A stretch of DNA of 64,000 nt from Bacteroidaceae bacterium (GTDB lineage: Bacteria > Bacillota > Clostridia > TANB77 > CAG-508): the NCBI GenBank assembly GCA_963621875.1, contig CAVFFR010000002.1:704-64703 (forward strand). The letters run 5' to 3'. Shown here in pieces: positions 1 to 64,000 of this stretch (positions are counted from its first letter, which is position 1; the number at the start of each line of letters is the position of its first letter). Below the pieces are notes generated by a model, which saw only the letters and a list, made by a program, of their open reading frames with translations, did no database searches and had not been told where the DNA came from. The translations under genes and the position numbers were made by a program.

Positions 1-497
1 GTGCCTGTTATTAGATTCTTTTTATTGTTATTTTCATTACCTAATTGCCAAGCTATTAAATGACATCTTTCATATAAATGCTTGCTATTGTTCTCTCCAT
101 ATAAATATTGAACCCAACCTGTTGGCTTGTAAGAAAGTCCTTCTCTTTTAGTTCCTGCAGGTGGCATTGTAAATTTACAAATGTTTGCAAATGCTACTCC
201 TGCCCTATTTAGCTCATCAAGATTTGAATAATATTCAAAGTCTGTTGTGCTAATATCTTTTTCTTCGAAATATGGCACATCATTATTTATAGTTATAACT
301 GTTGTCCCAGAATACTGCGGTATTTCTTCTATGTTTATGTTGCTATTGGTTTCTGTATTTGTTTGCACAGTTTCATTTGTATTTTCTGGTGTTTTATCTT
401 CTGCTACTATGTTTCCTGCAAGTAATGCTATTAATATAATTATTACTGATATTATTGATTGTTTTAATTTATTTTTCATTTTATTTTTTTCTTTCAT
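1..497 (-). CDS. DNA/RNA non-specific endonuclease, EndA/NucA (DNA-entry nuclease)-like; 3' end runs off the window
   Basis: Absent from the ORF track because it leaves the window. Reverse translation from ATG 495-497 gives MKEKNKMKNKLKQSIISVIIILIALLAG (signal/anchor) ... SYKPTGWVQYLYGENNSKHLYERCHLIAWQLGNENNNKKNLITG, the RCH-IA-QL...NL-TG core of this nuclease family. Confidence 0.6.
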   Translation of the reverse strand, partial: MKEKNKMKNKLKQSIISVIIILIALLAGNIVAEDKTPENTNETVQTNTETNSNINIEEIPQYSGTTVITINNDVPYFEEKDISTTDFEYYSNLDELNRAGVAFANICKFTMPPAGTKREGLSYKPTGWVQYLYGENNSKHLYERCHLIAWQLGNENNNKKNLITG

Positions 498-616
498 CGT
501 TTGCTCCCGCTTAATTATACTCTGTAAATATTTTTTTGTCTAGCAAAATCGTACATCAAATTTCGACTTATAATTTCATTTATAATAATTCAAAAATGAA
601 CAAAATTCTGAGAGTA

Positions 617-1723
617 TAGAAAAAGTTGTGTAAATAAATCCTTCCGTGATAAAATATAAAATATCAAGGAGGGATTTTTCTATGGGTAAAAAAGTAGAAA
701 AAGAAAAAAATGAAATAGTAGAGGAGTTTTTTAGAAGGAATGATCCCAAAAATATTAAATCCATGAATGATATGTATGCAGCATGGAAAGATTTCTTTGC
801 CCCTGCTTTTCAACAATTGTTGGATGCTGAAATGGAATCTAAAATTGGTTATTCAAAAAATAAAAGAACATATAATACTAATTATCGAAATGGATATTAT
901 CCAGAAAGAACTGTAGCAACAGAAATGGGAGATATTCCAGTAAAAGTTCCTAGAGATAGAAATGGAGAAATTGATTCCGATTTAGTGCCTAAGTATTCAA
1001 GAACAGCAAATGGCTTTGATGAAAAAGTAATATCTATGTATGCATTAGGAATGTCTGATAAGGACATTCAAGAACAAATAAAGGAGATATTTGGCTGCAA
1101 TCTTTCACCAGATATGATAAGTGATATAACAGATAAAATTATACCTGAAATACAAGAATGGCAAAAAAGGAAATTAGAAAGTGTATATCCCTAAGACGGA
1201 ATATCAAAGATGTATAGTTCATCAAATAAGAAACTCTTTAAAGTATGTACCATATACAGATAGAAAAGAACTAGCTAATGATTTAAAAACAGTTTACAAA
1301 GCAAGTACAGAAGAATTAGGTTATACTAATTTATTAGAAATAGAAGAGAAATGGAAACACAAATATCCTGGTGCGATTCAGAGTTGGATAGACAACTGGG
1401 ATGTACTTTCAGTATTTTTTAAATTTTCAGCAGAAATAAGAAAGATAATGCATACAACAAATGCAATAGAAAGCTTAAACAGTACATATAAACGAATAAA
1501 TCGAAACAGAAATGTATTTCCAACAGACATTTCTTTATTAAAAGTGCTATATCTTTCAACGCTAAAAGCAGAGAAGAAATGGTCTAGAATGGTTGATAAA
1601 TGGGATTTATGCTTATCTCAATTTAGAATTATGTATGAAGGAAGAATATAAAATAAAGCCTAAAAATAATAGGCTTAAGAAGCAAATTTCTTAAGTCCTA
1701 TCAAATTTACACAACTTTTTCTA
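617..1723 (+). mobile_element. IS256-family insertion sequence remnant (internally deleted)
   Basis: 19-bp terminal inverted repeats: tagaaaaagttgtgtaaat at 617-635 and its reverse complement at 1705-1723. They bracket the split transposase. No matching flanking direct repeat was seen. Confidence 0.7.
646..1651 (+). pseudogene. IS256-family (Mutator-type) transposase, internal deletion plus frameshift
   Basis: ORF 646-1194 matches the IS256 transposase N-terminus. ORF 1181-1651 (+1 frame) resumes at PKTEYQRCIVHQIRNS, the C-terminal part. The segment between ...ESVYP and ...PKTE, which normally carries the first catalytic Asp residues, is missing. Confidence 0.8.
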
Positions 1724-1811
1724 AAGTATTGATTTTTTAGAAAAGTATTATTTAAATAATGTTAATAATAAAATATTAAATTTTTTCAAGTTATCAATCG
1801 GAAGGAAATCC

Positions 1812-1834
1812 GATTTACACAAGATTTTCTATAG
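1812..1834 (+). repeat. Solo IS256-like terminal repeat remnant
   Basis: gatttacacaagattttctatag resembles the right IR region aatttacacaactttttctaaag (1704-1726), about 19 of 23 positions, in the same orientation. Confidence 0.35.
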
Positions 1835-1921
1835 GCTCATATTGAAATCTTTGCTTTTATTATTGAATTAATTTTAAATTTCTTTTATATTGTTCTACTG
1901 TATACATTTTAATACAGTACA

Positions 1922-2266
1922 TCATCTCCGTTCGTTATATGGTGATGTTGTTTCATCTCCTACATCTCCATTATTATTCAAATAATATTTTTCGCATTTA
2001 TTACAATATAAATGACTACCATCGGGATGTAAAAACATTAATTTTTCATTACAATTAGGACATAGTTTTTCATTTCTATAATAATCATAAATTGTTACTG
2101 CTTCATTTCTAAATTTTGTTGTAAATTCAACATCCCATAAATTTAAGCCACGAATTGTACCATCTTTTTTATTTACATATATAGAGCCTGCTCCATCATC
2201 AAAGAACTTTTTGTTTGGCAAACCCGCTTCAAAACACCACCATTCTTCATTCTCAAGTATTTCCAT
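1922..2266 (-). CDS. Small immunity-like protein with C-terminal Zn-ribbon
   Basis: ILENEEWWCFEAG...GSIYVNKKDGTI resembles YrhB/Imm-type immunity folds. It carries CPNC...CNKC. The frame stays open upstream to 2394 without a canonical start, so the start is uncertain. Confidence 0.45.
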   Translation of the reverse strand: MEILENEEWWCFEAGLPNKKFFDDGAGSIYVNKKDGTIRGLNLWDVEFTTKFRNEAVTIYDYYRNEKLCPNCNEKLMFLHPDGSHLYCNKCEKYYLNNNGDVGDETTSPYNERR

Positions 2267-2394
2267 TATAATTTTTCCGCATTCTGATGCTTTACTTTTT
2301 GCCTTGTTTATAGCCTCATCTAATGTAATTGGTACAACAGCATTACCATTTATTGTATCATATTCATTTTCACTTGAATTATTATTTTTCTCTT

Positions 2395-3039
2395 CTATAT
2401 AATAGTATATTTATCAAATAATTCATCTACATTTGTGCATTTTATAATTTCTTTAGTAAATTCATTAAATAAATCTTTATTTGATGTAAGTTTCTTTAAA
2501 AAACTAATTTTTTCTTCTTCACTTATATTAGTCAATTTATTGAAATATTCTTTTAATAAATCTTTCCAAAAAGGATCATTTCCAATAAAAGATTCTATTA
2601 CTTTCTCTACTGTTTCTGTCATCAAATTTAAATTTTTATCATAATCATAATTACATTTACTACAATTATATATAGGACTATCCTCTCTTAATTCACAACC
2701 ACCTGCAATATATTTATTTGTATCAATTTCTCCTTTAATTTTTCCATAAATATATTCTTTTAAAATCGAATAACATTTTGGACATCTAATTTTTTCTTTT
2801 TCATTTAATTCAAAACCTGTTGTTTTTTTATTTTTTAATAACTCCTCTATTACACTTATTTCTGTTCTTACATTTTCTATACAGTTATTATCATCAATTT
2901 GTTTGTCTATTTCTTCTTGTCTTGCTTTTTTCAATTCATCTGAAGATAAATATTTTTGTAAAGCTTCTAGCTCTCTTTCTAATTCATCTACTGAATAATC
3001 TTTATATTTATTAAAATATATACCTGGTCCTATAGCCAT
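2395..3039 (-). CDS. Hypothetical protein, coiled-coil N-terminus plus CPKC...CSKC Zn-ribbon
   Basis: 214-aa ORF located 29 bp downstream of the ART toxin gene. It has two CxxC pairs. No recognisable family. Confidence 0.5.
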   Translation of the reverse strand: MAIGPGIYFNKYKDYSVDELERELEALQKYLSSDELKKARQEEIDKQIDDNNCIENVRTEISVIEELLKNKKTTGFELNEKEKIRCPKCYSILKEYIYGKIKGEIDTNKYIAGGCELREDSPIYNCSKCNYDYDKNLNLMTETVEKVIESFIGNDPFWKDLLKEYFNKLTNISEEEKISFLKKLTSNKDLFNEFTKEIIKCTNVDELFDKYTII

Positions 3040-3068
3040 TTTCTATCGCTCCTTTTTAATATTATTTT

Positions 3069-4553
3069 TTATAATTCCATACCACCCATATCCATTACAG
3101 GCTGTTGTGGGACTTGTCCTTGTATCATTTGGGCATCACCTTGTTCTTGATTTTGCTGTTGTGTTTGAGTTTGCTGTGATTGTTGTTCCTGTTGTTCTCT
3201 GTGTTTCCTTGCAATTTTAGCACTTTCTCTCTGTATTCTAGCTTTCTCTTCTGGTTCTAATTCCCATGATTTCTTTTCTCCTGTTTTAGTTTTTGTATTT
3301 GGTTGTTGTCGATCTAGGTAAGTTGTATCTTGTGTTCCATCATTTCTTCCTCTAGAAAATCTTGATCTCATTTGATTAAAAAATCGTGAAAATCTATTTT
3401 GCCTAGCAGGTAAATTTTCTAAATTTCCGTTTTGTGAATATGTTTGTTGTTGTATCGTTTGGTTATACAAATTATCACTTTCTGTTTGTGTAGAAAAAGA
3501 TTTCTCATAACTATTGTTTTTTTGTTTTGTTGCTTGTTGTCCTATATCTTTATAACATTCTCTTTCTTTACTTAATAATAAACCTTGCAATACAGTCTTA
3601 CTTTTTCCATTTTTATCAATAACTCCACTTTGAGCTCCAACTACATATATATCATTTGGATTTAATAAAACTTCTTGTTCTACACTATCATAATCTGATA
3701 ACTGCGCTATGTATGCTCCTTGAGTTCCTTTTGGAGCATATATTTCCATAACAGTATCATATTCATCATATTTTGCAAAAGAAGATTCATATAATGGAGA
3801 TGTACTTGTATACCCTTTATTATTCATACTTTTTCCAACATAACTTTGCATATCTACTTGATCATTTGTTTTAATTGCTCTATACAATTTCATTGATTCC
3901 GGTAATCTTGCTTTAGACAACCCTTCATCTAAATTTGAAATTGTCTCATCTATATGTTCAAATGAATTCATATCTTTTACAGCTTTACATACTGATGGAG
4001 AACAACCTCTTGGCAAATTCATTTCTTGCATATATGAATTTATAATGTCATAATTATTGTAAACTGGTTTATCATAATCTAGTTGTTGTATGACATTACT
4101 AATTTCATATATCTGACTTTGACTCATTCCTCTTTCTTGAAGTTTAATTGATAAATCTTGCATAATTCCACTTTGTAATTCTGTTCTAGTTATTGTCCCT
4201 CTTTTTACTGATAAAATCATATTACTTCCGTTGCTATATTGATTAATAGCTTTTGCATTTTCTACTGATATGTTATATGAATTTATAGTATCCATAAATC
4301 CTTGTATTTCTGATTGATTTACTCCTATTTGTGGTAATTCTTCCATAGTATATCCATCAGCTAATCCTTGCAATACTTTTTGATGATTTCCACTTGAACT
4401 AAATACATCTGTTAAATCAGCTTCATTTTGAAATGTAGAATAATTACCATTTAATATTTCATTTATATTTGACTGTGATAATCCTTGGTTTTGTAGCATA
4501 TTTGTTATTTGTTGCTTTTGCGTTGATGATATTTTTAATTGTTCAATCTCCAT
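3069..4553 (-). CDS. ADP-ribosyltransferase (C3/exoenzyme-type R-S-E toxin domain) with Gln-rich C-terminal tail
   Basis: The catalytic triad pattern is readable: LYR (Arg), GYTSTS (STS motif), EQEVLL (ExE). The upstream AINQYSNGSNMILSVKRG resembles the conserved N-terminal helix of C3-like ARTs. There is no signal peptide. The last ~150 aa are Q/R/E-rich low complexity. Confidence 0.75.
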   Translation of the reverse strand: MEIEQLKISSTQKQQITNMLQNQGLSQSNINEILNGNYSTFQNEADLTDVFSSSGNHQKVLQGLADGYTMEELPQIGVNQSEIQGFMDTINSYNISVENAKAINQYSNGSNMILSVKRGTITRTELQSGIMQDLSIKLQERGMSQSQIYEISNVIQQLDYDKPVYNNYDIINSYMQEMNLPRGCSPSVCKAVKDMNSFEHIDETISNLDEGLSKARLPESMKLYRAIKTNDQVDMQSYVGKSMNNKGYTSTSPLYESSFAKYDEYDTVMEIYAPKGTQGAYIAQLSDYDSVEQEVLLNPNDIYVVGAQSGVIDKNGKSKTVLQGLLLSKERECYKDIGQQATKQKNNSYEKSFSTQTESDNLYNQTIQQQTYSQNGNLENLPARQNRFSRFFNQMRSRFSRGRNDGTQDTTYLDRQQPNTKTKTGEKKSWELEPEEKARIQRESAKIARKHREQQEQQSQQTQTQQQNQEQGDAQMIQGQVPQQPVMDMGGMEL

Positions 4554-4733
4554 ATCTTTCTCTCTTTCTTATCTTTTGAGCTTCGTTTCATTTATTCTAA
4601 AAACATTTATTACATTTTTTTATAATTTTCAATAGTTTAAAAATATTTTTATTAAAAACCATTATCTAGTAACTTTGAATTCTTTATATATATATATTGC
4701 CTCAAATAAATATAATTCAAGACATTTTTCTAA

Positions 4734-4755
4734 TTTTGCAACCACGGTTGCAAAA
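4734..4755. promoter_or_regulatory. Perfect palindrome TTTTGCAACC-AC-GGTTGCAAAA (possible operator)
   Basis: 10-bp perfect arms with a 2-bp spacer. It lies between the TnpV remnant and the ART gene, just upstream of a possible TTGAAT-17-ATATAT minus-strand promoter. Confidence 0.35.
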
Positions 4756-4823
4756 TTATCAAATGTTCTTTATTTCTTCATAATATATCATATAATTCAA
4801 ATTTTTTCCATTACTTTTTAAAA

Positions 4824-5218
4824 TTAAATATATATCATTTCTTTTAATACTATTTCTTCTGCTCCATTTTTAATATTATTCATTCTTGCAACCCACTCTA
4901 ATTGATTATTTGCCTTTAGTTCTTCTGTTACATTTTCTTGTTCTGTCATTTGTTTTATTAAAATATCTAACTTTTCTTTACATTCATCTTCAATATTTAG
5001 TAAATAACTTTTCAATTTATTATTTAATAACATTTCTGTATATTCTGGTATTGTATATTTCTTCATATAGTTTAGTTTTAATCTACCATACTTTCCTATA
5101 TTTTCCGTTCTTCTAGCCTTTGGTATTGTTATATTAGGTATATAACAATTTCCAACTAATCTATATTCAATTCCTGTTCTTTCATCTCAAATTTTTCTTT
5201 TAATACTTTATTTTCCAT
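4824..5218 (-). pseudogene. TnpV-like transposon protein, frameshifted near the N-terminus
   Basis: The ORF 4824-5066 tail QMTEQENVTEELKANNQLEWVARMNNIKNGAEEIVLKEMIY matches TnpV. Upstream, MENKVLKEKFEMKEQELNID stops, and the family-typical LVGNCYIPNITIP...IGKYGRLKLNYMKKY continues in another frame. Confidence 0.6.
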
Positions 5219-5263
5219 AATTTTAAATTCTCCTTTTTCTATTAATTATTAATTTTATTTTTA

Positions 5264-5438
5264 CTAAATTATTGCTAGGAGGAAACCTTTGTTATTACTA
5301 AATTTTACTTTTTCGTCATAAGAGAATATTATTGTTACAACTAGTGCTATTAATGTTATTCCGCTTTTTACTTTCTATCATTCTTATTCTTCCTTCTTCT
5401 TTCGTTTCTTCTAACTTTTTAGTGTTTTCTTTCTCCAT
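5264..5438 (-). pseudogene. Remnant of a type-IV-pilin-like gene (paralogue of 13693-14901)
   Basis: ATG 5436-5438 with an AAGGGG SD gives MEKENTKKLEETKEEGRIRMIESKK. After a frameshift the sequence reads KSGITLIALVVTII, the same G/ITLIALV prepilin-like N-terminus as the intact genes, and is then truncated. Confidence 0.55.
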
Positions 5439-5465
5439 TTTATTCCCCTTTCCATTTGTATATTT

Positions 5466-5705
5466 TTATTATGAAACAATATGTTTTATAAATCAACTAG
5501 TACTTTTGTTTTTATTAAATATGTAATTTAATAAAAATTAGAATCTTCCACAGTTCTTTTTGTTCTAAGTAGTGTCAGATTATCAGTCTTTCTTTCGTCT
5601 TTGTTTTTTTTATTTTTTAGTATTGATTTTTCCTTACAGCTATGCTATAAATAAAAGTAGTTGATTTTAATTAAATTACATATTTAATTAAAATTTTTTT
5701 TACAA
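5466..5705. repeat. Copy 1 of a ~235-bp control module (collinear with 14965-15197)
   Basis: Same architecture as copy 2. Minus promoter: -10 at 5468-5473, -35 at 5491-5496. Palindrome A at 5512-5534. Plus promoter TTGATT-17-TGcTATAAA at 5623-5651. Palindrome B at 5667-5691. The A-B gap is 132 bp in both copies. Confidence 0.7.
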
Positions 5706-5710
5706 ATACA

Positions 5711-5750
5711 AAAACTAACTTACCATAATCTCATCTGTAAGTTAGTTTTT
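5711..5750. terminator. Bidirectional intrinsic terminator (after tspO)
   Basis: AAAACTAACTTAC-loop-GTAAGTTAGTTTT, with T-runs on both strands. Confidence 0.6.
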
Positions 5751-5781
5751 TAGATTAATTTAATTTCTACAGACTTCTCTC

Positions 5782-6240
5782 TCATCTATTTAACAAGTAT
5801 ATTGCTAGATTTAAGTACGAAGCAAATAGTGTCCATAGTAGATATGGTATTTGAAGTACTCCTGCTAGTTTGTTGTTTTTAAAGAATTTTATTATCATTA
5901 TTATAACTAGAATATCAAGCAATATAATCCATAAGAATGCAAATAATCTCCACTTAAATGTAAAGAAAAATATTGACCATAGTGCATTTACAAATAATTG
6001 TAGATAATAAATTTTCTTTGTATCTGGGTCAACTAAGTGTTTGCTTTTTAATATTCCATAAGATATTCCCATTAAAATATAAAGAATAGTCCACATTATT
6101 GGGAATAGTATACTTGGTGGCGATAACTGTGGTTTTTGTAGGCTGTTATAATCTATTGAACCTGAAATTATTAAACCAACTATACCACCTACTATTACTG
6201 GAATTAGTATAGATTTTGCATATATTTTAAATTTTGACAT
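5782..6240 (-). CDS. tspO: TspO/MBR family tryptophan-rich sensory protein
   Basis: 152 aa with five TM segments. Family-typical W/Y-rich motifs: LQKPQLSPPSILFPIMWTILYILMG and NALWSIFFF. Confidence 0.8.
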   Translation of the reverse strand: MSKFKIYAKSILIPVIVGGIVGLIISGSIDYNSLQKPQLSPPSILFPIMWTILYILMGISYGILKSKHLVDPDTKKIYYLQLFVNALWSIFFFTFKWRLFAFLWIILLDILVIIMIIKFFKNNKLAGVLQIPYLLWTLFASYLNLAIYLLNR

Positions 6241-6375
6241 TTCTCTCCCTCCTTTTAATATTTTTATTAGCTTCTAGAAAAAATATACATTATGGTTCTA
6301 AAATTTTTCATTTAAAATATAATATTAATAAATTCAGATGAAAGGAGGGTATGATGTTTACATCATACTATATTT

Positions 6376-7290
6376 ATGATTGTTAATACTTCTATTAAAT
6401 ATAATTCTTCTATTTTGAAAAAAGATTTAGATGCGTTAATCTTTAAATATCCATTCTTAAAATTATATACAATTGGATACAGTGTTCTAGGCAAACCTAT
6501 TTATTCTGTCAAATTAGGCTTTGGCTCAAAGCAAGTTTGTTATTTAGCATCAACACACGCAAACGAGTATATTACTACTACTCTTTTAATGAAGTTTTTA
6601 GAGAATATGTGTATTGCTTATTATCAAAATTCAAGTATTTCTGGATATAATGTAAAAAATCTATTAAATAATACTACTATTTATCTTATTCCTTTGGTTA
6701 ATCCTGATGGCGTTGATTTAGTTAATGGCAATATTTCTTCTACTTCTAATGCTTATATTTATGCAAAATATATTGCTAGTAAATATCCAAATATTCCTTT
6801 TCCTGACGGTTGGAAGGCTAATATTCAAGGTGTAGATTTGAATTTACAATTTCCTGCTGGTTGGGAGAATGCTAAAAAAATAAAATTTGCACAAGGTTAT
6901 ACTTCTCCTGCTCCTCGTGATTTTGTTGGTTTTGGACCTTTAACTGAGCCTGAAGCTCTAGCTGTTTACGATTTTACTTTAGCTCATAATTTTAGACTTA
7001 TTTTAACTTATCATACACAGGGTAAAGAAATTTATTGGCAATTTAAAGATTATGCTCCTAAGGAAGCTTATGCAATAGGGCAAAAGTTTGCAAGGGTTAG
7101 TGGATATACTCTTGCTGATGTACCTTATGAGTCCAGCTTTGCAGGATATAAGGATTGGTTTTTGCAGCAATATAGGCGACCCGGTTATACTATCGAAGCT
7201 GGTTCGGGCGAAAATCCTCTTTCTCTTTCTCAATTTAATCAAATTTATAACGATAATATTAGTATATTAATTTTAGGAGCTGTTTTATAA
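6376..7290 (+). CDS. M14 zinc carboxypeptidase (gamma-D-glutamyl-meso-diaminopimelate peptidase-like)
   Basis: STHANEY (Zn ligands HxxE), NPDGVDL and YHTQG motifs. The start is uncertain: the strong SD at 6341-6349 serves an 11-codon ORF in another frame. Confidence 0.7.
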   Translation: MIVNTSIKYNSSILKKDLDALIFKYPFLKLYTIGYSVLGKPIYSVKLGFGSKQVCYLASTHANEYITTTLLMKFLENMCIAYYQNSSISGYNVKNLLNNTTIYLIPLVNPDGVDLVNGNISSTSNAYIYAKYIASKYPNIPFPDGWKANIQGVDLNLQFPAGWENAKKIKFAQGYTSPAPRDFVGFGPLTEPEALAVYDFTLAHNFRLILTYHTQGKEIYWQFKDYAPKEAYAIGQKFARVSGYTLADVPYESSFAGYKDWFLQQYRRPGYTIEAGSGENPLSLSQFNQIYNDNISILILGAVL

Positions 7291-7297
7291 CATACAA

Positions 7298-7331
7298 AAA
7301 TGGTCAACTACAGAACTGTAACTGACCATTT
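7298..7331. terminator. Stem-loop between convergent genes
   Basis: AAATGGTCA...TGACCATTT. Confidence 0.45.
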
Positions 7332-7337
7332 TATATC

Positions 7338-7670
7338 TTAGCATTTTTGTATACTATCACTCTTTTCTAAAAAATGTATTATTTTATTTATTATATTTTT
7401 TATAAAGTTTTTGTTTTTTATTTCTATTAATTGCATTTCTTGTTTTTGATTATTAATTGTTTCTTCTTGCTGTTTAAATTCTTCGAGCACTTTTTCTCTT
7501 TTGTTTATGATGTTTTTCATCATTTTTAAGCTAATTTCTTTGTGCTCTACATCTTTATTTTCTAGTTGCTTATATTTTTCTTCTGCTCTTGCTATACTGT
7601 GCTTTATTAGTATTATATTTTCTTCAAGCAATTTCTGATTTTTCTCTATATTGTTCATCTGTTTCTCCAT
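7338..7670 (-). CDS. Hypothetical coiled-coil protein
   Basis: 110 aa, K/E/N-rich heptad-like sequence. Translationally adjacent to the DUF308 gene. Confidence 0.4.
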   Translation of the reverse strand: MEKQMNNIEKNQKLLEENIILIKHSIARAEEKYKQLENKDVEHKEISLKMMKNIINKREKVLEEFKQQEETINNQKQEMQLIEIKNKNFIKNIINKIIHFLEKSDSIQKC

Positions 7671-7673
7671 AAC

Positions 7674-8210
7674 TTACATCAATTTATCTACATTTTTCAT
7701 AAATATAGCTTCATCAATAATGTCTATTACTGCATATACTATCATTATTATTGCTATTGCTATTATTATCGTTGATTTATTGCATATTATATACATTCCA
7801 GCTATTAGCGTTATTATTGATAATACCAGCATTGGAATCCAAAATGTTACTCCTACTCCTTTTAGTTTAAATGATATTCCTATTTTCATAATTCCTTCAT
7901 ATGCAATCCAAATTCCTACTATCACTCTAAATATTGTTGTAAATACTTCTGAATAAACAAACATAGCTATACTAAGTAAAATTGCTACTATTCCAATTGC
8001 TAATTCGTAATTATATAAGTTTCCATTTCCTTTAAAGGCAAAATAGCTAATTATTTTTTCTATTCCCACAAGCAATACAATTATTGCTAATATAGTTGTT
8101 ATTGTTTTTTCTACACCTTCTGGATGTGCAAGCATTATTATTCCTAATATTGCAAATGTTATTGCTACAATTATTGAGCTAATTCCTGTTCTTTTTAATA
8201 TATCTTTCAT
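7674..8210 (-). CDS. HdeD/DUF308 family membrane protein
   Basis: Six predicted TM helices. The N-terminal pattern SIIVAITFAILGIIMLAHP is typical of DUF308. Confidence 0.6.
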   Translation of the reverse strand: MKDILKRTGISSIIVAITFAILGIIMLAHPEGVEKTITTILAIIVLLVGIEKIISYFAFKGNGNLYNYELAIGIVAILLSIAMFVYSEVFTTIFRVIVGIWIAYEGIMKIGISFKLKGVGVTFWIPMLVLSIITLIAGMYIICNKSTIIIAIAIIMIVYAVIDIIDEAIFMKNVDKLM

Positions 8211-8265
8211 AATTTTACCTCCATTTTTGTTTCATTGTATCACTACTAAAAAATAAAGTAAAGAC

Positions 8266-8290
8266 AAACTGAGCAATTTTTGCTCAGTTT
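8266..8290 (-). terminator. Intrinsic terminator after spoIVB
   Basis: AAACTGAGCA-atttt-TGCTCAGTTT. Confidence 0.5.
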
Positions 8291-9519
8291 TATATGCTTC
8301 TCATTTCTTTTATCATTATATCTGCAAATACTCCATATCCTTGCGTTGGATCATTTACAAGTACATTTGTTACTGCTCCTATAAATTTTCCTTGTTGTAT
8401 TATTGGAGCTCCGCTCATTCCTTGTATAATTCCTCCAGTTTTTTCTAGTAACTCCTTGTCAGTTATTTTTATCAACATACTTTTATTGTTTTGATTATTG
8501 TTTATATATATTCTTTCTATTTCTATATCATATTCTTTTTTGCTTGAATTTTCTAATTGACAAATTATTTGTGCTGGTCCTTCTTTTATTTCGTTTCTTG
8601 TTGCAACTTCTATTTCTTTAGTTAAATCCGCTTCTAAATAATTTTTATTTTTAACAGTTCCATATACACCAAAGTTTGTGTTCTTATAAATTGTTCCAAT
8701 TGTTTTTCCCTGTTCTATCGTGCCTCTTATTTCTCCTGGATATCCTTTTTTTCCTTTTGTTATTGATACAATATTTGCTGTAACTAATTCTCCATTTGCA
8801 ATATTTACAATTTCTTCTGTATCTATATCAGAAATTCCGTGTCCTAAGGCCATAAATAAATTTGTTTTTGGCTCATAAAATGTTAGCGTTCCTACACCCG
8901 CTGCTGCGTCTCTTACCCATAATCCAATTTTATATGTGTTTTTAGATTTTACTGGTGTAATATCTGCTTGCATAGTTTGTTCATTTCTTAAATATTTTAT
9001 ATTTATCGTATTTCCTTCACTTTTCTCTACTTCTTTTATTAAATCATCTGTGTTTTTAACTGCATTATTATTCACTTCTAGTATGGTATCTCCCTGTTCT
9101 ATTCCAGAGTTTTCATATGGTTTCTTTTTTTCATTATTATCTGTTTCTATTTGACTCATTCCAACTACTAATACACCTTTTGTATATAATTTCATTCCTA
9201 TTGCATTTCCTAATGGTACTACTGTTGTTTTTGGTATTACATTTACACTTACTTCTTTTACAGGTATTATTCCAAAAAGATTTAGATTTAAATTACAAGT
9301 TCCCTCTGTATTGTTAATTTTTTCTTTATTTATATTATTTGCTGTTAATATCGTTTTGCTATTTTTTGATTTAAAAATTAAACCTGTTGCTATTTTAAAA
9401 TCTAGATTTTCTCCTTCAAATATTATTATTTTCTTAGGAATAGAGTTTATTGAGCATATATATACATATAATAAAAGTAATACTAATATTATTGTAATTT
9501 TGGTAAATTTTTTTCTCAT
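8290..9519 (-). CDS. spoIVB: SpoIVB peptidase (S55), stage IV sporulation signalling protease
   Basis: PDZ-like region followed by GTLTFYEP...ALGHGISD and GMSGAPI serine-protease motifs. I chose the start at ATG 9517-9519 (GGAGAAAAG SD, MRKKFTKITIIL signal anchor) rather than the track start. Confidence 0.85.
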   Translation of the reverse strand: MRKKFTKITIILVLLLLYVYICSINSIPKKIIIFEGENLDFKIATGLIFKSKNSKTILTANNINKEKINNTEGTCNLNLNLFGIIPVKEVSVNVIPKTTVVPLGNAIGMKLYTKGVLVVGMSQIETDNNEKKKPYENSGIEQGDTILEVNNNAVKNTDDLIKEVEKSEGNTINIKYLRNEQTMQADITPVKSKNTYKIGLWVRDAAAGVGTLTFYEPKTNLFMALGHGISDIDTEEIVNIANGELVTANIVSITKGKKGYPGEIRGTIEQGKTIGTIYKNTNFGVYGTVKNKNYLEADLTKEIEVATRNEIKEGPAQIICQLENSSKKEYDIEIERIYINNNQNNKSMLIKITDKELLEKTGGIIQGMSGAPIIQQGKFIGAVTNVLVNDPTQGYGVFADIMIKEMRSI

Positions 9520-9624
9520 TACTTTTCTCCTTTTGTGCATAATAAAAAATAACAAATAAATTTTTAAAATTTATCTGTTATTATTATGATCAATTATATA
9601 TTTTTTAAACTTACTTAATTTTCT

Positions 9625-10410
9625 TTATTGCTCTGTTGAAAGATTAGATTGATATTTCTTTATTAACCAGTTGTAATAATTAAATGGTTCTATTGTTTCT
9701 GGTGTTTTATAATCAACTCCGTATGTTTCAACTCTTATTTGTGTTATTACTGGTGGATTTACAGGAACATCTATTCCAGATTCAGCATCATCATCCCTTG
9801 TTATAACTTCAACATTTGCAATTTGATCTAATACATCTAATCCTTCTATAACTTTACCAAATCCTGCATAAGCGCCATTTAAATTTTCGTTGTCGTTTGT
9901 CAATATAAAGAATTCTGAACCAGCTGAATTATATCCTTCTGTTATTAAAGAAGAATCTTGTCTACCATAATCATTTCTTTCCATTGCAATAACGCCTTTT
10001 TCCATTTTTAAGGTATTTTCTCTATATCCGTTTGCTGTAAATTCTCCTTCTATACAGTATTCTTCATCAGCATCTTCATCTACATTCTTTATGTCACTTA
10101 ATTTTGGCAATTCCATTGATTCTGAATTTTTACTTCCACTTTTTATAAAGTATTCTGGGATTGTTTTATAAAAAGTTAAACCATCATAAAATCCATTGTT
10201 TGCAAGTGCTATGAAGTTAGTTACCGTATTGGGTGCATACTCTGGGTATAGTTCTATTTTTATTGTTCCAAAGTTTTCTACTTCTATTGTTGCAATAGGA
10301 TTTTGAACTTTTTGTGTTATTTTCTTACCATAACCTATTCCTACAAATACTATTCCTACTATAGTTGCTACTATTGCTATTATTAATATTATTTTTAAAA
10401 AATTTTTCAT
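9625..10410 (-). CDS. Cyclophilin-type peptidyl-prolyl cis-trans isomerase, membrane anchored
   Basis: N-terminal TM segment, then GTIKIELYPEYAPNTVTNFIALANNGFYDGLTFY and SAGSEFFI motifs. Confidence 0.8.
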   Translation of the reverse strand: MKNFLKIILIIAIVATIVGIVFVGIGYGKKITQKVQNPIATIEVENFGTIKIELYPEYAPNTVTNFIALANNGFYDGLTFYKTIPEYFIKSGSKNSESMELPKLSDIKNVDEDADEEYCIEGEFTANGYRENTLKMEKGVIAMERNDYGRQDSSLITEGYNSAGSEFFILTNDNENLNGAYAGFGKVIEGLDVLDQIANVEVITRDDDAESGIDVPVNPPVITQIRVETYGVDYKTPETIEPFNYYNWLIKKYQSNLSTEQ

Positions 10411-10432
10411 TATTTATTTCCTTACCTTTCAT

Positions 10433-11506
10433 TTATATAATTTCATTATCAAATACAAATTGTTCTTGCATTCTTCTTAACGATTGTTTTATCGTTCTTG
10501 CTCTAACTTCTCCTATTCCATCAACTTCATCTAATTGCGGAATATCAGCAGCTAGTATGTGTTGGAAAGATTTAAACGATTTTACTAAATTTTCAACTAT
10601 ACTTACAGGCATTCTTGGTATTTTATTTAGTACCCTATATCCTTTTGTATAAACTCCAACCTCGTCATAATTATCAAAATCTTCGTATCCAAGTAACTTT
10701 GCAATTACTTGTGATTTCATTAATTCTTCATATGATAGTTTCCTTATATCTTCTAATACTTTATCCGGACTCCTCCTTCTACTTACTACCATATAGTCTT
10801 TTATCATTAATAATTCTTCTTGCTCTAAGTCCCCAACTAATTCTTCTAGTTGCATTTCTAGTAATCTTCCGTCTTCTCCTAGTTCGCATATTGCTTTTTG
10901 AACTTCATCTACTACATTCATTACCATTTCTGCTCTTTGCACTGCTACTATTACATTTTCAAGTGTTACTATATCATTAAATTCATATTCATTTAAAAGA
11001 TTTAATTTCCTGTCAAATACATTCATATATTTTTCTACTGTTTGTAATGCTTGATTTGCTTTGGTTATTACTTGTGCAGTGTCTTCTAATACATATCTAT
11101 AATTGCCTTTAAATATTGTTATTATATTTCTTCTTTGAGATATGCTTATTACTAGATCTCCTGTTTGTTTAGCAGTTCTTTCTGCTGTTCTATGTCTAGT
11201 TCCTGTTTCCACTGTTGGAATTGAGGATGAAGGAATTAATTGAGCATTTGCAAATAGAATTTTTTTCAAGTCTGAACTTATTACTATTGCTCCATCCATT
11301 TTTGCAAGTTCATAAAGTCTAGCTGGCGAATATTCTACATTAATATTAAATCCACCATCTACTATATCCATAACTTCTTTTCCGTCACCAATTACAATAA
11401 GTCCACCAGTTTTTGCTTTTAGAATGTTCTCTAAGCCTTCTCTTATTTGAGTTCCTGGAGCTATCGTCTTTAATACTTCAATAATATCGTTATTGCTCGT
11501 TGCCAA
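10433..11506 (-). CDS. disA: DNA integrity scanning protein DisA (diadenylate cyclase)
   Basis: DAC domain (GGLIVIGD, DGAIVIS, RHRTAER) plus a C-terminal HhH (GIGEVRARTI). Sits in the conserved radA-disA order. Confidence 0.9.
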   Translation of the reverse strand: MATSNNDIIEVLKTIAPGTQIREGLENILKAKTGGLIVIGDGKEVMDIVDGGFNINVEYSPARLYELAKMDGAIVISSDLKKILFANAQLIPSSSIPTVETGTRHRTAERTAKQTGDLVISISQRRNIITIFKGNYRYVLEDTAQVITKANQALQTVEKYMNVFDRKLNLLNEYEFNDIVTLENVIVAVQRAEMVMNVVDEVQKAICELGEDGRLLEMQLEELVGDLEQEELLMIKDYMVVSRRRSPDKVLEDIRKLSYEELMKSQVIAKLLGYEDFDNYDEVGVYTKGYRVLNKIPRMPVSIVENLVKSFKSFQHILAADIPQLDEVDGIGEVRARTIKQSLRRMQEQFVFDNEII

Positions 11507-11550
11507 TCTGCATTCCTCCTAACAAATTTAGTATATAATCATATGTGTGC

Positions 11551-12915
11551 TTATTTTAATCCTATTTTTTGTAGTGCTTCGTTTATCGTCCTAACACTTA
11601 TTATATCTATTTTGTAGTCTTCTTTCAATAGTTTTTTATTATTTTCTGGAATTATACACTTTTTAAATCCCATTTTTTCTATTTCTTTTATTCTTTTTTC
11701 TATCATATTGACACTTCTAATTTCGCCTGTTAAGCCAACTTCTCCTATTGCAACTACATCATTTGGTATGCTTATGTTTCTAAAACTTGATGCTATTGCT
11801 AGGACTGTTCCTAAATCCACCGCTGGTTCTACTAATCTTATTCCACTTACTACATTTAAGTAAACATCTTGTGAACCTAATGGCATACTCGCCTTTTTTT
11901 CTAAAACTGCAATTAACATTGTTAATCTGTTATAATCTATTCCGTTTGCCGTTCTTCTTGGTAATCCATAAACACTTGGCGTTGTTAATGCTTGAAGTTC
12001 TATTAAAAGTGGTCTTGTTCCTTCCATACTTGCTACTATTATTGAACCTGGCGGGTTGTCTGGTCTATCTGATATTAGTATTTGTGAAGGATTTTTTATT
12101 TGTACCATTCCTTCGTTTCTCATTTCAAACATTCCTATTTCGTTTGTTGATCCAAATCTATTTTTTACACTTCTTAAAACTCTATATGAAAAATATCTTT
12201 CTCCCTCTAAATATAAAACAGTGTCTACCATGTGTTCTAAAACCCTTGGCCCTGCTATATTACCGTCTTTTGTAACATGTCCAATTATTATTGTTGTAAT
12301 TCTGTGTCCTTTGCTTATTCTCATTATTCTTGCTGTTATTTCTCTAACTTGACTTACCGTTCCTGCTGCTGATGTAATTTCTCCTGAATACATTGTTTGA
12401 ATTGAGTCGACTATTACCAGCTTTGGATTCATTGCAAGTATTGTTTCTTCTATTACATCTATATCTGTTTCGCCCAAGAACATTATGTTATTGTTCTTTA
12501 TTCCTAGTCTATCTGCTCTAATTTTTACTTGTTCTGCTGATTCTTCTCCTGATATGTATAATACTTTCCCATTTCCAGTTATCTTGTCACATAATTCTAA
12601 TATAAGGGTAGATTTTCCTATTCCTGGCTCTCCTCCTAGTAATACTAGTGACCCACTTACCAGACCTCCACCTAAGACTCTGTTAAGCTCTGCAATTCCT
12701 GTATCTATTCTTGATTCATTTTTCCCTACAACTTCATCCAACACTTGTGGTGTTGATTTTTCTTTTATACCTCTGCCTGTTGCTGAAGATTTTGTTTCTA
12801 CTATTTTTTGTTCAAAAAAAGTATTCCAACTATTGCAAGCTGGACATTTTCCAAGCCATTTCGGCGACTCATATCCACATTCATTACACACAAAGACCGA
12901 TTTTGCTTTTGCCAT
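11551..12915 (-). CDS. radA: DNA repair protein RadA/Sms
   Basis: N-terminal CNECGYESPKWLGKCPAC zinc finger, Walker A GEPGIGKST, KNRFG motif and a Lon-like C-terminus. Confidence 0.92.
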   Translation of the reverse strand: MAKAKSVFVCNECGYESPKWLGKCPACNSWNTFFEQKIVETKSSATGRGIKEKSTPQVLDEVVGKNESRIDTGIAELNRVLGGGLVSGSLVLLGGEPGIGKSTLILELCDKITGNGKVLYISGEESAEQVKIRADRLGIKNNNIMFLGETDIDVIEETILAMNPKLVIVDSIQTMYSGEITSAAGTVSQVREITARIMRISKGHRITTIIIGHVTKDGNIAGPRVLEHMVDTVLYLEGERYFSYRVLRSVKNRFGSTNEIGMFEMRNEGMVQIKNPSQILISDRPDNPPGSIIVASMEGTRPLLIELQALTTPSVYGLPRRTANGIDYNRLTMLIAVLEKKASMPLGSQDVYLNVVSGIRLVEPAVDLGTVLAIASSFRNISIPNDVVAIGEVGLTGEIRSVNMIEKRIKEIEKMGFKKCIIPENNKKLLKEDYKIDIISVRTINEALQKIGLK

Positions 12916-12965
12916 TCTTTCTATTCCTTCCTACGGCATAAATTTTATCTTCTATATAATATCAA

Positions 12966-12995
12966 AAAGTTAGCAATTTTACAACTACTAACTTT
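12966..12995 (-). terminator. Intrinsic terminator after pilin-like gene 13018-13554
   Basis: AAAGTTAG...CTAACTTT, followed by a T-run on the minus strand. Confidence 0.5.
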
Positions 12996-13017
12996 TGTTT
13001 TCCTTGATTTTACTCTT

Positions 13018-13554
13018 TTATAATGTTTTTGCACTCTTTGTTTTCTCTGCTTCATTTCCAGCTACATCTGTAACAACTACTTTTATTTGGTAAGTTGTAT
13101 TAGGTTTTAAATTTTTAAACTTATATTCTTTTTCTGTTGTTACTTCTGATGTTACAGTTTCTGTTTCATTTGTTGCTGTGTATATAATAGTGTCTATTCC
13201 ACTTTCTTCTTCTGTAACACTTATCTGTACCGTTATGAAATTATTTGTAATTTTGGTGATAGTTATTTCATTTATTATTGGTTCTGTATTATCTTCACTA
13301 TGTAATACTCCATCTTCTATTGTTTTTTCATCTTTTTTTAAATCTTCTATTTGTTGTAGTCCTTCTTGTTGTGCTTGTTCTATATTTGTTTGGGTATCTC
13401 TTGCTTCTTTTACTATTCCTTTGTTGCCAAAACCAGATTTTACTGTTATTCCCGCTAAAATCATTGTAACAACAATGGTTATTACTAGTGCTATTAGCGT
13501 TATTCCTTTTTCATTCTTTCTTGCAATGCTATTTTCTTTTTTTATCTTCTGCAT
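13018..13554 (-). CDS. Type-IV-pilin-like protein with C-terminal fibronectin-III-like domain
   Basis: Basic leader MQKIKKENSIARKNEKG, then ITLIALVITIVVTMILAGITV (a class III signal-peptide shape, but Ala at +5). The C-terminus ITITKITNNFITVQISV...LKPNTTYQIKVVVTDVAGNE looks like FN3. Confidence 0.65.
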   Translation of the reverse strand: MQKIKKENSIARKNEKGITLIALVITIVVTMILAGITVKSGFGNKGIVKEARDTQTNIEQAQQEGLQQIEDLKKDEKTIEDGVLHSEDNTEPIINEITITKITNNFITVQISVTEEESGIDTIIYTATNETETVTSEVTTEKEYKFKNLKPNTTYQIKVVVTDVAGNEAEKTKSAKTL

Positions 13555-13692
13555 TGTTTTATCTCCTTGTTTTTTTATTATATATTTATAATAACACGAT
13601 AGTATTTATTTTTCAAGATTATTTTGTCGTTTTTTATCCTCAAAGTAAAAAGTAATACAACATCTGTCATATTACTTTTTAGTATTTTTGTA

Positions 13693-14901
13693 TTATCTTG
13701 GCCATACTCCCATATTTATTTCTTTACCATATGTTTTATCATCTTTTATTATTATTATCACTTGGTCAGTACCTGCGATATCATCTTCACAGTGAGTTTT
13801 TCCTAGTTTTATCAAATAGTCTGCAATACTTTCAGAACGCAAATAATCATATGTTTCAGAATGTTCTATAGTTTCTGTTATATTTATTGTCTCATTGTTA
13901 TATATTATATATGCTTTTTCAAATGTTGTTGATATATTAGTATCTGCATTCTGTAATAATATAATAGCATTGGTGGGTTCGTCTAGTTCTCTTACTATTT
14001 TATATGTATTATCAGCACTAGCTTCAATATTGTTTACTTCTACTTTTTTAGTATATGTTTTACCTGTTACTAAATCTTGTACTTTAAATGTATATGTGCC
14101 ATTTTCTGTTGCTACATATGAATTGGAGATTTCATTGTCTGGATTTGCTACATTGTAAAATTCTATAGTTTCAGTATCCTTATTATAGTACATGTCAAGT
14201 GATTCAAACAAGATTCCGTTTAGTCCTTCTTCACTTGTTTCTACTGCCGTCCAGAAAGCATCTTCTGTTGCCTCTGAAATTATTCCTCGTTTTTCGGCCC
14301 AATCTAATGCATCTTGAAATGTTGTGCAATTATTTACCACCTTCATATACGCATTTCTAATTATTTCTTTCTTTTTGTCTTCACTTAGTGAATTTATAAA
14401 ATTATTAAGTTCTTCTTCTTCTTTTGCTATTGTTGTCAGTCCATCTACAGATGTCACTTTTAGTAATACCATTGACGATTTGTCTGTATCTGATATTTCT
14501 ATCTCTATTTTGCTTTTACTAATGTTTATTGTTACACTACTATAACTTATTTCTTTTACTATACTTCCATCTTTTTTCTTTATTATAATTAGTTCTTGTT
14601 CTCTATCTATTTCGTCCTCTGTTAGTAGCTTTCTAGAAATTAGACTGGCTAGAACTGTATCTGCACTTTCTTGTGCTTGATTTGATTCTTTTTTTATAAA
14701 ATTGCTTTGTTTCCATAGTCCTATTTCATCTTCTACCTGTGATGCCCTTGTTTCTAATCTAGCATCTTTAGATTTTCCTATAATACCATTATTGTCTAGT
14801 ACTAAGCTTATGCTTACTCCTGCTAGTATTAAAAGCACTACAATTGTTACCACTAATGCAATTAGCGTAATTCCTCTTTTATTTTTTAATTTTTGATTCA
14901 T
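13693..14901 (-). CDS. Type-IV-pilin-like protein (402 aa)
   Basis: MNQKLKNKRG/ITLIALVVTIVVLLILAGVSI prepilin-like N-terminus (Ala at +5), followed by a large non-repetitive extracellular part. AGAGAGG SD. Confidence 0.65.
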   Translation of the reverse strand: MNQKLKNKRGITLIALVVTIVVLLILAGVSISLVLDNNGIIGKSKDARLETRASQVEDEIGLWKQSNFIKKESNQAQESADTVLASLISRKLLTEDEIDREQELIIIKKKDGSIVKEISYSSVTINISKSKIEIEISDTDKSSMVLLKVTSVDGLTTIAKEEEELNNFINSLSEDKKKEIIRNAYMKVVNNCTTFQDALDWAEKRGIISEATEDAFWTAVETSEEGLNGILFESLDMYYNKDTETIEFYNVANPDNEISNSYVATENGTYTFKVQDLVTGKTYTKKVEVNNIEASADNTYKIVRELDEPTNAIILLQNADTNISTTFEKAYIIYNNETINITETIEHSETYDYLRSESIADYLIKLGKTHCEDDIAGTDQVIIIIKDDKTYGKEINMGVWPR

Positions 14902-14967
14902 CTTTTTCCTCTCTTTCTTTGGTATTTTAGTGTTTTTTTACACTCCTTTTTCTTTTAGTATGTCATT

Positions 14968-14996
14968 ATTATAAAACATTATGTTTTATAAATCAA
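14968..14996 (-). promoter_or_regulatory. Sigma-A-type promoter TTGATT-17-TATAAT for the pilin-like gene, with a palindrome in the spacer
   Basis: Minus strand: -35 at 14991-14996, -10 at 14968-14973. The spacer contains the perfect palindrome ATAAAACAT-T-ATGTTTTAT (14971-14989). Confidence 0.55.
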
Positions 14997-15120
14997 TGTT
15001 ATTTAATTTTTTATTAAATATGTTATTTAATAAAAAATCTTAGATGCCGAACTGTCTTATTCTCTAAGGTTATACTGTTTATATGTGTTTATTACTTTTA
15101 TAATTTTTTGTTTTATACTA

Positions 15121-15150
15121 TTGACTTTTTTCTTACAGTTATGCTATATA
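15121..15150 (+). promoter_or_regulatory. Outward-facing extended -10 promoter TTGACT-18-TGcTATATA inside the module
   Basis: Conserved in copy 1 (TTGATT-17-TGcTATAAA). It points away from the pilin gene, toward palindrome B and a hairpin. Confidence 0.5.
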
Positions 15151-15212
15151 TAAAGATAGTTAGTTTTAATTAAATAACATATTTAATTAAAACTATTTTC
15201 TATCAACATATT

Positions 15213-15264
15213 AAAGTGGTAAGATAAAAATAGATACCAAAGTCTGCTTTTATCTTACCACTTT
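15213..15264. terminator. 17-bp perfect stem-loop downstream of the outward promoter
   Basis: AAAGTGGTAAGATAAAA-18 nt-TTTTATCTTACCACTTT. Confidence 0.45.
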
Positions 15265-15400
15265 ACCTATTATTCTATAGCTTTATATATTTCAGAACAG
15301 CAAAAAACCAATTTTTCAAGTATTTGTCTTTACTTTTTACATTTCTTATAGTAGAATATGTAAGATTAAATTTTTAAGTAACATATTAAAGGAGTTTTTT

Positions 15401-15976
15401 ATGGCAGGTTTACCCATAGTAGTAAAGTATTTAATAGTATTTTTTGTAAGTATGGTCCCAATTGTTGAGTTAAGAGGAGCTATTCCTATTGCAGAAAGCT
15501 TAGGATTAAATATTTTTTTATATTATCCAATTGCAATTTTAGGCAATATGCTTCCAGTTCCAGTTATTTACTGGTTTGCAAGAAAAGTTCTCGAATGGGG
15601 TAAAGATAAAAAAGTAATCGGAAAGTTTTTCACTTGGTGTTTAAATAAAGGTGAAAAAGGTGGAGAAAAATTAAAAGCTTCTGCTGGAAATAATGGTATC
15701 TTTTGGGCTTTATTAATATTTGTTGGTATTCCATTACCAGGAACAGGTGCTTGGACTGGAACTTTAGCAGCATCATTCTTAAAGCTTGATTTTAGGACAA
15801 GTATTACAGCTATTTCTCTTGGCGTTATACTAGCTGGTATTATAATGTCTTTAGGTAGTAAAATTGTATCTATCTTTGGTTGGACAGGTGTTGTGGCCCT
15901 TATTGCAGTTTTACTTTTGATACTAGTTGTTTCTATTATTTTAAAGAAGAAAAAAGAAAAAAAGAATGTCGAATAA
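15401..15976 (+). CDS. Small multidrug export-like membrane protein (COG2426 type)
   Basis: The VPIVELRGAIPIA motif near the N-terminus and GIPLPGTGAWTG are characteristic of this family. Confidence 0.65.
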   Translation: MAGLPIVVKYLIVFFVSMVPIVELRGAIPIAESLGLNIFLYYPIAILGNMLPVPVIYWFARKVLEWGKDKKVIGKFFTWCLNKGEKGGEKLKASAGNNGIFWALLIFVGIPLPGTGAWTGTLAASFLKLDFRTSITAISLGVILAGIIMSLGSKIVSIFGWTGVVALIAVLLLILVVSIILKKKKEKKNVE

Positions 15977-16051
15977 GCAAAAAGTCCTCTTATCAAACAT
16001 ATAAGAGGATTTTTTATCTAATTTTAATTGAATTCATTGAATCTATTAATT

Positions 16052-16754
16052 CTATTCTTCTTGGAATTCCTTTCCCAATTTATTTATTGCTTTTGTTTCT
16101 ATTCTTGACACATATGAACGAGATATTCCCATCATATCAGCAATTTCTTTTTGTGTTTTTGGTTTACCTCCTTCTAATCCAAAACGCAATTTAATAATTG
16201 TTCGTTCTCTATCTTTTAAAACATCCTTTACTTTCTGATAAAGTTTCTTAATTTTTATTTTTAAATCGACTTCATCTTCTATATTTTTATCATTACTTTC
16301 TATTACTTCTTTAAGTGTAACTGTATTATCATCCTTGTCTTTTCCAATTACATCTTCTAAGTATACTTCTGCTCCGATGTTTTTTAGTTGTTCTTAGATA
16401 CATTAATATTTCATTATCTATACATCTTGATACATATGTTGAGAGCTTTGTTCCTTTATTTACTTTAAAGCTATTTATTCCTTTTATTAATCCAATGGTA
16501 CCAATTGAAATTAAATCTTCTTGATCTACATTAGTGCTAGAATATTTTTTTGATATATGAGCAACTAATCTTAAGTTTCGTTCAATTAATATATTTTTAG
16601 CTTCTTCATCTCCATTTTCCATTTTCTTTAGATACATTTTTTCTTCTTCACTGCTTAATGGTTCTGGAAATAAATTATTACTCGCTATATATCCAATTGC
16701 AAATACTGATGTTTGTAAAAAAGCTAAAAAACCCGTTAATGAGATGGTAAGCAT
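16052..16754 (-). pseudogene. sigK: Pro-sigma-K (sporulation sigma factor) interrupted by a +1-nt frameshift in an A6 run
   Basis: N-terminal part: MLTISLTGFLAFLQTSVFAIGYIASNNLFPEPLSSEEEKMYL...ERNLRLVAHI...DLISIGTIGLIKGINSF...KGTKLSTY...CIDNEILMYLRTTKK. After the T6 run at 16380-16385 (plus strand) the sigma sequence continues in another frame: NIGAEVYLEDVIGKDKDDN...RTIIKLRFGL...TQKEIADMMGISRSYVSRIETKAINKL, ending at TAG 16052-16054. Confidence 0.8.
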
Positions 16755-16783
16755 TGCAAGCACCTCCATTTCTTGCTATACCA

Positions 16784-16811
16784 TAATATATGTTATAGCT
16801 TTTATGAAAGT
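16784..16811 (-). promoter_or_regulatory. Possible mother-cell (SigE/SigK-type) promoter AC-N17-CATAtatTA upstream of sigK
   Basis: Minus strand: gcACtttcataaaagctataaCATATATTA, about 30 nt upstream of the start codon. Confidence 0.35.
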
Positions 16812-16886
16812 GCCTGACCTTAAAAATTTATTTTTTTTCATAATTTTGTTGTTTTGGCATACTTATTTATAAGGTGTTAGAGGTTT

Positions 16887-17693
16887 ATGAGTTTTTTGTA
16901 TAATCTTGTTATTGGTATTTTAATCGGATTTGGTGCTATTCTGCCAGGTGTTAGCAGTGGTGTTTTTTGTGTTATTTTTGGTATTTATGAGAAATTAGTA
17001 GATTCTGTTTTAAATTTGTTTAAGGATTTTAAAAAGAATTTTGTTTTTTTACTTCCAATTGGACTTGGGGCTTTTTTAGGAATTGTTCTCTTTGGAAATA
17101 TAATAAAATATTTTTTTAATGTGTTTAAATTTCAAGCTTGTTATGTATTTATAGGCTTAATTCTTGGTACTATTCCAGCTTTATTTAAACAAGCAAATTT
17201 TGACAAATGTATTCAGTTGAAAAAGCTTTTGCCTCTCATTATATCTTTTAGTATAGGTGTTTTGTTAATTGTATTTGAAAATCATTTTGATTTTAATATT
17301 ATTATTTCAGATTTTATTTATAATCCTTTTTATTTGATATTTGCAGGATTTATAATGTCTATTGGGATTGTTGTGCCTGGGGTTAGTAATACCATAATTT
17401 TGATGTGTCTTGGAGTTTATTCCGAGTATCTTTCTGCTATTGCAAGTGTTAATTTAAGACTTCTTGTTCCTTTGTCAATAGGTGTTTTGCTAGGTAGCAT
17501 TGTTTGGCTTAAGATTATTAATATTTTATTAAAAAAGTATCATCAGTCTACTTTTTTGGCAATAATAGGATTTACTCTTGGTTCTATTTTTGTACTTTAC
17601 CCTGGATTTTCCTTTGATTTAACCGGATTAGTTTCAATTATAATCATGCTTGTTTCTCTAGTTCTTTCTTATAAATTGGCTAAATACGAGTAA
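16887..17693 (+). CDS. DUF368 family membrane protein (undecaprenyl-phosphate translocase-like)
   Basis: Duplicated GxxLPGVSSG / VPGVSNT motifs and about 8 TM helices. Confidence 0.7.
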   Translation: MSFLYNLVIGILIGFGAILPGVSSGVFCVIFGIYEKLVDSVLNLFKDFKKNFVFLLPIGLGAFLGIVLFGNIIKYFFNVFKFQACYVFIGLILGTIPALFKQANFDKCIQLKKLLPLIISFSIGVLLIVFENHFDFNIIISDFIYNPFYLIFAGFIMSIGIVVPGVSNTIILMCLGVYSEYLSAIASVNLRLLVPLSIGVLLGSIVWLKIINILLKKYHQSTFLAIIGFTLGSIFVLYPGFSFDLTGLVSIIIMLVSLVLSYKLAKYE

Positions 17694-17714
17694 AGAGCGA
17701 GTTCAACTCGCTCT
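17694..17714. terminator. Bidirectional stem-loop AGAGCGAGT-tcaa-CTCGCTCT
   Basis: A GC-rich 8-bp stem between convergent genes. Confidence 0.55.
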
Positions 17715-17718
17715 TAGC

Positions 17719-18954
17719 TTATTTTTTTCTTCTTAATATCCAACCTTGTTTTACTTCGTATGGTATTGTTAGTTTTACTGTTTGTCCAAGTTTTCCCGGA
17801 TTTACTGTTTCTATTTTTTCTCCTGTTTCACTGTCAAATAGTTCTTTTATTTCAAATTCTTCCGCTTCTATTTTATTTGGTATTATTAATTCTAGTACAT
17901 CGCCAACTTTTAATTTGTTTTTGATTTCTATTGTTGATATTTCTCCAGCTGGTTTGTCTTCTATTATTTTTCCGCCAAATTCAAAATTAGGATTATATTG
18001 TTTTCCTTCATATTCTTGGAAGTCTTTGTTATTTCTATCATTAAAATAGAAAGTTGTAAGTCCTCTTGTTTTTATTTTTTCTAGTTCTTTTAAGTATTTA
18101 ATATAATCATAATTCTCTGGATCTTTAATATAGTCATCTATTGCATTTCTATACACATTTACTACACTTGCTAAATAGTATTCTGTTTTTAGTCTGCCTT
18201 CTATTTTTAAGCTATCTACTCCCATTTCTATTATTTGTGGAACTTCTTTTATTAAGCATAAGTCTTTTGATGATAATATGTATGTTCCATTTTCGTCAGT
18301 TTCTACTGGCATTAAGTTTCCTGGATTGTTCTTTTCTTCTAGATACATATTATATGCCCATCTGCAACTTTGAGAGCAATCTCCTAAGTTTGCACTTCTA
18401 CAAGATAGATATTCACTTAGGAAGCATCTTCCAGAATAAGCCCAACATAATGCTCCGTGTATAAACATTTCTACTTCTAAATCTTTTGGCTTATTCTTCA
18501 TTATTTCTTCTATTTGATCTTTACTTGTTTCTCTTCCTAATATTACTCTTTTTGCTCCATTGTCATACCAAAATTTTGCACTATGATAACTTACTACATT
18601 TGCTTGTGTACTGATATGAACTTCTATATTTGGTGCTATTTGATGTATTTTTTGTATTACCCCTCCGTCAGATGCAATAATACCATCAACTTTAGCTTCA
18701 TCTAGTTTTTTTACTTGTTTTTCAATTTCTTCATAATTGCTATCCCAAGCATATATATTTAAAGCAGCATAAACTTTTTTGCCTATACTATGAGCATATT
18801 TTATTGTGTTAATTAAATCATCATCATCAACTTCTGCTCTGCTTCTTAGTGACAATGATGCAGTTCCACAATATACTGCGTCTGCTCCATACATAAATGC
18901 TACTTTTGCTTTTTCAAAAGAACCTGCTGGTGCTAATAATTCCGGTTTCTTCAT
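17719..18954 (-). CDS. Peptidase U32 family protein (YrrO/TrhP-like, tRNA ho5U pathway candidate)
   Basis: KKPELLAPAGS...AVYCG, EVHISTQANV and ESLKIEGRLK motifs. Start taken at ATG 18952-18954, next to the stop of the methyltransferase gene. Confidence 0.8.
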   Translation of the reverse strand: MKKPELLAPAGSFEKAKVAFMYGADAVYCGTASLSLRSRAEVDDDDLINTIKYAHSIGKKVYAALNIYAWDSNYEEIEKQVKKLDEAKVDGIIASDGGVIQKIHQIAPNIEVHISTQANVVSYHSAKFWYDNGAKRVILGRETSKDQIEEIMKNKPKDLEVEMFIHGALCWAYSGRCFLSEYLSCRSANLGDCSQSCRWAYNMYLEEKNNPGNLMPVETDENGTYILSSKDLCLIKEVPQIIEMGVDSLKIEGRLKTEYYLASVVNVYRNAIDDYIKDPENYDYIKYLKELEKIKTRGLTTFYFNDRNNKDFQEYEGKQYNPNFEFGGKIIEDKPAGEISTIEIKNKLKVGDVLELIIPNKIEAEEFEIKELFDSETGEKIETVNPGKLGQTVKLTIPYEVKQGWILRRKK

Positions 18955-18955
18955 T

Positions 18956-19549
18956 CTATTCACTCACCTTTCTTGTTATTGCTAGTCCATCTCCCACTTC
19001 TAAAATCTCCGTTTTTAAATGTGGATTTTCTGTAGTTTCTTTTATATATTCTCTTAAATGTGTTACTGCTGTTCTTTGTTTGTGTTTGTTGTAATCACTC
19101 ATTACATAGCCTTTATATAAAATATTGTCTGCAAATATCACTCCGTCATCTTTTAACATACGAAGTGCTTGTTCTAAGAAAAATGGATATTTTCCTTTTG
19201 CAGCGTCTATAAAGACTATATCATATTTTTCATTTAAAGTTGGAAGTATTTCTACTGCATCACCTTCATATAAATTAATTTTGTCTTCTACTCCTACCTT
19301 TTTCAAATTTTTTTTACATTCAGCAATTCTTTGTTCATCTCTTTCTATTGTATCTATTTTGCCATTTTCTGATAAATATTCAGAAAAGCACATTGCTGAA
19401 TATCCTACTGCTGTTCCTATTTCTAATATTTTTTTTGGCTTTTTTTCTATTAAAATCTTAGATATTATTTCTAGTGTGTCATCCATTATTATTGGAATTT
19501 TTTCTTCTAATGCTTTTTGTTTTATTTTTAATAGTTCATTTTTATTCAT
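18956..19549 (-). CDS. Class I SAM-dependent O-methyltransferase (YrrM/TrmR-like)
   Basis: ILEIGTAVGYSA SAM-binding motif and DIVFIDAAK. The conserved pairing with a U32 peptidase matches Bacillus yrrM-yrrNO. Confidence 0.75.
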   Translation of the reverse strand: MNKNELLKIKQKALEEKIPIIMDDTLEIISKILIEKKPKKILEIGTAVGYSAMCFSEYLSENGKIDTIERDEQRIAECKKNLKKVGVEDKINLYEGDAVEILPTLNEKYDIVFIDAAKGKYPFFLEQALRMLKDDGVIFADNILYKGYVMSDYNKHKQRTAVTHLREYIKETTENPHLKTEILEVGDGLAITRKVSE

Positions 19550-19551
19550 TA

Positions 19552-20073
19552 TTAACCCTCTTTGTAACCTATGTATGGTAAATTTCTTCTAAATCCTTCC
19601 TCATCATCAAAGCCATAGCCTATTATAAATTTATTTGGTATTTCAAATCCTAAATAGTCTATTGGAACTTCTATTTCTCTCCTGCTTGGTTTACTAACTA
19701 AGACACATAACTTTAAGCTTTTTGGATTTTTAGCTTTTATATGTTCTAGTAAGTAAGACATACTTCTTCCTGTATCAACTATGTCTTCTACTATTAGTAC
19801 GTCTTTTCCTTCTATAAGTGAATTTGATACATCCGATTTTAGTGTTACTTTTCCTGTACTTTCCGTTCCTTCATAACTTGATATTTTTATAAATGCAAAT
19901 TGCATTTTTGTTTTCATTTTTAATGTTAATTCTGTTGTAAAAAAAACTGCTCCATTTAATACCGAGAGTATTGTTATTTCCTTTTCTTCATAATCTTTGT
20001 CTAATTGCTTTGCTAATTCTACTAATTTTTCTTCAATTTCTTTTTCACTTATTAGTACATTTAAATTCTCCAT
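19552..20073 (-). CDS. hpt: Hypoxanthine phosphoribosyltransferase
   Basis: PRPP-binding motif VLIVEDIVDTGRS and the family-typical length. Confidence 0.9.
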   Translation of the reverse strand: MENLNVLISEKEIEEKLVELAKQLDKDYEEKEITILSVLNGAVFFTTELTLKMKTKMQFAFIKISSYEGTESTGKVTLKSDVSNSLIEGKDVLIVEDIVDTGRSMSYLLEHIKAKNPKSLKLCVLVSKPSRREIEVPIDYLGFEIPNKFIIGYGFDDEEGFRRNLPYIGYKEG

Positions 20074-20169
20074 CTTATGTATCCTCCTTTTATATAAAGT
20101 CTATTATACCATCTTTTGGCTAAAAAGAGCAATATATCTTTGTAATTTTGTATATTTTTCCGTGTAGTA

Positions 20170-20207
20170 AAAGAACAGAAGCACCTATATCTGTGTTTCT
20201 GTTCTTT
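20170..20207 (-). terminator. Intrinsic terminator after the surface-protein gene
   Basis: AAAGAACAGAA...TTCTGTTCTTT, an 11-bp stem. Confidence 0.5.
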
Positions 20208-20284
20208 AGTAAATTCATACTTTTTAATTAAAGTGTACTAACCGAGTATTTTAAAATGTTAGGACTACTTTTAGTTATCAACAT

Positions 20285-21739
20285 TTATGCTCTGCTTTTT
20301 CTAATAGCAATTATTGCTCCTGTTAATGCAACAACAAATATTGCTACATATACAATTACATTATCTCCAGTAGCTGGGTTTTTTACTTCTTTTTCTACTT
20401 TTTCAAGTTCTGCCACTGCATCATTTATAGCTTTTGCATATGCGTCAACTTCTTCTTGCTCAGTTATATCTTTTCCATATACAACATTTTCTATAGCTTC
20501 TTCTACTTTTGAAAAGTCTTTGTAATCTTCTTTGTTTAATTTATTAGCAGCATTTATTGCTTCTTCTACTTTTGAGTAATCAGCATCTTTATATTTTACA
20601 ACATAATTTCCATTATCATCTTCTACAAGTTCTTTGTCAGAATCACTTTCTGGTAATACAACTTTTACTCCTTCTGGAACTGTAATGCTATCTCCTACAT
20701 CAACTGAATCTGTAATAGTAACTTCTGCTCCTGTTTTTGCATATTTAAGAACTGTAGATGGTGCTGTAACTTTTCCTAAAACATTAATACCATCTGTTTC
20801 TTCTAGGCTTTCGTGTGTTTTGCCACCACTTTCATTTAGTAAAGATTTTGTATATTTAAATGTACCACCATTTATTGTAATTGGTGTAACAACTCCTTTA
20901 TATCCTTCAAATAAGTGCTCTGCTTCAAATATACCATCATTTATTGTAAGTATACCTTTATCTACTGAATCTGCTCCATAGTTTCCTATGAATATGTTTG
21001 TTTTGTCGTCACCTGTTGGTGTTAAGAATGTACCACCATTTATAGTTGCAACATTCCAGTTCATTAATGATACTTGTTTTGTATTTTTAAATGTACCATT
21101 TTCAATTATTATTTCTCCACCGTCATCATTTTTGATTGTGTTTAATCCACCATCATACATTCCGCTGTAAATAGTAAGTTTTGGAGTAGCTTCGTTTATT
21201 CCATCAACATGTCCTTGTCTTGAATTTGTACTTGTATAATTTTGGTAGCCATTTTCAAATAAGCTTGAACCGAAATCATTTGATGTCATATTTGTGTTTT
21301 TAGTTTGCATGATACCATGGTTTAATACAACATAAAATGTGTTTTGGTTAACTGTTGTATCAAGTTCTAATGTTGCTCCATCTATTGTAGTATTACCATT
21401 GTTATATACTGCTGCATAATTATCTGCAGTATATGAGTTTGTTATAGTGCCATTTCCTGTAATAGTAAGTGTTGCTCCTTTCTCTACAGTTATAACATCT
21501 GCATTAAGTCCTGTTGTTGTTTTAATTGTAAAACCATTTAGGTCAAGTGTTAGAGTTGTTCCAGCAGGTACAACATATCCTGCAGTTAAAGTAACATCCT
21601 CTGTTAGTTTTATAACGCCGTTGTCAGCTGCCGGCATTGTAGTTGCCGCTTTAGAACTTACTGTAAATACGCTAAACAATAAAGCTATTGCAATAAGTAT
21701 TCCGCTTAGCATCATAATTTTTCTTTTTGTGCTTTTCAT
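20285..21739 (-). CDS. Cell-wall-anchored surface protein (NPATG sorting signal), beta-helix-like repeats
   Basis: Signal peptide MKSTKRKIMMLSGILIAIALLFSVFTVSSKA. C-terminus NPATG + hydrophobic stretch + RKSRA. Repeated GT(I/L)TN/NGG motifs. Confidence 0.7.
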   Translation of the reverse strand: MKSTKRKIMMLSGILIAIALLFSVFTVSSKAATTMPAADNGVIKLTEDVTLTAGYVVPAGTTLTLDLNGFTIKTTTGLNADVITVEKGATLTITGNGTITNSYTADNYAAVYNNGNTTIDGATLELDTTVNQNTFYVVLNHGIMQTKNTNMTSNDFGSSLFENGYQNYTSTNSRQGHVDGINEATPKLTIYSGMYDGGLNTIKNDDGGEIIIENGTFKNTKQVSLMNWNVATINGGTFLTPTGDDKTNIFIGNYGADSVDKGILTINDGIFEAEHLFEGYKGVVTPITINGGTFKYTKSLLNESGGKTHESLEETDGINVLGKVTAPSTVLKYAKTGAEVTITDSVDVGDSITVPEGVKVVLPESDSDKELVEDDNGNYVVKYKDADYSKVEEAINAANKLNKEDYKDFSKVEEAIENVVYGKDITEQEEVDAYAKAINDAVAELEKVEKEVKNPATGDNVIVYVAIFVVALTGAIIAIRKSRA

Positions 21740-21916
21740 TTAAAATCCTCCTTCGATTTTTTTATAAATTTCTATATATGTCTACATTATATCTCTTAAA
21801 ATTACAAAATGCAATAGAATTTGTACATTAATTTAAAATTTTGCCTTAGCTTTATAATTTTGTGTATTTTTCTGTTATTTGGTTATACTATTGTTAATAT
21901 TTGTGGAGGGATTAGT

Positions 21917-22351
21917 ATGGATAATAATATTAATTTAACAATTTTAAATGAAATTAGCAAAGCTGCTAAAATTGGAATGGAATCCATTTCTTTTGTTATA
22001 CAAAAAGTTGGAGATAAAAATATGAAGGAAAATCTTAGCACACAATATTCCGAGTATGGTAAGATTGTAGCTCGAGTTAATGCAGAATTTAAAAAATACG
22101 GTGAAGTTCCTGATGAATCTTCTTTTGGTACAAAGATGATGAGTTATATTGGCACTGAACTTAATACTATAAAAGATAAAAGCAATTCTCATATTGCAGA
22201 AATTATGATACAAGGTGGTAATATGGGAATTATAGAGTGTCAAAAGCTTCTTAATCACAACCCACAGTCTGATGAGCATGTTAAAAATATTTTAAATGAT
22301 TTTGTTACTATGCAAAAAAATAATATAGAAAAAATGAAAATGTTTCTATAA
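21917..22351 (+). CDS. Hypothetical helical protein (four-helix-bundle-like)
   Basis: Start moved to ATG 21917 behind a GGAGGG SD. 144 aa with no TM segment. I am not confident of the family. Confidence 0.45.
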   Translation: MDNNINLTILNEISKAAKIGMESISFVIQKVGDKNMKENLSTQYSEYGKIVARVNAEFKKYGEVPDESSFGTKMMSYIGTELNTIKDKSNSHIAEIMIQGGNMGIIECQKLLNHNPQSDEHVKNILNDFVTMQKNNIEKMKMFL

Positions 22352-22360
22352 ATTTAGCAA

Positions 22361-22391
22361 GACCTTGAAGTGCATTTCACACTTCAAAGTC
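22361..22391. terminator. Bidirectional stem-loop between convergent genes
   Basis: GACCTTGAAGTG...CACTTCAAAGTC. Confidence 0.5.
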
Positions 22392-22400
22392 TTTTCTAAT

Positions 22401-23495
22401 TTATTTTATATCTTTATAATTGTTATACTTTTTATGTATAATTATAGCAATTAGTGTTATAGTTAAAATACTAACTATTGTTAGTAACATATTAACTCCA
22501 GTTTGTGGTAGCTTTCCTTCAGCAACAGTGTTATCTAAAGTGCTTCCAGAAGTAGTGTCTTTTTTAATTACCGTAACATTACAAGTATCTTTGTATTGTC
22601 CATCTTCTGTCGAAACAGTAATTATAGCATTTCCTATGCTCTTTGCTGTCACTTTTCCATTTTCAACAGTTGCAACTTTTTCGTCGCTACTTGACCATAT
22701 AATCTTTGTAGATGTAGACATTCCAGTAAAACTAACTGCTAAAGTTTCACTTTCATTTTCTTTTAAAGATAATTCATTTTTATTTAATTGAATGTCCTCT
22801 GTTATTGTTATAGGAGGTTCTTCACTACTAGATAAAGTTTCAAATTTAATTCCATTTTCCTGTGCATATGTTTGAGTTGTTGAACCTTCATATCCATATA
22901 ATACTAAATTAGAAGATCCATATTCAAAAACACCTGATGAATAAGTAATGTCTGTAGAATAAACTCTTACTTTTTCCAAACTAGAACAAATTCCTAAAGC
23001 GCGCATATCAATAGATTTTACATTCTCTGGTATGTCAAACTCTGTAAATCCTGTTTCTTGGAATGTACTATCTTTAATGCTATTAAGTTGTGATGGAATA
23101 TTTATTGATTTTAATTTACTACATTGTAAAAAAGTTTGAGCATCAAGAAAAGTTAAACTTTCTGGTAATTTTACAGTTTCTAAATTTGTACATCCCACAA
23201 ATGCTAATAATTCTATTTTTTCAATTCCTTCTTCGATTACAAGATTTTTTATTGTATGCCCATTGGTTGAATTTCTGCTTTCATCAAAAGCGTGTGCTCC
23301 AATAGTCACAACATTATATCCATCTATTGTACTTGGAATTGTTAAATCGGTTTCGGAACCGTTATATGCTGTTATGGTAGCATCTCCATTATCATCAATC
23401 GTATAAGAAAAATCAGAAGCTCCATATGATTTTATAGCAAATGCAGCAAGTATAAATAAACTTATTAATAAAATTTTACAAATATTCTTTTTCAT
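22401..23495 (-). CDS. BspA-type leucine-rich-repeat surface protein with Big_2-like domain and LPQTG anchor
   Basis: Signal peptide MKKNICKILLISLFILAAFA. LRR-5-like repeats (IPSTIDGYNVVTIGAHAF, IEKIELLAFVGCTNLETVKLP). ATVENGKVTAKSIGNAIITV resembles Big_2. LPQTG + TM + KKYNNYK tail. Start at ATG 23493-23495 (GGAGGG SD). Confidence 0.75.
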   Translation of the reverse strand: MKKNICKILLISLFILAAFAIKSYGASDFSYTIDDNGDATITAYNGSETDLTIPSTIDGYNVVTIGAHAFDESRNSTNGHTIKNLVIEEGIEKIELLAFVGCTNLETVKLPESLTFLDAQTFLQCSKLKSINIPSQLNSIKDSTFQETGFTEFDIPENVKSIDMRALGICSSLEKVRVYSTDITYSSGVFEYGSSNLVLYGYEGSTTQTYAQENGIKFETLSSSEEPPITITEDIQLNKNELSLKENESETLAVSFTGMSTSTKIIWSSSDEKVATVENGKVTAKSIGNAIITVSTEDGQYKDTCNVTVIKKDTTSGSTLDNTVAEGKLPQTGVNMLLTIVSILTITLIAIIIHKKYNNYKDIK

Positions 23496-23633
23496 TATAA
23501 CACCCTCCATTGTTATTTTATATTACTTTTCTTTTTTTTGCAATATAAATATTTTATTAATCTGGATAATTTATGATATGATCACCCTATAAAATTAATT
23601 TATGAAAAGTTCACCCTATGATATAATGGAGGT

Positions 23634-24371
23634 ATGAGAACTGTTATGAATGACAAAGAAGAATTAAAAAAAGCAGTACTAGAAAGTTGTATTAATGGAA
23701 CTATGACAGTTAAAGTCGCAGCAGACAGGTTGAATTTTTCAGAGTGCTATGTAAAAAAATTGAAAGCGAGGTATAAAAAATATGGTGCTTCATCCATGAT
23801 GCATGGAAATTGTGGAAAACAACCTAAACACACTATTAGTGCTGATATTAAAAGTAAAATATGGGAAATTTGGAATATTTCAGAACTTGAAGATGGTTTT
23901 ATTGATGATGCTACTCATCAAGTAACTGGCTTGTATATGTGTGAAAATGAATGTATGCATGGATATTTAGAAGTAACTAGACAAACATTTAAAAACTTTG
24001 GTGTACCTTTAGCTCTTTATGCTGATGGCTCTAGTATTTTCTTTCCTAAAGATAAGAAATTAACAATAGAAGAGCAATTAGCAGGTATTACTGAGCCAAC
24101 CACCCAATATGGTAGAATGATGAAATTTTTAGGTGTAGATTTAATTCATGCTGGCTCTTCCCAAGCTAAAGGAAGAGTTGAAAGATTATGGAATACTTTG
24201 CATGATAGACTTAGAACAGAATTTAGAAGATACAATATTACAACGATTGAAGAAGCAAACAAATTCCTTAAAACATATATTCCAAAATTTAATAAAAAAT
24301 TTGCTATTGAGCCTAAAATTAAAAAAACATCTTTTATGGAATTACCAGAATATGTCATACTAATTTTGTAA
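23634..24371 (+). pseudogene. rve-type DDE transposase (ISNCY-like), internally deleted and truncated
   Basis: N-terminal HTH, then an abrupt junction ...ISELEDG/FIDDATHQ. The SQAKGRVERLWNTLHDRL motif is present. The protein is much shorter than intact relatives. Confidence 0.55.
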
Positions 24372-24397
24372 ATTTTTGTAGGGATAGGAGGGGTTTT

Positions 24398-24622
24398 ATG
24401 ACTTTGTTAGATGCAACAAGAAAAAGAATAGATGAACTATGCAAAATAAACAATATGAATATAAATCAACTAGCAATAGCTTCTGGAATTAATCCCTCAA
24501 CTATAAGAAGTATTTTCAAAGTTATTAGAAAAGCTCCATCTTCTGATACAATTTATTATATATGTATTGGTTTTGGAATTTCTATAAAAGATTTTTATGA
24601 TAGTGAATTATTTGATGATTAA
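24398..24622 (+). CDS. XRE-family helix-turn-helix transcriptional regulator
   Basis: The INQLAIASGINPSTIRSI HTH pattern; 74 aa; AGGAGGGG SD. Confidence 0.7.
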   Translation: MTLLDATRKRIDELCKINNMNINQLAIASGINPSTIRSIFKVIRKAPSSDTIYYICIGFGISIKDFYDSELFDD

Positions 24623-24740
24623 AAGAGAATGATAAAATATTAAAATTTTACCATTCTCTTTTAGTTTTCAATAAAGTTCATTCAAAGGGTCATTCAAAAG
24701 TTCATTTTGACCTTTTGAAGTTTTGAGTAATAAATTCATT

Positions 24741-25061
24741 TTAAGCTACTTTTATTCCTGTATTAATTACTTCTTTTATGAAATAATCTGACTCTTCTTC
24801 AAAATCTTTCTTTTTAATTGGGTGTGGTTCTATTCTAGCATCTATGTCCCATGTCATTCCCATTAAATTCGCCATACATTCATATATATCTTCAAAATCA
24901 TCAGAAATTATTGCAATATCAATATCACTATCTTCATTTTCAGTTCCTTTTGCATAAGAACCAAATAATATAATTGCTGTTATATTATAATGTTTTTTAA
25001 TTTCTTTTATAAACTCATTTATGCTATTTAAAATTTCTTTATTTATTGTTCTTTCAGCCAT
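24741..25061 (-). CDS. Minimal nucleotidyltransferase (MNT) antitoxin-like protein
   Basis: LFGSYAKGTENEDSDIDIAI, a GS-x10-DxD nucleotidyltransferase motif. Confidence 0.75.
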   Translation of the reverse strand: MAERTINKEILNSINEFIKEIKKHYNITAIILFGSYAKGTENEDSDIDIAIISDDFEDIYECMANLMGMTWDIDARIEPHPIKKKDFEEESDYFIKEVINTGIKVA

Positions 25062-25433
25062 TTTCTAACCTCCTTAATATTTTCTATTTGCTCGGTTGTA
25101 TATTCATCAGTACATTTTTCTTCAAAACTCTTTTTGTAATCATCATATCTAGCACTAATATTAAAAGTATTTATTACTTGTATTCTTTTTCTTATTTCTT
25201 CTGGTACTTCTAAATTAGCCTTTTTGTGAAAGCAATATTAAGTTATGAATTTTAGGTGCTATTGGATTTTCTTCATTACTTCTAGCATATAATCCTTTTA
25301 ATAATTTTTTAACTACTAAATGACCTAAAAATAAACACCATGTATTCTTTTTATTTTTGTATAATACTTCCATTGTCTCGTAATCACTATCAGAACTTTC
25401 AAACCAGTAATTCATTAAATCTATATTATTCAT
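25043..25433 (-). pseudogene. HEPN-domain toxin-like gene, frameshifted
   Basis: ORF 25215-25433 ends at ...LLSQKG*. The natural continuation KANLEVPEEIRKRIQVINTFNISARYDDY...VRKWLKEQ lies in another frame after the A5 run near 25215-25220. Its stop overlaps the MNT start. Confidence 0.6.
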
Positions 25434-25501
25434 AATTTATCATTCCTTCCACTATTATTATAAAAATTTTTTTTCAATATATTAAATTAAAATAAAAACA
25501 A

Positions 25502-26349
25502 TCATTTATCACACAATTTACAAGCAGAATATCCATTGTTTATAAGATTTTTTTCTTTTGTTGTAATTTCTTTTATGTATTTAGGGTCAACATTATTTAA
25601 TACCTTGCAATTTTCTATATGATACTTCTTTGTTTGTGAATTGACTACTAAATCTACATTTTTACTTTGTATTCGTTTCTTTTCTTCTATTGATGTTTTT
25701 ACTCTTTGTATTGGTTTTATAATACCACGATTGTCTTAATTATACTTCCATCACTATATTTAAACTTAACCTTTTTCTTAATATTATAACAAAATCTACA
25801 AAGTGTAAACTCTGTATTTAAACTTTTGGCTTCTATTAATATTCCTGTTGGAATTTGATTTTTTCCCTTATATATTGGAGTTACTCTATACAAAATTTTT
25901 ATGTATTTTTTACTATTTTCTTTAATATATTGTTCTACATCATTTTCAATATCATTCATAATCTTTTTGTTTAAATCATCTGTTCCTATAAATATATTGT
26001 TTTTATCATTCTTTTTAGCTGATAACCTATAAGCAATGCAATGACATCTTTGGAATATTCCAGAATCATTAATTTTTTCTGTCCAACCATGTGGATCAGG
26101 ATATTTTAAATGTTTTTCTACCATTATTTATAAAGTATATTCACTAATTATTGCTATTGCACCACTTGTTCTATTTAATTCATCTGGTTCAAAATACTTT
26201 GGAATTCCTTCTGTTATTTCAAAATCTGCTTTTTTAAAGAAGGGGTTATTATTATTTACTACAGGTGAAAAATCTTCTATTTTGTTAATATCTTTATTTA
26301 AAAATTCATTTACAATTTCTTCTCTATTTTTCATTTTTACCTCTTTCAC
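25502..26349 (-). pseudogene. EndA/NucA-like nuclease broken into three pieces (in-frame stop plus frameshift)
   Basis: 26128-26349 (...ELNRTSGAIAIISEYTL*) and 25717-26124 (...GIFQRCHCIAYRLSAKKNDKNNIFIGT...) are in the same frame, separated by TAA 26128-26130. A C-terminal KKYHIENC...GYSACKLCDK module (25502-25716) lies in a third frame. Confidence 0.65.
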
Positions 26350-26379
26350 TGTTTTCTTCTAAATCTTCTAATTTGTTTT

Positions 26380-26811
26380 TTACACTTTTTTTATAGAATC
26401 TTTTACATAGTCCACTTCTTCTAAATATTCACCATCTAATATTGGAACATAAAAAGCACCTACTTTATGATTTGCTTCTTGAAGTTCTTTTTGTGTTACA
26501 TTTGTTCTAGTAACATCTCCATCATAATAGTCTATATAATATTTATTATCTTTTTCATCATAATTAACATGTAGAAATTCTGTGTCATATGAATATTCCA
26601 ACATAGAATCTTTTATTATATCTTCTAATCTGTTTTGATATTTAGGTGCTAATTCTAATTCATTATATATTTCATCATAAAAATTTTTATCTATTGATAT
26701 TTTACTTTTAGGATTCTCTAAAGAATTTCGTAATTCATTTATAAAATCGTTGATACTATTATCAACCTCTTTAGTTCTTGTGTTAATTTCATTATTTAAT
26801 AATCTGTCCAT
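26380..26811 (-). CDS. Hypothetical acidic protein
   Basis: 143 aa with no recognisable motif. Lies between island cargo genes. Confidence 0.4.
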   Translation of the reverse strand: MDRLLNNEINTRTKEVDNSINDFINELRNSLENPKSKISIDKNFYDEIYNELELAPKYQNRLEDIIKDSMLEYSYDTEFLHVNYDEKDNKYYIDYYDGDVTRTNVTQKELQEANHKVGAFYVPILDGEYLEEVDYVKDSIKKV

Positions 26812-26916
26812 TTTCCTCCTTAATATCTTTTAATTATTTTTAATTTTTATTAGTTAATCAATAATATATCACATTCTTTATAGTATTTCCATAAATTTAC
26901 ATAAATTTTACAAATA

Positions 26917-27540
26917 TTATTTATTTTCCTCTAACCATTTATAAACTTCATCTTCTGCAAGTTTGCCTTTTTTCATTTTATTTACTTTATCTTTAGCATC
27001 TTTTTTCCATTTTTCAAATTCTTTTTGAATTACTTTTACATCTTTATTTCTTTGTGCTATCATAAATTTTTGCCTATAGATTCTTCTATAAAGAGCTTGT
27101 GTTTCATTATTCTCTAAATTTTTCTTATATTGTTCATTTGCTCCTTTTTCTCTACAAGTAGGGCTTTGGTCTGGATTTGCTAAATCGCAATATATTTCGT
27201 TTTGTCTGTAACTTGGTATAAAATATCTGCCACAGTTTAAACAGGTCTTAATTTGCAAATTCTCGTGTCTTACCACTTGATCTAATATTGCAAAACACAT
27301 ACTTGTTAATTTTGTACTTGTATAAAAATTATGGGGTTCTAGTTTAGAATCTTTGTTATTTATTCTTTTTATTAATTCTTGCATTGTTTCATTATGATTA
27401 TGATTATGTATATTTATGTAATTATCTGTTATAATTTCAATATCTTGTGAATATGTATAAAACTCGCTATCTCTTATGGTATAGGCTACAAATTTAGCAA
27501 GTTTATTTTCTTCGCCTTTTAGTTCTTCATTTCCATTCAA
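26917..27540 (-). CDS. Hypothetical Cys-rich protein (CLNCGRYF...YCD...PTC); 5' end unresolved
   Basis: The track start is TTG. The frame is open for 79 more codons, up to 27777, with coding-like sequence but no ATG/GTG/TTG, and it overlaps the integrase start. Confidence 0.45.
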   Translation of the reverse strand: MNGNEELKGEENKLAKFVAYTIRDSEFYTYSQDIEIITDNYINIHNHNHNETMQELIKRINNKDSKLEPHNFYTSTKLTSMCFAILDQVVRHENLQIKTCLNCGRYFIPSYRQNEIYCDLANPDQSPTCREKGANEQYKKNLENNETQALYRRIYRQKFMIAQRNKDVKVIQKEFEKWKKDAKDKVNKMKKGKLAEDEVYKWLEENK

Positions 27541-27756
27541 ATTATATACAAAATCTACACATTTTTTAAAATTATCTTGCCACTCAATAAATGTGTAGCT
27601 ACCAGTTTCAAATATATCTTTTATAATTTTTCTAAAATTAATATCATCAATATAATCATCATTTTTAAAATAATCATTTGGTGCATAATCTTTTACTAAT
27701 TCATAACCATAAGCATAAAAGTAATTCGGTAATATGTCAATAGAAAGGAGTAAAAA

Positions 27757-28935
27757 ATGATAGATGTAACAGGTAGCTTACAAATTAAAAATAAAATATA
27801 TCAAGCAGTTTTAAGTTATAAACAAGATAATAAATGGAAAACAAAATGGGTTTCAACTAAAGTTCCAGCAGTAAAAGGAAATAAAAAACAAGCACAAGCA
27901 AAACTAGAAGAAATTAAAAAGAACTTTCAAGAAGAATTAAACAAGACAAATATTGATGATGAAGATATGATATTCATAGATTATATGAAGAAATGGCTTA
28001 ATAGGCAAAAAGCAAGTATTGAAGAAACAACATATATTGGTTATCACGGTGCTATATACGGAAGAATGACTGATTATTTTCAAGCTAGAAAAGATATTAC
28101 ACTACAAACTATTAAACCAAAGCATATACAAGATTTTTATCAATATTTATTAGATAAAGGACTTTCTGGAAACACAGTAAAACATTATCACGCAAATATT
28201 AGAAAAGCTTTACAATATGCTATGAAAACAGATATTATTCCAACTAATCCTGCTGATAAAGTTGATTTACCAAAAATTGAAGAATACAATCCAAATTTCT
28301 ATACAAGTGATGAAGTTAAAACATTACTTAATGAAGTTATTGGAACAAAATTAGAAATTCCTGTAATGATAGATTGTTTTTATGGCTTTAGGCGAGGCGA
28401 AGTAATTGGTTTAAAATGGAGTACTATTGATTTTGAAAAAGACACTATTACAATAAATCATGCCATTACACAATCTAATGGAAAATTGATCATAAGAGAT
28501 AAAACAAAAACAAAATCTAGTAAAAGAACTTTACCTTTAGAGCCTATTGTAAAATCTTTCTTACTTGAATTAAAAGAAAAGCAAGAAAAGAATAAGGAAC
28601 TATGTAGAAATAGTTACAATCAAGAATATTTAGAATATATATGTGTTGATAATTGTGGTAATCTTATAAGACCAGACTATGTAACAGAAACATTTTTGAA
28701 ATTATTAAAGAAAAAGAATTTAAAACAAATTCGTTTTCACGATTTAAGACATACTTGTGCAAGTATTCTTTTAAAGAATGGTGCAAATATGAAAGAAATA
28801 CAAGCATGGCTTGGACATTCAAATTATAATACTACTGCAAATTTATATGCACATTTAGATACAAGTAGTGTATGTAACACAGGAAAGGTAATAACAAATG
28901 TATTTAGTGAAAAAAATGAAGTAACCACTGCCTAA
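27757..28935 (+). CDS. Tyrosine recombinase / phage-type integrase
   Basis: N-terminal arm-binding-like region. C-terminal catalytic pattern GFRRGEV...HDLRHTCASILL...LGHSNYNTTANLYAHL (R, H-x-x-R, Y). AAAGGAG SD. Confidence 0.85.
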   Translation: MIDVTGSLQIKNKIYQAVLSYKQDNKWKTKWVSTKVPAVKGNKKQAQAKLEEIKKNFQEELNKTNIDDEDMIFIDYMKKWLNRQKASIEETTYIGYHGAIYGRMTDYFQARKDITLQTIKPKHIQDFYQYLLDKGLSGNTVKHYHANIRKALQYAMKTDIIPTNPADKVDLPKIEEYNPNFYTSDEVKTLLNEVIGTKLEIPVMIDCFYGFRRGEVIGLKWSTIDFEKDTITINHAITQSNGKLIIRDKTKTKSSKRTLPLEPIVKSFLLELKEKQEKNKELCRNSYNQEYLEYICVDNCGNLIRPDYVTETFLKLLKKKNLKQIRFHDLRHTCASILLKNGANMKEIQAWLGHSNYNTTANLYAHLDTSSVCNTGKVITNVFSEKNEVTTA

Positions 28936-29007
28936 CTGCTCCAAATTTTTTAGATGTTTTTTTAGATGCTACTAAAAAAATGCTATTTTTTAGTGCAAAT
29001 TGTTGTT

Positions 29008-29083
29008 TGGTGGCTTCAAGTGGAATCGAACCACTGACACGGAGATTTTCAGTCTCCTGCTCTACCAACTGAGCTATGAAGCC
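29008..29083 (-). tRNA. tRNA-Phe (GAA), CCA encoded
   Basis: Reverse complement: GGCTTCATAGCTCAGTTGGTAGAGCAGGAGACTGAAAATCTCCGTGTCAGTGGTTCGATTCCACTTGAAGCCACCA. It folds as a cloverleaf with anticodon loop CTGAAAA. Confidence 0.9.
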
Positions 29084-29092
29084 ATAAGTTTG

Positions 29093-29139
29093 CACCAAAG
29101 ATTTTCAGTCCTTTGCTCTACCAACTGAGCTATCAAGGC
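29093..29139 (-). pseudogene. 5' fragment of a second, diverged tRNA-Phe (GAA)
   Basis: Reverse complement: GCCTTGATAGCTCAGTTGGTAGAGCAAAGGACTGAAAATCTTTGGTG. This covers the acceptor 5' arm, D arm and anticodon arm. It then breaks off 9 nt before the intact tRNA-Phe; no T arm is present. Confidence 0.75.
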
Positions 29140-29164
29140 AATTATTCAATTTTAAATAAAAAAA

Positions 29165-29241
29165 TGGCGACCTGGAACGGGCTCGAACCGTCGACCTCTA
29201 GCGTGACAGGCTAGCGTTCTAACCAACTGAACTACCAGGCC
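29165..29241 (-). tRNA. tRNA-Asp (GTC), CCA encoded
   Basis: Reverse complement: GGCCTGGTAGTTCAGTTGGTTAGAACGCTAGCCTGTCACGCTAGAGGTCGACGGTTCGAGCCCGTTCCAGGTCGCCA. Confidence 0.9.
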
Positions 29242-29285
29242 GTAAATAAAAAAATTTAGAATGTTCTAAATTTTCTTATAAAGAA

Positions 29286-29361
29286 TGGTGGTCGCTATAG
29301 GGCTCGAACCTATGACCCCCTGCTTGTAAGGCAGATGCTCTCCCAGCTGAGCTAAGCGACC
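29286..29361 (-). tRNA. tRNA-Val (TAC), CCA encoded
   Basis: Reverse complement: GGTCGCTTAGCTCAGCTGGGAGAGCATCTGCCTTACAAGCAGGGGGTCATAGGTTCGAGCCCTATAGCGACCACCA. Confidence 0.9.
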
Positions 29362-29379
29362 ATTTCTTTCGACTTTCTT

Positions 29380-29408
29380 AGTATACTAGAATTTTCTATT
29401 TTTGTCAA
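29380..29408 (-). promoter_or_regulatory. Strong sigma-A promoter TTGACA-17-TATACT for the tRNA cluster
   Basis: Minus strand: -35 at 29403-29408, -10 at 29380-29385, about 18 nt upstream of tRNA-Val. Confidence 0.65.
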
Positions 29409-29410
29409 TA

Positions 29411-29452
29411 CTTATTTTAAATTTTTTTAATCTTATTTTAAATTTTTTTAGT
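29411..29452. repeat. Two tandem 21-bp A/T-tract units directly upstream of the tRNA promoter (UP-element-like)
   Basis: cttattttaaatttttttaat / cttattttaaatttttttagt. Confidence 0.5.
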
Positions 29453-29515
29453 CTTTTTTATGTTTATCTTTATAAATTAGTTAGGAGACTAGGAGCCTCC
29501 TAACTTTTTTCTATT

Positions 29516-31159
<1,644 letters not shown>

Positions 31160-31167
31160 CTAATTTT

Positions 31168-31258
31168 CGCCCAATAGGGACGCCCCTTTTTGGGCGAAGT
31201 TAAATTTCCTTGTTTTTTCGCTCCAGTTTCGCCCAAAAAGGGGCGTCCCTATTGGGCG
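31168..31258. repeat. GC-rich 29-bp inverted-repeat pair inserted in the groES-groEL spacer
   Basis: cgcccaatagggacgcccctttttgggcg (31168-31196) and its exact reverse complement (31230-31258), separated by 33 nt. Each arm is also internally self-complementary (CGCCCAA...TTGGGCG). Confidence 0.85.
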
Positions 31259-31268
31259 GAAAATTCTT

Positions 31269-31613
<345 letters not shown>

Positions 31614-31770
31614 TTATACCTTTTGGCACTAATTGTCAATATAATTTTTATAATTTCACACAATTTTCACATTTAATTTTATGTATTTAATGTTTTTTTA
31701 TTACAACTCTTCCAATTTACATAATTTTATTATATAATATATTTAACCATTTTTTGAAGGAGGAATCGCT

Positions 31771-31962
31771 ATGAGCTTCACATTTTGGGATATGTTACCC
31801 GGAGCTGTTCTTACAGCAGAGATTTCAAAAATCAGCAATATGCGGCAACGAGCGCTCTTCCTGAGTGTAGCTGATGCACTCGAAGAATATAATTCGAAGA
31901 ATGATTCTTTTCTTACATTCGGAGAATTTATTCAAATTTATAAGGATAATGCCTCCGAGTAA
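31771..31962 (+). CDS. Small hypothetical protein (63 aa) with atypical GC content
   Basis: GAAGGAGG SD 7 nt upstream, and a terminator immediately after the stop. My hand count gives about 38% G+C, clearly above the surrounding sequence. Confidence 0.45.
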   Translation: MSFTFWDMLPGAVLTAEISKISNMRQRALFLSVADALEEYNSKNDSFLTFGEFIQIYKDNASE

Positions 31963-31974
31963 TTCGGAGGCATT
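31948..31974. terminator. Bidirectional GC-rich terminator AATGCCTCCGA-gtaat-TCGGAGGCATT
   Basis: Lies between the convergent small ORF and pyrG. A T-run follows on the plus strand. Confidence 0.6.
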
Positions 31975-31980
31975 ATCTTT

Positions 31981-33609
31981 TTATTCTTCTATTTTTTTCT
32001 TTGCTGCTTTTAATAAACCAACAAATAATGGATGTGGTTTATCTGGTCTTGATTTTAATTCTGGATGAAATTGGGAAGCTATAAAGTACAGATGTTTTTT
32101 GAGTTCTATTATTTCTACTAGCTCTCCATCTGGTGATGTTCCAGAAAATGTCATTCCATTTTCTTCCATAATTTTTCTGTATTCGTTATTAAATTCATAT
32201 CTATGTCTATGTCTTTCTGATATTTCTTCTGTTTTATATAGTTTACTTGCTAAGCTAGATTTCTTTAGTATGCAAGGGTATTCCCCAAGTCGCATTGTTC
32301 CACCTTTTTTTGTTATGTTTTTCTGCGATTCCATTATATGTATTACTGGATTTTTTGTTTTTTCATCAAATTCTAGTGAGTTCGCATCTTTTATATTAAG
32401 TACATCTCTTGCAAATTCTACAACCGCCATTTGCATTCCTAAACAAATTCCCAAGAAAGGTATGTTGTTTTCTCTTGCATATTTTACTGTTTGTATTTTC
32501 CCTTCTATTCCTCTTCCTCCAAATCCGCCCGGAACTATTATTCCGTCTATCCCTTGAAGTTTCTCTTTTGCATTTTTGCTTGTGACTGTTTCGCAATCAA
32601 TAAACTTAATATCTGCTTTTACTCCATTTTCATAAGCTGCGTGTTTTATGCTTTCTACAACTGACAAATATGAGTCTTCTAATTTTACATATTTTCCAAC
32701 TATTGCAATATTTGCTTTTCTCTTGTTTGAATTTTCATATTTTTCATCTATTTTCTTAAAATGTTCTATCATCTTTTGCCATTCCTCGTTTTTGGCTTTT
32801 ATATTCTTTAATTTTAAATGTTTGCACACATCAACTGCTAATCCTTCATTTTCTAACATTAATGGCACTTCGTAAAGATTTTTAGCTGTCATATTCGCTA
32901 TTACATTTTCTGGACGTACATTGCAAAATAGTGCAATTTTTTCTTTTATGTTTTCTGTTATTGGCATCTCTGTTCTACATACTAATATGTCTGGCTTTAT
33001 TCCTATTGATTGTAATTCTTTTACTGAGTGTTGAGTTGGTTTTGATTTTAGTTCATTTGAACCTGATATATAAGGAAGTAATGTTACATGTATGTATATC
33101 ACATCTTCTGGATTGTTTTCTATTCCAACTTGTCTGATTGCTTCTAAGAATGGTAAGCTCTCTATATCTCCTACTGTTCCACCTATCTCTGTTATTATAA
33201 TGTCAGCTCCTGTCTTTGCTAATGAGTATACTTTGTCTTTTATTGCATTTGTTATATGAGGAATTACTTGCACTGTTTTCCCTAAATAATCCCCCCTTCT
33301 TTCTTTTTCTAGCACTTCTTGATATATTTTGCCTGTTGATACACTACAATTTTTATTTAAATTAACATCTGTAAATCTTTCATAATGACCTAGATCTAAG
33401 TCTGTTTCAGCTCCGTCGTCAGTTACGAAAACTTCTCCATGTTCGTATGGGCTCATTGTTCCTGGATCTACATTTATATAAGGATCAAACTTTTGGTTTG
33501 CTACTTTATATCCTCTATTTTTTAATAGTCTTCCTACTGATGCTGCTGTTATTCCTTTCCCTAGTCCTGATACTACTCCCCCTGTTACAAATATGTACTT
33601 TGTGTTCAT
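31981..33609 (-). CDS. pyrG: CTP synthase
   Basis: N-terminal [16 protein letters not shown] and the glutamine amidotransferase motif GICLGMQ; 542 aa. Confidence 0.97.
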
Positions 33610-33644
33610 CTCTCATTCCCTCCTTATATATATAAAACAAAAAA

Positions 33645-33686
33645 ATAGGCTAAGTTCCCTAAAAAAAGGGTTTTTTTTTAGCCTAT
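33645..33686 (-). terminator. Intrinsic terminator in the pyrG leader (also ends the upstream gene)
   Basis: Minus strand: ATAGGCTAA-aaaaaaaCCCtttttttAGGGaac-TTAGCCTAT followed by TTTTTTTG, only about 25 nt before the pyrG SD. Confidence 0.55.
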
Positions 33687-33704
33687 TTCTATTAACTATA
33701 ATTT

Positions 33705-33733
33705 ATTTTAGCAAATTTTGTTTCGTTTTTCAA
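33705..33733 (-). promoter_or_regulatory. Sigma-A-type promoter TTGAAA-17-TAAAAT upstream of the pyrG leader terminator
   Basis: -35 at 33728-33733, -10 at 33705-33710 (minus strand). Confidence 0.45.
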
Positions 33734-33743
33734 GTACTTTTTA

Positions 33744-35015
33744 TTATTTCCACTTAAAACTATTTGCTGTAGATATTACATCTTTCTCTAATATCTGTTC
33801 ATCATTTAAATTAAAGCTATCCCCTGTAATTATTGCAAGTTTGCCATCTGAGTAAATGTAATAGTAACAACATATTTCTTCTGGGTATTGATTATATTTT
33901 AATTTAACCTTTACTGCGTCATATCCATTTGATGTTTGTACTTTTTCAACAGAATATTCTTCTGGTTGTAGTTTTTCTTTTATATATGTTTCTAATTCCG
34001 TTTTTAATTCATCTATTGATGTCTCATTTCCACTTTTTGAGTATGTTAAGTTTAACATTGCTGGATACTGAGAATAATCTATTGTATTTGTTGCTTCTTG
34101 GTTATCCTCTTTAACAGTTGGAGCACTTATGCTTTTATAAAACACCCATCCTGTTTCTTCACTGTATTCTTGATATGCAACCCAACCTTGTGGTGTTTGA
34201 AAACTTAAGTCTGTATTTCCTGTCAGGCTTGAGTCTTCTGTTGAGCTATTTTGAAAAGTAAGTGAAAATGCTAGTACTACTAATATTATAGTAGCAATTA
34301 TGAACCATACATTGACTTTGTGTTTCTGTTTTTTATCTTGGTCTTCTACACTATAATAGTATTTGCCTTTAACTTTTTTTACAATTCCTGAATTTTTCAG
34401 AAAGCTAAAATATATTCTACCACTTTGACCTTCTGTTTCGGCTAATACTTCCTCTTTTGTCATTGTGTTTTCTTTATTTGTTGCATTGTATTTTTCAAAT
34501 ATAGGTTTTATTACTTCTATTGCATCATTTTTTAACTTTTGTTGTTCCTCTTTATTTGAAAAATCTAATGTTATATTTTCTGAATCTGCCAATAACTGTT
34601 TCTTTATAGAACTTGTTACAACACTTGCTCCTAATATTGTAAATATTACAGATATGATATAATCTCTTATTATAGCACTAATCCACTCCGAATTTTGATA
34701 CAATGTTTTTAGATTTTCCATACTTACATAGTATCCATTGTGTTTAAGTAATAATACTGGTATAACTGCAAATGTTATTATTGTTACAACTAAAATAGAT
34801 ATTATCATTATTATCATAGGTAACTTTGTATCCATTTTACCTTTGCACAATTTGTAACCATAAAAAGCCCCTGCTCCTATTATTACAGCTAATAAAGACA
34901 ATATCATATTTCCATATACATACATTATTACCCACGGAATTGATGCTATTGCTCCACCTAATATTGCCCCCAAAGTTCCCATTATATAACTTGTTTTTTT
35001 ATTGTTTTCTTCCAT
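33744..35015 (-). CDS. Hypothetical polytopic membrane protein with extracellular C-terminal domain
   Basis: Start at ATG 35013-35015 (AAAGGA SD). Several TM segments. No recognisable catalytic motif. Confidence 0.5.
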   Translation of the reverse strand: MEENNKKTSYIMGTLGAILGGAIASIPWVIMYVYGNMILSLLAVIIGAGAFYGYKLCKGKMDTKLPMIIMIISILVVTIITFAVIPVLLLKHNGYYVSMENLKTLYQNSEWISAIIRDYIISVIFTILGASVVTSSIKKQLLADSENITLDFSNKEEQQKLKNDAIEVIKPIFEKYNATNKENTMTKEEVLAETEGQSGRIYFSFLKNSGIVKKVKGKYYYSVEDQDKKQKHKVNVWFIIATIILVVLAFSLTFQNSSTEDSSLTGNTDLSFQTPQGWVAYQEYSEETGWVFYKSISAPTVKEDNQEATNTIDYSQYPAMLNLTYSKSGNETSIDELKTELETYIKEKLQPEEYSVEKVQTSNGYDAVKVKLKYNQYPEEICCYYYIYSDGKLAIITGDSFNLNDEQILEKDVISTANSFKWK

Positions 35016-35156
35016 TTTATTTCCTTTCATTTTATTGTTTATTTTTATGTGTTTAATATAACATATTTTGAAGTGTTTTTGCAATAATTATTTATTTTTT
35101 CATTAAAATAAAAGGCTATATTGAGAAATTTACTTCAAATACAACCTTTTGTATAT

Positions 35157-35543
35157 TTATTGTTTTTTTATTTTTGGTTTTGCTATTAGTGAAGCAATAT
35201 ATCCAAAGAATATTGCTGCTGCAATTCCTCCTGCTGATGCTTCTACTCCTCCTGTGAAAGCTCCTAATAATCCACTTTCTTTTACCGCTTCTATGCTACC
35301 TTTTGCAAGATTTGCTCCAAATCCAGTAAGCGGAACTGTTGCTCCTGCTCCTGCGAAATCTATTAAACACTTATACACACCTAATCCACCAAGTATTACT
35401 CCTGTTGTTACAAATATTACTAATATTTTTGCTGGAGTCAATTTTGTTTTATCTAATAGTACTTGGCCTATTATACAAATTAATCCTCCTACAACAAAAC
35501 ATTTTAATAATTGCATCCAATCAATGCTTTGTATAAAACTCAT
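35157..35543 (-). CDS. spoVAE: Stage V sporulation protein AE (SpoVAEb-like)
   Basis: GAGATVPLTGFGA motif; SpoVAC/AE family membrane protein; last in the spoVAC-AD-AE order. Confidence 0.85.
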   Translation of the reverse strand: MSFIQSIDWMQLLKCFVVGGLICIIGQVLLDKTKLTPAKILVIFVTTGVILGGLGVYKCLIDFAGAGATVPLTGFGANLAKGSIEAVKESGLLGAFTGGVEASAGGIAAAIFFGYIASLIAKPKIKKQ

Positions 35544-35562
35544 AAATTTTAATCTCCTAACT

Positions 35563-36567
35563 TTAAATTTCTATGGATATTGCGTGCGCAATTCCTGGTA
35601 TTGTTTCGCCTTGTTGCATACTTGTTGAATTCATTAATGCTCCTGTTGCAATTAGTAATATTTTCTTCATTTTCTTCTCTTTTAATTGTTTATAAAAATA
35701 TCCCGAAAATATTGTTGCTATACAAGCACATCCACTTCCCCCTGAGTGTGTATCCTGCTTTTGCTTATCAAACATTAATACTCCGCAATCATCATAATTT
35801 GCATTTATATTATAGCCTTTTGTTTGAGCCATCTCTTGTAATATTTCTTTTCCTATATATCCTAAATCTCCTGTTATTATTGCATCATAATAGCTTGGTT
35901 TTCTTCCTGTATCTTGCAAATGTGTAACTAGGGTATCCAATGCAGCAGGTGCCATTGCTGCTCCCATATTATTTGCGTCTTTTATTCCCATATCAACTAT
36001 TTTTCCTGGTGTGATATTTGTTATATATGGTCCTTCTCCTGTGCTTGATAAAACTACAGCCCCTGCTCCTGTTACTGTCCACTGTGCTGTTGGAGTTCTC
36101 TGTGTTCCTAACTCTAATGGGAATCTAAATTGTTTTTCTGCACTACAAAAGTGACTTGATGTAGCACATATTACATTATTTGCTCCTCCACCTTCTAAAA
36201 ATACTGAACCCAAACACATACTTTCCACAAATGTTGAACAAGCTCCAAATACTCCAAAATATGGAATGTTAGTATCTCTTAATCCGAAGTCACTTGATAT
36301 ACATTGATTTAATAAATCTCCTGCAAAGCAATAGTCTATATCTGTATTTGATAGATTTGCTCTTGCTATTGCTAAATTTACTGTCTCTTTTATTATTTTG
36401 CTTTCTGCTTTTTCCCAAGATTTTTCTCCCCAGAACTCATCTTCTAAGCATTTGTCAAAATATTTTGCCATTGGTCCTTCTGCTTCCTTAGGACCAACTA
36501 TTGATGCTGTTCCTATAATAACTGGTGGAGAATCAAAACTTATTGTTTGTTTACCTATTTTTTTCAA
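35563..36567 (-). CDS. spoVAD: Stage V sporulation protein AD (thiolase-like)
   Basis: 334 aa with thiolase-fold motifs (GACSTF, GGSGCAC). Positioned between spoVAC and spoVAE. Confidence 0.9.
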   Translation of the reverse strand: MKKIGKQTISFDSPPVIIGTASIVGPKEAEGPMAKYFDKCLEDEFWGEKSWEKAESKIIKETVNLAIARANLSNTDIDYCFAGDLLNQCISSDFGLRDTNIPYFGVFGACSTFVESMCLGSVFLEGGGANNVICATSSHFCSAEKQFRFPLELGTQRTPTAQWTVTGAGAVVLSSTGEGPYITNITPGKIVDMGIKDANNMGAAMAPAALDTLVTHLQDTGRKPSYYDAIITGDLGYIGKEILQEMAQTKGYNINANYDDCGVLMFDKQKQDTHSGGSGCACIATIFSGYFYKQLKEKKMKKILLIATGALMNSTSMQQGETIPGIAHAISIEI

Positions 36568-36583
36568 AGTGTTTCCCTCCTAT

Positions 36584-37024
36584 TTAGAATAATGTTGCAA
36601 TTATTCCTATGATTACTGATGTTGATATTCCGAATACTAATACAGGTCCTGCTACTGTGAACATTTTGCCACCAACCCCCATAACATAACCTTCTGATTT
36701 ATACTCTATAGCTGGTGATACTATTGAATTTGCAAATCCTGTAATTGGAACAAGTGAACCTGCTCCTGCAAATTTGCCTATTCTATTGAATATATTTAGA
36801 CCTGTTAATATTGCTGATAGTGCTATTAGAGCTATTGATGCTACTGTTGATGCTGATGTATTATCCATTCCTCTGTACATACAATAATCTATTATAATTT
36901 GTCCTATAGTGCAGATTAAACCTCCTACCCAAAAAGCATTAAAACAGTTTTTTATTATTGGAGAATTAGGTGACTTTTTATCTACATAGTCACTATATTG
37001 TTTTTGAGTTTGTATTTGCTCCAT
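36584..37024 (-). CDS. spoVAC: Stage V sporulation protein AC
   Basis: FWVGGLICTIGQ and GAGSLVPITGFAN motifs. Confidence 0.88.
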   Translation of the reverse strand: MEQIQTQKQYSDYVDKKSPNSPIIKNCFNAFWVGGLICTIGQIIIDYCMYRGMDNTSASTVASIALIALSAILTGLNIFNRIGKFAGAGSLVPITGFANSIVSPAIEYKSEGYVMGVGGKMFTVAGPVLVFGISTSVIIGIIATLF

Positions 37025-37033
37025 AATTACCTC

Positions 37034-37240
37034 CTAGTTTCTGTCTCTATCTATCATAAATGTTAAATCTAAATCCACATAATATTCACTTATTTTATCT
37101 CCATTTATTTTAGCCTTTTGTTCTATAATTTTTACTCCTGTCAGATAATCTAATGTTTTTGACGCTTCTGCAATTGTTTTTACTATTGCATCTTTCCAAG
37201 ATACTTTTGATGTACCTGTTATCATTAAGTGTTTTTCCAT
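37034..37240 (-). CDS. Dodecin-family flavin-binding protein
   Basis: 68 aa. ITGTSKVSWKDAIVKTIAEASKTL...YYVDLDLTF fits the dodecin pattern. Confidence 0.65.
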   Translation of the reverse strand: MEKHLMITGTSKVSWKDAIVKTIAEASKTLDYLTGVKIIEQKAKINGDKISEYYVDLDLTFMIDRDRN

Positions 37241-37315
37241 TTAAAATAACCTCCATTTTATTTGCTAAAAATATCTTTTCCTTTTTTAGATAAATTATGC
37301 AAAATTTTTAAACAT

Positions 37316-37343
37316 AAAAAAACAACTTCATTTCTGAAGTCGT
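37316..37343 (-). terminator. Intrinsic terminator ending the Tad-like operon
   Basis: Minus strand: ACGACTTCA-gaaa-TGAAGTTGT followed by T7. Confidence 0.6.
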
Positions 37344-37344
37344 T

Positions 37345-38226
37345 TTATTTTAGTCTAAATGTATTACTTATTTTAAAGTAGTATGGTTGAATATTTGTTA
37401 ATATATCTTTTACCCAAATGATGTTTCCATCATCGTCTTTGTATTTAATATTTGGAAATGTTCTTAATATCTTCTCATCTGAGAACATCGTGTTTGACAA
37501 TTTTTGTATAACTTTGTTGTCTAAAACTTCTTGGCTTACCATTAAATACTTTTCTTCTTTTAAATTTAGATTATATGTATTTGTAAATCTTGTATAAAAT
37601 ACTTGAAGTCCAAAAGCTGTTATTAATAGATCTAGCATAAGAAGTATTGTTCCCGCAATTGTAGTTATTCCAAATAGTTTCGCTGGTATTTTGTCAATAA
37701 ATCTTTCTATGTATGGATTTATTAGCCTTATTAGCACAAGTGCTAGTAGCCCCCAGAATATTGTAAATAACAAACATATTCTGCCATTTATATCAAATGG
37801 CATATTTGAATAATCCCACCATTTTATATGGAATATCATTTCTCCAACCCAACTGATAATATATTCTACAATTGAGCCTTCAACAGCTCCTGCTAAGAAT
37901 AATGTCCAATTTCTTTTTTTAAATTTTTGAAGTCCTGGTATCATTACAGCCGCACCTAATCCATAAATGCAACAAAACGGCCCATATAAGCAACTTTGTC
38001 TACTTTCTACTACTCCTTTTGTTAGCATTCCGAATATTGTTTCTATTATGAATCCTAAGAAGCTATAAATTATAAAATATGCTAAGATTCTTTTGAATGT
38101 TATTTTTACAATTGGATCTTCTACTACTATTCTACTTTGTATTTTTTCTTTTTTCTTTTGCAGGTTTTCTTTTATTTTTATTTTTTCATCTTCTATTTTA
38201 GCTTCATCTATCATACCATTCTCCAT
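37345..38226 (-). CDS. Polytopic membrane protein of the 'putative ABC-transporter type IV' (CmpB-like) family
   Basis: YFIIYSFLGFIIETIFG...CLYGPFCCIYGLGA...WWDYSNMPFDINGRICL motifs. Its ATG lies 2 nt after the stop of the preceding cluster gene. Confidence 0.6.
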   Translation of the reverse strand: MENGMIDEAKIEDEKIKIKENLQKKKEKIQSRIVVEDPIVKITFKRILAYFIIYSFLGFIIETIFGMLTKGVVESRQSCLYGPFCCIYGLGAAVMIPGLQKFKKRNWTLFLAGAVEGSIVEYIISWVGEMIFHIKWWDYSNMPFDINGRICLLFTIFWGLLALVLIRLINPYIERFIDKIPAKLFGITTIAGTILLMLDLLITAFGLQVFYTRFTNTYNLNLKEEKYLMVSQEVLDNKVIQKLSNTMFSDEKILRTFPNIKYKDDDGNIIWVKDILTNIQPYYFKISNTFRLK

Positions 38227-38228
38227 TA

Positions 38229-40019
38229 TTAGTAATTTTCAAAATATCCATTTACTAGGTATAAGTCATATCTTGCTCTTGCAAGTGCTGTTAAATAATA
38301 TTTTTGCAAATTTATGCCATTTAGATTTGTAATGTCTACATCGTTGCCATTTTTATCTTTTATTGCACCATATGAATCGCCATAGTCATCTGTAGTTCTT
38401 CCAAATTTGTCTATTACTTGCCCTTTTATTATATCATCACTTGTATATGCGTTTGATGCAGTGACTATACAGTCATAGCAAGCTTCATATGGTTGTGGAT
38501 AATAGTATGCATATTTTCCTTCATCAGCACTAACTCCATAAGCACTCAATAATTGTGAAAGTGCGTTTACATCTTCACCTGTTAAAGATACTGTTCTTCT
38601 TTTAAAGTCAATTGCAGAATATGCACCATCTATAGTTAAGGTTCCGTCATTTAGTCCAGTTATCAAAGTTCTACAACCTGGTTGGTGATATTCCTTATTA
38701 CCAACTGCATCTTTTGATATAATATATATAGAATTATTATTTACACATTCTTTATTTGTATTATTTGTTACAACACAATAATTATTATATAACTTGCTAC
38801 CAATTGGTAAGCCTTGCATAAATACGACTTCACATATATTATTTTCTATATTCTCCCAATCTTGCTCGGTTAATTTTGGCATTGAGAATGCTATACCAGC
38901 CAAACTAGAATGTTGTGAATATGTATTCATTGCTCTTACTAGGTTTGTTTCTATTGTGTATCTTATTACATTCACTCTTTGTTCATTAAATGTAGAACTT
39001 GAAAGCATTGGATTTTCGTTTGAAGTATCAAATATTTTTTTGTCTTCTAAATCACTTTGAAATGTTGTTATTTTTTGTCCACTTTCATCCACTGCATCAC
39101 TTTGTTTTATATTCTTTAGTTTCTCATTTACCCACTTTGTAAAAGTTGCTGCCTCTTTATAATATTTTACTGCACTTGTTGTTATCTGATAATTATCATC
39201 TAAATCTTGTATAGTTATAGCAGATGTTATATAGTCTTTTTTATATTGACTACTATATTTAAAGTATTTTTCGTCTCTATTTCCATTCCAATCTTTTTCT
39301 TTATAAATTTTCTGATTGTTATATATAACATATTCATATGTATCTTTTGTAGCATTTGAATCATCATCTAGTATAATTATTTGTTCTTCTAACTTTTCTT
39401 CTCCATTCACATAATCCAACACTTTTCCATTATCATCAATGTCTTTAGCTTCTTTCAAAGATATTAGATGTCCTGTCTTTGTAACATATTCTCCATCTAC
39501 TTTTCCTATTATAGTTATTGTATTATCAAGCGTATAATTTACAACAAAATCATATCTATCGCCCTCTCCAACTTTATATCTACAAGAGTATGCAATAAAA
39601 GGTTTTAAACCATAATTATATCCTTGACTAGCTGGATCCGTATCTTGAGGATTATAATTGTAATTGTTAGAGTATATATAATATCCATCATATAAAGTAA
39701 ACAATATTGCAGGAGTATAAGATTTTAAATCTTCTTTTGTATAGCCTTTTACTTCTAAATTTGTTGATAGCGATGTATAAAACACATTAATTGCTGCCTC
39801 TATATCCCTTATTTTAGAGTTTGCTATATCAGAAAGATCATTGTTTTGTGTATTTAATTGAAATGCTTTCATAGAATCATGTGTTGCATTAATTAAGTTT
39901 GCATTATATGCTGCTTGTAACTCTATTGTCTTCATATGCATACTTATATAATTTGATAATACCAATGATATTGGTACTATTATTATAACAAAAATTATTG
40001 CTATATGTTGTAATTTCAT
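38229..40019 (-). CDS. Large N-terminally anchored extracellular protein of the Tad-like operon (tip/adhesin or TadG-like candidate)
   Basis: MKLQHIAIIFVIIIVPISLVLSNY anchor followed by 570 aa of N/Y/D-rich extracellular sequence. GAAAGG SD. Confidence 0.5.
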   Translation of the reverse strand: MKLQHIAIIFVIIIVPISLVLSNYISMHMKTIELQAAYNANLINATHDSMKAFQLNTQNNDLSDIANSKIRDIEAAINVFYTSLSTNLEVKGYTKEDLKSYTPAILFTLYDGYYIYSNNYNYNPQDTDPASQGYNYGLKPFIAYSCRYKVGEGDRYDFVVNYTLDNTITIIGKVDGEYVTKTGHLISLKEAKDIDDNGKVLDYVNGEEKLEEQIIILDDDSNATKDTYEYVIYNNQKIYKEKDWNGNRDEKYFKYSSQYKKDYITSAITIQDLDDNYQITTSAVKYYKEAATFTKWVNEKLKNIKQSDAVDESGQKITTFQSDLEDKKIFDTSNENPMLSSSTFNEQRVNVIRYTIETNLVRAMNTYSQHSSLAGIAFSMPKLTEQDWENIENNICEVVFMQGLPIGSKLYNNYCVVTNNTNKECVNNNSIYIISKDAVGNKEYHQPGCRTLITGLNDGTLTIDGAYSAIDFKRRTVSLTGEDVNALSQLLSAYGVSADEGKYAYYYPQPYEACYDCIVTASNAYTSDDIIKGQVIDKFGRTTDDYGDSYGAIKDKNGNDVDITNLNGINLQKYYLTALARARYDLYLVNGYFENY

Positions 40020-40099
40020 ATTATTTACCTTTCTATCTAAATAACAGCTTTTGGACTCTTATATTTTACAGTCCTAAAGCTGTTACAATTATACATTAT

Positions 40100-40636
40100 C
40101 TATTTTGTACCATTTACAGTAACAATTCCTGCATATTGTACAGCAATTTGATATGTGTCATTTCCCGCTATTCTATAAAAGAAGTTTCTTAGTGTTTGTG
40201 CTATTGTAGTATTTGTATTTTTAACTGTTACAGATACTCTATCTCCTTCTTTTAGCGATAGTCTGTGTGTTGTATTGTTTGTATTATTTAATAGGTCTTC
40301 TAATTGACTTGTATATAGAGTATAATAAATATTTTCACCTATTTTTGTTTTTTCTGCATTAGTTGTTTTTACTCCAATATTTTCGTCCATTACTTGAACC
40401 ATCATTTCTACATCAAAGGAGTTACCTGTTGATGTTATAGTTTGAATGTATTTATCAAAATCATCTAATGTTAGTTGTCCTGTTGTCCTAACTTTGTCAA
40501 CAAAATCAGTAGTAGCTGTTTGCACTGTTAGTTGCGAAATAGTATCTGATTTTTCTGATACAGACATCAAAGGAAAAACAAACATTAGTATTGCAGCTAA
40601 AAATATAGCTATTATTGTTACAAAACTATCTCCCAT
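40100..40636 (-). CDS. N-terminally anchored small protein (pseudopilin/TadE-like candidate)
   Basis: MGDSFVTIIAIFLAAILMFVFPLMSV hydrophobic N-terminus, 178 aa, own SD. Confidence 0.45.
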   Translation of the reverse strand: MGDSFVTIIAIFLAAILMFVFPLMSVSEKSDTISQLTVQTATTDFVDKVRTTGQLTLDDFDKYIQTITSTGNSFDVEMMVQVMDENIGVKTTNAEKTKIGENIYYTLYTSQLEDLLNNTNNTTHRLSLKEGDRVSVTVKNTNTTIAQTLRNFFYRIAGNDTYQIAVQYAGIVTVNGTK

Positions 40637-40686
40637 TTTTGTTTCCTTTCTATTTATATAATATTTGCTGTTCTATTTTGTTAGTT

Positions 40687-41475
40687 TTATTCTCCTTCTT
40701 CTTCTGGTAATAAAACATATGTAATTATTTTTTTAGTAGTTGTTTTATTTCCTGTAATTCCTTCGTTTTCATCAGTTTCGCCTTCATCTTCATCCGTTTT
40801 ATCATTAGCTACTTCTCCAACTATCTCTACAAATTTTCGTTTTTTAAACCTTTCTAATAGTCCAACACTGCTATAATCTATATATTTGACTGCATCTGCT
40901 ACTTCATCTTCAGCAGTATATTGTGGTTTTAAATATAATCCACCTGATATTATAGCATCTAAATGATTTTTTATATCAGCAGTCCAACATTCTCCTCTTT
41001 TAATTTCTTCATCTATATCAAAAGAGCATATTTTTTTGCTTTTTCCTGTATTATTAAAATCATTTGTATAGCTCTGACTCCAATCAATTGTAGGATCCGT
41101 AGTTGTTTCGTATATTTCAATAGGATCTCCGACTTCAACTTCGATTAATGTTACTGAATCTCCATTTTCATCAGTAATTGTTTCTCCTTCTTTTATTGAA
41201 CCATCTCTAAATGTTACTTTGTATCTTTCTTTACTATATTTATATAAAGTAGGAATTATTGTTTCAATTCCTACTATTCTATTTCCTAATGCATCATTAT
41301 TAGTACTTATACTATAATAATCATAATATTCATAGTATTCTGTTGGATCAGATAGTTTAAGCATCAACTCTGAGGTTTGCCTTGCCTGCGAAAATACATA
41401 AATTGTAAGACTTAAAGCTAATACTAACATCATAACCGCAAATGCTAACATTAAAGCTTCTACTGCATTTTCCAT
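40687..41475 (-). CDS. MENA-type leaderless pilin-like protein (262 aa, acidic C-terminal tail)
   Basis: MENAVEALMLAFAVMMLVLALSLTIYVF. SD AAAAGGA 9 nt upstream of the ATG. No in-frame upstream start. Confidence 0.5.
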   Translation of the reverse strand: MENAVEALMLAFAVMMLVLALSLTIYVFSQARQTSELMLKLSDPTEYYEYYDYYSISTNNDALGNRIVGIETIIPTLYKYSKERYKVTFRDGSIKEGETITDENGDSVTLIEVEVGDPIEIYETTTDPTIDWSQSYTNDFNNTGKSKKICSFDIDEEIKRGECWTADIKNHLDAIISGGLYLKPQYTAEDEVADAVKYIDYSSVGLLERFKKRKFVEIVGEVANDKTDEDEGETDENEGITGNKTTTKKIITYVLLPEEEGE

Positions 41476-41498
41476 ATTTTACATTCCTTTTAATTTTA

Positions 41499-41942
41499 TT
41501 ATCTATAAGCAGAATCAGATGATTGTATTATATAACAATTGGTTATATATCCACTACTACTATATGAGAAAGTTATTTTATAAGTTAATCCTGATTTCAA
41601 TTTTTTGCTTCCAGTAAATTGATTTTCTGCTACTGTATCTTCTGGATCTTCTACTCCATCTGTAGCTTCTCCTTCTTTTATACTTATTTGTTTAGTATTG
41701 TCATCTACATTTGTTCTATTATGGTTTTGAATAATTGCCATAAGTGCTAAAGCATCAGTTCCAGTTCTTACTCCTTCATATTGTAAAAACTCGTCATTAT
41801 AAGCTTGTACCTTTGTTGGGTCCAAGTTTGTTCCACTTGTTGCACTATTTGCTTGTTGGTATATATACATACCAAGTCCTATTATTAATATTGCTAATAG
41901 TATAGCTCCTGCTATAATTAATGCTTTACTTGCATTCTCCAT
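41499..41942 (-). CDS. MENA-type leaderless pilin-like protein, tandem paralogue B (147 aa; major-subunit candidate)
   Basis: MENASKALIIAGAILLAILIIGLGMYIYQQANSAT is identical over 35 aa to 41968-42411. The C-terminal half diverges. Confidence 0.55.
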   Translation of the reverse strand: MENASKALIIAGAILLAILIIGLGMYIYQQANSATSGTNLDPTKVQAYNDEFLQYEGVRTGTDALALMAIIQNHNRTNVDDNTKQISIKEGEATDGVEDPEDTVAENQFTGSKKLKSGLTYKITFSYSSSGYITNCYIIQSSDSAYR

Positions 41943-41967
41943 CTTTTATATATTCCTTTCTAATCTA

Positions 41968-42411
41968 TCAGCTCCAGCAATCTGCTGCTCTAGGATTTAC
42001 AATATGAACCATTGTTATATACCCAGATGTGTTATATGAGAAGCTTATTTTATATGTTAATCCAGACTTAAATTCAGAAGGTGTAGGATTATTTACTTCA
42101 TCCCAATCAGGATCTTGAACAGTTCCATCAGCATCCCAAGATGTTACTATCAATATTTGTCTAGATGCATCATCAGCATTAACTCTGTTATGATTATTAA
42201 CTGCACTTACTAATGCTTTTGCGTCTGTTCCTGTTCTTACTCCTTCGTATTGTAAAAATTCTCCATTATATGCTTGTGCCTTTGTTGGGTCTAAGTTTGT
42301 TCCTTGTGTTGCACTATTTGCTTGTTGGTATATATACATTCCTAATCCTATTATTAATATTGCTAATAGTATAGCTCCTGCTATAATTAATGCTTTACTT
42401 GCATTCTCCAT
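41968..42411 (-). CDS. MENA-type leaderless pilin-like protein, tandem paralogue A (147 aa; major-subunit candidate)
   Basis: AAAGGAGG SD 9 nt upstream of the ATG. MENASKAL + 20 hydrophobic residues + Tyr. Shares the YxG...GTDA-x-ALV motif. Confidence 0.55.
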   Translation of the reverse strand: MENASKALIIAGAILLAILIIGLGMYIYQQANSATQGTNLDPTKAQAYNGEFLQYEGVRTGTDAKALVSAVNNHNRVNADDASRQILIVTSWDADGTVQDPDWDEVNNPTPSEFKSGLTYKISFSYNTSGYITMVHIVNPRAADCWS

Positions 42412-42478
42412 TTTAAAATTCCTCCTTTAATTTTGTTTTTTTATATTTGAATTTATATTTCTTTTGAAATATAAAATA

Positions 42479-42919
42479 TTAATAACTTGATTCTATTTGC
42501 TCAAAATACAATTGTTTTACATTTCCTGTTTTTTGGTGATATTCTATATTTGTGCATTTAAAACTAAATGCTCCAAAATTTTGTATAAATCTTTGTATTC
42601 CTTGCTTTTCTATTGCTTCCATAGATATGACATCTTCTAATTCTAAAAACTTAATTTTTATTATTATTGAGTCTTTTTCATTATCTATGTAATTGCCTTT
42701 TTCGTCTCTTTCTACTGCATTTTTTTCATTATTATCTATTGCTTTGTTTATAAGAGAGATTACATCAGTTCCCAATACTGGTTGTCCATAAAAGCTTTCA
42801 TATGGTTTATTGTTTTGTGTAATTTCTTCTTTTATTTTTCTTGTATTAAAAATACTGTATGTAATAATAACTATTATTACAAGAAAAATTGATACTATAA
42901 ATATAATATTTCTTTTCAT
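42479..42919 (-). CDS. Anchored paralogue of the pilin-like family (MKRN N-terminus instead of MENA)
   Basis: Start taken at ATG 42917-42919 (MKRNIIFIVSIFLVIIVIITYSIF). The post-TM segment YESFYGQPVLGTDVISLINKAIDNN matches the family motif. Confidence 0.45.
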   Translation of the reverse strand: MKRNIIFIVSIFLVIIVIITYSIFNTRKIKEEITQNNKPYESFYGQPVLGTDVISLINKAIDNNEKNAVERDEKGNYIDNEKDSIIIKIKFLELEDVISMEAIEKQGIQRFIQNFGAFSFKCTNIEYHQKTGNVKQLYFEQIESSY

Positions 42920-43001
42920 ACTTGCCTTTCTTAATGCAATTATAACATTATGATAATTAATATGCAATCATTATTTTTATTTTTTATTCAATTATTAAAT
43001 T

Positions 43002-43538
43002 TTACGGTGCAGGTTTTAATACGACTTTCTTCACTCTTCTACTAGAGTCATCAATTGAAATTTCACATATATATTTTTTCAAAACATAATTTTTAGTACC
43101 ATCATCTTGAGTTACTTCTTCTCCTGTATTTTGTTTTAAGAAATTTGTATATGCTTCTGAAGATAATGTTTCAAAGTTTTTGTTTCCTTCATTGATAGCC
43201 ACGGTATTAACAGTTATATATAGTGTTCCTGCCTTTTCCTTTTCTGTTAATGAATCTGTTCCAAAATCATAATTATTGTTATTATCTTTTGCTAAATTAG
43301 CTATAGTTATTATATCACTCGCTAAACAAGTATTCTGCCATATCCCTTTTTCATCTATATAACTTTCATATTTTGTAAATTGCACATTAAACTCATCTGT
43401 TTCTTTTTGTTTTATTCTCGCAGTTATTTGAGAACCAAAATCGCCAAAAATAGTATATAAATACACAACTAATGATAACATTAAAACTCCTACTAATATT
43501 GAAGCTGCCATTAGCAATGCTCTACTTGCATTTTCCAC
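43002..43538 (-). CDS. MENA-type leaderless pilin-like protein (178 aa, GTG start)
   Basis: (GTG)ENASRALLMAASILVGVLMLSLVVYLY. AAGGAGG SD 11 nt upstream. Confidence 0.5.
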   Translation of the reverse strand: MENASRALLMAASILVGVLMLSLVVYLYTIFGDFGSQITARIKQKETDEFNVQFTKYESYIDEKGIWQNTCLASDIITIANLAKDNNNNYDFGTDSLTEKEKAGTLYITVNTVAINEGNKNFETLSSEAYTNFLKQNTGEEVTQDDGTKNYVLKKYICEISIDDSSRRVKKVVLKPAP

Positions 43539-43560
43539 GTTATTTCAGTCCTCCTTGCTT

Positions 43561-44217
43561 TTAATAATCTGTAAATTTCATCGTTAATACCTTACCGTTA
43601 CCTGAATCATATTCGATTGTATCATTATATTTAAATGTTTTTCTTGCAAAATCAGTTTGTTCACTTACTAAGTTTTTGTAAGCTTTTATATCTGCAAATA
43701 GTTGATCATAGTCGCTTTCTGAAATACTATAATTATGATCTTGTATTGTAGCTTTAAATTTATCCTTATTTGTAACTGGTAATACATTTGCCCAATACGA
43801 AACGCTTTTTCCTCCATAATTATTTTTATTTGCAGTTTGTATATCTCCTGACAGATTTTCGTATTTATTATGTAAGTCCTCTGCTGTATATGTGCCACTT
43901 TTAAAATATTTTCCATCAATTACGCCTGTGTTTATTGTTACTTCCAGAGTAATTTTTTGATATCCATCTACAGCTTTTCTGGCATTATAATTTAATATTT
44001 CATTAGCGAGTGAAAGTAGTTCACTTCCATATACTTTGTCTTTTGTATAAGATTCATAGTTTATATTAAATTTAGAAAGTTGACTTGCTCTTTCATTTTT
44101 TTGTTCTATTTCTTTCAGTTCAGCTATTTGGCTATAGCCAAACAACAATGCTGCTAATATCAAAACTCCAATTAATACACTTGCTGCCATTTCTAGTGCT
44201 TTTGTTGCATTTTCCAT
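43561..44217 (-). CDS. MENA-type leaderless pilin-like protein (218 aa)
   Basis: MENATKALEMAASVLIGVLILAALLFGY. GAAAGGA SD 9 nt upstream. Confidence 0.5.
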   Translation of the reverse strand: MENATKALEMAASVLIGVLILAALLFGYSQIAELKEIEQKNERASQLSKFNINYESYTKDKVYGSELLSLANEILNYNARKAVDGYQKITLEVTINTGVIDGKYFKSGTYTAEDLHNKYENLSGDIQTANKNNYGGKSVSYWANVLPVTNKDKFKATIQDHNYSISESDYDQLFADIKAYKNLVSEQTDFARKTFKYNDTIEYDSGNGKVLTMKFTDY

Positions 44218-44235
44218 AGACTTATTTCCTTTCTA

Positions 44236-46314
44236 CTATCTCTTCATTGAAGTCATCGTATTAAATGATGATGTCATACTTGTTAATCCTATGAATACTA
44301 GTGGAACAATTAGGTATCCAACGAAAAGTGATACCATAGGTGCAAAACCTATTACTTTTCCAATCATTCCCTTCTTAGATATTAATCTTTCGTTTGATTC
44401 TTTTCTTCTTGCTTGATAGTATTCTCTTTCTGAATCTAATTCATCAAAAGCTTCTGCAATTGGTATTTTTTCAACTGCTGCTTGCATACTTTCTATTAAT
44501 CTTATAAATTCTTTATAGTTAATTTCATCTTTCATCTGTTCTAGAGCTTCCCATGGACCACTCTCATAATTGTTTACACATCTTGATATTGGTTCTTTGA
44601 ATATGTTTGAATATCTTTCCAACCACTCTAATATCATTTCTACATTTACTCTCTCTATTCTCATAAGCATCAATATTATTGTTTGGAATTGCATTACTTC
44701 ATCTTCCATTTCTAATTTTCTCATTTTTGCTTGGAAGAATAGTAGAGCCACAGGTAAGTTGTACCCGAATACTGCAAATACCATCGCTAAAATCATTTCA
44801 AACCAGCTTAAGTATTCACTGTTGACTTGTCTTAGTTTTTTTAGAACTCTCTCTGCTGCTGTTGCTATTTCATCTGATGTACTATTTGCATAGTCTTTTG
44901 ATTTTTTCATTGCTTTTTCGATATCTGCTTGAGTCGTTTTTGTTTTTCCTTTGAACATATCTAAGAATTTATTATCACTTGCAGTTAGTTCTTCTGCTTT
45001 TTTTAGGTCTTTACCAGTCATTTCTCCTACCAAATTGTAAGTTGATGTTGGTTCTGTGTATATGTAATTAAGTTGTATTCTGTGTAATTGTGCAAATATT
45101 AGTAATGAAGCTACAAATGTTACTACAGTTAATAAAATTCTTTTCTCATATATCCAATGTATCTTATCTTTTGTTGCCGAATCTTTCATAAGATTCTTCA
45201 TTTTTCTTCTTTCTTTTGTTCCTTCCTTAGGAATAAACAAATCTACTACTTTTTTTACAAATGGTACTTTATATAGTTTTTCTTCCCAAGGATTATCTGG
45301 TTTTGTATTTATTGTTGTTGAGCCATTATCTTTTAGTTTTCTTGTTAATATATAGCATATGAATGTTAATATAACTATTAATATCTGCACTATCATTCCT
45401 TGTTTACCATAATAGAATGACTTTGTAAAGGCAAATTGGCTTACAGCCCAATTTTTTATTGGCTCTAGTGCTAGTAGTGGCACTATTGCAATTACTGATA
45501 AACTTTGGAATACATAGTTTAATTTATCTCTTTTTAATATTTCTAATTGCATTTCTTGACTTATATTATTTAAGTTTTTCAAATACAAAGAGGTTTTATC
45601 TACTGTTCTATCTCCAAATTCTTTAGTTAAATATGATATTCCTGCAAATTCCTTTAAGAAACTGTTTGGCGCTATATCGTAATATTTTTCAAGTTCGCTC
45701 TCTGGATCATCAGATATTAGTATTTCGTATATTTTTTCTGCCTGTCTTGACATTTCTGGTGCACTATCACCTTGAGCAACTTGATATATTGCTTCTTCAA
45801 CCATATTGAATTCATGGTAAGCATGTCTTATTTCTGCAAAGAAGTCTATCTGTTGAACTAATAACTTGTTGTCTATTTTATCAACCATTCCATCAACTAA
45901 AGTGTCTATCATAAATAGTTCAAAGATTAATAATATTGATAAAAGTAATGTATTTTTGCTAGTTATAAATATTATTGCTAAGGTTACTGGTATTACTATT
46001 AATAAAGCTTTTGTCAATATTTCAGATGTTTGCTTTCTCGTTAAATACTCATCATCAATATTTATAATTTCAAGTCTTCTTCTTATTTTAAATAAGTATC
46101 TTTTTATAAAAGGAGATCTTAGGTATTTAACATATAATTTCTGGTATAGTATTTCTTTAGAAAATTTCTGTTCCTTCGTTCCTTTTCTTAATTGTCTAAT
46201 TTGTACTACGTCTGATGATTGTGCTTTTTTTCTTAGTATAAGATATGCTATTACTATAAAAGCTAACAATGTTGCTATTACAATCATCATATATAATATA
46301 ATATTCCCTTGCAT
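44236..46314 (-). CDS. Large polytopic membrane protein (TadB/TadC-GspF-like platform candidate)
   Basis: 692 aa with multiple TM clusters separated by helical cytoplasmic regions. Sits directly after the ATPase gene. I cannot verify family membership by eye. Confidence 0.4.
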   Translation of the reverse strand: MQGNIILYMMIVIATLLAFIVIAYLILRKKAQSSDVVQIRQLRKGTKEQKFSKEILYQKLYVKYLRSPFIKRYLFKIRRRLEIINIDDEYLTRKQTSEILTKALLIVIPVTLAIIFITSKNTLLLSILLIFELFMIDTLVDGMVDKIDNKLLVQQIDFFAEIRHAYHEFNMVEEAIYQVAQGDSAPEMSRQAEKIYEILISDDPESELEKYYDIAPNSFLKEFAGISYLTKEFGDRTVDKTSLYLKNLNNISQEMQLEILKRDKLNYVFQSLSVIAIVPLLALEPIKNWAVSQFAFTKSFYYGKQGMIVQILIVILTFICYILTRKLKDNGSTTINTKPDNPWEEKLYKVPFVKKVVDLFIPKEGTKERRKMKNLMKDSATKDKIHWIYEKRILLTVVTFVASLLIFAQLHRIQLNYIYTEPTSTYNLVGEMTGKDLKKAEELTASDNKFLDMFKGKTKTTQADIEKAMKKSKDYANSTSDEIATAAERVLKKLRQVNSEYLSWFEMILAMVFAVFGYNLPVALLFFQAKMRKLEMEDEVMQFQTIILMLMRIERVNVEMILEWLERYSNIFKEPISRCVNNYESGPWEALEQMKDEINYKEFIRLIESMQAAVEKIPIAEAFDELDSEREYYQARRKESNERLISKKGMIGKVIGFAPMVSLFVGYLIVPLVFIGLTSMTSSFNTMTSMKR

Positions 46315-46351
46315 ATTTTAAGCTTTTGCACCTCCTTTTAGATGATGTTTT

Positions 46352-64000: not shown

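Follow-up and report, generated by a model that had tools for sequence, protein, structure and literature searches.

A probable invertible promoter cassette, in the OFF orientation, upstream of pilin-like genes in uncultured low-GC Clostridia

Pilin-like genes and promoter modules of the window

The stretch of DNA analysed herein (64,000 nucleotides of contig CAVFFR010000002.1; hereafter the window) is a Clostridia chromosome segment with a GC content of 28%, and carries radA, disA, spoIVB, spoVA genes, groEL, and ftsK. At the contig level, SRR13434692 was the only sample found to contain the genome of the window. The minus strand encodes a 402-aa pilin-like protein (13693-14901; N-terminus KRGITLIALVVTIVVLLILAGV) and, downstream on the same strand, a 178-aa pilin-like protein with an FN3/Ig-like domain (13018-13554). 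Another pilin-like gene, at 5268-5440 on the minus strand, is decayed, being frameshifted and truncated after the hydrophobic helix; an intact orthologue was present in one of the metagenomic loci described below (L016).

Type IV pilins and pseudopilins possess a prepilin leader of the form G|F-T-L-x-E followed by a hydrophobic helix, and are accompanied by a matching prepilin peptidase and assembly genes. The leader motif of the pilin-like proteins is G|ITLIAL, in which Ile occupies position +1 and Ala replaces Glu at position +5. The 402-aa protein matched Pfam N_methyl with an E value of 1e-3, under the curated cutoff, the matches of the window's pilin-like proteins scoring 19-21 bits against a cutoff of 21.2, and its N-terminal 32 aa resembled geopilin. 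One homologue of the family bears the NCBI name 'type II secretion system protein'. No pilus-assembly family was among those reported by Pfam scans of the window ORFs (25 of 70 families in one scan). Full-length pilin-like homologues were common in the ENA metagenome assemblies searched, and exact-protein look-ups of the 402-aa protein and of TspO gave no match.

Both the 402-aa protein gene and the decayed gene are preceded by a short segment lying between paired inverted repeats. In the module of the 402-aa protein gene, the pilin-proximal repeat A (15013-15031, plus strand) is the 19-mer ATTAAATATGTTATTTAAT with the asymmetric centre TGT at 15021-15023, and the promoter-proximal repeat B (15169-15187, minus strand) is an exact match to the same ATTAAATATGTTATTTAAT. 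The second module, which serves the decayed gene, likewise has exact copies of ATTAAATATGTAATTTAAT at 5514-5532 (A', plus strand) and, inverted, at 5670-5688 (B', minus strand). These two pairs were the only four exact 19-mer matches in the 64 kb, and shuffled sequences gave 1.9 matches even with 3 mismatches allowed. In both modules the 19-mers are separated by 137 bp, or 156 bp from centre to centre. The initial annotation had placed an inverted 19-mer within slightly wider but correct limits (15011-15033 and 15166-15190), and the 132 bp that it counted between these wider sites, identically in the second module, corresponds to the 137 bp given here. Each 19-mer in turn lies within a longer palindrome, namely site A (15006-15038, 33 bp, 15-3-15) and site B (15161-15195, 35 bp, 16-3-16), the asymmetry of which is limited to the central 3 nt (TGT/ACA).

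The 137-bp interior (15032-15168) contains a predicted promoter of the extended -10 type (TGcTATATA) at 15121-15150 on the plus strand, consisting of a -35 hexamer TTGACT (15121-15126), an 18-nt spacer, the TG dinucleotide at 15142-15143, and a -10 hexamer TATATA (15145-15150). As had been stated from the initial reading, it points away from the gene at 13693-14901 on the minus strand, i.e., the interior lies in what we call the OFF orientation with respect to the pilin-like operon. The consensus promoter scan omits this promoter because its -10 ends in A, a feature of most copies of the cassette. From its position, transcription is inferred to start at about 15157, roughly 10 nt before repeat B, so that at the sequence level the promoter reads out through one repeat. 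Past repeat B, a strong hairpin anticipated in the initial annotation was found at 15212-15264 on the plus strand (-27.1 kcal/mol, z = -9; no U-tail), and it probably blocks or insulates transcription from the cassette promoter in the OFF orientation. The second module has the corresponding promoter TTGATT-17-TGcTATAAA at 5623-5651 on the plus strand, also in the OFF orientation, followed by a terminator-like hairpin predicted by folding at about 5710-5750.

Outside the interior, between site A and the gene, the promoter scan identified the expected fixed sigma-70-type promoter TTGATT-17-TATAAT at 14996-14968 on the minus strand, the spacer of which holds a palindrome (14969-14991) with the conserved sequence TAAAACATAATGTTTTA. 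When the two window modules were aligned, the repeats, the interior promoter, and this fixed promoter were conserved and the remaining interior had diverged, which agreed with the earlier description of the second copy. The two modules lie 9.5 kb apart and have different cores, the second carrying a concordant T to A change in both of its repeats; the compensatory centre change noticed earlier (atgtT/Aacat versus atgtA/Tacat) is thus present in both repeats of each module.

The module family and its paired cores

The search for further copies of the repeat pair, as had been proposed, employed the pattern TAAATATGNNATTTA-N126-156-TAAATNNCATATTTA against GTDB (one genome per species) and metagenome contigs. 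GTDB yielded seven loci, for five of which a single Hadza-gut Clostridia MAG accounted, whereas a goat-omasum Clostridia MAG and Clostridium sp. CAG:780 contributed one each; 34 loci were obtained from metagenome contigs. The same promoter motif was present in 36 of these 41 matches, which together with the two window modules gave 38 promoter-bearing modules; the other five matches (L011, L025, L033, L034, and L043) were devoid of promoter or pilin-like context and were taken as chance matches. Thirteen further loci, fetched via exact copies of two pilin homologues, were all in the OFF orientation and had the arm variant ATTGAAT. Two copies of the module occur in the window and at least six in a related MAG.

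The repeats of the family follow the consensus TTTTWATTAAAT-ATGTW-ATTTAATWAAAA, a sequence that was not found in searchable paper text, where the sole match was a chance one in a Drosophila paper. All 38 modules carry the cassette promoter motif TTGNNN-N13-16-TGnTATAWW, with a spacer of 17 or 18 nt. The motif lies some 18 bp away from one of the repeats, with 35 nt (34 nt in L008) from the last base of its -10 to the end of the proximal 15-mer, and the centre-to-centre distance of the repeats was 154-156 bp in nearly all modules (145 bp in L006). In an alignment of 19 modules, conservation was confined to the repeats, with their T- and A-tract shoulders, and the promoter. The genes adjoining almost every module encode products that start with a basic stretch followed by G-I-T-L-I-A-L-V-V-T-I-V-V-L-L-I-L-A-G, and the family as a whole is N-terminally anchored with varying C-terminal domains (FN3, PARCEL repeats, and others).

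Most modules have a terminator-like hairpin past the promoter-proximal repeat, placed as in the window, which would stop transcription in the OFF state. Of 23 distinct pilin-side flanks, about 13 have the fixed-promoter element and five clearly lack it, and the comparison of L030 with its orthologue L005b revealed a clean deletion of the element, which is therefore dispensable. Judging from these flanks, the fixed promoter at 14996-14968 can be regarded as an additional level of control, one that other loci can do without, and the earlier remark that control may be layered was a fair one. The OFF state is not necessarily a silent one, since many loci, that of the window among them, have a good fixed promoter located between switch and gene.

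The covariation of the repeat centres, seen once in the initial annotation, recurred throughout the family. The central pentamer was ATGTT in 9 modules and ATGTA in 28, and a third core variant, ATATA, occupied both repeats of L005:4452-4621, the orthologous L030/L040 having ATGTA; ATATA was also seen at two locus edges. The two repeats were concordant in 38 of 39 complete modules, the exception being L016. Independent locus comparisons pointed in the same direction: a concordant core change separates the orthologous loci L005b and L030, and the cassettes of L012 and L005a, which are 95% identical (162/171) and lie in different loci, differ concordantly at both cores. Altogether, at least three separate concordant double core changes were recognized. 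The shoulder position outside the 19-mer, on the other hand, varies freely between partner sites. Core concordance combined with free shoulders is the pattern that would be expected if strand exchange needs identical overlap regions.

Orientation of the cassette at homologous loci

The promoter was directed away from the pilin-like gene (OFF) in 23 of the 38 modules, including both window copies, and into it (ON) in five (L012, L017, L041, L026, and L040). One module (L006) has pilin-like genes on both sides, and in nine, including L010, the flank was too short for an orientation call. Taking all loci together, 37 were OFF, 6 were ON, one was a toggle, and 8 gave no orientation call but had OFF-type arms, and thus the orientation was strongly skewed towards OFF.

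Flipped interiors were observed at homologous loci, and three same-locus pairs with collinear flanks and a reverse-complemented interior were found, namely L010/L013, L026/L027 (also L014), and L040/L030. The flanks of L010 and L013 are identical (46/46 on the pilin side and 250/250 on the other), and their modules are 166/170 identical solely after reverse complementing; in the direct alignment, identity ends exactly after ATTAAATATGTAATTTAAT and resumes at ATTAAATTACATATTTAAT. The flank of L010 itself is short, and this module is counted as ON because of its pairing with L013. The flanks of L026 are identical to those of L027 and L014 at 246/250, 211/226, and 239/249 positions, and the interiors align only as reverse complements. 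For L040 and L030, one flank is identical at 233/248 positions and the interior at 134/139 as reverse complement. Contig alignments mapped the breakpoints of these natural inversions inside the homologous 19-mer, such that both orientations occur between unchanged flanks with breakpoints in the repeats. The pairing of L017/L041 with L039 as a further same-locus pair was rejected, their flanks being just 62-80% identical. Logan contig L001 begins at 15163, on the outer boundary of the B palindrome; a reading of this start as a mixed-orientation branch was discarded, as it did not match the predicted 15168/15169.

We considered whether assemblers had simply mis-oriented a short segment between inverted repeats, since de Bruijn assemblers can be misled by such repeats when k is small. 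The stretch over which the repeats match perfectly is, however, just 19-25 bp, which is under the final k of metaSPAdes and MEGAHIT, and the ON contigs came from different studies and assemblers. Moreover, the ON copies have point differences of their own in addition to predicted hybrid half-sites, and thus we assign next to no probability to an assembly artefact.

These half-sites are recognizable because the nucleotide pair flanking the 19-mer differs by site, being T...A at A (type a) and A...T at B (type b). If the crossover takes place inside the 19-mer, one state should have unmixed a/a' and b/b' sites, and the other state a hybrid b/a' site at either end. The OFF modules do have a/a' and b/b' sites, and in the ON modules L026 and L010 both ends are of the hybrid b/a' type. 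Three ON modules deviate from the prediction, in one arm in L040 and in L017/L041 and in two arms in L012; the deviating arms fit a point polymorphism that is seen also in the OFF module L005a.

A static divergent promoter region with two operator sites for a dimeric regulator had been offered as an alternative in the initial annotation. In the form considered here, the regulator would bind A and B, form a loop of the 156-bp segment, and thereby control a divergent promoter pair with no inversion. In its favour, the near-perfect palindromes at A and B are long (33 and 35 bp), as is typical of dimer operators, and the spacing of 154-156 bp differs from that of L006 (145 bp) by 10-11 bp, about one helical turn. 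Synapsis by a recombinase across a short loop would, however, call for the same helical phasing, and the reverse-complemented interiors at the same locus, with breakpoints in the sites, and the hybrid half-sites of the ON copies are left unexplained. Neither does it account for the matching asymmetric centres or for the loci at which the gene has no promoter of its own. In L007, L008, L030/L040, and both sides of L006, the ribosome-binding site is located about 12-17 nt past the repeat; it is so near that no other promoter fits, and only the cassette promoter, after inversion, could serve the gene. The static operators thus fared worse than the invertible promoter, and we consider them very unlikely.

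The layout of L006 also bears on the second alternative raised from the initial reading, a divergent small RNA. As considered here, it would be of about 60-110 nt, composed of the promoter, the B hairpin, and a terminator, and would act on the pilin-like mRNA, with the repeats as RNA or DNA structural elements. The B palindrome (-12.4 kcal/mol) does follow the promoter, and a terminator-like hairpin comes next in most modules. The sequence from B to the terminator is, however, not conserved, and an Rfam search at the module for riboswitches or small RNAs matched no family. In L006, L012, and L026 the same promoter reads straight into the pilin-like gene, and both site A and the flipped interiors find no explanation in a small RNA, which thus also fared worse and is in our judgment highly improbable. 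As L006 stands, its cassette promoter is directed across the proximal site and into one pilin-like gene; on the opposite side, directly beside a third site, lies a divergent pilin-like gene with PARCEL repeats. This arrangement has the layout of a toggle, inversion of which would redirect the promoter to the other pilin-like gene.

On the strength of three homologous loci found in both orientations with breakpoints within the 19-bp repeats, the claim of the initial annotation that an invertible promoter lies here in the OFF orientation was well supported. We thus regard the segment 15032-15168 as very likely an invertible promoter cassette (inverton) that is OFF in the window; its promoter activity, its ON/OFF effect, and its reversibility within a clone are what we infer from the sequence comparisons.

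The putative recombinase and comparison with known switches

The only recombinase detected in the window was a 392-aa tyrosine integrase (27757-28935), situated in a low-GC remnant beside three tRNA genes. It was rejected as the invertase, as homologues with 82-88% identity end a mobilisable element (Mob_Pre - DUF6076 - HTH_17 - integrase) that is inserted in different chromosomal contexts, and the 19-bp repeat was absent from all loci carrying these homologues. The search for a serine or tyrosine invertase proposed in the initial annotation, by motif scans and by phmmer with the integrase and a Hin sequence as queries, found no other recombinase in the window or in the ORFs of the module-locus flanks. 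We therefore take the invertase to be trans-encoded.

The site itself offers some indication of the type of enzyme. Serine invertase systems such as Hin, Gin, and Mpi exchange strands at a 2-bp central crossover and often rely on an enhancer, and in tyrosine-recombinase switches of the fimS/RecV type the overlap of 6-8 bp must be identical in the partner sites. The centre of the present sites is an odd one of 3-5 bp, not the 2-bp dyad of serine invertases, and a 7-bp overlap is compatible with their dyad axis, which runs through a base pair. The odd-length asymmetric core together with the core identity suggests a tyrosine recombinase. No Hin/Gin/Mpi-type invertase was detected in the window or module loci, a weak argument in itself since such an enzyme may be encoded elsewhere.

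Inversions could also have arisen as rare accidents, through homologous or replication-slippage recombination at short inverted repeats, and not by a programmed switch. The outcome of the invertase search in the window and module loci is in line with this explanation, as are the dominance of OFF and the fact that, in contig comparison, both orientations of a locus were seen only between samples. Against it, flips were found at no fewer than three loci between strains with flanks 94-100% identical, and 19-bp repeats are poor RecA substrates. Diverged modules have kept the repeats, the repeat spacing, and the position of the promoter, with the remaining interior free to vary, and the concordant core changes imply that partner sites are under selection to match each other. 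Accidental inversion was accordingly considered unlikely.

For the preferred reading, a programmed promoter inversion, we propose the following scheme. A site-specific recombinase encoded outside the window would pair the two 19-bp repeats, and strand exchange within their asymmetric centre would flip the segment. In the OFF state, the extended -10 promoter of the cassette would fire rightwards, via repeat B, into the strong hairpin. In the ON state, the inverted promoter would come to lie about 18 bp from repeat A and would transcribe through A into 13693-14901 and 13018-13554. With each copy of the family fronting a pilin-like surface-protein gene, the result would be combinatorial phase variation of surface proteins.

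A broader and more tentative possibility, which we consider less than even, is that these modules form a genome-wide 'addressable' inverton regulon in uncultured low-GC gut Clostridia, with one trans-acting recombinase, at least six cassettes per genome, three mutually incompatible cores, and toggles of the L006 type. Different cores would then keep neighbouring switches, for example the two window modules, from cross-recombining, and cassettes would still be swapped between loci, as the 95%-identical cassette of L012 and L005a may illustrate. If such a regulon existed alongside the separately regulated fixed promoter, the variation of pilin-anchored surface proteins would be both combinatorial and layered.

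Promoter inversion is a main route of surface variation in gut Bacteroides and is far less charted in Clostridia, especially in uncultured lineages. The present modules provide a concrete, sequence-defined inverton family tied to a large family of pilin-like proteins, and the repeat consensus lets metagenomes be scored for the ON/OFF ratio at each locus. They also point to a missing trans-acting invertase, and with their coexisting core variants they provide a natural setting in which to test how cross-recombination between multi-copy switches is avoided. It is further instructive that a reading of the sequence alone, from inverted repeats, a covarying asymmetric core, and an outward promoter, correctly predicted the switch.

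The switches of Clostridioides difficile that depend on the tyrosine recombinase RecV include flgB, with a segment of about 154 bp and 21-bp imperfect repeats, and cwpV. The present modules resemble them in the Firmicute/Clostridia host, the short intergenic segment (about 140-200 bp) with repeats of about 20 bp, and the position upstream of surface-structure genes, as well as in having several switches per genome and a recombinase encoded elsewhere, which in our case is presumed. The repeat sequences are unrelated to those of C. difficile, and all copies described herein belong to one repeat family, with a sigma-70-type promoter located at a constant place within the cassette; furthermore, cwpV and flgB act largely via leader RNA (termination), whereas the present module carries a promoter.

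In Bacteroides fragilis, promoter inversions at polysaccharide loci are governed by the global invertase Mpi, a serine recombinase. The present family is similar to the Mpi regulon in comprising many promoter cassettes of similar size with a shared repeat consensus, each driving a different surface locus, and differs from it in phylum, in repeats, and in having pilin-like targets in place of capsules. As compared with Mpi, no serine recombinase was detected in the window or module loci, and the odd-length centre would better fit a tyrosine recombinase. The coexistence of three mutually distinct core variants in the module family is another difference from the Mpi system. The fimS element of Escherichia coli type 1 fimbriae is a single-copy segment of 314 bp with 9-bp repeats, inverted by the adjacently encoded tyrosine recombinases FimB and FimE. 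It is likewise an invertible element with a promoter for a pilus/fimbrial-type gene that reads away from the gene in the OFF state; unlike fimS, the present module has a segment of 137 bp between 19-bp repeats and occurs in several copies, and no recombinase gene was found next to it.

Inverton groups in Clostridia have already been catalogued, among others by surveys of the PhaseFinder type (PMC11892184, PMC11602134), and one of them, group 139 of gut Clostridia, has been linked to tyrosine recombinases (PMC11892184). The examples described there were found in cultured strains, Clostridium sp. D5 being one; the repeats measure 25 bp and the interior about 206 bp (PMC11892184). Our modules are like these Clostridia groups in being intergenic inverton families with shared repeat motifs near cell-surface genes, and unlike these examples in that their hosts are uncultured low-GC Clostridia MAGs. 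The inverton design is thus already known, and what is new is a repeat family absent from searchable paper text and its uncultured hosts. On the analogies drawn above, the modules appear closest to the RecV switches of C. difficile in host group, size, and presumed trans-acting recombinase; as a set of many promoter cassettes with one repeat family, their nearest counterpart is the Bacteroides Mpi regulon.

Possible exchange and divergence of switch cassettes

The promoter cassettes of two different loci from other assemblies, L012 (3193-3363) and L005 (7310-7480), were found to be identical at 162 of 171 positions, while lying in opposite orientations relative to the gene and carrying different core pentamers, each of which was internally concordant between the two repeats of its module. 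This near-identity suggested that cassettes have been exchanged between switches or, alternatively, recently duplicated. Furthermore, comparison of the loci L026 and L027 revealed 77% identity in the module interior versus 93-98% in the flanks, and L010 and L013 differed by 4 transitions within 170 bp, with no differences across 296 bp of flank. The module interiors thus evolve, or are replaced, faster than the flanks in these pairs.

In the only other assembly of the genome of the window (Logan, SRR13434692), the first position of contig L001 corresponds to window position 15163, so that the contig break coincides exactly with the outer edge of the palindrome at site B. A branch arising from mixed orientations of the switch was considered as the origin of this break; it would be expected at 15168/15169, which does not match the observed position.

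Fixed promoter and pilin-like products

The spacer of the fixed promoter (TTGATT-17-TATAAT, 14996-14968, minus strand) contains a palindrome, TWTAAAACRTAATGYTTTATA (14969-14991). Because this palindrome is conserved in the homologous flanks of diverged loci, it implies a putative bound factor, for example a repressor, that would act independently of the switch. The entire fixed-promoter element was precisely deleted in the locus L030 as compared with L005b, one of the modules in L005.

The pilin-like proteins encoded at 13693-14901 and 13018-13554 and by the L006 ORFs share only an N-terminal leader and helix, the leader motif being G|ITLIAL with Ala in place of Glu at +5. Their C-terminal domains are unrelated, consisting of FN3/Ig domains, PARCEL repeats or WVWIPRYAY repeats. 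No pilus-assembly family was present among the matches listed in Pfam scans of the window ORFs.

Frameshifted genes and mobile DNA in the window

In the pilin-like gene of module 2, frameshifts occur in or beside the A-runs just 5' of the GITLIAL-coding stretch (approximately 5330-5345), and the gene on the pilin-side flank of L003, the module 2 orthologue, is likewise frameshifted, unlike the intact counterpart in L016. These frameshifts may represent a layer of homopolymer slippage or simply decay. In the interval 646-5440, the decayed pilin-like remnant of module 2 is followed downstream by part of a TnpV gene (4824-5066), two zinc-ribbon-like ORFs and an IS256/Mutator transposase gene that is split (646-1651). 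The same stretch encodes a protein of 494 aa (3069-4553) that has an ADP-ribosyltransferase exoenzyme domain and ends in a Q-rich tail. Together, these genes resemble a mobile insertion carrying a toxin, which would have displaced the pilin-like gene originally present.

The sigK-like sigma factor gene (16000-16769, minus strand) is also frameshifted: its ORF at 16329-16769 stops after region 2 (...RTTKKHRSRS*), and the remainder of the product (IGAEVYLEDVIGKDKDD... through region 4) lies in another frame, the frame changing at an A-run. The truncated 141-aa gene call is also present in the independent contig L001 and may reflect a pseudogene, a slippage site or an assembly error common to both assemblies.

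The segment 23634-29361, with a GC content as low as 24%, is what remains of an integrative mobilisable element. It retains fragments of a transposase and an endonuclease, a DUF6076 gene truncated to 206 aa (intact copies encode approximately 370 aa) and a tyrosine integrase (27757-28935), beside three tRNA genes (29011-29361). Intact relatives in other genomes (L044-L051) carry Mob_Pre, Fic/Tad4 or sigma-factor cargo.

Three-site arrangement in L006

The locus L006 (4024-4266) contains three repeat sites rather than a pair. Site 0 (4027-4043) adjoins a divergent PARCEL-repeat pilin-like gene, and sites 1 (4104-4120) and 2 (4249-4265), with a spacing of 145 bp that is shorter by one helical turn, bracket a promoter directed at a second pilin-like gene. 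This layout is probably a two-gene toggle or mini-shufflon.
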